Assembly: GCA_951406725.2 (NCBI GenBank) | Contig: OX597816.1 | Span: 133,610,001 to 133,674,000, forward strand | DNA: 64,000 nt | Source: Octopus vulgaris | Taxonomy: Eukaryota | Direction: 5' to 3' | In this document: piece by piece, positions 1 to 64,000 of the stretch | Position numbering within the stretch: position 1 is the stretch's first letter | Layout: the number at the start of each line of letters is the position of its first letter | The notes under the pieces: generated by a model | Databases searched by the model: none | What the model saw: only the letters and a program-made list of their open reading frames with translations | What the model was told of the DNA's origin: nothing | Position numbers and translations under genes: made by a program

Positions 1-146
1 AATTGCTCTTGAATTGTTGAAACCAGTGTCCTTGATTTCTTACTTAGACCTATCATTATTATTATTATTATCATTATTATTATTAGGATCCATGTCCAAT
101 CTTTTACATCCTCATACTAATTCCATTTTAAAAAATTTCATTTTAG

Positions 147-231
147 TTGTCAAAGCTCCTGAGTTGGAAAAACATGGCAATGTCTGGGTGTGTACAAAAA
201 GTGAATATGTGTGTACTAGATTTTTCTTTGT
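147..231 (+). CDS. PARP6/PARP8-like mono-ADP-ribosyltransferase, penultimate coding exon (gene starts upstream of window)
   Basis: Acceptor ttttag|147 and donor 231|gtaagt. Reads (x)VKAPELEKHGNVWVCTKSEYVCTRFFF(V), matching the recalled PARP6/8 C-terminal catalytic segment (L.KHG.IWV...D.VCTRFFFVYEDGQVG). The phase-2 end joins exon 839 in frame. PARP6 and PARP8 cannot be told apart from this fragment. Confidence 0.9.
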
Positions 232-838
232 GTAAGTATGGAATGTTCTAATATTTTTTAGGTGGAACTATTTAAATAATATTTTTCTGAATTCTGCTTT
301 AAAATACTTTTTAATTTCTGAGTTTCTTTTTGAACTCATAAAATATCATGTCTACTGATTTTTATCTTGGTGTAATTAGTAATTTTTTTCAATTCATGTA
401 TTAGGAAACTTTAGTTTTTCTAGAACTAATGCTCTACAAAACACTGTGTTAAATGGAAAGTTGAAGAGAAAAGCAAGTTTGTATAATATAAATAAGTTAA
501 GGAGTGATGTACTGAATGTCATATGCAAAGCAATCTCAATTAATTGAAATTTCCGTTGCAGAAAAAAAATCTGGCAGTAATAGTGATTCTCAATGAGAAG
601 TGAAGATAATTTGAAGAAGTTAAGAATCTTATTTAATAATTAATTTTCATACTTAGAGGAAAATCAGTTCTTTGCAGGCAAAGAGTCAACTAAAGTGAAA
701 TCCATGAACACCCCTAAACAATTATGTGAACCAATTTGACACTAAAGTAAATCATATAGATTTAGTTTCTGTAAACTGTTACATATGTAACAGTTTCTCA
801 TTCCAAAAGTTTTCTGAATTCTTTTTGTTTCTTTTCAG

Positions 839-950
839 GTATGAAGATAGCCAAGTTGGCAGCGCTGAAATTAATACGCAAAGGTCTGGGGTGGAATCTC
901 AGATCTTGAAAGCAGTGCAATGTCGTATGAATGCCATGAGAGACAAATGA
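839..950 (+). CDS. PARP6/PARP8-like, terminal coding exon
   Basis: Polypyrimidine tract plus cttttcag|839. G completes GTG(V), then YEDSQVGSAEINTQRSGVESQILKAVQCRMNAMRDK-TGA, matching PARP6/8 'YEDGQVGDANINTQ...I.KEI'. Confidence 0.9.
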
Positions 951-1099
951 CTTCAATGGTAACTTGGGCTTTCAAATATATTTGCATATGAAAGGAATTT
1001 TTTAAAATTCCAATTTAAAATTTCCTATAAACCTTAAGCATTTTATTCAAGCAGATAAAATATATGTAATATGTTGATAGGGATGGGATCTGTGATTTA

Positions 1100-1285
1100 T
1101 AGAACCTTGACCATTTTGTTACTATATTTCTGCTGAAATAGACTGCCTTTATTTCATTTAATTTCTAAAATGAAAGAATTTACTAAAATAACTTTGTCAT
1201 TATTTATCTGTTCCTTGGAATTAATATGAAATTGTGATGGAAGGTTTCAATTTAAATCACTTTTGAACAGGAAGTTTGTATTATA
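1100..1285. mobile_element. Non-autonomous AT-rich interspersed repeat (MITE-like) downstream of the PARP stop; related copy at 13580-13800
   Basis: Shares blocks (ctatatttctgctgaaata ... aaaataactttgtcattatt ... gatggaaggtttcaattt ... caggaagtttgta) with diverged counterparts at 13580-13800. Confidence 0.6.
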
Positions 1286-3399
1286 AGGTAAACTTGGTAT
1301 AATATAACCTTGTGTTGAGGTATCTTTATATACAGAATCTTTAATAAGATCTCTATTTTCAATGAATTCTATCTTTGATAAGACTGAATAACTTAGATCT
1401 AGGGACTGTGAAGAAGACAAAATGTAGCAAAATTTCAGTAGGAATTTCATGGAATTGCATCTTTTTTGTATTAATATAAATAGTAAGAGAAGTATCAGCT
1501 CTGATAATGTACAGCTACTGATCTGCTAAATGGTTCACTTGAGATGTCAGTGATGGTTTGTTTACTCAATGCTATAAAATCAAATTATTTTTGACTCACA
1601 AAATAAGGTTCTTTGAATCTTCTGATATGAACTTAAATATATCTGTCAACATCTGTAATTTTGAGCTATTATTAGCTCTGCACCCTTTCCTTATAAACAT
1701 TACTCAGTGGAGCTAGGAAATTATGGAAACAATTTCTATGATATAATGAGTTTCATGCAGAAAGAATCCTGATATGCAGGCTTTTCTAAATCTATTTTTA
1801 AGTTTGTTAGCTTTTTCTTTTTTTTTAATATATGCATTACTTTATTAATAGATAATGTATGGAACAACCCAACCAAAATATCCTTCCCGTTTATTCAGCA
1901 GATTTTGAGAAGAGGCTGCAATTAATACCAACTGGGTGATGATGCAGCCTTCTCTGTTACCTACTGTCAGATCTTGGAAGTTTCATTGGGCTGTATGTAA
2001 AGGGGTGCTGAGAGGGTATGGTTGTGACCACATAGGCTCCTAAAATAATTAGAAAATGTGTGGTACATGTTATCAAGTCATATGGCTTAAAAGATATAGC
2101 TCATAGTACATTTTTTAATGAAAGTTACAAAGGATTTTGCAATTATGATAGTTTTAATATCTCTCTCCGCTTAACACACTTCGAATAAGATGCTTGCAAA
2201 ATAACACTTTTAAATAAATTGAAAAAACTTTTACTCTAGTTAAAAGTCATTTCTTTATTTTCTTGCAGATAATTGTCTTGATGGTCAAAAATTGCTGAAA
2301 CAAACATGCTTCCCAATTCAAGCTGTGATATCTTCCACTCCCTCCAGCTCATCCAAGAACCAATAATGTTAGTGACTATCTCAAAATATGTCAATTGATT
2401 TTTTTTTTATCTTTAAAAGAAAGCTGTTATAGCAAAACAAGTCCAAAGTTAAACATGAACAAATAACACATATCATCACCATATTCATTGTCTGGGAATA
2501 AAAACACTATAACATGTACAGATTGAAAGTAATAATATAACCTTTCCTACAGAGTTCTTTTCATGGTTGTTGATAATTTTCATCATATGATGAATATTGT
2601 ATAGATTTCTTTGAATTGTTTTTCCCTTTTTATATCAACTATAGTATTTATTATGTGCATCAAAATTCAGACATTAATTCTCTTTCCACAATGTCCTCTA
2701 CTTTGAAATGAAACAGTGTAGTGGTAGGTAATGAAAGAAACACACACTCAGACACACATATATATATATACCTGAAATAATGTGTAATATAAAAGAGAGA
2801 GAAATAGATGTTTTCCATTCAATAGTGCCGAAACTTTGAAGGAAAAAGTCAACTTCAAGCATCAATGGTAAAAGATTAACAGCAGCAAGTTAACAACCTC
2901 TGCTGGATTCTATAATTATGGCAGACAGGAACAAAATACTGGTTGTACTTTATAGTTGTTAAGGAGAGAGAAATTTAGTTTTCATTGAAGCAAAATTTTA
3001 TAAATGTTCTTGATATGAGAATTTATGAAAAACATTTTATTCCTTTTCTCTGTTTTTGAAAAGCATTATTCTCTGTGAATAACATACAAAAGATTTCTTC
3101 CATCCTAATAGATTATTCTAATTGTTAAAACAATATTCTTCTCTTGTGAAAGAGCAACTTTTCATAACTACTGCATCTTGTGATTCCTCAATGAATGAAT
3201 ATTTTCACAGATATCACTTTGGTAATATAACTATTTTATTAAGACTTCCTGAATTTTATTTTTCATTATTTGTTTCAGCATCAGCAAGATATTGTCATAC
3301 TGATTTAAAATGAAACAGTGTTGCTGAAAGTACATATGCAATATAGTGCACAAAGTTGGTGCAGGGAACATTAGCATGTATAATCTATAACATAATGCA

Positions 3400-3533
3400 T
3401 AATGTGTAACAAAATACATGTACCATAGCTATGTATCACTGCAATGATGTATAGTGTGATATATATATGTATATACATGACTGTTATGATGCACACCATG
3501 GTATATACACCATTGCCAAGATGTGCACCTTTG

Positions 3534-3579
<46 letters not shown>

Positions 3580-3880
3580 TGCTACATAAACAATAGCATT
3601 CATGGTACATATTGCACAACCTGGTATATTCCACACCACTTCTGTAATGTACACTATGGTATATAGACCATTCCCATCATTTATTTATGGTATATACACT
3701 CAGGAACAGTATTCAATATTTTACATGTTGACTATCATGGCTGGGTGTATATACCATGAATATATGAAAGCCATATATATAGCACTATCGTGGTGTACAT
3801 TATAGTATACTCCACTGCCATAATGTTTCTATTTATATACATCAAATTTACAGACTGTGGTGTATATAGTTCTGCCTTGA
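3400..3880. repeat. Degenerate minisatellite (catggtatatacacca-like unit) interrupted by (TA)n
   Basis: Recurrent ccatggtatatacaccatt / ctatggtatatagaccatt / atggtatatacact motifs; (TA)n at about 3541-3576. Confidence 0.55.
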
Positions 3881-6049
3881 TGTACAATTTTTTTTATTCA
3901 AGCATTATATTAAAAAGGAAACAAACCTGAAGTGATTATCATAAGAGACACTGGAAATAACCAAAGTTGGCATTTCTAAAGTTAGAGAAAGACAGAAACA
4001 TAAAAATGTTATTTTGAAACTAAAATCCAAAATAAATATTGTTTACAATTTGGAAATGGACCAAGATATTCTAATTGCCCATTGACAAAGAATTTCATAT
4101 TTTGAGAGCAAAATTTGCTTTGCATCTTTGCCCTATCTTCTCATGTCTAAAAACATACCTGATAGATATGTTTTGTTGGTACCATATAATCATTCATATA
4201 TGTGGTAAGATGATTTCCTGGCTGAAAAGTAATGAATCTATCTCCCTCAAGAGACACTAGGTAAGACACCTTGTGGACACCAAAAGGTAAAATTGATGTA
4301 TTACCAGATGGATTCAAACTCCAACTAGAAAGTCTCATATAAGAATGAATAACAGTGTTATTATAGTTATGTCATTACTAAAGCATGAATGATTACTGTT
4401 AACTATTATTGTTGTCATTTCTAACTTGAATACTTCTCATTCTAAAACAAATCTGTAGTTTTCAACTAAACAAGCATAATTTCAGAAATAATATGATATA
4501 TAATCTTTTATATTGTTTATTTATACCTTTTATGCCATTTGTTGTAAATATTGAATGGTATTGAATTTATTTTCTAGAAACATTATGAGAAATATCTTGC
4601 AATTCCATCAGATTATATATTTCTTTTACATTACAAGAGAATATTTGACAAACATGTCGGTTGGTGACCTGTCACTATAGTGGTATACTAACATAAAAAC
4701 GCACAAGAATAAAATATTTCTCAATAAACAAAGTAAGTCATCTGAGTTTATGTTTAAATCTCTATGGCAATGCTGTGTGGAGTTGTCATGTTATTCTTCT
4801 CTTACATAATTTTCCAATAAGGCTTTTGATATGAGGAACAAATGTGTCCCTTCCCTCCTGCCAACTATTTAATCCTCACTCAGTATTTTCTACAAATTTC
4901 TATACTACAAGTTTATTGGTGTTTGTCTGGGGCACAGTAAAACTTGTAATCTGAATTCTCCTTGAAAAGTGGACAAACCTGAATACACTTTCCTAAAATA
5001 ATGAACATTTGCATGTGAAGATAAAGATATCTCATATGTTTGTTTATGGTTAGACATTTGATACTTGAGATATCAATGCGGTTAAATATTTCTAGTTTAC
5101 TTCTTTTCCATTTCAAATAGCTCCATGTTTCTGATGCATTTAGTATCTAACCCTGATAGACAATTAGCAATATGTCAGATATTAATGACATGCATCAGTG
5201 GCCTTGTGGATAAAAAATGTTATTACCTTTAGTTTAGAAACAAAGGTTCTCAGCTTAATCCCTGTCTGGTGCTATATACACATCTTGAAATAAGACATCA
5301 GGTAATGACTAGAAAACAAACTGATGTAAAAAAAAAATAGTGTAGATATTACAAAATAAAATATTTCATGTCTAAAGATGATATTAATAATATGCAAGAT
5401 TATAGTCTTAATAACCAAGTCCCATCACACTTTAAATATCTGTCATTTCTTTTCTGGGCCATTTGGCCATGAACAGTAGCTGGTGACTTCCTCCATAAAT
5501 AGTATATACTTGTCATGGAATTTTCGTGGGAGAATAGAAAGGTAGTTTAGTTTCTCATTACATTTCTTTAGAAGACATCATCTTTTTCGACAAATTCACT
5601 TCACTGACTGGACACCCAGAACATGAGTTGCTCTTACTATTCCACTACCCTGGGCCGGAACCTTATTTTATTGATCTTGGAAGGATGAAGGGTAAAGCAA
5701 ACCTTGAGAGCATTTGAACTCATGAACTCAAAACAAATACTACTAGATATTTTGTCAGGCACTCTAGTAATTCTGCCAATTTGCCACCATTAAAAATTTT
5801 TCAGTAATGCAGAAAATAGAGAGTATGGTAATGATTTCTGGTCAGTAAACATAAATCTGATGCTGGATTAAATCCTACTTATTTTATTCAATAGTTCACT
5901 GTCAAAGAATGAAATAAAAACATTGTCTAAAATACCAGCAAGTTACAAGGAAAGACAAAGTCTCTAAATTATATAAGTGATGGTATATCTTTAAAGTGTA
6001 ATAAGTTTCTGTTGTACTTGTGAGGTCATTAAAATATATCAGTGAGAAC

Positions 6050-7400
6050 CAAGAATAATCATGAATAAACTGAAGATGAAATTTTTTAATTCATGTTTAA
6101 GTGTCTATGAATACAGTTTGCTCAAGATGGGTCCCTTTGCTCAGGACTATCAACTCTGCAATCATGTGGTATAATAGCAACTGGAGTTTCCCCAGTTTCC
6201 TTCAAGAAAGAGACTACTACTGAGAACCTAAAATTAATATTGTTAGTGTTGTAAGAGCAGATGAGTGTATAAACCCCCAATAACTACAGAATTCCTGTGA
6301 GGAGCAATGGTCCTAGTTATTAACTTTGAAAGACATACAGATGGAACAAAACCCTACAAAGTGAAAAATGCAATACTTCTGGCACCATTGGGTCTAGACA
6401 ACTTTGTCCTGAGTGGATCAGCAAGTTAGAAGAAACCAACAAAGAGAAAAGCATAGTGAAGGACACCGTCTTATTAATGAGATGAATGACTGAGAGAGTC
6501 AAAATTATTGGTAAGTTCTCTGTAAACCAGGTGCAAATATAATTTATGCACCTTAATAATCTACTGTAGAATCTTCCATGAGGTTAGAGACATCTCTACC
6601 ATCTTTACTGGTATTTACATCGATAAAAGCATGTTCACTATAGAGAATCAGGAGCTCTCTCAAGCAAACAAAGAATGCTGGACTTGACAGGGTTTTATTT
6701 GAGGTACTCAAGAACTACAGTGTTGGTGAAAAACGACAAGCTGCAACAATACTTCTTTTTGAATATAGTCTCTGTTTCTAAATGTGACTTACAACTCCCA
6801 TTGTATCAGTCTAACTTATATCTCAGCAAAGCTCTACTACAATCAGGAGGTTAAAGATAAAGACAGCCATATACTCTTGAGCTAAAATACAATCAGAATT
6901 GTTTTCTTTGAAGAAGAATAGAAAAGGTAATGAAAAGCAACCCAACCTCTCTCTCTCTCCATTTATTCATATCAAAAAAGGATTTAGTTCAATTCATTGG
7001 TGAAAAATAATCAAGATCTTGAAGGCATATGGAATCTTGCCACACACCCTTCAACCATGGAGGCTATGTACCCCAACACTCTGACATGTGTTATCATCAC
7101 CGGAACACTGGAGTGTTTAAGCAGTTGGCTGCAGTCTTGAAAAGTGGTACAATGGTACTCTTCATATTTATTCATAGTAGTTCTTGAATATACATTTGGG
7201 TAAACAGTTGAAAACCATGAGGATCTAGGCTTGACCATTTTGAGAGATTAGCTTGGTGCCAGTGATTGATCTAGATTTTGCAGATGACATTTACTTTGTT
7301 GTTGGATGAAATCACAAATGCTCAAACCCCTGTATAAAAGCAAGAATATAGCAAAAGTAGACTATATTTCTATGCCAGGAACATGTAATAAAAGGTCTGC
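6050..7400 (+). pseudogene. Decayed non-LTR retrotransposon (RTE-like) ORF relic
   Basis: RT catalytic motif DLDFADDI at 7268-7290. Upstream fragments (FTIENQEL..., AGLD..LFEVLK) resemble the RT N-terminus. Many stops and frameshifts. Confidence 0.55.
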
Positions 7401-7699
7401 GACTAGGATTGGCAAATTTGTTAAATCATTGACTTTTTCATGCAATTATTAAGTTTTCAACTTCCATTATGTAAATTCCTAAAATAAAATTAAGACGTAT
7501 AATTAATATAAATTACTTGACTTGAAAATAATTTCTTCATTCTCTTGTATCATTACTGATTTATGATAAATATTTAAAGAAATTTAATGAAAATACTTAA
7601 AATCAATAAAGAACAATAAACATTCAGTCATATATTGATATAATTGGAATATTTTATGTGAAATATATATTTGGTGAATACTTGTTATAAAATCACAGA

Positions 7700-8760
7700 T
7701 GCAGTCTCACCATATGTTTTTAGAAGCACTATTCAAAGTTAAGAGTTTCACAGCATTTCAAGACTCCTCTTTGTTATCTATTGCATCCATTCTGTTGAAC
7801 TTGATCCAAAAGTCCCTAACTATAAGTTTAACCTCCCTTTGAAAGTTTTTCTCAGATAATATGCCTTGAAGTTAGTTATTACATCTTGATCTATTTGGCC
7901 ATAGCAGAGATGTAGTTTACTATCATATTATCAGAAAGCTCATTTAAGTTTACTGGATGGCTTGATGCATTGTCAAAAAAAATTGAAATATTTTTTTAGA
8001 AATATTATATTGTACATTCTACCTTTCTATAGGAAGCCAAAAATGTTTATAAACTACTCTTGAAAATGGCTCTCAATCATCCATGCCTTCTTATTTGAGC
8101 AGCAAATCAGAAATAAATGAAACTTCCTATGATTCTTGAAAGCCCATGTATTTTCAGATATATGAGTAGGGGCTTTAATTTTGTATCACCAGTAGCATTT
8201 CCTCCAAGAAGAAACTCCAGATGACTGTGGATGCGTTAATTAAATCTTGGTGTTTCAAGAAAATGCAATTTCACAAACATTGCATACTTGCTCTGGTGTG
8301 TAGCTGCCATTAGCAATCATATTTTGCAACTGCTCAGGATAATTAGTAGCAGCCTCTGTATCAGCACTGGCAGTGTCACCATTTATATTTGTGTTGTGCA
8401 AATTCAAGAGCTTCTTAAAAGTTTCAAACTTGCCTTTCCTAGCCAGGATAAGTTTTTCATTAGAAGTTTCTTCTTCTTCTTTCTGCAAATCGATATATAA
8501 ATTTTTGGCTTTTTTTTTAATCACCACCATGCTTAGCAGTACAATCACCTTAGATCTATGAAAAAATAAGGTCTGAATTGTTAACAAATTAATTTCTTGA
8601 GCATTTAATTGTTTTCTCTATTGTTACATATTGTTGCAAGCTTTAGTATTTTGGCAATGTTGGTGATTTTTTTTTCTCCCAAATCAAGTTTAGTATAGAG
8701 TGTAATCCTTTCATTGTTCCTTTTTACACAACTGCCTTGTTTTCCAGTCTTTTTAAATTG
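7700..8760 (-). mobile_element. Tigger/pogo-family (CENP-B-like DDE) transposase relic
   Basis: ORF 8255-8587 has ARKGKFETFK..NLHN.NINGDTASADTEAATNYPEQL...GSYTPEQV.N (Tigger1-type motif). Downstream frames give TGDTKLKPLLIY, SNKKAWM, FDNASSHP, DQDVI and KAYYLRKTF, with frameshifts and stops. Confidence 0.85.
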
Positions 8761-9257
8761 CAGCAACAATCAACAATAATCCACAATACATACGTAGTAA
8801 ACAAAATGGCATTTTTCCTAAGAGAAAATTATTGTTTTAATCTTATGGATGTAATACTGGAAATGAAATGAAAAGGTAAGGGCATGAGGTGGGAGCAATT
8901 ACTGTATAATTACAGGTAGCTGAAGGGTTGCCAGGTTCACGAACACTTCACTCCTTGCACTTCTGACTTAAACCACAAAAACTCCACACTCTACTCACTC
9001 TGTTGTGTTGATATACAACATATGTAGCTACAGATATTACTACCATGCTGATACTATTGTTGTTGTCTGTGGATTATTCAAAAGTTGATGAATTGGTGGT
9101 GTTCATTGTATTAATTTTGAATATTGTTGGTGAAAGTGGTAAAGATGATGGTGGGTGATATTTTTGATATTGGCAGTGATCATATTGTCTTTGTTAATTG
9201 TATTATCACAAGTCAATCCTTATTGACCAAAAATCAAAGGCATTTCTGAAATACACT

Positions 9258-9655
9258 TACTCTACTCTTTACTCTTTTACTTGTTTCAGTCATTTGACTG
9301 TGGCCATGCTGGAGCACCGCCTTTAATCGAGCAACTCGGCCCCGGGACTTATTCTTTTGTAAGCCCAGTACTTATTCTATCAGTCTCTTTTACCGAACAA
9401 GTAACGGGGACATAAACACACCAGCATCGGTTGTCAAGAAATGCTAGGGGAACAAACACAGACACACAAACACACACATGCATATACATATATACAACGG
9501 GCTTCTTTCAGTTTCCGTCTGCCAAATCCACTCACTTTGGTCGGCCCGAGGCTATAGTAGAAGACACTTGCCCAAGGTGCTACACAGTGGGACTGAACCC
9601 TGAACCATGTGGTTGGTAAACAAGCTACTTACCACACAGCCACTCCTGCGCCTAT
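9258..9655 (-). mobile_element. Near full-length tRNA-derived SINE (octopod type)
   Basis: On - strand: head taggcgcaggagtggctgtgtggtaag (A-box) ... gggttcagtccc (B-box), central gcaccttgggcaagtgtctt, internal (TG)n, tail (AAGAGTA)n. Same family as 19331-19890, 22720-22870, 24365-24770, 34550-34910 and 45300-45630. Confidence 0.85.
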
Positions 9656-11644
9656 ACACTTGGGTACATTACCTCATATAATTGTCTTTTATTTTAGTTG
9701 GAATTGCTTATCTTGTTCACATCATTGTAACATTGTTACAATGAAGGAATGGTGGGTTAGTAATGATAGAGACAGCATTGGTTCTAATGTTGACAGTTGT
9801 TCTGTTGGTATGACGATAGTGGTGGTGGTGAAGGTGGATTCAGATAGGGAGGAAGATACATAGATACTCGTTGTGACCCAATGATATATTTACACAAATG
9901 TACATATAAATATCCTCAATGAAATATTCCACCTCACACTCCATAATGCTTATAGTGATGTTCACACAAGCACTTGCATCACAAACACTTATATATATAT
10001 ATATATATAGCTGATCATAGGTATTCAAATGTTTAACTACTTTGATCTAAGCTAAAACACTGAGAAGTGGCCTTTAAACCAAGAAGAAAGTAGAGTTTTT
10101 AAATTCTTAAAATTTATGCATATTCCTACAAGAGGGAAATAATAGACTGTATCCAGAAATTAGCAGTCATATTTTACAATTTCCATCAGCACAAAATGCT
10201 CTAATATCAGGGAAATGTAATGCAGAGGATGCCTACAGTATTTGTATGTTGATCTGCACTTAATATCATAGCGTTGATGTAAGTATTGATTTCTAACACT
10301 GGCATAAAGCCATACATTTTGATAGAGGACATAGTGTGGATAAATAGTTTGCAAATGCATGCCCCAAAATTGAGATTAATAGTTAAAGATTATTACAGTA
10401 GCAATATAATGCAATCATCAACTTAACATTTTTTGATCAGTAAAGAATATCTTGAAGCTCACTACATGGCACCTTGGTAAAGTGTCCTCTAAAATAAGCC
10501 TGAGGCCATCTAAATTTGGTAGTGAGTAGATTTGGTAAGCAAAAACTGAAAGAAGCCAATTATATATGTGTGTGTGTCCTAATCTTGACATAGTGTAGTT
10601 GTAAAACATGCTTCACCATGATAGAAGTGATGTTCTTCACTTAAGATCTTTCACAAAAACATGTCTGGCCATCAGGAAATATCTTGTTCATAAAAAAGTA
10701 ACAGGAAGGACATCTGGCCATAGAAAATCTAGCAATTTTATCTGACCCATGCAACATGGAAAAGTGGATGTTAAAACAATGACAATGATGATGATGATGA
10801 ATGCATTTCATTCAAAGAAATTGAATGATTCTAATACTACTAACATATAATCTAAACATTTTTATATATTTACAATAAGTGGGTATCATTCACTGAAGCA
10901 CTACACTCTTGCCTCTAGTAGTAGATGTAATCATATCTCTATAAAAACAAGAGTTATGATAGTTTACTGAATCCAAAATGATAGAGGTATATCAAGAACG
11001 TTTTAATTCACAATCAGCTAGATATACTTAACATTAATAAATATATTTGTTTACAATCTGCTTTCATAAATATTTCTATAACTTTTCTTTTAATTGCAGT
11101 AAGTGCCTTTTAATCAGTTAAGTTCTTCCTGCAGATTTTGGTGCCTCTCATTTTTCATTTTCTAATCTGGTGTAGAGGCTATCATATGAACCAGATAACT
11201 CCTATCAGTATATTGCAGGTATTTATTTTACCAATCCCTCACTGGAATTGAACTCATTTCAAATCAAGGAGAAACATTCTAGATAATTCTCCATAATCTT
11301 TTTTTTTTTTAATTTATTTATTTTTAACCTAGATGCAAGGGTTTCTGAATAATGAACTATCATTCATTAAATCAACACATGTATTACTGAAACTTATTTT
11401 ATCAACAAAGGAAAGAAAGTCAAGTTCAATCCTAATATAATTTAAATGCAAAAACAGGCATTAAACTTAATGTATCAAATGTAGTGACACTTTCTCCAAA
11501 ACTTATCTTCTGTCAAACTGACAGAGACGCTTTTACAGGGTCACTTAATCTGCTAGAAATAGCAAACCAAATCTGTTTTCAAATCACATCCTTCCATTTT
11601 GAAAAAAAAAGGAAGAAGACATTGTACACTATATTAATATTTCC

Positions 11645-11810
11645 ATGCTGGTGGCAGGTAAAAAGTACCCTGCACACTCTGTTAAGTGGTTGGCATTAGG
11701 AAGGGCATCCAGCCATAGAAACCATGCCACAACAGATGGTTGGAGTTTGGACAGCTCCCTGTCAAACTGTTCAACCCATGGAAGGCTGACGATGATGATG
11801 ATGATGATGA
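11645..11810 (+). mobile_element. 5'-truncated RTE-LINE/SINE 3' end with (ATG)n tail
   Basis: ttggcattaggaagggcatccagcc...aacccatg...(gat)n, homologous to the 3'UTR of the RTE at 61317-62075. Confidence 0.75.
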
Positions 11811-11899
11811 GATATATATATATAAATATGGATCAAAACTGCATATCCTCCAACTTGCAGTATACATCAAGAAATACGATTTATCATATTGCTGTCACT

Positions 11900-12660
11900 A
11901 GAGATATGCCCGTATGCCAAATTTCAGGCCTCTGACTGCCAACAACCCAGATATACCACCTTAGCACCAGCTGCTACTTTACACTGCCTGCACCAAGGTC
12001 AACACTAACAACCAACACCATGAGCAGGACCACTATTTACCAACCCCCAACACCTACCAATTCCCAATGCCCGTTTTGCACATGCATGCAAGCAAATGCA
12101 CATTGGTATATTTGCATGCATGAATGCGAATATACATATACACATATGAATGGATATGTGTGTGTGCATGTATGTGCTTATGCATGTGTATGTACATGCA
12201 CACATCTGCATGTTCAGCCAAGCACGTGTGCATGCACCCATGTACAGATGTGCACACTCACATCAATATACACATGCATGCAAAACTATATGAGCATGGC
12301 TGCACACCCACATATAAAACTATATACTTGCACATGCCACCCCTTCCTACTTTCTCCCCAACAACCTGACCAACTTCTCGTTTATTTCCTGTCCTCCATG
12401 TGGTCAATTTCCTGTTCATCATGCAGTATTTTCCAACTAACTGTTACCCATATACCAACATCAAACTACAACACAGCGTGACCTTCCTTGACCAATTGCA
12501 GCCTACCTTACAGTAATAACAATCAACTTCTACCATCCAAATTCAAAATGGCTGACGACTGGCATCACACTTGAAACTCAAGAGTACCAACCACTTTGAC
12601 CTATACATGTAACTCCCAATAAATTGGTTGAGTGCCCTTCTTTCATTTGTCCACTCACTT
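11900..12660 (+). mobile_element. Probable degenerate Penelope-like element 3' end/pLTR with hammerhead-like core
   Basis: CTGACGA(12552-12558)...GAAA-CTC-AA-GAG-TA with flanking TGG/CCA stem I, then AATAAA. Preceded by (CA/TA)-rich simple repeats. Stem II is poorly paired. Confidence 0.45.
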
Positions 12661-12685
12661 GTGTGTGTGTGTATATATATATATA

Positions 12686-12860
12686 CCATCATCATCATTG
12701 TTGTTTAATGTCTGCTTTCCATGCTGGCATGGGTTGGACAGTTTGACTGAGGAATGGCAAGCCAGAAGGCTGTACCAGGCTCCAATCTGATCTGCCAAAG
12801 TTTCTACATGCCACCAGCACGAAGGCCAGTCAGGTGATACTGGTATTGACCACGCTTGAA
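12686..12860 (-). mobile_element. RTE-LINE/SINE 3' end fragment
   Basis: (cat)n ... tttccatgctggcatgggttggacagtttgac...accaggctccaatctgatctg, same family as 61317-61510. Confidence 0.75.
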
Positions 12861-15219
12861 TATATATATGTGTGTGTGTGAGTATGTGTTATTGTTTCCT
12901 TGCCTTGGCATTGCATGATGGCTTTAAATGAGTGTCACCATCATGCAAGCAGTGTTTTCCATTTCCAATCTTCTGTGCAAACATGTTTGGTCATGGGGAA
13001 ACATAACCTTACTTGGAAACAGGTGACGATTGGTGACATGAAGGACATTTAGCTGTACAAAATTCACTGCAACAAATTCCATCTGAACCATGTGAGCATG
13101 AAACAGTGGGCATTAAAATGACAATGATGGTAACGAAGATGATTATAAATACATTATGTCTAAATAAAAGATAGATTGGTTATGACTTGAGCATAACTAT
13201 CCTATCTTCTTTTGGTCATAGGTCTACCAGGTTGGAAGGGAACTAGGGCTAAACTGCAACTTATCTTGTGTAAATTACATGCAATTACATGCAATTTACA
13301 ACATGGTAAGATTTCTAGTTCACAACATGGTAATATCTCAAAGGTGACATTTCTAGCTCACAGCATGTCATATCTAATTTATAACATGGTGGCAGCTTTA
13401 GTTTACATGCTGATATTTCTATCTTGTTAATCAACTGTAACAAAAAAGCAATGTCTGTTACTTCACTATCAACAGTAATCTCATTGGAAAAGAAAGATGC
13501 GGTAAATCTTCAAATAACTGAAGAACATTTCATTGAAAAAAACAACTTAAACTCAGCATGAACTGCTAGCAGGAGATGTATACCCTTTTGCTACCATATT
13601 TCTGTTGAAATAAACAAACTTTGATTCAATTAATTTTGAAAATAATAAAGAATATATGAAAATATCCTCTTCAATATTAAGCTAGTATCTAGAACAAATT
13701 AATAGGAAATTTTGATGGAAAGTTTTAAATTACATTACTAAGACAGGAAGATTGTACCATAAATCCAAGGGCAGCCTCAGGCAAGTTTGTATCAAAATAG
13801 TTAAGGAAATACATATACTGTTTTTTACTTTTTTTAACATTAGTTGTGTCTGGCTACTTTGTTATCAATGTAATAACAGTTTCAAATTTTGCCACAAGGG
13901 CAGCAATTTTGTGGGAGGGGATGAATCGATTACATCCCCCCCACTGTTCAACTAGTACTTAATTTATCAACCCTGAAAGGATGAAAGGCAAAGTTAACCT
14001 CACGCATGCAAACACCAACTCTGATGATAGATTTTAAATTTGAAAGTTCTCACAGTATAATTCTAAAAAAAATTATCTGGCAACAAGACTAAAAAGTTGT
14101 TAGTTAATTTAATTCCTAATCTATCTGTCTATCCATCCATTCATTTATTTATCTTTCCATATGTCTATCTAAATGCTTACATCTCCCACCTAAGCCATAT
14201 TGTAAACACTATTTTGACATTTTTAAATATTTTTCAATATCTTATCATTTAATAAATATCAGTTTTTTTTCACACTTCTATATATAAATTCATATCACAA
14301 ATGGTGACAGTTATTATATGATTTGCTTTGCTGGCTCTCTGGACTGAGAAGGAAATGTATTTTTCTTTTACAGTGTTCAGTATGGGTAGAGTAGGTTAAT
14401 TGTTAGGATACTTAAATAGTAGCAATGGCACATTGTGAAAGAGGAGGAGGAGAAAGATAAACTTGATTATCAAACATTGGTGTTATTTGCTTTATTCAGT
14501 TGGTTGGTTTGACAGTTTGGTAATGGGAGTGGGGAGAAATTTGATATACAGGTGGGAGTCTATAAGTATGCCTCAATTTGTTGGAGAGTCTAGGTTTGTA
14601 AATGTGTATGTGTGTGTGTGTGTGTGTGTGAATGGGTGTTATGCATGAAAGAAATTACAAAAAAATTTTAAGCAAGTTAGAAATGGTTTAGTATCTGAGG
14701 CTATGGTAGTTGTGGTAATATGAATATTAAAAAAAAAGTGAGGAAATGCAGAAAAATGAATGAAAACAAAGAAAAAAGAAGGAAAGAGAGTAATGAAAGA
14801 AAGGGTATGGAATTTGAGTGTTTCATCATCGTTTTATATTTTTTCTTACGAATTTTAATGGGAATTATGGAAATGAATTTAGTTTAAAAGAAGTGAAGAG
14901 TACCTATATAGACATACATAGTTATAAACTTTTGCAAATTAACTTCAAACCATCCTTACCAATGATATCAATAGGTCTTACATGGGACTAACAACCAGTA
15001 CCTTTAAAGACTGATATGATAAGTAACCTACTCATTCCACAAACCTAATAATATAAAAATAAAACAGATACCACCTTGTCAAATTACATCTGGTCATTAT
15101 TAAAAAAAAAATTAATAAATGAAACATCCAGATAACAATACAGTACTATATTTAAGAGATGAGCAATTATGTACATTATTTACATTTTGATGGATTTTGT
15201 CCTCATCTTGTTTGTTGTT

Positions 15220-15265
15220 AACACAATGTTTCAGCTGATATACCTTCCAGCCTTCGTCAGGTGTC
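15220..15265 (-). ncRNA. Minimal type-I hammerhead ribozyme motif (PLE-type)
   Basis: - strand: GACAC-CTGACGA-A-GGCTG-gaaggtatat-CAGCT-GAAA-CATT-GTGTT. Both core boxes intact; stem I GACAC/GTGTT, stem II GGCTG/CAGCT. Confidence 0.7.
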
Positions 15266-15364
15266 TTGGAGAAATTTTGAACCTGGGTTCTCATTCCTAA
15301 GGTATTTTTTGATGTTATTATTATTATATCTCCTTCGAGTAAAACCACCAAATATCTCCTTTGA

Positions 15365-15727
15365 GTAAAGCCACCAATAGAAGAGAATATGACCAAGAAC
15401 TGCATGTACTTCATCCCATGCAGCTGTGGTAGGTTATACAAAGGTGAAACATGCCGCCCCCTCAAAATAAGGGTAGAGGAACATCGCAAAGCTGTGACAT
15501 GAGGAGATATTGATAAATCGGGTATAGCTGATCATGTATGGAAAAATTGGACACCATCCTGTGGGATGAAGTTAAAATAATAGACAGAACACCACTGGAA
15601 AATATGAAACCTAAAAGAAGCAGCATATATGCTAGGACACAACAACCTGCTAAGCAGACCGAGTGTAGATATGAATAGCATATGGGAACTGGTATTAAGG
15701 AAGGATAGGAGAATACTAGATTTATAA
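15365..15727 (+). pseudogene. GIY-YIG endonuclease C-terminal remnant of a Penelope-like element
   Basis: VKPPIEENMTKNCMYFIPCSCGRLYKGETCRPLKIRVEEHRKAVT*GDIDKSGIADHVW/ILWDEVKIID/HWKI*NLKEAAYML..LSRPS..MNSIWELVL...*. Has the GIY..YIG-T-R-L--R--EH signature, TGA stops at probable CGA sites and two frameshifts. Confidence 0.88.
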
Positions 15728-15757
15728 GCCCTAAAATTCATTCCATAATTGCCCACA

Positions 15758-15829
15758 GGCATATGGCATAGTGGTTAAGAGCAAGGGCTACTAACCCCAA
15801 GATTCTGAGTTCGATTCCAGGCAGTGACC
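15758..15829 (+). other. tRNA-derived Pol III promoter module (pseudo-tRNA, anticodon loop CT-ACT-AA) inside the pLTR
   Basis: 72 nt; A-box TGGCATAGTGG, B-box GAGTTCGATTCC, GGG-CTACTAA-CCC arm, imperfect acceptor stem; followed by (AAT)n. Confidence 0.75.
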
Positions 15830-15895
15830 TGAATAATAATAATAATAATAATAATAACAACATTGAAAAATACCTTAGGTTCGAAATTTCCCCAA

Positions 15896-15941
15896 GACAC
15901 CTGATGAAGGCTGGAGATTATATCAGCTGAAATATTGCGTT
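15896..15941 (+). ncRNA. Minimal hammerhead ribozyme motif (PLE-type)
   Basis: GACAC-CTGATGA-A-GGCTG-gagattatat-CAGCT-GAAA-TATT-GCGTT. Confidence 0.65.
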
Positions 15942-16324
15942 AACAACAAACAAGATGAGGAGAAAATCCATCAAAATGTAGATAATGTATCCAGATAACT
16001 TCTTTTGAAAAAAGTAGTTACAATTATCTAGAAAATCATAACTTGAAATATTAAAAACAAGTATCAGAAACTGTTAACTGAAAGTTAACTAAGAGGCAAA
16101 CACTATTTGGAGAGCTTTTTTAAGTACCAGAAAACTGTAAAAATATCTATGTAATATTGATCTCAAAGCTAGCTGTCAATCAATGCATTTTGACAGTTTT
16201 TAAATAGACTAATCTATGATTTTTCCAATAACTCACCAACTTCTTCAAAAAGCTGTTATTTTGTGGAAATTTTCATGCTTTTTATTTTTCTCTCAAAATA
16301 TCATCATATATGTGAGTGCGCATA

Positions 16325-16355
<31 letters not shown>

Positions 16356-16983
16356 CACACACTTGTGTGTGTATGATGTGTGTGATGCACAGATTTACTT
16401 GCATGATTAAAATTCTATCAGGTTATAAAATAGTCATCTATTTTTGATTCTGCTATTTCAGTTTTGTAATTCTGAATGTAATTCATGCCTGCAGACATGG
16501 CTGGGAATTTAATCAAGTCTAGCAGCTAAGAGAGTAATCTATTTATTATTATGCTCTGAGTTCAAATCTCACCACAGTCCGGTCATCCTTTCAAGCCTGA
16601 TAAAATAAAATACTAATAAAGAACTAAATTGATGGCATGAACTAGCCTCCTCATTTAGAATACCCAATCCACACAGTGAAGTGGCTGATGGTAAGAAAGA
16701 CCATCAGTTATAAACATCATGTCAAAAATTAAGAATAACGAAAGTTGGCAAGTTTTCTCTGTTACTATGTGTACCAAATGAAGGTTTGTAGACAGATAGT
16801 GAGCTACACTGAAGCCCATTTAGCCTTATGGGAGAAATGGATGTAAAATGATGAAAGCTCATCATTTGTGAGTGTGTGCATGCATGCTTGTGTGTACCCT
16901 TGTCTAGACATTACACAGTGGCTGTACACACACACACAAACACACACATATATATATATATATATTTATTTATATATATCTCA

Positions 16984-17228
16984 GGCCCATTGTATTTAAT
17001 ATCGAGCAAAAATATCTTATGGATGTATATAGAATGGGTGTAGATGTTTTCAAGAAACACTTTGAATTTTTGTCGGGCAAGATACCCCATAAACCCACAT
17101 AATGTCAAGAAGCTGAAACAGGGGCAGCAATATGAAAATCCCTTATAGGAACCCAACCAGAGAGGGATGGCTACTGAAAAGATGCCCTGTCACGACCACA
17201 ACATTTAGCCTGAGACACATAACAGAAT
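16984..17228 (+). mobile_element. LINE (CR1/L2-like) ORF2 C-terminus and 3'UTR fragment
   Basis: GP..FN...KYLMDVYRMGVDVFKKHFEFLSGKIPHKP resembles the 'GP.LFN.LP..LR...VD.FK..LD.FL..IPD.P' end of LINE ORF2. Confidence 0.5.
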
Positions 17229-17619
17229 ATATATACAATCCATCCCTAACTATTCCTACCTAATGGCTTAAACATTCTGTATTAAAACTGAGAAAAACAG
17301 AGTTTATTTAATGAGATACCAATTATAATATCACTGGAGGAGATGTATCTGCACCAAGGGATGCACCACAACCAGTTGTATAGTATCCCACCCATGTGGG
17401 ATTAATGCAGGATGTGTCGAAACAATTGTTATGAGCAATAAAAATACCTGCGTCTGCTATTTTCCATCTCCATCATTTGTTGTATACTCGGCATACTCTA
17501 AGGAATTTCTGATGTATCAACACTGTGGATGATATAAGGTAGCCATAGGCAGTGAGCATGCTTCATTGGCTTTCTACTTAGAACATATCGAACATTCAAT
17601 ATATGCATTACAAATTCAT

Positions 17620-18545
17620 ATATACACACACATATGCATATACACACACATATGCATATATACACACCCATGTATGTAAACACACACATATGCATACATA
17701 TGTATGTGTGTGAGTGTGTATATGGGCATTCAGCTGTAGAAACACAGCTAGATTAGACTGGAACCTGGTGCAGCCTTCTGGCTTCCCAGACCCTGGTCGA
17801 ACCATCCAACCCATGGTAGCATGGAAAACGGACATTAAATGATGTTGATGATATATATATACACACACATGCATATATATGTATACATAAACAAATATGC
17901 AAACATGTATATATACACATATGTATACATATACACACACATGCATACATCTGTATATACACACATACATATGCAGGCATATATATATACACACATATGC
18001 ATACATGTTTATACATGCATATTCATACATATGTATAAACATGCATGTGCATACATATGTATATACACACACATATGCATACATGTGTATATATACACAT
18101 ACACATGGATACATGTGTATATATACACATACATATGTATATATACACACACATATGCATACATATGTATATATACACACATACATATGCATACATATGT
18201 ATATATACACACATATGCATACATACATACATATACACACACATATGCATACATACATACATATACACATACATATGCATACATACATACATATACACAC
18301 ACATATGGATACATGTGTATATATACACACACATATGGATACATGTGTATATATACACATACATATGCATACATATGTATATATACACACACATATGCAT
18401 ACATATGTATATATACACACACACATATGCATACATATGTATATATACACACATATGCATACATACATACATATACACACATATGCATACATACATACAT
18501 ATACACACACATATGCATACATACATACATATACACACACATATG

Positions 18546-18628
<83 letters not shown>

Positions 18629-18630
18629 AC
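17620..18630. repeat. Compound micro/minisatellite (ACAC/ATAT/GCAT units of about 28-30 bp, then (TA)n and (GA)n) with an embedded RTE 3' tail at 17728-17850
   Basis: Unit such as acatatgcatacatatgtatatatacacac is repeated. This explains all long low-complexity ORFs here. Confidence 0.95.
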
Positions 18631-19330
18631 AGAGAGGGAGAGAGAGATTAAAGTGTTCATATATGTGTGGGTGTAAGCATGCCATTCACAATATTTGCTT
18701 TTCACTCAAGTTGTCAGTTTATGAAAATAGTTTATATTTAAAAACACAACAAAACAAAAAAAAAAGTCCTTTTTTAATGGAAATTGAAACAGAAAGAAAG
18801 TAAAAAATAGAAATGCTCAAGGGAAAGTTGCCAAATTTATAGTGTTACAAGTGGAAATTTGTTGAAACTGGCAGGAAACCAGAATAGTTATAAGACGGAT
18901 TTGAAGATTATTTAAGAGGGCATCATTCCAGGAAAAGACAGATAAGAGAATAGTGTGTGACCCAATGCACTATGGTAAGGAAGTATTTTGGGAAAATTGA
19001 TAATAAAAGTTAACAATATTTAAACTGCTGTGAAGCAACTGGATGTGAGCTATTTTACCAAAATATATATTGGAAGTACTGTTGATAAGATTGGTAAGGA
19101 AGAGTGGAGTTGGAAGAAGAGAAATGAAACTGAATGAAGTGAAAGATAGAATAGAGCTAGTAAAGTTTAGAATTGTTAACTTCATTCATACATTGAAAAT
19201 AGCATTTCCAGTCTAGAGCTTATTTTAAAATGTGTATGTGTGTTTGTAAATAGAAATAAAGAGTAAGACGTTTTGCATACAATGATAATACAACTTAAGC
19301 TTATATTTTTATAGATATATAAATAAAAAG

Positions 19331-19570
19331 GACAGGTGTGGTTGTGTGGTAAGAAGCTTGCTTCCCAACCACATGATTCCAGATTCAGTCCCACTGCGTG
19401 GCACCTTGGGTAAGTGTTTTCTACTATAGCCTTGGGCCAACCAAAGCCTTGTGAGTAGATTTGGTAGGCAGAAACTGAAAGAAGATTATTGTGTGTATAT
19501 ATCTATGTATGTTTTTGTGTCTGTGTTTGTACCCAACCACCACTTGACAACTGGTGTTGGTATGTTTACA
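19331..19570 (+). mobile_element. tRNA-SINE 5' half
   Basis: caggtgtggttgtgtggtaagaagcttgcttcccaaccacatg...ttcagtcccactgcgtggcaccttggg. Confidence 0.85.
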
Positions 19571-19571
19571 A

Positions 19572-19890
19572 ATCAACCCCAGGACTTATTCTTTGTAAGC
19601 CTAGTACTTATTCTGTTGGTCTCTATTGCCATACCACTAAGTTATGGGGACATAGGCACACCAACATTGGTTGTCAAGTGAAGGTGTGGGGGTAACAGAC
19701 ATACAAACATATACATATATATATATGACAGGCTTCTTTCAGTTTCCATCTACCAAATCCACTCACAGGGCTTTGGTTGGCCCAAGGCTATAGCAGAAGA
19801 CACTTGCCAAGGTGCCACGCAGTGGGACTGAACCCAGAGCCATGTGATTGGTAAGCAAGCTACTTACCACACAGCCACTCCTGTGCCTAT
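19572..19890 (-). mobile_element. tRNA-SINE, inverted relative to the adjacent copy
   Basis: Closely similar to 9340-9655; head at 19890. Confidence 0.85.
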
Positions 19891-19946
19891 ATATATGTGT
19901 GTGTGTGTGTGCGCGCCTATATATATGTGTGTGTGTGTGTGTGTAT

Positions 19947-19984
<38 letters not shown>

Positions 19985-20506
19985 CATACATATATGTGGT
20001 GAGTGTGTTTATATTTTTGCATGTGTAATAAAGAGAGAGAATATGAAGGTTTCTGACAGAAAATGATTCAGTGAGTATATAAAAGCATTTTTAGTTGCTT
20101 GTATGAAAGGAAGAGAAAAGAAGGAATCAAAGAAGCAACTGTAATCATAAGCAGCTCCAGACATGAAGGACTGGATCCACAGACTGTAGAAGGATTCTAG
20201 AAGGAACTGATAGGTTAGAGGAATGGTTAGGCTGTTATCAAATTTCTTAGATCTCTGAGTTACATTTTAAGGAGGGGTAGGGGAGCAATTATCAAGTAGG
20301 GAAGAGGATTTCCTTAAAGAAGTACTTTCAACTGGAATGGTATTAGTGTTGAGAAGCAAGCTGGGTTTTTAAGGGCTTTCATGTTGCGTCGAAAACAGGC
20401 TGGATAGTGATGAGTACATGTAGTAATGCTGATGTGTGTGTGTGTATGTGTGTGAAAGTCAACAAAAACAGGTAAGGAATTACTTTTGCATAAAGTGGTT
20501 ATACTT

Positions 20507-20738
20507 ATTTCTTTATTACCCACAAGGGGCTAAACACAGAGGGGACAAACAAGGACAGACATAGGTATTAAGTCGATTACATCGACCCCAGTGCGTAACT
20601 GGTACTTAATTTATCGACCCCGAAAGGATGAAAGGCAAAGTCGACCTCGGCGGAATTTGAACTCACAACGTAACGGCAGCCGAAATACCGCTAAGCATTT
20701 CGCCCGACGTGCTAACGATTCTGCCAGCTCGCCGCCTT
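20507..20738 (-). mobile_element. Young full-length tRNA-SINE with Nin-type central domain, 9-bp TSD
   Basis: Head ggcggcgagctggcagaatcg...gagttcaaattcc; core gtcgactttgcctttcatcctttcggggtcgataaattaagtaccag; CpGs retained. TSD GTTATACTT at 20498-20506 and 20739-20747. Decayed relatives at about 5640-5790, 13880-14000, 29180-29390, 37545-37670, 38015-38115 and 58470-58670. Confidence 0.9.
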
Positions 20739-22051
20739 GTTATACTTGTAGATTGCTTTAACAAACATTATGAAACAAGCCTTACTAGTCTACTCAGTCC
20801 TTAACCTAGTCCTATGCTACTTATAGGAGACTGGCTTTTTTGATGAGGTTCAATGCATATGATTAATTAATTAAGTATCTAGAAGACATTCATGGATGCA
20901 ACTGGTATGCGGCAACTATTTACTATAATATTCATTCATTCATCTCTGAAGAAATTTCACTACAAAAAGAAACAAAAGGAATGAAGGGGGAAAAAAGGAG
21001 AAAGAAAGAATGAATGAATGAAAGAAAGTTAGCTTTCTGCATGCTAGGGGAAAATGTTTTGTCAATGGAATTCAACCTGAAAATTTTATCACAGGTCAGT
21101 TCAGTCAGAGATAATGTGAGTTAAACAATAATAGGAAGAATTTGAACAAATGAAGACACCTCTACAGGATTCTTCCATCCTTTAGAAATAATGGCCAAAT
21201 TTCCTTTACATTACACTGTTCTCTTAAAAAAAGAAAAGGCACATTGAATCATGTAGTTCTCAATACAATACATCTGAAACATAGATGTAATGGTTATATG
21301 ACTGTCTTTGATCTTAAGTCTGATGGATAGCAGTAAACCAGCAGCTAAACAGCTGTAATAACAAATGGAATTCATCATCATCAACATTTTAAAAATCCTG
21401 AGGTCAACTTTATCTTTTATCTTTTCATCAATAAAAAAAAAAGTACCAATTCAGATAGGTTGGTTAGCAGAACAATAAGAAGATCAGATCAAGTGCATTA
21501 TGGTATTTGATCCAGTTCAATGTTCTGAGTTCAAATCTTGCCAGAGACTACTTTAGTGCTAGACTTAATCCATTGGCCTTTTTCACATCAACACATGGGC
21601 AGGTCTCCAATTTGCAGATACCCTCCTCCCTGCCTCACTTCCACCAATCCCAGAAGGGCCCTGTAAAAAAGCCAGAGGTACTGCATTCCATCTGAACTGA
21701 AAGAAAACAAAACAACAACAAAAAGACACCATTTTATCCCCATCCCCACTTCCCCAGTATCAGACAAGGAAATTCAGTTTGGGTTTGTAAGTTCCATATG
21801 CAACTGATTTCCGTGCCATTTCCATCAACCAAATTCTACACACAAAGTACTCTTTCAACTTGAGACTATGACAGAAAATGCTTGCCCAAGGTGCTGCACA
21901 GAATGGGATCAAACCTGAAATCACATGGTTGTGAAGCGACCTTAACTACACAAACCATACCTGCAACGTTTGATTTCGGTTGACCTTGAGCTAAACAATA
22001 ACAACAGAGACATTATCTTATGCAAAGATCTCATCCCAGAAATGCAAAATA

Positions 22052-22392
22052 GAAGGCACATGGTTCAATGGTTAGAGTGTTGGGCTCACAATCATGAGGT
22101 AGTGAGTTTGATTCCCAGACTGGGATGTGTTGTGTACTTGAGCAAGACACTTTATTTCATGTTGCTCCAGTTCACTCATCTATAGAAATGAGTAGTAACA
22201 TCACCGGTGCCAAGCAGTATCGCTTTTTGCTTTTCACTTGGACAACATCAGTGGTGTGGAGAGGGGAGGCTGGTACGCAAGTGCAACTGCTGGTCTTCCA
22301 TAAACAACCCTGCCCTGACTTGTGCCTTGGAGGGGATCTTTCTAGGTGCAATCCCACAGTCATTCATGACTGAAGGGGGTCTTTACTTCTTT
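22052..22392 (+). mobile_element. tRNA-derived SINE of a third family
   Basis: A-box tggttcaatgg, B-box gagtttgattcc, cttgagcaagacacttt core, tail ending gggggtctttacttcttt. Confidence 0.75.
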
Positions 22393-23099
22393 AATGTAAA
22401 ATGATAAAACTCAATTGTTACAGCATATCATCATTGTTTACAACAGTATTTTTGTCATCACTGTCATTGCGTTAGCATCTACTTTTCCATTTTTGCATGA
22501 GTCAAAGTTTACTGAGGTAGATGTTCTATTGCCAGATGCCTTTCATGTCACTAGCCCCCATGTTTCCAAGCAACGTAATATTTCCCCATCACCAGATGTG
22601 TTTTCATAGAATACTGGAAATGAATGACAGTGACAACTAATTACAACTATCATGTAATGTCAGGACAAGGAGACACAAACATACAAATACTCATTTGTAC
22701 AAATAAACATAATGAGTTTCTTTCAGTTTCCATCTATCAAATTCAATCACAAGGCTTTGACCAACCGGGGGGCTATAGTAGAAGACACTTGCTCAAAGTG
22801 TCATGCACGAAGACTGAACCTGAAACAATGTGCTTAGGAAGCAAACTTCTTCACCACACAGCCACGCCTGCAACTATAACATTTTAAATAAGTTATGTGG
22901 TGAACAGACGCCCTCTATTATCATGGTTAGAACTGAGTCTTTGTCTTAGGTACATACAATATAGAACATATGATTGAGTCCTGGATTAAATTGCCTTACA
23001 ATAGTTACTTACACTCCTCTCCCTTCTGATTTCAATGGTGTTGACAGATTAAATACCAGTCATATACTTGAGTTCATTCAGTCAACTAGAAATGTGAAA

Positions 23100-24213
23100 C
23101 CTTGAGCCAATATGAGAAATCAGTTGGCTACTGCTATCTCTAGCAGTTGAGAGTTCATCACTGATGGGACCAAGGAAGATCGAAATAATATCTAGTGATC
23201 TTGGTGCTGGAGGTTGAGGGTTTATCTCCCCACTGGCTATATAAACAAGAATGCCTTTTGCACCAAGAGCCAATATGAGTTTCTCTCATGGTATCTACTG
23301 CAATATAGTTCACTCTAACAGAAGATCCATGTTTAAGTGGGGATAAATATTACCACTTGGTATTAATACTGCCTTTGTTGCTAATATATATGTTTTAACA
23401 TGCTCCTGTTCTGGTACTGTTTTTCTATATATCACTGGTGGAGAGATGAGTTGTTGCTACCTCTGGCGGTTGAATGTCCATCAGTGATGTGATCAATGAA
23501 GGTCAAAATCATATGATCTGGTGGTCTCAGCACCAGAGATAGCAGTGATTTATCTCTCTGTTAACAATATAAAAAAAAGTACGTTTTGCACCAAAAGCCA
23601 ATATGAGATTTTCTCTCCGGGTATCTACTGTAGTATAGTTTACATTATTTACATTTGACAGATATTTATCCTCATCTTGTTTTGGCTGATATACCCTCCA
23701 GCCTTCATCCGGTGTCTTGGAGAAATTCGAACCTGGGTTCTCATTCCTAAGGTATTTTTCGATGTTATTATTATTATTCAGGTCACTGCCTGGAATATAA
23801 CTCGGAATCTTGGAGTTAGTAGCCTATGCTCTTAACCACTACGCCACGGGCATATGGCATAGTGGTTAAGAGTGCGGGCTACTAACCCCAATATTCTGAG
23901 TTCGATTCCAGGCAGTGACTTGAACAGCAACAACAACAGCAGCAGCAGCAGCTGAAAATTACCTTAGGAATGAGAATCCAGGTTCGAAATTTCCCCCAAG
24001 ATACCTGATGAAGGCTGGAGAGTATATCAGCCAAAATGTTGTGTTAACAACAAATAAGACGAGGACAAATATCCGTCAAATGTAAATAATGTACATAATT
24101 CCTTATCTCTTAAATATAGAACTGTAGTATAGTTTATTCAAGAAGAACATCTATGTTTAAGTGAGGATAAATATTACCTCTCAGTATTATATCTGCTTCT
24201 GTCGCTAATATAT
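23100..24213. repeat. Old tandem direct duplication of about 300 bp (copy 1 about 23100-23390; copy 2 about 23460-24213, interrupted by the palindromic insertion)
   Basis: ttttgcaccaagagccaatatgag..ggtatctactgcaatatagtt|cactctaac..atgtttaagtggggataaatattacc aligns with ttttgcaccaaaagccaatatgag..ggtatctactgtagtatagttta[insert]ttcaag..atgtttaagtgaggataaatattacc. Confidence 0.85.
23643..24120. mobile_element. Non-coding palindromic (head-to-head) tRNA-hammerhead pLTR insertion with 16-bp TSD
   Basis: Arms 23643-23846 (-) and 23849-24120 (+) are each homologous to 15758-15988. TSD ACTGTAGTATAGTTTA at 23627-23642 and 24121-24136. Pseudo-tRNA 23849-23920; hammerhead core CTGATGA at 24005 with GAAA mutated to AAAA. 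Confidence 0.9.
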
Positions 24214-24551
24214 ACTATTATATTTGTTAAGGAGTTAAACTAAGACACAGATATATTTGCTTCTAAAAAAACAAAAAGGTACAAAAGCAAAAATAACAAG
24301 AAAACAGTTGACAATCAGACATTTTCCCATTGGCATTACAATCAATAATCTTTTTAAATCATTAACATGCAGATGTGGTTGTGTGGCTAAGAAGCTTGCT
24401 CCCCAACCATGTGGTCTTTAGTTCAGTTCCACTGCATAGCTTCAGGTTGACCAAAGCCTTATGAGTGAATTTGGTAGACAGAAACTGAAAGAAGCCCATG
24501 GTATACATACATATATACACACACCACACAGATGTGTGTGTGTGTGTGTGT

Positions 24552-24584
<33 letters not shown>

Positions 24585-24942
24585 AACGTGTGAACATGTG
24601 TGTCTGTCCCACACCACTTCTTGGCAACTGGTGTTAGTTTAAGTACTCTGCAACTTAGCAGTTTGGTACAATGTATCAAGCTTAAAAGAAAAGTACTGGG
24701 GTCAATTTGTTTGACTTAACCCTTCAAGGCAGTGCCTCAGCATGACTGCAGTCCAATGACTGAAACAAGTATATGATATAAATGACATAAATATATATAT
24801 GAATAATTAAAAAATCATAAGCAATAAACATTCACAATCAAAATGCATCAAAGGTAGATTTTGTATAAACTTATATTACGAACATTTTGTCTCATACCAA
24901 ATATAGGAAAGAAAATCTTTAAAAAACTTTTCTACATACAAT

Positions 24943-24948
24943 TTTATT
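24943..24948 (-). terminator. Candidate polyadenylation signal of the ACK gene (3'UTR about 1.7 kb)
   Basis: AATAAA on - strand followed by T/GT-rich sequence. Other AATAAA hexamers exist (e.g. about 25673), so the site is not proven. Confidence 0.35.
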
Positions 24949-25591
24949 GTCGCTGTTATTATTATTAATATTATCATTTATTATTCTTGTTAATGTACAA
25001 TTTATCTGAAATACCTTCCTCTCCAGCTGGAGACTGCGGCTGGGCGGTAGGGAAAGAAAGAATAGGGATTGGACAATTCACATCTCAGATTACTAAGTTA
25101 AGGTTTGTGATGAACTTCCCAGAAATTTACAGTTTTCAGCTTTTTTTTTTTGTAAAGGGGATTGAGATTCTTAAAAGATAAATAAACTGAACACACATTC
25201 ACACACAAGTGGATGTGTGTGTATGCATAGGGGAAAAAAACTAACTATAAATAGATGTGTTTGTGTGTCTATGTGTAAATATATACATTCATACACAAAC
25301 TTACACACACATACATACACACAGACACACATAAAATCAATTTTGGTCAGGTTAATACATTTATATATGGCTACTATCAACAATAAACAACATACAAGCT
25401 TTCTATCCTTAACAGTAGCACATTGTCTGTTGGGTATTTTTTTCTAATATGTCTAAAATATTTCTAGTTATCTTAATCATAGGCTCTAACCAGAGTATGG
25501 GGAATAATGCTATAGTCTCCCATTTGCTTCAGTTTCATAAGAAATAGCCCCTTAATGCCCATTCACAATATTCTTCAAATATATATGTATG

Positions 25592-25644
<53 letters not shown>

Positions 25645-26638
25645 CAAGGAAGTTGAGTAACCTAAATAAGCATTTATTTCTATAAGTCATTATGATCATG
25701 GCCATTAACAGAAATAAATGCTTATTAAAGGTAAAGTCATTTGTGTTATATGCCTTGCATTACATTTCTATTTGACAAAATGTTAAGGACAAAATACTGC
25801 TTATTTTCAAAAGTGGACACAATGCATCTAGAGGTCAAAACTTAGATCAGTCTCTGATTCTGCACAACTCAGTAACCTATTCTAAATAATATATTCCATT
25901 CTAATAGAAAAGCAAAGAACTGCACTGATATTTGTGTATGTGGTGTTGTGTGAATATACTTTAGAAAATAGACTGCAAGAAAAAAAAAATTATGATCTTT
26001 ATCAAAGGGACGGCTATGTAAGCTAAATGGTAATATATGGACTGCAAAACAGAGGAATAAGGTTTGATTCCAGTTTGCAAATTTACTTATTATTCTGACA
26101 TCAACCAATGAGATGAGAGTGAAGTGATGCAGAAACACCAAACTGATTCATTTAATTCAAATCCTCAATCTCTACTTTCACATCCTACAATTATCATGTA
26201 TGAAGGGTGTCAAAATAATTATGGTAAACATATTCCAAATAGGATACTAGATTCTTTCCAAAAATAGGAGAGTTATTCTTTCAAAGACAAGTGAATAAGT
26301 TAGAGGTTTCCAAAACTTGTCTTTCTTGCTAACAGTGTGTTGTTTCATTATCATAGCTGACGAGCTGCACATAAAAATACATGCTTTGATGTGTACATCA
26401 ATGCATACAAGTACTTGCATACAGTAGCTCATGTTTCTGATAGTGTGAAACATATATGAACGCATATGTTTATATAGTTATGTATGCAAATATGTAAATG
26501 TGCATGTAAAATACATATGGCAAAAATACACTGCTTGAATTTCTGTCAGGCCAAAGGAAGAGAACGAAAGAACTTCCATGGTGAAGAGATGTGTGAGCTC
26601 AAGTAGATTTCCATTCCTTTCATAACCTAAAACATAGC

Positions 26639-28683
26639 TTATACATTTGACTCACACTGAATTTTATGTTTATATCCTACCCAAAGTAAAGAGCTTGCTT
26701 TCTCAAGATCCCACTGCATACTCTTTAATAGGCTCTCACACTGTTCACGAGATGTAAGACCCAGTCGGAAAAGTTGTTCTACTTTCAGATACCGAATGGC
26801 ACCATCAACATCCCACTGGCATTTACAGAGTGCTGCATGACATTCCTCATCAGTAACTCCCAACACTTTATTCTGAACTTGGTAGACTTTCTCCTGAGGA
26901 GAAGACATTCCAAAAGTTTGTTTGGGAGAGGAAGATTGATGAAAAGAAGAGGAATGTTTTTGTATTGAGCTGACTTTAGAGTGAGACTGGTATTTTGTGC
27001 TGTTACTGTTCTGTTTCAATTTTGGAAGGTGGCTTGGAGCAGACATTGATTTTTGCTCAAGAGTAATATATGAGGATGGGCTAGAGGTTGTAGATGAAGA
27101 TGATGCTCCATGCTGCAGAGATGAAGACACAGTCAATGTGGAACAAGTTGGTGTGCTGGTAGCTGTGATATTTTGGTATTGTAAAGAGTGGTCTTCTTTG
27201 TCAGAGGAAGACATTGAGTCAACTTGAAGACCACCAACAGCAAATGGTTTGACTTCAGCAGTATTACATTGCGTGGGCTTTGTATCAGTCTGTCGTGGGG
27301 GAATTAGAAAATAGTGTGTGTGGCTCAGTTGTTTGCCATCTTGTTTCACAGGATAGATGCAAGCCTTCTGAGGAAGGCTTACAGTGTGTTGATTACGTTC
27401 ACAGCCTGAAGGTCTACGACAACCCTCCTCCCCATCATTGTCATAATCCCGACGGGGAAGAGGGGGTGGTGGTTCAACTCTGGGTACTTCATTTTCAAAC
27501 TCCTCATCAGAATCAAAAGAATCAAATGAATCTGATGACCACGTATTTTCCTCCTCCATAGACTGAGTTAGTTCTACCTTCTGTACAGCTTCAAACCTTT
27601 CATTGTTGACTGGAGGACAGTTGCCATAAATTGAACTAGAGGTGTCTTTTCTCACTTCTTCTCTGGGGACTTCATCATATAATGGGAATGGATTACCATG
27701 GGAACATGCAGCAAGTTTATTAATCACAGGTGGTGGTGGAGGTTGTTCTTGTGGCACTTCATCATATAATGGTGGTACACCTGAATTATGAAGAACTCTA
27801 TTATTCTTATCTGATTTACTTACTGATAGGTCACTCAGTGCATCATTTAACCAATCAAATGCTTTGTTAGTTTTTACAGACTGCTCACTACTCTTGGGGG
27901 AAGTGGGGCTGACATTTCCATATAAAGCATTATTGCAAGGTTCTCCAGCTGACATTCCATGATACGCTGATGTTGCTTGACCATCTTGAAGGCTGGATCT
28001 TGACTTTTTCGGGGATACATGGTTGATTTGTTCTTCACATGGAGGCAAAGAATAGTATAATGAATAAGAAGAAGGAATGAAGGATGCTTGTCTGGTTGAA
28101 TTTTTTGATTGAATGTTAGAAAAACACGGAGTTTGATTTGGAATTTTGGGTTTGTTATTCACAGTAGTTACATTTGAAGAGGTAGAAGGACAGGAAACTA
28201 AAGCTGGAGATATATCTTCATGGGATTCAAAGTTAAAATTTGAAAATCCTTGTGATGTGAGCGAGCTACTTTTGACATATTTTTTCAAGTTTGAATCCAG
28301 TTCAAATGGATCTGTTGATTTATTAACATCTAGCAGTGCTCTGGGCAAGTGGCCCTCAACAGAGTCATTGGCATTATCCCGAGTCAGTAATGAATCAAAA
28401 AGGGATAAAGAGTTTTGAGAGGCTCGGCAAGGAAGTGGGGTTTTTAAAGATTCACATTCATTTTCCAAATCAATTAAAGGTTTTTCGTCTGTTTCAGCCT
28501 GTTGTTTTGGAAGATGAGATGTTGTTTTTGATTTAAAATTTGGCGAAGATGGTAATGGCACTGGCTTGACCGATGATTGTGTTGTTTCTTTCACTGGTGA
28601 ATTTAGTTTGACTGAATCATCTTTCAGTTTTGAATAATTAAAGTGGCGCCCAAGGTTTAAAGATTGGTAAGCAAACTGGCCTC
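26639..28683 (-). CDS. TNK2: Activated Cdc42-associated kinase (ACK1), terminal exon: clathrin box, PPxY, proline-rich, Mig6-homology and UBA regions
   Basis: Acceptor tctacag|28683; 2045 nt to TAA. Motifs PLIDLE, DPF, PPLYDEVP, PPPLPRR, IYPVKQDGKQLSHTHYFLIPPR (MHR) and GVTDEECHAAL..CQWDV..AIRYLKVEQLFRLGL...C..LL....WDLEKAS.LL (ACK UBA). The ORF-track start at 28747 is intronic. Confidence 0.96.
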
Positions 28684-28885
28684 CTGTAGAATAAAGAAAA
28701 AAAAATGTAGAGTAGAAAACAATTAGCGTTGAATTACACATGTACAACTAAATATAAAGTAAAAATAATAATGCAGAAAATAGTGTGTGTGTATGCAAAC
28801 ACACACATGTGTGAAAAAATATAATGGCTAAAAAGTATTAAGTTTATGAGGTGTAAATGAAATAAAGAAAATAACTCACGCTTAC

Positions 28886-28968
28886 TCCTATCGGGTAAGT
28901 TTGTTGGTTCCACTTGATTTGTATCACCATGGATGTCTTCAGGTTCCATTGGATTACGTAGGTAAACT
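28886..28968 (-). CDS. TNK2: ACK1 exon after CRIB (alternative donor at 28880)
   Basis: tgtag|A GTT TAC CTA CGT AAT CCA ATG = (E)VYLRNPMEPEDIHG...PDR, matching ACK 'DELYL.NPMDPPD'. Phase 2 to 1. Confidence 0.92.
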
Positions 28969-30056
28969 CTACAATAGCAAAGAAATAACCTGACAATAAA
29001 ATGATTCACGAAATAAAACCTTAGATGATCTCATAATTTAAACCTGAAACATTAGTGTTGATTCATTTTCTAATGACTTCAATCCAAATATATTTTACTA
29101 ATGACAACTAAACACTGACAAATGACTCTTTCAATTTTTGGACGAGTGCATGGTAAATAAATATGTCTTCATCTTTTAGTAGATTGGCCGAATCATTAGA
29201 GTGTGAAATAAAATGTTTTGTGTTATTTATTTCAACTCTTTCCTTTGTGAGTTCAAATTCTGCCAAGGTTAACTCCGTCTTCTATCCCTTTGGAGTCAAT
29301 AAAATAAAGTCAGCTACTAAGAATGATGGAATCAACTAAGCCCTTTACTTTGAAATTGTTGGCCTTGTGTCAAAATTAGAAACAATTATACATCATTGTT
29401 AATCAATATAAATTCGAAACATAGTTGGCACCTTACTTTTGAATAAATTTAGATTATAAAAGACAAATTAAACAATAGTAATTACAATATATGTGTATAG
29501 AAGCCGAGGGAGGTTTTAGCTTATCTTGGCAGCTCAACCTGCTGGGATAGTAGCTAAATCTAACTGAAACCACACATGTTAAAAGGAGAAGGACACACCA
29601 GATAATGAGATTATGGATGCACTTTATCTAAATAAAAGAGGATGTTGCCACAGCTGGAACATCTTTGATCAGAGATTTGCTCAATCATGGTTGGCTTGAG
29701 GATAAACAACAACAATAACAACATATGTATCTGGAGCTAACAAGAAAGGTTAAGCCAATGAGAGTGTCTTTACAAGGTTCTTGACCTACAAAAAACAGCA
29801 GCTAAATCTCCATCCAATCATCTCTTACTATCATCTTAAGAAAGAGAGAGACACTGAATAATCTAGTCTTTGATACACTTATGAGAGAACAGGTAAAGAT
29901 AGCTGGACTGCCCTTGTTCATTGGTTTGCTGGATGAGGATGGAACTGGAGTTTCAGCAAGATTTATTTTGTTGCAATTAATAATGTGTACAATTAAAGAT
30001 AGATCAAAATTATTGATATAAAATCCTAAGGCCACAATAAAAATAACTTGACTTAC

Positions 30057-30153
30057 TCATCAATAGAAACAGGATTGCCCCAAAAGTTGCCACTAACATC
30101 AACATGACCAGTGTGGATAAAACTGTTCTTCAATGGTTTGCTGATGTCTTCAC
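30057..30153 (-). CDS. TNK2: ACK1 exon, CRIB (Cdc42-binding) motif
   Basis: (G)EDISKPLKNSFIHTGHVDVSGNFWGNPVSID(E); tttag|...|gtaagt; phase 1 to 2. Confidence 0.96.
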
Positions 30154-31352
30154 CTAAAACAAGAAGAATAACAAATAAACAGTTTTGAATTTGTTTTTGT
30201 TTTGAATAATCTGATCTACTACTAAATACTAAGTAGTAACAGATAAGTGTAGGATAGACAAACTATATAACAAAACTTTGCAAGTCAGTCCACAATGATA
30301 TTCTACATGGTAACCTACAACCATAACCCATGGCATTTCGTATGATAACACACAACCAAGACAACTTAAATTCATAATCTACAATCATTAAAAATATACT
30401 TAAAACAAATATGTAAATAAAATAAACACAGATAAAATATCAGTTGTTACTATATTAAAACAGAAACAAAACATCTGAAGAGAGTTGACTGTAAATGATA
30501 GCCCTTTTATAGAAATTTAAACTTGATTTCAGTCACAGGCCAACATTTTCTGTTATTGTCTCAAGTAGTTTGACAATTCTAGAGACATTCTAGAGAGTAA
30601 ACATTTTTGACGATTTAACTATAAACAAAAGTATCACATTGAAACATGTGAAATTGTTTCTAATTGTGTGATTGGCACTGCCCTCTAGCCTTAGGTACAG
30701 TATCTCTACATTATCTAACTAACAATAGATATTGTTATCATATTTTACCTATGAAATAACTACCATGTCCACATAAGGATGAAAATATATAGTTATTTTG
30801 GCACAAATACATTCAATCTACCTAACTAATGACAAATAATGTAACCACATTACAATTCATTCCAATGTCTGAATTGGCAGTATCATCCTATGGCGTAGTG
30901 TATTAAAACAATTGAGAAAACAGCTTCTTTTTAAGCTTATGTAAGAAAAAAAAGAGATAATTTTGATTCAACAAATTTATCCCAGCTCACAGGAATAGGA
31001 TTAATGCTAAACAGTATTATTGCTAAATAATATTACTGCTATTACTATTAAATAGTATTACAATTATTTTAAGTCATAAAATGTTGGGATAATAACAGTG
31101 TTTTTTAGATTAATTGTTTAAAATCAGATTGAGGACTTTAAGTAATACATAGATATCAATGGAGAATATTCATGGAAAAAAAAAAAGAAAAGAAAAAAAA
31201 CAATTTACAAAGCTTAAAAAATCTTTTATTACTCCAGTTAAATGAAAGTATCAATTTAGTGCCCAAGAGCCAGCGGCTGGGTTGGCTACATTATCATAAC
31301 AATTTCTTTTCCCCACCTTCTCCTACCCAATAAACAGAACAAAGTGAATTAC

Positions 31353-31447
31353 CAGCCAGTCTTCTTTGAGGATTCACTAAATGTCTTGGAAACATGCCTA
31401 ATTCACCAGTTCTTTTATTCTGACCTTTCCACCAGAAATTCTCTGAC
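31353..31447 (-). CDS. TNK2: ACK1 exon, SH3 second half
   Basis: (R)SENFWWKGQNKRTGELGMFPRHLVNPQRRLA(G); tacag|...|gtaatt; phase 2 to 1. Confidence 0.96.
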
Positions 31448-32122
31448 CTGTAATAAGATAAATTGAAGATACTTGCAAAACAATAGAATTTTTATAAAAT
31501 TTATAAGGTAAAGAGAAAAAGCTGTTGTTCATAATTGCTGTTCTCCAATTTCAGCTTGTAGACTTTTGTTTTATGAGAAAATACTGACATAAAACAGTGA
31601 ATGAAACAGCAACAATAATTTTGATTTTTATATAGTATGAAATAAAAAAAAAATCCCTCCAGTGTATCTGATTCAAGTGCTTACTTAAGAGTAAAGGCAC
31701 TCAAACATCAAATTATTTTCAGTACAAAATGTTTTAGTTCTACAATTAACCATAGTTATTATAACTGAAAAAAGTAGAGATAATTTTTGTCTTTTTTAAA
31801 GCTATGAATTAATAATGTGTTTGAAAAGTTTCTCTTTCAAAGATAGATTTACTTTATGCACACAATAAAAAAAGAATGCTAAAATGAAATTCAGTAAGCT
31901 AAAGAGAGAATCCAAACAAAAAAAAAAAAGAAAAGAAATAAAATGCTGACAGCAAAGAGAAGCAAGTTGCTCTAATCTATCTTACCATACCAGTAAATAT
32001 GTATCATGAGGATTTGGTTTTCCAAGAATAGAAGATATTAGTTTTATAAACAGAAAGGGTAGTAGAAGTCAAATAACTCAAGAATCTTGCTTCAATATTT
32101 AATCATTAGAAGTGTTTCTTAC

Positions 32123-32217
32123 CGTCCTTCTACCACAACAATATGGTCATTTTCTTCAATTTCTAATTTGTCCGGTTCAGAAAAGTTCTGTGTTGCTTTC
32201 ATTTCTTTGGGCCTAAC
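32123..32217 (-). CDS. TNK2: ACK1 exon, SH3 first half
   Basis: VRPKEMKATQNFSEPDKLEIEENDHIVVVEG(R); tctag|...|gtaaga; phase 0 to 2. Confidence 0.96.
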
Positions 32218-32884
32218 CTAGAAAAGTATAGGAGGAAATACGTAAATTATTTTATGAAATAACTACCATCTCCACATAAGGATGAAAATATATGGTTATT
32301 TTGACACAAATGCGTTCAGTTTGGTGCCAACATCATGAGAGATTTCAAATTATTTATGCTTAGTAAATTTTCTACTTGATTTTAATACTATGTTTGGGCC
32401 AGTATCTTTTCATCAATGCTTACAATAAGATAAAAATGCTGTTGATATTGCATGACATTTCATTACCAAAAGAGAAGACTTATGTTATGAGCTATACAAA
32501 TTTATAAGAATTTGTCAGCCACTTTAAGTATTTGGCTAGAGGCCAAAATCTTGGGTTTACCTAAGTTTTCTTCGTGGTACATTGATAGAAAGCAGTTCTT
32601 TCCAAATGGTTTTTTAAGGCCCACCATGAAACACCTTCAGCATTTCTTCAGAGAACAGTCCTGCCCATAACATCAGAACACTACTTTGCAGCACATAAAC
32701 TTACCCTGTAAATATTATCAAATCCAAACCTCATTGGACATTAAACAGAGACATATACACATACTTCCTTTATCACACACACACACACACTGACTGACAG
32801 AGGCAAATATAACCATGAAAGATGTGGTTCACAAAATTTTGCATTTTCTGAAAAGCATAGTTGATTATGTACAATCATTTATAT

Positions 32885-33140
32885 CAATGGTTCTCAACCA
32901 CGGTTCATAGGGCCCTTGGGGTTCCATATAAGATTTCGTTGTTAAAATTTATGTGCAATAATCTGGTTATACTTCTACAATACACAAAATACTTTAACAA
33001 TTTTTTTAATACAGTTCTTAATAATATTTAATTATAAATATATAACAAAATTTTAAAAACTTCAAATGGCTATGAAGGTCCACCCAAGTCAAGTAGGAAT
33101 CAAAAGGAGTTCATAAGTAAAACATAGTCAAGAACCACTG
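32885..33140. mobile_element. hAT (Charlie/MER5-like) MITE
   Basis: Terminal inverted repeats CAATGGTTCTCAACC / GTCAAGAACCACTG; degenerate 8-bp flanks atttatat / attactat. Confidence 0.7.
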
Positions 33141-36100
33141 ATTACTATACTGGAAATGGTTGACAGTTATTAGAATTTGGGATCTGACAAAAATCAAGGA
33201 TTTAGATTTCTAGAGAGTTGGTATTCCTGAAAATCATTTAGACCAAAAATACAAGAAAGAAAGACTCTAGCATTGATGCAACTGATGGTTATTTAAGTCT
33301 GCACACTAAATATAACAGAAGATGATAGAAGTATTTAAAACCACCTGTGCCTTTTGTGCATTCTGTTGAGGAAGGTTTTGAGGCTCTTTAATAGATTTAA
33401 TAAGATTTGTCATTGAAGAGCAAGGAAAAAGGTCAATGTTGTCAAACCAATTTAGAAGTTATATCCAAGGAAACTAGTGAAAGCACTATATAACAATTAT
33501 TTAAAAACAAATTAAAGATAAGCTGAATTTATGAGCTCAATACATGGTGTAGGCATCAAAATAAATAGTTGATTAATCCAGGCCATCTCTGATTGAACAG
33601 GTATATGATTCAGCCATGAGAACAGGAATAAATGTATCTATCCTTTTCTAAGATGGTAGAATGTCATCTGAAGCAATTTAACTGTTATTTCTAACAGTTG
33701 AAGAAACTACAGAAAGGCTCCCTTCAAGGTTCATCACAATATTTTGAAAGCTGATTCTACTGTGCTGTAACTTACAACTCACAGTAATATTGATCTTTGA
33801 GAACATTAAAACATATTTCCATCCTACATATACATGTGCGTCTTTACATGCACATAACAACAACAGCCCCAAAATTCAGCTAATGTCTATGAAAAAAGGA
33901 TAATTGCCTCAACACCAATTCCTCTACTGCTAGAAATCAATAACAACCAGTCGTTCAATGATGGATACTTTAGACTGCAAAAGATCAAGCAATTGACAAC
34001 GTTTGAGTAGAGTGTATAGAAGCTATTACAGAAGAGTGTATAGAAACTATCCTATGTGTATAGATAGCAGTAACTAGGTCATGGGATTTCCATAAACACC
34101 TTCAACATTTCTTCAGAGAACAGTCCTGCCCATAACATCAGAACACTACTTTGCAGCGCAAAAACTTACCCTGTAAATATTATTAAATCCAAACCTCATT
34201 GGACATGAAACAGAGACATATACACATACCTCCTTTATCACACACACACACACTGACTGACAGAGGCAAATATATTGAGAAAGGAAAAGATAGAAAATAA
34301 CTAGGAATGAAGTAGAAAGAAAGAAAGAAAGAAAGAAAGAAGGAAAAATTGTTATGTATGTGAGTTATTTGGGACAGGAGCAAGCTATGGCAAAAATTAG
34401 GATTTAGAATGTCTCTGAGCCTTCTTCATGTTCAGGTGTAAGAAATATAGGCCAATTTCCTTTTTATTTATTTATTTATTTATTTGAATCAGCATAACTA
34501 ATAAAAAAAAAAAATCAATGACAGTCTTGTGTTATTTGGTATAAATGCATCTTATCTTTTACTTGTTTCAGCCATTGGACTGCTGTAATGCTGGAACATT
34601 GTCTTGAAGACGAACAAATCAATCCCAGTATTTATTTTTTAAGTCTGATACTTATACTTTTGGTCTCTTTTGTCGAACCATTAAGTTATGTGGACATAAG
34701 CAAACTAACACCACTTGTCAAACAGTGGCAGGGGACAAACACACACATACACAATGGGCTTCCACACAGTTTCCATCTACCAAATTTGCATTCACAAAGC
34801 ATTTGTCAACGCAAAGTAAAAGTAGAAGACACTTGCACAAAGTGCCATGCAGTGGGACCGAATCTGAAATCATGTCTACAAAGCAAAATTCTTAATCCCA
34901 TAGCCATGTAAAAGTATGTTACAGACATAAAAAACGAACGAATGTAATGATTTATGAAGAAGTGAAGTGCAATATCTTTTTCATATATGTTAGTGAAGGG
35001 AGAAGGGACAAGACCCAGGATTGTTGGTTTTTCCTCCTAGACTAATGAGATGATAAAGCTGATGTACATAGGAATGACAAGAATGGAGAAAGAGCCAGGT
35101 GTCTTCTTCAAATGTTCAGGTGCTTGCAACAGAATAAACATCACAAAAGCTACCTAAGGAGTAGTTGGTAGCATTACACTGAACATTGTTTAACAGACAA
35201 AAAACATGTTTTTATGGTTTAATACATGAATAAACATTATACAGAATGACTGGGGAAATGGCCAGGGATACCTGTGGCATAAAAATGAGTAAAGTAGATG
35301 CTAGCACAATGTCATGAATCTGAATTTTAATCAATTAAAATGTTAGTGCTCACTCTACTAAAAATTGTATTATGGTTTGCAAAAATGATCAATAAAATTT
35401 TTCCTAAAGACTATTGATGGCCTGCAATGGAAAATGTTGATTAAAAGGAAAGAGAAAAAAATTTTGATAGGTTTGTGTAACTTGGAGAATGAAAAATAAT
35501 GTTTCTAGTAGGGCCCTTTCTTCAAGAATATAGGAAAGAATTCTTAAATCTTTAAGCTTTAATATTTAACACTTTTAGTTTTCATGAGGCTTCTAATGAT
35601 CGAAGTTTAGCCCCAAATCAATCTTGATCAAACAGACCTGTGATCAAAACATGTTCAAAAGACTGTCAGAGCTGACCATCTCTTCCTTATTTCTCACAGA
35701 CCACTTCAAACCACAATGTCTAGTGTGTCATTTTCTGTTTTTTAAGGGTGTGATTTGAGATTATGGTGCTATTTTCAGGAAGTGGAACAACCATTTAGAA
35801 GTTGGTTCATCTCTTAGTCATGACTTAAAAAAGTTAAATATGAGTAGGCAGTCTTTAAAAAAAATGTTCAAAACGTATTTAAAAAGCAATAGAGAAAAAA
35901 AAAGAATGGAATAGATGTGAGAAGATGATCAAGTAAATGAATAAGAGAGAAGAGGCAGAAAGCATGTAGCAACAACAAATAAGGTTGGAATAACTAAATA
36001 AATAGCACCAATAAAAAACACCACAGAAAGTTAATAACTTGGCAAAGGTAAGAAAGATGATGAAAAGCAAGTTGAAAATAAAATATATAAGTCAATAAAA

Positions 36101-39100
36101 TGTCAAATTAAAATAGAGAAGAATGAAATGACAAGTAGAGCTATATTTGATATATACCACCACCTTCATATTTATACATAATTAACAGAAGTATTTAATT
36201 GTAATATTGTGAGTAGATTTGGTAGACAAAACTAAAAGAAACCCATCAGATATGCATGTGCACGTGTGTGTGTGTTACTGTCTCCTTGCCTTGATATCAT
36301 ATGACAGCCATCAAGCTGTAGAACATCTGACTCAACAAATTCTGTCTAACTCATGCAAACATAAGAAAAGTGGATGTTCAAACAATGATGATGATGATGA
36401 TGATTGTATGAAAAAAGTTATGTGGTTAGCATCTGAATAGATTTTGTATAATTAATTATTATAGCTACTGATATATAAAAGAAATTTTGTTATTGTATGT
36501 GAAAGAATTTCTATTACATTTCGGGTTTTATCTTTTTATCTTTTACTTATTTCAGTCATCATGCTGGGTACCACCTTGAAATATTTAGCCAAACAAATTG
36601 TCTCTAGTACTTATTTTTTAAAATCTAGTGCTTAAATCTCTTTGTCTCTTGCAGCTCCCCATCCATATATACTACAATACAGAAAATTTAAAAGAAAGAA
36701 AGCTACATATATATGCAGGAACTTTTTATAGTCTTTTTAGAAATAACTCCACTAGTGGAATGTAGGTATCTAGTTTCGTTTTTATGTTGTCATATGTGTT
36801 AGATGAGAAAAGACCACAACAAATGGCAAGATGCTGCAAGACCTATTCAGGACATGGCAGTATGAAAAAATGTAAAACAAAACATGAGTAACTTAATTAG
36901 TGCTTGGATATGATAGTCTGAAGTGGGGTAAATAATGGTGATGGTGCACTAAATAATAAAGGAAATTTAGATGAAGAAAATCATAAGCAATAATAAAAAA
37001 AATTATCAAGAGAGGAGAAGAGAAGGTGAGGGTGACAAATAAAAAAGTACTTATACTCCTTCCGGAAGATGAGGTTTTACTCATCAGATGGGAATGCCCT
37101 TTGACAGAGTATAGTCCTCTTGTAAATGGTAATTTTGCATCCATTCTCTTGACTTTTGCTTGTCTTAACTGATTTTCTTATACTTAATCTTATTCTTTTA
37201 CCATTTCAGTATTTCCCATCTATTTAATAGGATATGTACTTGGGTAGCTAGAGTTTATATACATTAATGTGTGTCTCTACTCCATATATGTCTGCTTGTA
37301 AAGTTCACCCACTAAAGTATTACTGCATTGCTGTCACTTCAACTTTTATTGTTCAAATTTATACAAAATACCAATTTTATCTCCTATATATGTAAGTCTC
37401 CTCATAAATAAGTTGCAGTACTAAATAAGTCACATTTCTTTCTGTTAGTAATTTAGTTTCAGCTGTTGATCCGTACATACTAACCATGTTGCCTTTCATG
37501 AAAACTGTTTGCAACTTCACTTGCAGTTGTGTTCAAATAATGGTTTCAAATTTTGGCACAAAGCCAGCAGTTATAGGAGACGAGGCTACTTATTTTATCA
37601 ATCCCGAAAGGCTGAAAGGTAAAACTAAACTCAGTGGAATTTGAACTCACAACATAAAAGCCAGAAGAAATGCTCACCATGTGAGCTGCAGAATGTGTTT
37701 AAATAATATACACATTTAACTGAAATAATTAAAATTATGGGCAATACAGTTTAGCAAAACCCCAGGACAATATATATCACACAGACCCACCAAGATCACC
37801 ACTTCTGACTGACTAACAATATAATCATACATAATGAACAATAGAGAACTACCCATATATATTTCACACAAATAGAAAGTATCAATAGATAAATTTATGA
37901 CACTGTGTTATGATGAAACAAATATTTACATATTGATTTTAATAAACTGCATTAAAAATACAGTTATAATATCCATATACTGGTTTCATGAATCAATATC
38001 ATTACTGACATTACTTTTTATCCTTTTGGAGTCGATAAAATAAGTACCAGTTGAACACTGGGGTTGATGACTTACTCCCTTCACCAAATTGCTGCCCTAG
38101 TGTTAAAATTTGAAATCAATGTCATTACTGACAGTTCACTCACCTATCAGCCAATGCTAATGCATACATGCTGTACATCACCCATCTAAAATGTTGAACT
38201 TTGAGCAGTATTATATTCACTTGAATCCAAGTATAACTGTGATGATATTTTTTTCGGATAGTTATGCAAGCAACAATAAGTCCATCACCATGTAAATTCA
38301 CCTTTAGGTGCAGGCATGGCTGCGGTTAAGAAGTTCACTTTACAATCATGTGGGTTTGGGTTCAGTACCACTTTGCAATATAATTGGTGTCTCATGAGTG
38401 AATTTGGTAAATAGAAGCTGTGTGGAAACCAACAAAAAGCCAAACTTGCTATCTTCTATTTGGTTTATGTGCCAGTTCAAACCTATGTATGGATGTTGGA
38501 TAATGACCAAAAGAGTACAATTGCACATATAAGGAGCTGAATTGAGGTACTTCAGAAGGACCTCTGGAGTAATGTTACTTGACAGGGTGCATAGCTTGGA
38601 GATTAGGAAATTTCTCCAGGTTGAGATGCTACCTCTCTTGATTGAAAGGTCACAGCTCCTGTACTACAAACATTTAATTAGAATGTCACATACACACACA
38701 TAAAATCACAACACAAGTTCTTTAAGCCAACTGACAGAGGACTAAGTGGTAGACCAATAAGACCCTATGGAGGAAGTGTCAGAAGAATTCTATCCCCACA
38801 ACCCTCCCAGGAATAGTTGGCAGAGAAAATGGATAGAGTTGCTCTGGTACACCATCACTGTCATCTTTATCTTCATCTACCCTATTACTATTACTCACCC
38901 TCATAATGTAGGATATCTCCTCTATAGAAAGATACAAGTTCTTGTCTCTCAATCATGCCTCTTACAACTAACATAAAGCCATTCTCCCCTCCCTAATATC
39001 CCACCCACTTAGTTATGGGCTTTTTCTCCTTCCTGTTCTTTTCTGACTGGTAACTTGATTAGTAACTTCATTAGTGCTAATGGCACAAAAAAAGTAGAAA

Positions 39101-39849
39101 AAAAAAGACAGCACCTGGGGCTGGGGGCATACTGTAATGTGGTTGACATTTGGAAGGCCATCCAGCCAGAGAAAACATGCCAAAGCAGACACTGGAGCTT
39201 GGCGTAGTCCTGCAGTTTGCTGGGTCCTGTCAAATTATCCAAACCATGGCAGCACAGAAAATAGATATTAAATGATGATGACTGAACCCAGAACCATGTG
39301 GTTGGGAAGTAAGCTTCTTTCTTACCACACAGCCACATCTGCATCTATATGCAAAAAGTTAACAAGTGTATCACTACAGATGCATTTCTTCTGTAACAAA
39401 ATTGACTTTGCTGCAAATGAGTGTGCCTGTTTTTGCATGTACCATTAACAACTTATATTTATTTAAAACATTACTATTCATTTACACTGTGTAGTAAACA
39501 TAACAACCAACTATACTCAATCATTGCCAGTGTGTTTTGTGTGTCAGTGATGCTTTGAATTTCTAGTCCAATGCTAGGTTTCATAAAGAAGTTGCTGATA
39601 TTTTTTGCAGCCTTTTTGTGTTTGCGAATTATCTACAAGTATATAACAGTATATCTCACATCTTTCATCTCAAACAATAACCCATTCTCTAGTACACAAT
39701 ACAAAGAAGCCACAAGTAAATACCTGAATTTAAAAAACAACTCAACATATGCAGGTAACATACAGACTCACATTCTCTATTAATTAGAACCTTACTCCTC
39801 TGAAGTGAGGCTACACTAAATAGTAAATTATGAGGCTAGATAACTTAGA

Positions 39850-40365
39850 AGATGGAAAAAAGACAACAGAAAGGTGAAGGAAGCATTGAAGGTAAAAGCA
39901 AAGAAAATATATCAATGGAGGAGATAACACAGAAGATGATAACAAAAGAAAATACTAAAAGATAAGATAACAGAAGAGAAGACAACCACAGAGAAGATAA
40001 GAGGAGAGAAGAAAACAGCATAGCCAGTAACAGAGGAGAAGATAACAGGAGATAGCAGAAAGAACAACAAAAGAGAAGGTAAGGAAAGATAACAGGAGAG
40101 ACAATAACAACGGAGATGACAAAAGAAGAGACGATAACAGGAGAGATGACAATAGGAGAGACAATAAGAGCAGACAAGATAACAGAAAAGATGATGAAAG
40201 CTGACAAGATAACTACAGAGACAATAACAGCAGAGAGGATAATGAAGAGAAGATAGCAGCAGAGACAATAACAGTGGAAAAGGTAACAGCAGAATGAAAC
40301 AACAGCGAAGAAAATGAGAGAAGACAACAAGAAATAATACAGCAATAAACTAGAAAACAACATAA
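39850..40365. repeat. Purine-rich degenerate minisatellite (about 15-18 bp; GACAATAACAG.AGA / AAGATAACAG)
   Basis: Repeated gagacaataacag / aagataacagaagag. Source of three overlapping hydrophobic low-complexity ORFs on -. Confidence 0.85.
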
Positions 40366-40626
40366 TTATTGACTAAGATCTAAAATGACTAACTTTACCA
40401 AGCTCCTATATATAGTCTTAAACAACATGAGGTTTCAATGATATAATATTACTGAATAAACATTTGTAATTACAATGTATGTTAAAACAGAGATATTGCA
40501 CAAGAAATTTAGGATTGGAAAAATGAATTTGATAACACTTTAAATATTAAAACATGTTAAAAGTTACTGGAACCTTAACATGTCACATCCAATTACACTA
40601 TCAAATGTTATGACAAAGATTTTTCA

Positions 40627-40917
<291 letters not shown>

Positions 40918-41144
40918 CTAACAACATCAACCTGATACATGAATCTATATTCAGAGAAATCTAATCCTACACTAAAATTGGATAGCAAACAATTTAATGC
41001 TTTAAATTATATTTAAATAAGCATCTGAAAATAATTAACTCTTCAATTTGTTTTTAAGAATTGCTAGATTAGATAAAGGAACATTTAAAAATAAAAACTA
41101 ACATAACATATAAATAATTATTATATAATTAATCAAAAAAATTA

Positions 41145-41327
<183 letters not shown>

Positions 41328-42669
41328 TCATACTATTCACAGATAACATAACACTTAATAATCAGTAGTTTATACAAACAGTTAACACTTCAAAGACATG
41401 CTTAAAATTTTGGGTTAGGTTTTAAAACTGATCAGAGAAGAATTTGGAGAATTTTCTGAAGTAAAATCAATTCTTTAAAAAGATTACAGAGAACGCATTT
41501 TAGTTGATAGCTTTAGTAACGGTTCCAAAGTTTCAGTTACTTTCACTGATATTTCTCCATCTTAGTACTGCAGAGCCAAAATTCTTTACTTTTCCAAGAT
41601 AAAATATTTTTCAAGTTTTCTTTTTATTTTCAAATGCCTTAGTACAGCTATGATAACAAGCATATTAAATAGATACCAAAATTAATAGATTACGTAAGTA
41701 TATTGCTATCTCAAAAGCAAATCTTTCAATGAGTTTTATTTGCAAAGAAATTTTATATATATTTTTTATGAGCCGGAGCATTCTGAAAAATCTGCAACAG
41801 TTGTTAAAGTGAGTATTTTTTCACTCTCTCAAATACTAAATAATCTAGCTTGAACAGCTCTCCATGATATCTATTTTGAGCATTTATATTTTTGTTTGAG
41901 GACATAATAGAATATTTAGAACAGTAACCAAATAATTACAACTGAATCTAAACACTCGTGGCTTCAAGAATAGAAAACTTTTAGCAGGGTTTGGATTGTC
42001 AAATAACCCAAATGTCACATCAAAAAAGAATTTCTTTTAACTTTGATTAAAAACAAATCATATTAGATATTGTAAACACTAACTAAAGATAGAAAAGAGC
42101 AACAAACTCTTTAACAAGAATCCATCCATACATATACTCCTTGATGGGTGGCAGCATTACTCTTCACACTACAGAGTACCTACAAGTTTCTTTTCTGCAT
42201 TTTCAGCAATTTTATCTTTAGAAGATAATTTGTCACTCACTTAGCATTAGCAGAATAGGTTATAATTCCACATATAAATATTATATATTGTCTTTAATAA
42301 TGTCTATATATGTCTAACAAATCAAGATAATGCACCTTGATTTGATGTTTTGCAACAAGATGTAACCTCACGAATCAAATTAAGTGCTAAGATTTCCAAT
42401 GCAAAAATTGAGATGAAAGAGAGCAAAAACCCACTGACAGGTCTACTGCTATAGCATCATTCATAATTACAAATCAAACCATTAAAAACTTTATCTTTTA
42501 TAAGAAAATAACTCACATTACAATATATTTTTAACTACTGAAAGCATTGATCCTCATAAACTTTTCAGACTCAAATATACACTATGCAGCAAAATTCTTT
42601 CTACTTGATTAAACAACAATTATGCATAAATTAAAGGCCAAACATCTGAAATATTTTGCATATTTTGAT

Positions 42670-42719
<50 letters not shown>

Positions 42720-43466
42720 TGTAGGCCTTACTTTTCCTTGACTTATATTAAAAAAAATAACATCTTTTTTCTGATTTAAAATCCAATGTGCTATAGTTCC
42801 AATTTTGTTAATACCAATCAGATAAACAACCATTGAAATTTTAGTAAGGTGCAGAGACCAAGACTAGCTGTATAATTCAGTAGTAAACCAAGTGAAAGCA
42901 AGCTTTCTTGAACATAATTATATCCAGTAGAGAAAGTGATAAGTTAAATGAATCCAGCTTAGGATTTGGCTTTCTATCTTCTTCCACCAAGAATTTAGAC
43001 TCATAAAAGTGATACACTTAGAATCTGATGTTAAATATTAAGAAATCATCAATTTCAACATATCCTGTAAACATATAGAAAACAAATGTAGAAAAAAAAA
43101 TGTAATATTTAAGAACATTCTTTCTTAAAATATATAGCAGCAGCAGTGGTAGTAGTAACTATGTGACTATTGTTAAGAAAGTCCAACAATATACTTCATT
43201 CTTGATTTACTCCGGTTAAGTTAATAAGCTTATAATTTTGCTGATGATTATAATAATCTTTTGAAGTGTATATTATATTTACTCTCTGTTTAACCTCAGT
43301 GATTTAACCTCAGTGATGCATCTGCAAAATGTGCTGTTACTTTTGAACACTGTTTTGATATTCCACGTGTTGCATACTCTCTGAATATTCTCAGACAGAC
43401 ACATGCATTGGACTTTTGATTACTCTCTACTTTGAGATTGCAAGTGACTGAAGGCTTATAACTATT

Positions 43467-43616
43467 GGCGTTAGGAAGGGCATCCAGCCGTAGAAACACT
43501 GCCAGATCTGACTGGGCCTGACGAAGCCTTCCAGCTTCACAGACCCCAGTTGACCCGTCCAACCCATGCTAGCATGGAAAACGGACGCTAAACGATGATG
43601 ATGATGATGATGATGT
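43467..43616 (+). mobile_element. Young 5'-truncated RTE 3' end with (GAT)n tail
   Basis: ggcgttaggaagggcatccagccgtag...gcatggaaaacggacgctaaacgatgatgatg; CpGs intact. Confidence 0.85.
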
Positions 43617-44047
43617 TTCAACCAGACTGATATTTAGTTGCCATTGGTGTCTCCTTCTTTGATATGTTTTATCTCTTAGGCTAAACTGAAACCAAGGAAC
43701 ATTACTTCTACATGAAGGGTAATAATGTCATCTAGCAGCACATATACAGTTATTGTTGCAATTTTAGTACATTTTGATTTACCGTTTAGTAATAGCAACC
43801 ATATTGAGCTGGCATCAGTACTAGGCTTTCTCTATGGATCATCAATGAGAATTATTTAGTGCTTCTTTGATTTTGCTAAGTTTCCACTGGTTCTCCATCA
43901 ATTATATAAATTTAATTCAATAATGATATGTTTTCTTTTTTTAGCACCATAAACTGTATTTGATAGCAAACAAGTTGCACGTTTTTCCCCGCCAAAATGC
44001 CTTTAAAAAAAATCACCCTGAGTCCCAAATGCAAAATTGGGTTTCCC

Positions 44048-44275
44048 TTAACCTTTTAGCATTCAGATTACTCTGTCAAATGTAATGCTTGTTTATTCAC
44101 ATTGTTTTGAATTAACCATGTATTATCTTGTAGCTATGAGATTTCACTGACGTGGGTGTTTATTTTTACAATGACATTGCAGGGTAGGTGTGAGAAGCTG
44201 GGCACGACCAGCTTGAACATAAAACAGGTAGAATAATTGGGCTGGATATAGCCAGTTTAAATGCTAAAGGATTAA
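44048..44275. mobile_element. piggyBac-like MITE (TTAA-flanked)
   Basis: TTAA-CCTTTTAGCATT ... AATGCTAAAGGA-TTAA terminal inverted repeats with TTAA target duplication. Confidence 0.8.
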
Positions 44276-44847
44276 GCTAATTTTGTCCCTGACACTCACT
44301 GCTTTATGCTAATTTTAATCCAGATGGTCTCCTTTTCTGCTTAGCCTTTCTTTTTACATACAGTAATATTCTCTGCTATAGCTAAGGTACCATTGTAATA
44401 TTCTGTAATGTACTGGTAGATTGCTTCCAATACTACATGCTTTAATCACAAAAACTTTTTTCCCAGAGCATATGCTGCTGAAACTGGGATGCATCTAATT
44501 TTATTGTGTGTCTTTTATACCATCAAATATTGTATATTCAGCCATTCCCGAGTAGTATGTTTCCCCTCTCATTAAAGCTTTACAATATTCCTTTGTTTTG
44601 ACATTTAGGAATGGCTTAAGTTTATTTATATAAGTAAAAAGCTATAAATACATTTCTTATGTTCTAGACACTCTTGGGTAGATTTAACCTCAGTGATGCA
44701 TCTGCAAAATGTGCTGTTACTTTTGAACACTGTTTTGATATTCCACGTGTTGCATACTCTCTGAATATTCTCAGACAGACACATGCATTGGACTTTTGAT
44801 TACTCTCTACTTTGAGATTGCAAGTGACTGAAGGCTTATAACTATTA

Positions 44848-45030
44848 CATCATCATCATCATCATCAATGTCTGTTTTCCATGCTGGCATGGTTTAAGCA
44901 GTTTGACCAGAGTGGGTAAGCAGGAGAGCTGCACCAGGTCCCAGTCTGGTTTGGCATGGTTTCGATGGCTGGGTGCCCTTCCTAATGTCAACCATTTTAC
45001 AGAGTGAGCTGGATGCTTTTTACATGGCAC
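44848..45030 (-). mobile_element. Older RTE 3' end, inverted relative to 43467-43616
   Basis: (cat)n...ttttccatgctggcatgg...tgcccttcctaatgtcaacca...gctttttacatggcac. Confidence 0.8.
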
Positions 45031-45132
45031 TGCAATAGTTGGAAAATTTCTGAAGTGTAACAAATTAACAAAAAGAATGTTGCAAATACTTTCTTAAAAT
45101 GTTTTTAAAAAATATTAGGAATACCAGTCTTA

Positions 45133-45225
<93 letters not shown>

Positions 45226-45736
45226 CTACAACAGAGCATTTATAAAAATTGATATCAAAAAACAAAATTGCAGATTGATTTTTTTTTTAAACTTGATTTA
45301 TATTTATCTTTCATCTTTAACATGTTTCAGTCATTAGACTGTGGCCATGCTGGGGCACTGCCTTCAAGAATGTTAGTTGAACAAATCAACTCCAGCACTA
45401 ACTTTTGTTGTTTTAAGTCCAGTACTTATTCAATCAATCTCTTTTGCCAAACTGTTAAGTTACAGGAGCATACACACAGACACACATACACACACACATA
45501 CACACACACAACAAAGGCTTTGGATTACCTGGGGCTATAATAAAAGACACTCGCTAAAGGTACTGCGCAGTGCAACTGAACCCAGAATTATGTGTTTGGG
45601 AAGAAAACTTCTTACCACACAGCCATACCTAATAATGGTATTTGATCAAATATGTTAACACATTTATATTTGAGCTTTCAAACATAAAAAGTAGATACTA
45701 AAAAGCATCAAACTCATTTACTCACTGTCAAAATCA

Positions 45737-46087
<351 letters not shown>

Positions 46088-46189
46088 CTATAGTAAATTG
46101 ATGGATGTTTGATCATATTAATGATGCTGACATTGACATGGGTGTTAAAATATGATTAAAAAGAACCTCTCTCTCTCATAGATCAATTC

Positions 46190-46752
46190 AACCTGGGATA
46201 TTCAGGAGCTTAAAGAGTATCAATAACTTTTCCAATGTATTCTATTACCCTAACAAATTATACTCCAGAGTTAGCCTGTATCCTCAGTATAATTTTCAAT
46301 CTTTCTCTCCCTAAATAAATCTACACCACAAATTCCATTCCCATAAAGGACATTTTTTTATTTTGCCAGCTACTGCCTTGTTGCTACTACTTCCAACATT
46401 TCAAAAGCAATGGAAACCGTAATAAATTACTATCAGAGACTTGCCTTTCAATATCAATTATCAATGGCCTCTCACATTTAAGAACTTTGGCAAAAGTAAT
46501 ATTGTTGCCATTGACAACATAAAAGCTTTCCACTGTGTCTGGAATGAGAAATTCCAAGCTAAGTTTCCTCACTTATAAGCTCCATTTGTTTCTCATCTTG
46601 ATATAGGATTCTCTAGTCAGACTATTTCAGTGCATCATGAACTGATACAGCTCTCCCTGAGCCATATTCTATCAACTCTAATATACTCCAAAGTTCAGTT
46701 GACTCAATATCATCCTTCTCTACAATAATGACATATCTGCCAATACTCCTAA

Positions 46753-46814
<62 letters not shown>

Positions 46815-46960
46815 TCAGATTACACAACTCACCACTTCTCTTTAACTTTCTAAAGACAGGTATTACCTCTAAATGTCTTAGACATTTCACAATAGATTGC
46901 ACAGTTTCCATGAATAGAAAACTTGAAAACAACCACCAATGAGAGTATGACAACCTAGTC
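46190..46960 (+). pseudogene. Decayed LINE reverse transcriptase relic (Jockey/CR1-like)
   Basis: + frames give PELACILSIIFNLSL, SYCLVATTSNISKAMET, FGKSNIVAIDNIKAFHCVWN (cf. D..KAFD.VWH) and LYNNDI. Confidence 0.7.
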
Positions 46961-47689
46961 TACAGCACAATACACAGTAGCTAAACATGTCAGAAAACTG
47001 TTTTACTGTACACATTCAGTACACATGAACAGTAAATAACCAAAGCTAAGTTGCTACAAGTGCTACACTTCACAATCTTTGACAATATCTCTTACTGTGA
47101 TTGCACTTTTATAACATTCAGCTCCAATCTATTGTTGTTCTTCTATAAAAATCAAGTGTGCTTCACATTAAAATACTGTTGTAGTTATTTTTGTTAACAA
47201 ACTGTATATCACCTCCAAGCCCATCTGATAAAATTGTTTCTTTTCATCTCATCCTCTAACTGTATGTCATCCTCAAACCCTTTTCTCAATCATTTCTATG
47301 CAGAGATGTAAAACTTTCTGGAATTACCCACTTGCTCACATTTCTCTTACAAGAGTCACTTTATAGAAGTTCAATCTGAATATCAACCATATCATTTTCA
47401 GTTGTCTTTAGAAGCCAAAGATGCTACCTTCATTCTAATGGAAGTTGACCTACACAATTTACTTGAACCTTTAGTAGTACAGGGTTCATGAGTAATATAT
47501 CTATGGACAGTTAAAAAGGGTATTTAGCTACTGAAGAAATCCCAACATAGAATTAAACCTCATCTGGCTGATCCCTCTTTTTTTCTTCACAATGATACTG
47601 TATCTTGAAACAAGTTATTTACATCAGTCTATACCTACAGTTGTACAATGAAGCATTGAAATAAACACCATTAAAATAGTGTGCTACTA

Positions 47690-47893
<204 letters not shown>

Positions 47894-49728
47894 TTAGCTT
47901 GGGTGACATAATAATCATATTCACTCTTGATATAATTTCAAAAGTTTATTGGACAAACAATACCTTAGCTAATTTTAAGGTCAATATTTACTTTTTTCTT
48001 GTTCATCATCACAACATCTTTGCCATAGCAGCCTTTTTTTCTTTGTTGACATTAACTGAACAGTTTTGCTCAGCATCTTAATTGGTTCATTGCAACCATT
48101 TTTAGTTCCTAGTTTCTAAGATCTGATTGCTTTATCTCAAGTTAAATCTGCATAACTTTCTACTACCAGTTCAAGTTCACAGTATAAATCCCACAAATCA
48201 GATTCAGTTCATTATTTCTTAATCACATTCTTGAGATACATGTATTTTCAGTAAATGTATCTTACATAGAAATTTTGTAGTAAATATGTTACAATTCATC
48301 ATAAATTATAGAGAATACAATGCTACAGCTATTCCTCCTAATTCATCAGTTCAATGTTTTTAGAAGTTAATATGGCACAGCATGACCCAGTCAGGAGTGA
48401 TTACATAATCTTTCTATACACTTTGGTTTTTGCATTTTTTTTATCAATGATGCTCAGCATTAACAGCTTTAATTTTAACAACTTCATTAGTGATCTACTG
48501 CTCAAAGATACCATCTACCATCAATTCACTGCCTCTTTTCTTTCCTCTAGTATGTTATCTATTCAAATTACATCAATATTATGACAGTTGTCTCCCTGTA
48601 CATCTTGACCTCCATTTTTGGTGACGAGTCGCTTTTCATTTTACAAACACTTAAGATTTTGTAAAAGTTTACATCTTAACATACTTAGATCATTATTTTT
48701 CTTTGATTGTTGTCGATAATCTATATTCATTGCTGGTATCTCATGTCTCATATAATCTGACTTTCAGAAGGAAAGAAACAAATCTTCTTGATTAGAAAGG
48801 TAGTAGTTCCCTCAACATTTTTCATTTCTAATGTAACCCTCATTACTATGTTAACATTAACTTCATCACCTTTGGCTAAAGGATTTTCCCTACAACTACT
48901 AATGATACATTCAGACTTAATTATCTGTTATAACACCATCACTTGGGCCCTTTGATACTTTTCATCAGAACCCACTTTATTGTAAGCATTCAGGCCAGAT
49001 TTCCAGTCTGAGGATAGCTTCCTTCTTCCTATCACTATCAGTAATCCTAAAAAAAGCAAGTAATTTATAGTCTTTAATCTTTTATTGCTCATCCACTTAC
49101 CTAATTGGAGCTAACTCTAGCATATCTGCTGCACAAAAAACTTAAGCTACCTCCCCGTCTGTTGGAGATGACATTTTTTGCATGGTCATGGCCACTGCTT
49201 TGACTAGTAACAATGTAGGACTTAAGTTCATGCACTGCAAGGAGGTTAAGTTCTAACAAGTGAGGTAGAATACGCCTTCAAATTTCGTAACTTTTATTAA
49301 TAGTCTTTTGCTGATTTACATCATCACTAGTTTTCTCAGATTCTAATATAAATACATGTTTATTAATAAGTACCTCAACTGATTAAGTTAACTTTGAAGG
49401 TATTTACTTTAAACCAATGGCATTGTACTCTTCATTATATATACTAAGTCTAATCAAAGTAATTTCATAAAATTTGTTCAGATTTTAAAAGTTTATTCCT
49501 ACCAAGATGAATAAGTGGTGAACATTACAGAAATCTGTTAATATGTTCTATAAATTTTAATTTGTAAAACTTCTGTAAAAATTTGTAAAACAATTTATAC
49601 AACATAAAAGAACAAATATAAAGTCTACAATTTAGAGCTGAAAATAACAGTTACCTCATGAATGTGTACATGTGTGTGTGTGTGTACAGAAGCATATATG
49701 TATAACTACCCCAAATCTACTGCAGCTA

Positions 49729-50241
<513 letters not shown>

Positions 50242-51983
50242 TTAAGCTACCTCCCAGTCTGCATACACATTTATATATAATACAGGCGTTTTAAGAAAAA
50301 TTAATTAGCTAAATATATGATGACATTTATGTATTTAATACAACACTGAATATGTAGTTTTTTCAGTTTTATCACAATATATTTTCCTACTATCATATAA
50401 AGATCAAGTTAATGGAGCAATTTGGGTGAAATACACAGAATTAATAACTCAAAGAGATTGTAAATAAGTTATCCAAAATGATTGCGTGTGTGTGGGGGGG
50501 GGGGGGGGGGTGTATGTGAGAAGACAAAATCAAGTATTAATATACACATGAATAAAGATCTATATAAAAATATGCTAAGTACACACACACACACACACAC
50601 ATACACACACGCACATATACATGAACTTTTATACTGATATGTGTGTGTGTGTGCACGTGCGTGGCATATTATACAATAGGCAAATGAAATGAGGATGCTT
50701 TTGATAGCATATAATAACAAGCGTTGCCAAAGATAATGAGAGGTTACAGCATACCTAAAAAATATACTGGCATAATTTCAAACATGCATGAAGGAGCCTT
50801 ATATCAAGTCAAGGTGGATGAAACTTAGTGAACTTTTGAGGTAAAGTATGGTGTTATTCAGTGAGGCATTCTACCTCCTCTACTTTTTGTTTTCGTGACT
50901 GTTTGTGTGACGGAGGTAAAATTTGGCAAGGAAGAGTTTGTGGAATACAAAGGACGTAACAAAAAAAAAGATGGGAACATATGCTGATAACAAGTGATGA
51001 TCACAAGAAATGCAACAAATATTGGCAGGTTTAATAAGGGAGAGGAGCAAGGTTGGTTAAGAAATGATGAATATAATGAATGCTGATACATTCAACTGTA
51101 GTAGAGAAAGAGAAGTGATAAAGACCACTGGTCACCTCAACTATTCAGCTATAATGGTTGCAAATAATTAGTTATTTGATAGTCAGTTTGGAAAAGGAAT
51201 TAGGAAAGCAGAACAAGAAATGGGCATGTTAAAGTTGATATGGAAATTCCACTATCTTTTGATCCACATGAAGGTAAGAATTTATATAACATTACTGAGA
51301 TCAATATTACTTTATGGACACTACATCTGACACTAAATTCCCAGCTACTGAACTGTACAATTACAGTACGTGCAGTCCAGAAACTTTTGATGACAGCCTG
51401 TATGTATGACATTGTACATACAAGCTGCAGCATCACTGCTGTCATCATTGTTATCATTCAGCATCATCATTTCTTTTATATCTATGCATTTACGTTTTTC
51501 CATACTGGTAGGAGTTGGATGAGAATTATTAAAGAAGTAATCTACTGCTAGCTGCCCTTCCTGACACCAATAATTAATTGTTTTCCAATTGGTGTATTTT
51601 TCTCACTGCTCTTCACACACTGAGACTGACTAAACCATCAATTTATGGGAGATATCATTTATGGGAATGTAAATAACAATATTGAAACATTATCAAAGTG
51701 AAGACACATACAACAAAAACAGCTGTATGTGCACATACACAAACACACACATAATTATGTGCGTGCACATGTGTGTATGTGTGTACATGTATACACACAC
51801 ACACACACACTTATATGTATACACAAAAGTGTGCATGTGCATATGTAGACACAAACAAGAGAATGTGAATACAAAGTTTGCTTTGAATTCTATCTCAGTG
51901 AGTGACATCTTGGGAAAATATCTTCTGCTGCAGCCTCTAGCCTTCTAACAAATCATCTTGCAGCACTGCACTTTCAAAGTATA

Positions 51984-52021
<38 letters not shown>

Positions 52022-53412
52022 TGTGTGTGTATGTGTGTGTGTAATTCACACACAAAACTGTTAAGTGTTAAGAAGAAATAACTCAAAAGTGACAGTAGCA
52101 TGAATTTGAATAGTAAAGATGTATTAAATGCCATACTTGATCATTTCTTGATTTATTAAAATTTTCATCACAGACAGACATTACAAACAAAAACCTAGCA
52201 GCAATCATTAGTAATTCTGAATGAAAAGTAGAGATAAATTCTGAGAAATTGAGAATAAATTCAGTTAAATTAATCATGCTCAGAAAAATGGACAATCTAA
52301 TTTTGGATTCAAAGATGATGAATTAATATTGTAACATGTTTCAGCCTTGATTTTAGTCTCATCAGCATAACAGTGTTCTTATATTTCATCAGTTTTAGAC
52401 AATACATAAAATACAGAAAGAGAGAGAGATTAGTACATTCTTGAGCAAGGGTAAATTAAAACTAAAAGGTGCTAAGAAAAAGTGATCCAAAAGAGTCAGT
52501 GGTTTGAATTTGGATAACAATGGTAGGGGTTTAATGAATGTCATACACAATAAGTCTCTGTTTTTATTTTCTGTGTGTGTGTGTGTGTGTAACAGAATAA
52601 GACATTTAGTAGCTAACACAAACCAACTTTTCATTTGAGTAGTTTCAATCTTTTGATCTTGTAAGTAATAAAACAAGAGTTTTATTTAAAAATCATTGCT
52701 TATATATATATATATATAAATGCAGTGAGCAAAGGCAGGTGAAGTGGGGGTAATTTTCAAATGATAACAACAAAACATGAGGAAAATATTCATAAAATTG
52801 TATAAGTATAATATAAAAAAAAGAAAAGAAAGAAAATGCTATAAATATTGCTAAATACTTGCAGCACTCATGGAAATTATACAGTTATTTTGACTGTTAA
52901 AGAGCCAAAATGAAATTTTTCAGCAATATTTGATTCTTGAGATGGTGTAAAGTTAAACATCAGTAGTACTGAAGAACCAATCTTAAAAGGAAATATTTTT
53001 GAGTATACAATTAGATATATATAAGTATGTCCATTTGTTGAGGACATAGGACTTGGATTCCAAAGTTCTCTTGCAGTCCTTCCTGTCAGCTGATGTACTG
53101 GCACTGAGAGAGTGATTAACCAAAACACTTGACCACTTGCTTAAGGACTTCCCAAGCAGAAGGCAGGATATGAACTCAGAAGGCACAGCACTGAAAAAGA
53201 TACTAAGTATCTCCCCAGTCCACAGCCCTCTCCTGGTATGTCATTTGTTAAGATGAAAGAATGAAAGACAAAGTTGACTTGGGTGGGATTTGTACTCAGG
53301 ATGCAGAGAGGCAGAACATCTACTACAAATCACTCTATCTGATGCTCTTACAACTGTCAATTTTACACCCTAAGTACACACAAGCACATGTATGTGTGTG
53401 TGTGCGTGCGTG

Positions 53413-53444
<32 letters not shown>

Positions 53445-56400
53445 TACAGATGCACACACACACACACACACATGCATATATACGTGTGCTTGTGTGTGCA
53501 TAAATATACATATGCACACAGGTACTCAAGCTTTATAGATGCTATTTATATTCTGATTTTATTTAAATTTCTGCTATTTTTTACTGAACAGCTGAATGTT
53601 AGCAAATATGTGAATTTCTATGTTGCACAACAGTATACAATAGTCATAATTAGCAATACTGGTTTCTAACAGAGCAACAAGGACTCAAATTTTGAGGGAA
53701 GGAATCATAGATTAAGTACAACCTCAAGCTTTCATGTTATTTTAATGACCCCTGGAATACCACAAGACAAAGTTCTCCTCTCAACACTTTCCTTTGGCTT
53801 TCTGAATTGGCAGATTAAAGCAATCTTGTTCACTTTTATATCATTTCTTTATTGTTAAGTTATACATTTTTGAAAACATTTTATGAAAAAATGGTGTTGT
53901 TCAGAATATCTCCATGCAAAGATCATTACACTGCAAATATAATGAAAAAATACACCTATTTATCTATATATGTTATACACATCTCCATGCATTATCAGTA
54001 GAAGCCAAACACCAAACATTAGTGAATAACACTTAAAATTACAAAGTATATTAAATTGTAATTATATTTCTAAGAGCTTGTCATTTGCCTAACAGCTGTT
54101 TCATTATATATGCCCCAGCATGGCCACAGCTTATGAGCTGAAACTAGAATCAATCAATCAATCATATATATATATATAGCTATTTTCTAAACCATTCATT
54201 TAAACATAGAACAGCTATTACATTTTTTTTTAAAAAGCTTAAATATTTTTAGAAATCATTTAATATTTTCAATGTAAATAAATTATTCCATAACTGAGTT
54301 TCTAGAAAATTGATCTTCAATTTAAGTAACTGTGTCAAAGTTTCCAAGTTTGAAAATACTAATCTGATGAATAAAAAATAATGAAATCCATCCTATCAAC
54401 CAGCAGCTATGTATGGTGTCCCTGAACCAAGGTAGATTACTTCATTTGGTTTAAGCTTGCTGAAAACACCAAATTTTACTTCTAAATTAAGTGACATTAT
54501 TGAGAAAGATAGTGTCTCACTCAAAAAATACCCAAATTCAACACACATACTTCATCATTGTTTGCAGAACTTTTTTTTATAAACAACATCATCCATTTAT
54601 ATTACATATCTATACCTTTTTAATCATGTAGTACCTAATAGTTGTGAGACAATTATTTTCTTAATACACGCATGCTCAGTCTGTCACAAGTTTATTAATA
54701 TAGCATACATAGTTCTTCTCCAGTTACTGCAGTTCCTTTTCAACTCCTGTTCATCTTTCACAACCACACATTACACTTTTGCCAAATACTTCATGTCTGG
54801 AGAAAAAGTAGCTCTGCTCAAAAGACAACTTTGCATTTATGTTGCTACGTTATTTGTAGATTCACTATTGGCACTAATTAGATCATCTCAGGAACAGTGC
54901 TTTCTTCAAACTCTAGTAAATTATACTAAAATGTTATGTTTTATAATCATTAGATAACACTAATTTACAACATTGCAAATAGCATGCATATATTATAGAA
55001 TGCCAATTAGTCTAACTGAAATCTCCATATACCTCCTAGTTATACAAGAGGTGCCGGTATCATATTAATTTTTTGTCCTACATAAACAAGCATAGCTTAT
55101 TACCTCAATTCTGTTTGAGTTTTGACATTCCTACTATAAACTAATACTATAGTCTCGACTATTGTAATCTTCCAGACATTGTGACTTACAATGGGCTTTT
55201 GATTTCACCTGCAGAGCTAAGAAGATATTCGTATATAAAAGTTCAGAATATTGAGATTATTTCAAAACCTATGTTAATAAAAAGCTGAAACTAGAGAGAA
55301 AATTCTAAGTTTTAATTGATATTTATCTGAATTCTTCATTAAAAAATGTTTTTATAAGACTTTTATAAACAATAAATGACAACCACATTGTACAATGTTT
55401 GAACCATCTCGAATTTATGTGCTTTATGTAGTGGTACATACAGACAGACACAAACTACCTATCTCAATCCCAGCCTATACAAGCTGTGCTATGACTCTTT
55501 CAGTTACCCTTCTTGCTGGTTTGTTAGAGAAGACCCCTGTTATCTACTCTCTCTAGAGCTTTTATGGAACTTAATAATGGTACAACTATACTAGTCTTTA
55601 AAGATAATACTTTCCTGCATGATCTGATTAGTTAACAGAATGACTTGTACTAATTCTACTAGCTTTCCGGTTTTATATGTTTTGGCAACTATCCCTCAAT
55701 GTTTTGCTGTTCTCATTGTCTTATCTACGGATAAACTCTCTTCATCCCATTCATACTCTGTTGAGTCATTTTTTATGTTGCTATTCTTTCATCATTATTT
55801 AGTACAAAAGCACTCATAAGTTCATGAACAAAATGTTACGCAAAACAACAGAATTTCTCAGTCGTCAAGATGAGGAAAATAGCATTTAATACATAATTAA
55901 TAACTTACACTATGAAATTATAACTACTCCAAAATTTCTTTTAGTTTTCTATTTTGTAATTTCTCTTTAGTAGAACTGCCTAAAATATATATAACCTCTT
56001 TAGTGTTAAACCAAAGATAATCAAATCTAACATTGACAGCAAATGATAATAGTGAAATAGGAAGCATTGAGCTTATCTTTTAACAAAAGACATATTACAA
56101 TAGCAAACTGCAATAACTTCATAATGCTATCTTAGATTGTATTTTGTAAATGAAAATCTTATTGAGCCCCTTATTTGCTTCATGATGGAAGCCCAAGAGC
56201 CCAATAAATAGGGATGATAAAAAAAAAAAGCCTCAAAATATTTTTTAAAAATTTATACAAGATTCACTCATGTTAGTAGAATTAGACAATATAAAAAAAA
56301 TGATGTAAATTCAAAGGTGGGTTATTTCAAGCTATTATTTAAAGAAACATTGTTAGGTATCTGAAAAGTCTGTTACAGCTGTAACAGGCTTTCCTTAACC

Positions 56401-59400
56401 ATTTTCCACACACAGGCATGAATGTACGCACAAATTCTTACTGTTTGGACACTTAGTCAGCCTCCATAATTTGATGACAAACACCTTTCTGTCACTTCTC
56501 ATCATTCTATACACTGTTGAAGTCTCACTGATGGTAATGTTGATAGTGATGATAGTGAGGAGGATGAGAGTGATGATGGTGATGAAGCAGGAGTGTTTTA
56601 AAGTGAAATGAACAGTCCACAGTTTGTGTATTGTGAGTGAGTGAATTATAGCAAATAGGTAAGGTTTCATGTAAAGGGAAAAGAACAAGACAAAGTTGGG
56701 TTAAAGCACACCAACACACAGAACATACTACCTTTTTCAGGGTATTGATGCCATAATGTAGAAAATCTATGGGTTCACACTGAAAAAAGATAAAGAAGTT
56801 TGTCCCCCTTTCAGAAAAGCTAATAATAAAATCCATACTAATTCCTCTGTGGTGAAAAGCCTCAAATAAAATTTATATTCCAGATTTTAGCATGAAATGA
56901 ACAGCATTTAGTATTTATTAACAGAAAAAGCTTTTTATTTTGATATATAAACAATGTATATATTACAGTTGCCAATCAATTATATTCATCAAAGACATAA
57001 CATTCTAGTTGAATGACATGGGCAGAATAAAGGTTATAGCAATTTGAAAAAAGGTCATACACAAATCCACTTTTGTTTATTTTTTAATACAAAATTGCTG
57101 AAAACATTATGAATTGCTAAGAAGGATCAATCAACTTTATATCATGCTGTAAATATCATTCTGTCATGGCCTCTAAATGAGGGCTAAGTTATTCAGTTTA
57201 AAATCAGGAGATAAAACTGTTTCCAGTCACTGAATATCATTATAAAGAAGCAGAAATGGAGGAAGACAACTAGTCTTCACATATTTTTGTTTTTGTTCAG
57301 AGCTCTTCAGCAACACGGACAAACCTACAGACATTAACCCTTTCATCAAAAGAAACAAAACAAGTTTTATATCCAAATTAATATGGATGCCTATAAAGAT
57401 TACCTGTTCATATTAATACTGCTTCTGTCACTAATAATTAATTTAAGATAAAGTTTTATCCTTTAACACTTACACTATTGTAAATTTGTAAATGGAATAA
57501 GTAATCTGTTCCTGGTGGTGAACTGGATTAAAGCTTCACTTCATGGAATGAGCTTATGATATGAATTAGAGCAAAAGCTGGATAATGAGAGATTAAAGGG
57601 TCTTGGAGTTAAAAAGGTTGTAGGGACTAGGAAACACTTTATTCTCAACACAAACTCAAATGCCTTAGATGCAGCTTGATGGAAAAAAAATGTTTAACCT
57701 GAAGGTGAATAATTTATCTATTTTGGGGAAACTAGAAATTAGAAAAATTAGCATAAAGTTTGTTTTGCTTTCTAATGGGAATACAGGAAGAGGTAATTAC
57801 AAAGTAGTTTCAGAGATTTTAGGGTTATGTAAAGGAAAATAAAATTTCAATGATTTCAAAATGCAGGGATAAGTTGAGTGTGTTGTGAAGAGGAGTTCTT
57901 TATGATAGTAAGTAAATCAGACAAGTACATTTTGAAGTCCTTCCCTAACATATGTTTAACACATTAAAACATGAGGTGACTCAATTCATAGATTTTCGTT
58001 GCTTTTATATAAAATTAGCTCCTCTACTTTTAAGTTGATAAAATGAAATATTTATCAGACAGGTAACAAAAAAAAAATCAAAAATAAAAATAAAAATCTA
58101 AAACTATAACAAACTGAGTATGTGATCAAATACTAAATAGCTAAATGCTAAAAGAGTTATAATTTACAGTTACTTTGATGGGGAGGTTTTTTGAGTTTGT
58201 CTTTTTTACTTGGTTGATATGAACAAGAACATTCTGCAAAGCCTTCACACAAATTACTTATGCTCATTTGTTCAATAAGTTACCAGGTATTTATTTGTAT
58301 AGTTGGCCAAGCAGACTTGTTGAATTCATGCAAATATGCAAAAATAGATAAGTGAAATGATAAAAATTATAAGAGGAAGATGTAGGAAAGCAAAAGATAA
58401 GTTCTATGTAAATGTAAGTGGCAAGTTAAATATAGGCAGATTAGCATATTATTATTATTATTATTATAAGGGTGGTGGAGTGACGGAAATGGCAGGGTGC
58501 CAGAGTAAATACCTTGCAGTATTTACGTATGTCTTTTACATACTGAGTTCAAATCCTGCTTCCTTTCATCCTTCTGAGATTGATAGAATAAATATCATGT
58601 CAAGTACTGGGACTAGTTAAATAGACTATACCCTCCCCACAAATTTGTGGCCTTATGCCAAGGTTAGAAATCATTATAATAATGAGTAGCATGGTTGTGT
58701 CAATGAAGAATGAGTCTTTGGATTTACTTGTGCTATATTCTTAGCAATAATATGTTTGATTCTCACTCCTCTGTAGGCCATCCTTTAATTGCAGTTATGG
58801 CTTGTTAGATAAAAACATTTTTTAAACCAGAATATGAAGAAACTGTCCAATGGCAAAACATTAACCTCAACTAAAAATGTAAAAACCTTAGTAGACAAAA
58901 TTACTGTTAAAATACAGCAACATTGGTTTTAGATTATCTTCCAATTCAATCTTAATGTAGGTAATTTCAGAAAAATGTAAGATCCCTCTTTTCCCAAATT
59001 TTCTTCAGTTACTTAATCCTGGTTATTTACAAACAAAATATACTGGCCTTAATTCCATACTGTTAACTTACCTCAACTTATTCACAAACTTCATTCTGTC
59101 TTTGCAAAGTAACTGTTTCTACTACTCATCTTTCTGTACACTCAATTTCGAACAGTTGGCTATCAGCAGCTCAAAGCTGTCCAAACTGTTTCTAATAAAT
59201 TTATAACTAACTCAGTTTCACCTACAATTTGTTGCCCTTATAAAAAACATTCACCCTGAAATTATCAATACATATATAAAATGTCTAGACAGCACTTGTA
59301 AATGTGACAATCATACCATTTCTATTCTAAACAGAGAGGTACATAGTAACATTCATTTTCTCAATGAGAAAGAGTGTGTATTTACATACTAACCTATATC

Positions 59401-61316
59401 TAAACTGTCGTTCTGTTACATTCATTCATTATTTTCTTAAATACCTGAATACCAAAAGTATTTCATTGACAAGGATTTCAACAACTAGAGTGATAAAAAA
59501 CATTCAAGACATCAAGATAGAAGGGAAATTACAATTAAGTTGATTGTGTATTCATTCAGTTATGTTTTTGGTTTGTTCAGGTTTTAACAAGGAGTTATAC
59601 TGAGAGAAATTACATTTGCTCCCATAGCAACTTGACCTACAGGTCAAAATATATCTTCAACCTATCAACATAAAATAATCATCTTAAATATCTGACCTAA
59701 ATCATCCTGGATTGTAATTAATTTGTCTTCAGAAGGTTAAACTTTTAAACTTCAAAGACATGGTTCTAGCTTGAGAGAAAAATTGTTTCTTTATTAGAAT
59801 GCAAAATGTCTTTAGCCATGAAAAAGAAAAGATGTTCCCAGCTTTGCAGATTTATATTTATCTTCTAGAGAACAAATCCAATCTGCAGATATGTTTTCCT
59901 TTCAAACTGTTTCCCTTTTACATATGTAAGCAGCATTAGTCATAGCTACATGAATATCTCTCTTTCAAACTGTTCTTTTACATTTGTCAGTCATATGCCA
60001 CACATACATACATAATCAAAGTTCACATAGATACAAATATAGCTGACACATGAATAAAGTGAAAAATCTTACAATTCTACAACAAAGCAGAACATTCATT
60101 CTCTCACTCTCTCTTCTCTCCCTCACCCATGCACATACCCACATACACGTGCATACACACACGCACACACACCACATACAAATTAAGAAAATAAAAACTG
60201 CTATTAATATCAGTCTAAGAACAGGTATTCCAAAATTAAATGTAGCAACTTATTCAGTAATTATCTTATGACTGGAATATAGGTATCATAATAAACTGTT
60301 AAAAAAGAAAAAAATGATGAAATTCCAAGAGAAATACAGAAGTAGGATTTAAAACTAAGAAAACTACTTTGTGAAGTAAAACATTTGACTCTTACCAAAT
60401 GTCTTCACAAGAGCAAATGTCTGAGCAACAAAAATATCAAAATACAGAATCAAGATTATAATACATTCAATGGAGATTAGACTTATCTGGAAACTGTTAA
60501 TAAAAGATCTTGTTTTAACTCATTTCCTTTAGATCTTTATTTTATAATTACCCATGAGACTGCCAGTATGACTAATTATAAATTTGAGCTTGAAGCTTGC
60601 TTTAGCATTAACAAAACTGATAATACATAAAAAGAAAATTTTGTTAGAAACAAAAAACTTTAATATGCAGCTATAATAAAGGTTTTGTTTTCAAACAGTG
60701 TTCTGGTAATAATGGCACAACTAGTGTTTGAAATCTCTATGAGATTTACATTATCTCTTTCAATGTTTCCCTACCCAAACAAAACATATCTAAACCGTTG
60801 TGAAAATGTCAAAACAATTTACTGTAGTGCAAAACCTTAATTTAGTGTATCATCAAAGAAATATGAAGAAAACCTGTATGCTATGATAGAGGAAGATTCA
60901 AGAAATATATATATAAAAAAAAATTTGGATTTTTTTTAGAATCATTTAAATATACATGAAAATGGTTAGACAACATTAATTACATGATTTCATGTAAATG
61001 ATATGTAGCAAGTAAAGCTATGTGATTGGTTACACATTCTGATTCAGATCTACTGAATATATAATGTCATAAAGAGGGCGACAGTTGTGATGACTATGCG
61101 TCAGTCATTCAAAATAGATAGTAGAATATAAATCTTACTTTTAATTAACAATTAAAAAGTAGTGAACATGAACGAATAGAAAGACAACTGGGTACCAGTA
61201 TCTTTTCCTATAGCTGGTTGATGCAAAAGTTTTACAAGAAACTATTCTCTAATCAGTATCATGTAACAATTACAATGTTACTATAATGTTAGAAGACTAA
61301 CAGTGATAGCTTACTA

Positions 61317-62075
61317 CCATCATCATCATCATCGTTTAACGTCCGTTTTCTTTGCTGGCATGGGTTGGACAGTTTGACAGAGGTCTGGGAAGCCAGGAGG
61401 CTGCACCAGGCTCCAATCTGATCTGGCAGTGTTTCTACAGCTGGATGCCCTTCCTAATGTCAACCACTCTGAAGAGTGTAGTGAGTGCTTTTTACATGCC
61501 ACCGGCACAGGGGTCAGAGGTGGCTGGCATCGAACTTGTTTGGATGGTGCTTTTTTTATGTGCAACTGGTACGGGAGCCAGTCAAGGCAGCACTAGTATC
61601 AGATGGTACTTTTTATGTGCCACTGGCACAGGAGCCAGTTGGGGCAAGGAGGCTGGTACTAACCACGTCCAGATGGAGCTTTTTATGTGCTACTGGCATG
61701 TGGAGTAAGACAGGTGGCACTGGCATCAGCCACAACTACAATTTCCATTTGATTGTGGTTTGATTTGATTTTGATGTTGATGTACTTGACTCAATAGGTC
61801 TCCTCAAGCATGGCATGTCGCCCTATGATCCAAAGGTACTTTTTTTGAATGGGCTGGTTATGCAGCATTGGTGTAGGCTACAGCTGTGATCTCACTTTAT
61901 TTGCTGGGTCTTTTCAGTCACAGCATATTTCCAGATGTCTCAGTTTTTCGTCATAGCCTCTTTGAGGCCCAACGTTTGAAGGTCATGCTTCACCACCTCA
62001 TCCTATGTCTTCCTGTGTCTCCCTCTACCACAGGTTCCTTCCACTGTTTGGGAATGGCACTTCTTCACACAGATT
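61317..62075 (-). mobile_element. RTE-clade LINE 3' end (ORF C-terminus, tandemly repeated 3'UTR, (ATG)n tail)
   Basis: - strand CVKKCHSQTVEGTCGRGRHRKT*DEVVKHDLQTLGLKEAMTKN*DIWKYAV (RTE 'EG.RGRGRP.KTW..VV..DL..LGL' end). The 3'UTR has repeated gtg(g)cacataaaaa units and ends in (gat)n at 61317-61332. Confidence 0.85.
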
Positions 62076-64000
62076 GAGTAGCAAATATCCATTAGATGTA
62101 CTGTAATTGCACCACCTGGAAGTTACTTGACACAGGCAAAGATGGAGTATTTACATATTAAACATCATAGCTCTTTAGGAAACTCCATCAACAAAGCAGT
62201 TTGGGAATTGGTGTCAGAGCTGAGAAGCTTGTGATAGTAATCAAGGTTATAATCTTTTTTTCTTTCATACAATATTGTTATGTTACATAAAATGGTGCAC
62301 ACAATACTAAATAATATCCAAGTGATTACTTATTTAGGATAAGTCACTCTCACAGACATATTGCATCATCTGGTAGGTCATCAAATTCATCCTAATGTCT
62401 ATTTAAACAATATTTGTCATGTCAATCAAAATTGCAGTTCTTTATAATATCACATTAAAAATAAAGTGCAATATCTGTATAATTTCATAAGTAGACATAA
62501 GGCCATTATATACCTGTATTTCTCTGGTAGATACATATAAACATCAACTACTATCAATAATCTGATAGTAGATGACAAGAAATCTGCATCATACTATGTT
62601 TATTGTACTAACGGTTGAGATTTCTATGCCATATCTATAGAAATCAATCTTTTCTTGCTTGGTTTAGATTAGGAAACAATCACATTCTAATACATAAAAA
62701 TGGATTAATAGACTATATCCTTAAAAAGCTGGTATTAGAGAGAGCAGCAGCAAAAAGTTTCATATAAGTTTCAGTGTTTCCTCAGATGCAGCAGTTTATT
62801 TTTTGTCAACAGCTTTTTATCCCCTTTTACTGTCTGTCTAATGCTATAGTCACCCCGATTGTCTGTGAGCTTGTCATATCATTGTATTAGTTCTTCACTT
62901 AGTTCTTGAGTTACTGCTTCAGCTTAGGATTCATCTTCTGCTCCCACATAATGGTTACTTTGAAATGTTACTGTTGTCTATCCTAATTACTTGTCTATTC
63001 TACTTCAGTTGAACCCTCAACATAGCTCAGAAAGGTTAGTACTGCTATCAGGTTCCTATTTGATAGTAACTCTCCAACAAATAGCACACACATACTGAGA
63101 GTTTCTAGTGTAGCTCCACCACTGACAGTACGCTTGACCCCAAATCAAAGAAGGCAGTTGTTTTGCTGTTGTATCATATTTCATTATTAAATAAACACAA
63201 CTCATGTGATATGGTGTCAAGATATGCAAACACTGTCAATAGCCTGAAGAATGTTGGGGTTACATATGTGCTTTATTTGGAATATATTGTTAAAGAAACT
63301 TTTTATAACAGGCTAACTGTAAAATACAGCATTGAGTAAAAGATAAAAAAATATTTTGCATGTCAACCTTATTGTAGTTGACATAAATACATAAATATAC
63401 ATGTTGTAGCTGACATAAATACATACATAACACAACCAAATAATTTAGACTAAATATTGATTGATACATAAACAATCTGACTGATAGAGTGTATGTTCTA
63501 TGACTGCACTAAAGCTTAATGAGACCCAATAAATTCAAAATATAGATTATCTGGTAGCTGGAACTGCTCTTTATGGACGTTGTAACACCACACTTATTTT
63601 AGAGCAAGGCTAGAAATAATTTCTTACATAGTGTACATGTAAAAATGAGTGTGTGATGTATGTGTATATAGATATAGAGGTGTAGAAGTATATATGCATG
63701 CATATACACAGAGGAAGAAATAAACAAAGAATTAGAGAAATTGTTTAACATGAACTTATGGAGATATTTTTAATGTCAGTAAAACTAGACATGGCAAAAG
63801 AAGTACTTATCAAGCTGAAGGAAAGATTACTTCCCCTGAGCTGAGCTAGTCAAATAACTATCAATTTATAGTGCAGTTACTGTCATTACTGGTACAGCCT
63901 CAGCGTTATCATTTGAACTTCAGTTGATCATTAAGCCTTTCCTTCAGTATCATGATAACAGACAAGGAATAAAACAACAAAATAAACAACTATCATCAAA

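Follow-up and report, generated by a model that had tools for sequence, protein, structure and literature searches.

A head-to-head pair of solo pLTRs in Octopus vulgaris from an abundant Penelope-type element whose RNA likely starts at a tRNA-derived promoter

Among the described systems closest to the insert reported here are the EN+ PLEs Pen2, Pen2a and Pen3a of the rotifer Adineta vaga, whose pLTRs likewise occur as head-to-head inverted pairs with a palindrome at the junction and at the pLTR 5'-end (PMC3846280). These rotifer elements also share with the octopus family a one-sided tail (31 bp in the rotifer), a short duplication (8-10 bp), first codons that lie within the pLTR, and solo pLTRs (PMC3846280). 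The Poseidon element PAc of the green anole encodes an RT with a C-terminal GIY-YIG domain, for which the octopus element has a candidate counterpart, and resembles the octopus element in having a hammerhead that overlaps the ORF start; in PAc the tail is defined by two internal priming sites, and both target strands are cut and extended, as we propose for the octopus family (PMC11167929). Minimal type I hammerheads with the same anatomy as in the octopus family, i.e. a short helix I, a palindromic loop 3 and a long helix II in which a 5' base is unpaired, have been described from animal pLTRs, and motifs paired on opposite strands 100-700 bp apart have been reported (PMC4209133). The steps of PLE insertion have been called undefined (PMC8557442). 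We analysed a 510-nt insert in a 64,000-nt stretch of the O. vulgaris genome (contig OX597816.1, positions 133,610,001 to 133,674,000; hereafter the window). With a rough probability of 0.62, we read it as a head-to-head solo pLTR pair of an abundant autonomous Penelope-type element, likely copied from the element's own RNA, which was likely started at a tRNA-derived Pol III promoter. The locus is ordinary and its form of insertion is known; what is new in the family is a pLTR that starts with a putative tRNA-derived promoter. A literature search, with Repbase, supplements and subscription papers beyond its reach, showed no tRNA-headed or Pol III-driven PLE among the matches listed, and the accessible parts of papers on octopus repeats list SINE and Penelope classes without such a structure, although their supplements or repeat libraries may hold the family (PMC13282606, PMC8967140).

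The insert consists of two modules, each with a tRNA-like head, a spacer and a hammerhead, joined head to head with an overlap of 3 nt (Table 1). This is the arrangement given in a preliminary description made from the sequence, which had also correctly placed both arm starts near the tRNA 5'-end (the right arm begins 4 nt ahead of the tRNA-like +1 at 23848 and the left arm at +8) and had found no GIY-YIG sequence in the insert. The arms are identical at 178 of 206 aligned columns, with gaps of 13 nt, 2 nt and 17 nt besides. Folding of the whole 510-nt insert with its flanking duplication yielded the expected long hairpin as a single structure (-292.6 kcal/mol, z -28.6, equalled by 0 of 100 shuffles), and single heads and hammerheads folded alone (four stretches) gave no signal above shuffles. 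The hammerheads announced for both arms are present, but both cores are mutated: each carries GAAA -> AAAA, and the left one also carries CUGAUGA -> CGGAUGA and has lost its cleavage site, so that both are predicted to be inactive. The right hammerhead lies within the beginning of the family ORF frame. The divergent back-to-back Pol III promoters of the preliminary description are likewise recognizable as two heads with A and B boxes, but the B box on the left is mutated. Neither ARAGORN nor Rfam called a tRNA or a hammerhead at the insert in the window; the identities of both rest on motif anatomy and on comparison with tRNA-Arg. The spacers differ between the arms as described, but (AAT)n/(AAC)n spacers occur family-wide, with (AAT)n(AAC) as the family majority, and 4 of the 58 spacers read bear AGC. 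RNA editing as the source of the difference was rejected, since simple microsatellite turnover fits. With the spacer excluded, the two arms have 5 and 9 non-CpG differences from the family majority, and the decay of this copy since insertion appears in line with neutrality.

Table 1. Features of the insert and related features in the window (positions are those of the window; family positions count from the tRNA-like +1)
Feature	Position	Strand	Remarks	Basis
Second family copy in the window	15138..15989	.	Inverted partial pLTR, broken GIY-YIG-like region and pLTR; 11-bp duplication	
Older duplicate of the host repeat	23132..23390	+	76% identical; empty site 23297-23312	
Left TSD copy	23627..23642	+	Last 2-4 nt common to the 3'-end of the left arm	
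Left arm, inverted pLTR, without tail	23641..23846	-	Family positions +8 to about +241	
Left hammerhead remnant	23680..23717	-	Mutated core, cleavage site deleted	Sequence and alignment
Left tRNA-like head	23792..23846	-	A box intact, B box mutated	Sequence
Head-to-head junction	23844..23846	.	3-nt microhomology	
Right arm, direct pLTR	23844..24126	+	Family positions -3 to +274	
Right tRNA-like head	23848..23921	+	A box 23855-23865, B box 23898-23909	
Spacer microsatellite (AAC/AGC)n	23922..23955	+	Right arm	
Right minimal type I hammerhead	24000..24045	+	GAAA -> AAAA	Sequence; anatomy as in PMC4209133
PLE tail, about 30 nt	24094..24124	+	Right arm only	
Right TSD copy	24121..24136	+	First 4-6 nt common to the tail end	

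Of the copies anchored on the GIY-YIG-like sequence, 26 of 30 in one set and 27 of 30 in a second, partly overlapping set continued into the module. By stepping upstream from copies to the majority sequence, we reconstructed a unit of 2,655 nt with one ORF of 835 aa, which starts at +119, inside the pLTR, and stops 32 nt ahead of the next head. As these copies run into the module and the unit holds an RT-type ORF, the module is the pLTR of an autonomous Penelope-type element, probably of the EN+ kind. The majority ORF contains a YVDD motif, and relatives with 52-66% identity carry RVT_1, those with 54-66% identity passing the cut-off. Pfam and PDB searches with fragments of the element, endonuclease included, gave no match; we take its putative C-terminal endonuclease to be GIY-YIG-like, having assigned it by eye from the motif pattern. 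The Penelope/Poseidon-type clade name given to the family rests on architecture. A pLTR stands at both ends of L155 and of other copies, where it overlaps the ORF start; in full copies, the tail sequence runs on into the ORF, and in the family the pLTR 3'-ends fall into two clusters that lie a tail length of about 30 nt apart. The hammerhead core is intact in 188 of the 402 family arms that span it, and the family pLTR is predicted to carry a minimal type I hammerhead; Rfam, run on the window and on eight loci, reported no hammerhead but only hairpin or microsatellite miRNA matches below the cut-off. A control search for a second PLE family led back to the same family in all 30 of 30 matches.

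The forms of the inserts and their ends were studied in 180 loci that match one of two exact 3' motifs (4,868 and 3,866 matches genome-wide). They comprise nearly all of the 100 matches listed first for each motif, all on contig 1 and mostly in its first 72 Mb, and the sample favours less-diverged copies; de-duplication and removal of edge cases left 184 insert clusters. Among the arms reaching +20, 91 of 128 stop within -20 to +20, whereas the adjoining comparison windows contain the ends of 19 of 147 arms (downstream; P 1e-23) and of 6 of 37 arms (upstream; P 2e-9), and eleven other 41-nt windows those of 3-16%. This is the sharp peak at the tRNA start that the preliminary description had predicted, and not an even spread along the PLE. 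The ends are distributed over about 25 nt, and all but one in this zone (at -19) lie at -7 or downstream. A 20-mer from the head has 5,148 matches genome-wide, about six times as many as one at -31 (865), and one at -125 has 668 (match rates 0.24-0.29); the family comprises about 20,000 head arms, and about 3,500 extend upstream. Where the hammerhead is predicted to cut (+185 to +196), 13 arms have their 5'-ends, a smaller excess of about two-fold over the neighbouring positions that coincides with a local palindrome. Arm ends at +70 to +112 are partly artefacts of long spacers, and the finding that head-start arms are less diverged (4.7% vs 5.8%) is confounded by the choice of loci. Seven of 41 head matches (L335, L340, L341, L344, L345, L348 and L352) continue through (AAT)n into unrelated sequence and lack a pLTR body within 1.2 kb; they are probably broken copies, or possibly head-plus-microsatellite inserts.

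The peak as such is expected both from a SINE and from solo pLTRs, since internal priming at the 5' pLTR of a full RNA gives the same peak (PMC11167929). The copies in which the tail is joined to the ORF gave a set of 75 junctions, taken from 70 of 78 match places together with loci already in the sample. In three of these copies (L385, L416 and L423), the sequence runs unbroken from the ORF to the head start, with ends at -1, -7 and +1. In the copies with a jump, eight pLTR segments end between -5 and +14 and are joined upstream to beyond-tail ORF sequence, four of them at G(-5), and three jump segments extend past the head. The simplest reading is that the RNA would start at the head, hold the ORF and be primed internally in its 5' pLTR. 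Of the ORF-attached 5' pLTRs that reach the head, three end there, and three clear cases plus two with deletions go on upstream; thus not all templates start at the head. In L372, L401, L380 and L422, the ORF is joined straight to the head at G(-5), twice via an A-rich run, and these G(-5) joins suggest either that copying jumped to an RNA end with oligo-A or that an RNA circle was involved.

The first 74 nt of the family pLTR are 49/73 identical to genomic tRNA-Arg(TCG) (z 7.9), the best match in a comparison set of 30 genomic tRNA genes of five or six kinds; ARAGORN, applied to 29 copies, called no tRNA. The family majority has a perfect A box and a perfect B box at the correct distance from each other. 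The purine G(-5), the putative start, lies 13 nt ahead of the A box, a spacing typical of Pol III. The sense strand of the 2,655-nt unit contains no TTTT at all, with 2.9 expected in the ORF (P 0.028, synonymous shuffle), a signal that is weakened by the similar absence of G4 runs (P 0.28 in the same shuffle, 0.03-0.04 by two others). At this locus, the next T4 downstream of the right arm is at 24322. Taken together, these features make it likely that the RNA of the element is started by a predicted tRNA-Arg-derived Pol III promoter. A bolder version, which we put forward tentatively and hold to be possible but less than probable, is that a captured tRNA-Arg head replaced a Pol II promoter and that Pol III transcribes the unit from end to end, the uncapped RNA being both translated and internally primed and shedding about 20,000 SINE-like arms, so that a LINE and its own 'SINE' would come from one RNA. 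RNA polymerase III normally makes short non-coding RNAs only; if it makes the coding RNA here, the element would be a protein-coding retrotransposon driven by a tRNA promoter, a kind absent from the matches listed by the literature search, and the question of its translation arises. If true, SINE-like repeats can arise without a SINE, and annotators should be warned that such copies would be classed as tRNA-SINEs.

The sharp 5' border does not in itself need Pol III, since rotifer PLEs have palindromes together with Pol II-type motifs (PMC3846280). The insert could be a solo pLTR pair whose border stems from RNA processing, from a Pol II start or from fold-back at an imperfect hairpin (-18 to +17), with the tRNA-like head a captured relic. 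A native imperfect hairpin does sit at the head start, many junctions lie on local palindromes (e.g. 12 at +17), some ORF-attached pLTRs read past the head, and the pLTRs of other PLEs are known to have palindromes at the 5'-end and Pol II promoters inside them (PMC3846280, PMC2377424). However, the other palindromic sites yield small bumps only, the non-inverted jump junctions end at G(-5) without any fold-back, the majority sequence keeps both boxes perfect and at the correct spacing, and the unit is free of T4. We consider this reading unlikely.

The preliminary description had favoured a PLE-dependent SINE, in which short Pol III transcripts of solo copies, re-mobilized in trans, would make most head-start arms. 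The tRNA-related A/B-box head and the 5'-ends at its start agree with this proposal, head-start arms outnumber upstream-reaching arms by about 5 to 1, each solo head that is still intact could give a short transcript ending at the next T4, and pLTR sequence sufficed for trans-mobilization in a rotifer (PMC3846280). Against it, none of the 38 sites tested tells the 153 head-start arms apart, after correction, from the 108 that are linked to the ORF (best P 0.006); the main haplotypes are common to short and ORF-linked copies. The whole module belongs to the autonomous element, and the sampled copies showed no independent lineage sharing only its 3'-end. The jump segments whose origin can be traced derive from the ORF; a few same-strand pairs have spacers of another kind, which were not recognized as captured flanks. 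The minimal RNA of the anole element reaches beyond the priming sites into sequence that solo copies lack (PMC11167929), and the short derivatives that have been re-amplified in octopus retain beyond-tail sequence. With haplotypes shared and with copies pointing to head-start RNAs that continue into the ORF, the short transcript as template was given up as the favoured explanation and is judged improbable.

We return to the preferred reading, a solo pLTR pair copied from the element's own RNA. In the mechanism that we propose, transcription directed by the A and B boxes would begin about 5 nt ahead of the tRNA-like +1, and the RNA could cross the whole T4-free unit. The RT-endonuclease would cut the two target strands about 12 bp apart. 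Internal priming would take place once on each strand, in the manner shown in vitro for the anole element (PMC11167929), at two sites (+241-247 and +272-275) that lie about 30 nt from each other. The single tail per insert and the both-strand priming in vitro suggest that each target strand receives one cDNA. Priming in the 5' pLTR would meet the RNA end after about 250-280 nt, which would explain why ORF-free arms dominate. The palindrome would then arise when the two cDNA ends are joined, either through microhomology or where the RNA start forms a small hairpin; self-priming by fold-back, put forward in PMC3846280, would also fit the short perfect hairpins at the junctions.

The head-to-head pair is the usual insertion form of the family, a form already published (PMC3846280, PMC8557442): 87 of the 184 clusters are complete pairs, a lower bound, as long spacers split some. 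The tail is on exactly one arm in 83 of these 87 pairs, 69 are flanked by a duplication of at least 8 nt with no more than one mismatch (perfect in 38; the commonest length is 12 bp), and 77 are free of GIY-YIG sequence. The insert is coding-free as described, and its palindrome is ordinary for the family. Both arms reach the head, as they do here, in 19 of the 87 pairs, and on a rough estimate the locus is one of roughly a few thousand such double-head pairs. Variants are shared between the arms of one insert more often than between random pairs (8.4% vs 2.5%, above all 500 shuffles; 128 pairs), and arm-arm concordance holds at four marker sites (P <= 5e-5). These common subfamily markers indicate that both arms of an insert come from one source. 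No private variant is common to both arms of the insert at 23641-24126, and the evidence for a same-template origin therefore concerns the family and not this copy in particular.

The flanks confirm several further points of the preliminary description. The perfect 16-bp duplication is the sole exact repeat of at least 8 nt between the two searched flank stretches. As the 16-mer shares 4-6 nt with the right end of the element and 2-4 nt with its left end, the true duplicated target may be about 12 bp, matching the family mode. The uninterrupted paralogous site next door was found, with the 16-mer present once and 13/16 identical (Table 1), and it is likewise single in the dispersed paralogues L106 and L109. 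One duplication encloses both arms and only one tail is present, in agreement with a single insertion event; PLE machinery as the mobilizer is likewise supported. In DNA run X2, contigs extend across the two outer junctions without a single difference, although X2 may be the assembly's own source, and none of the DNA contigs aligned at the locus spans the whole insert. An artefact of assembly, or a pair of independent insertions into the same spot, might be suspected from the 28 differing columns of 206, the differing spacers and the want of an end-to-end contig, but is very improbable given two arms inside one duplication with a tail on one only, a form that recurs in 87 of 184 inserts, the identical arms that a foldback would make and the X2 contigs at the outer junctions (with the same proviso as to their source). 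The host sequence (23132-23642 and 24137-24214) is a dispersed repeat that is tandemly duplicated here and also occurs at 57393-57436; its copy L106 has an internal inverted match and is MITE-like.

A minus-strand tyrosine-kinase gene with a C-terminal UBA-like domain, presumably the 'ACK' gene of the preliminary description, occupies 24990-50241 of the window. RNA cover of its 3' UTR ends near 24990 and is about zero at 24865-25015, about 850 nt short of the insert, close to the 0.8 kb originally given. RNA reads on the insert bear family alleles (the libraries are unstranded), and the RNA runs, with fragmented and unstranded reads or contigs, showed no transcription attributable to the locus. 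With the left B box damaged and both ribozyme cores dead, the sequence does not indicate a function for the locus. Further tRNA-like SINE-type repeats lie at 22050-22350, 22712-22870 and 24375-24770, two of them inverted, 1.7 kb apart, around the insert. A long degenerate purine-pyrimidine microsatellite array at 17600-18700 gives rise to spurious long ORFs and miRNA-family matches. Elsewhere, L402 and L440, which lie on different contigs, form a segmental duplication with 94-96% identity across 2.8 kb. What makes the family useful is that its copies record steps of PLE insertion: two priming sites, one-source arms, a fixed RNA start and jumps within the RNA.

The word tRNA is absent from the main text of the study of animal pLTR hammerheads (PMC4209133). 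The SINE-like SM-alpha repeats of schistosomes share with the octopus pLTR a Pol III-type promoter and a type I hammerhead, but are described as tandem and non-coding, with the promoter at the 3'-end of the cleaved monomer and no linked ORF reported in the parts available (PMC6765202, PMC8490949). Animal non-LTR retrozymes are non-coding, hammerhead-bearing and derived from PLE pLTRs like the insert, but consist of tandem direct repeats with a hammerhead per unit, whereas the octopus insert is inverted (10.64898/2026.07.22.740005). A non-LTR retrozyme was rejected as an identity for the insert, which is an inverted pair with both cores mutated and not a series of tandem direct units with intact hammerheads. 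Short non-coding derivatives with beyond-tail ORF sequence do recur in the family at different sites with the same junction: a unit of +106 to +393 in L437, L438 and L439, a tandem of +107 to +343 in L433, and a deletion form common to L415 and L427. From their structure, these would be retrozyme-like offspring of the family. Penelope of Drosophila virilis resembles the octopus element in having a promoter internal to the repeat and in forming partial tandems with inverted repeats, but its promoter is TATA-less and of Pol II type, with a DPE and an intron and, in the account available, no A or B boxes (PMC2377424). PAc differs in that no tRNA-like promoter appears in the sections consulted and in that its mechanism was shown in vitro, whereas that of the octopus family is read from its copies (PMC11167929). 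The A. vaga PLEs, as far as the accessible account goes, have TATA/Inr-like motifs, no tRNA head and a low copy number, whereas in the octopus family solo pairs form the majority (PMC3846280).
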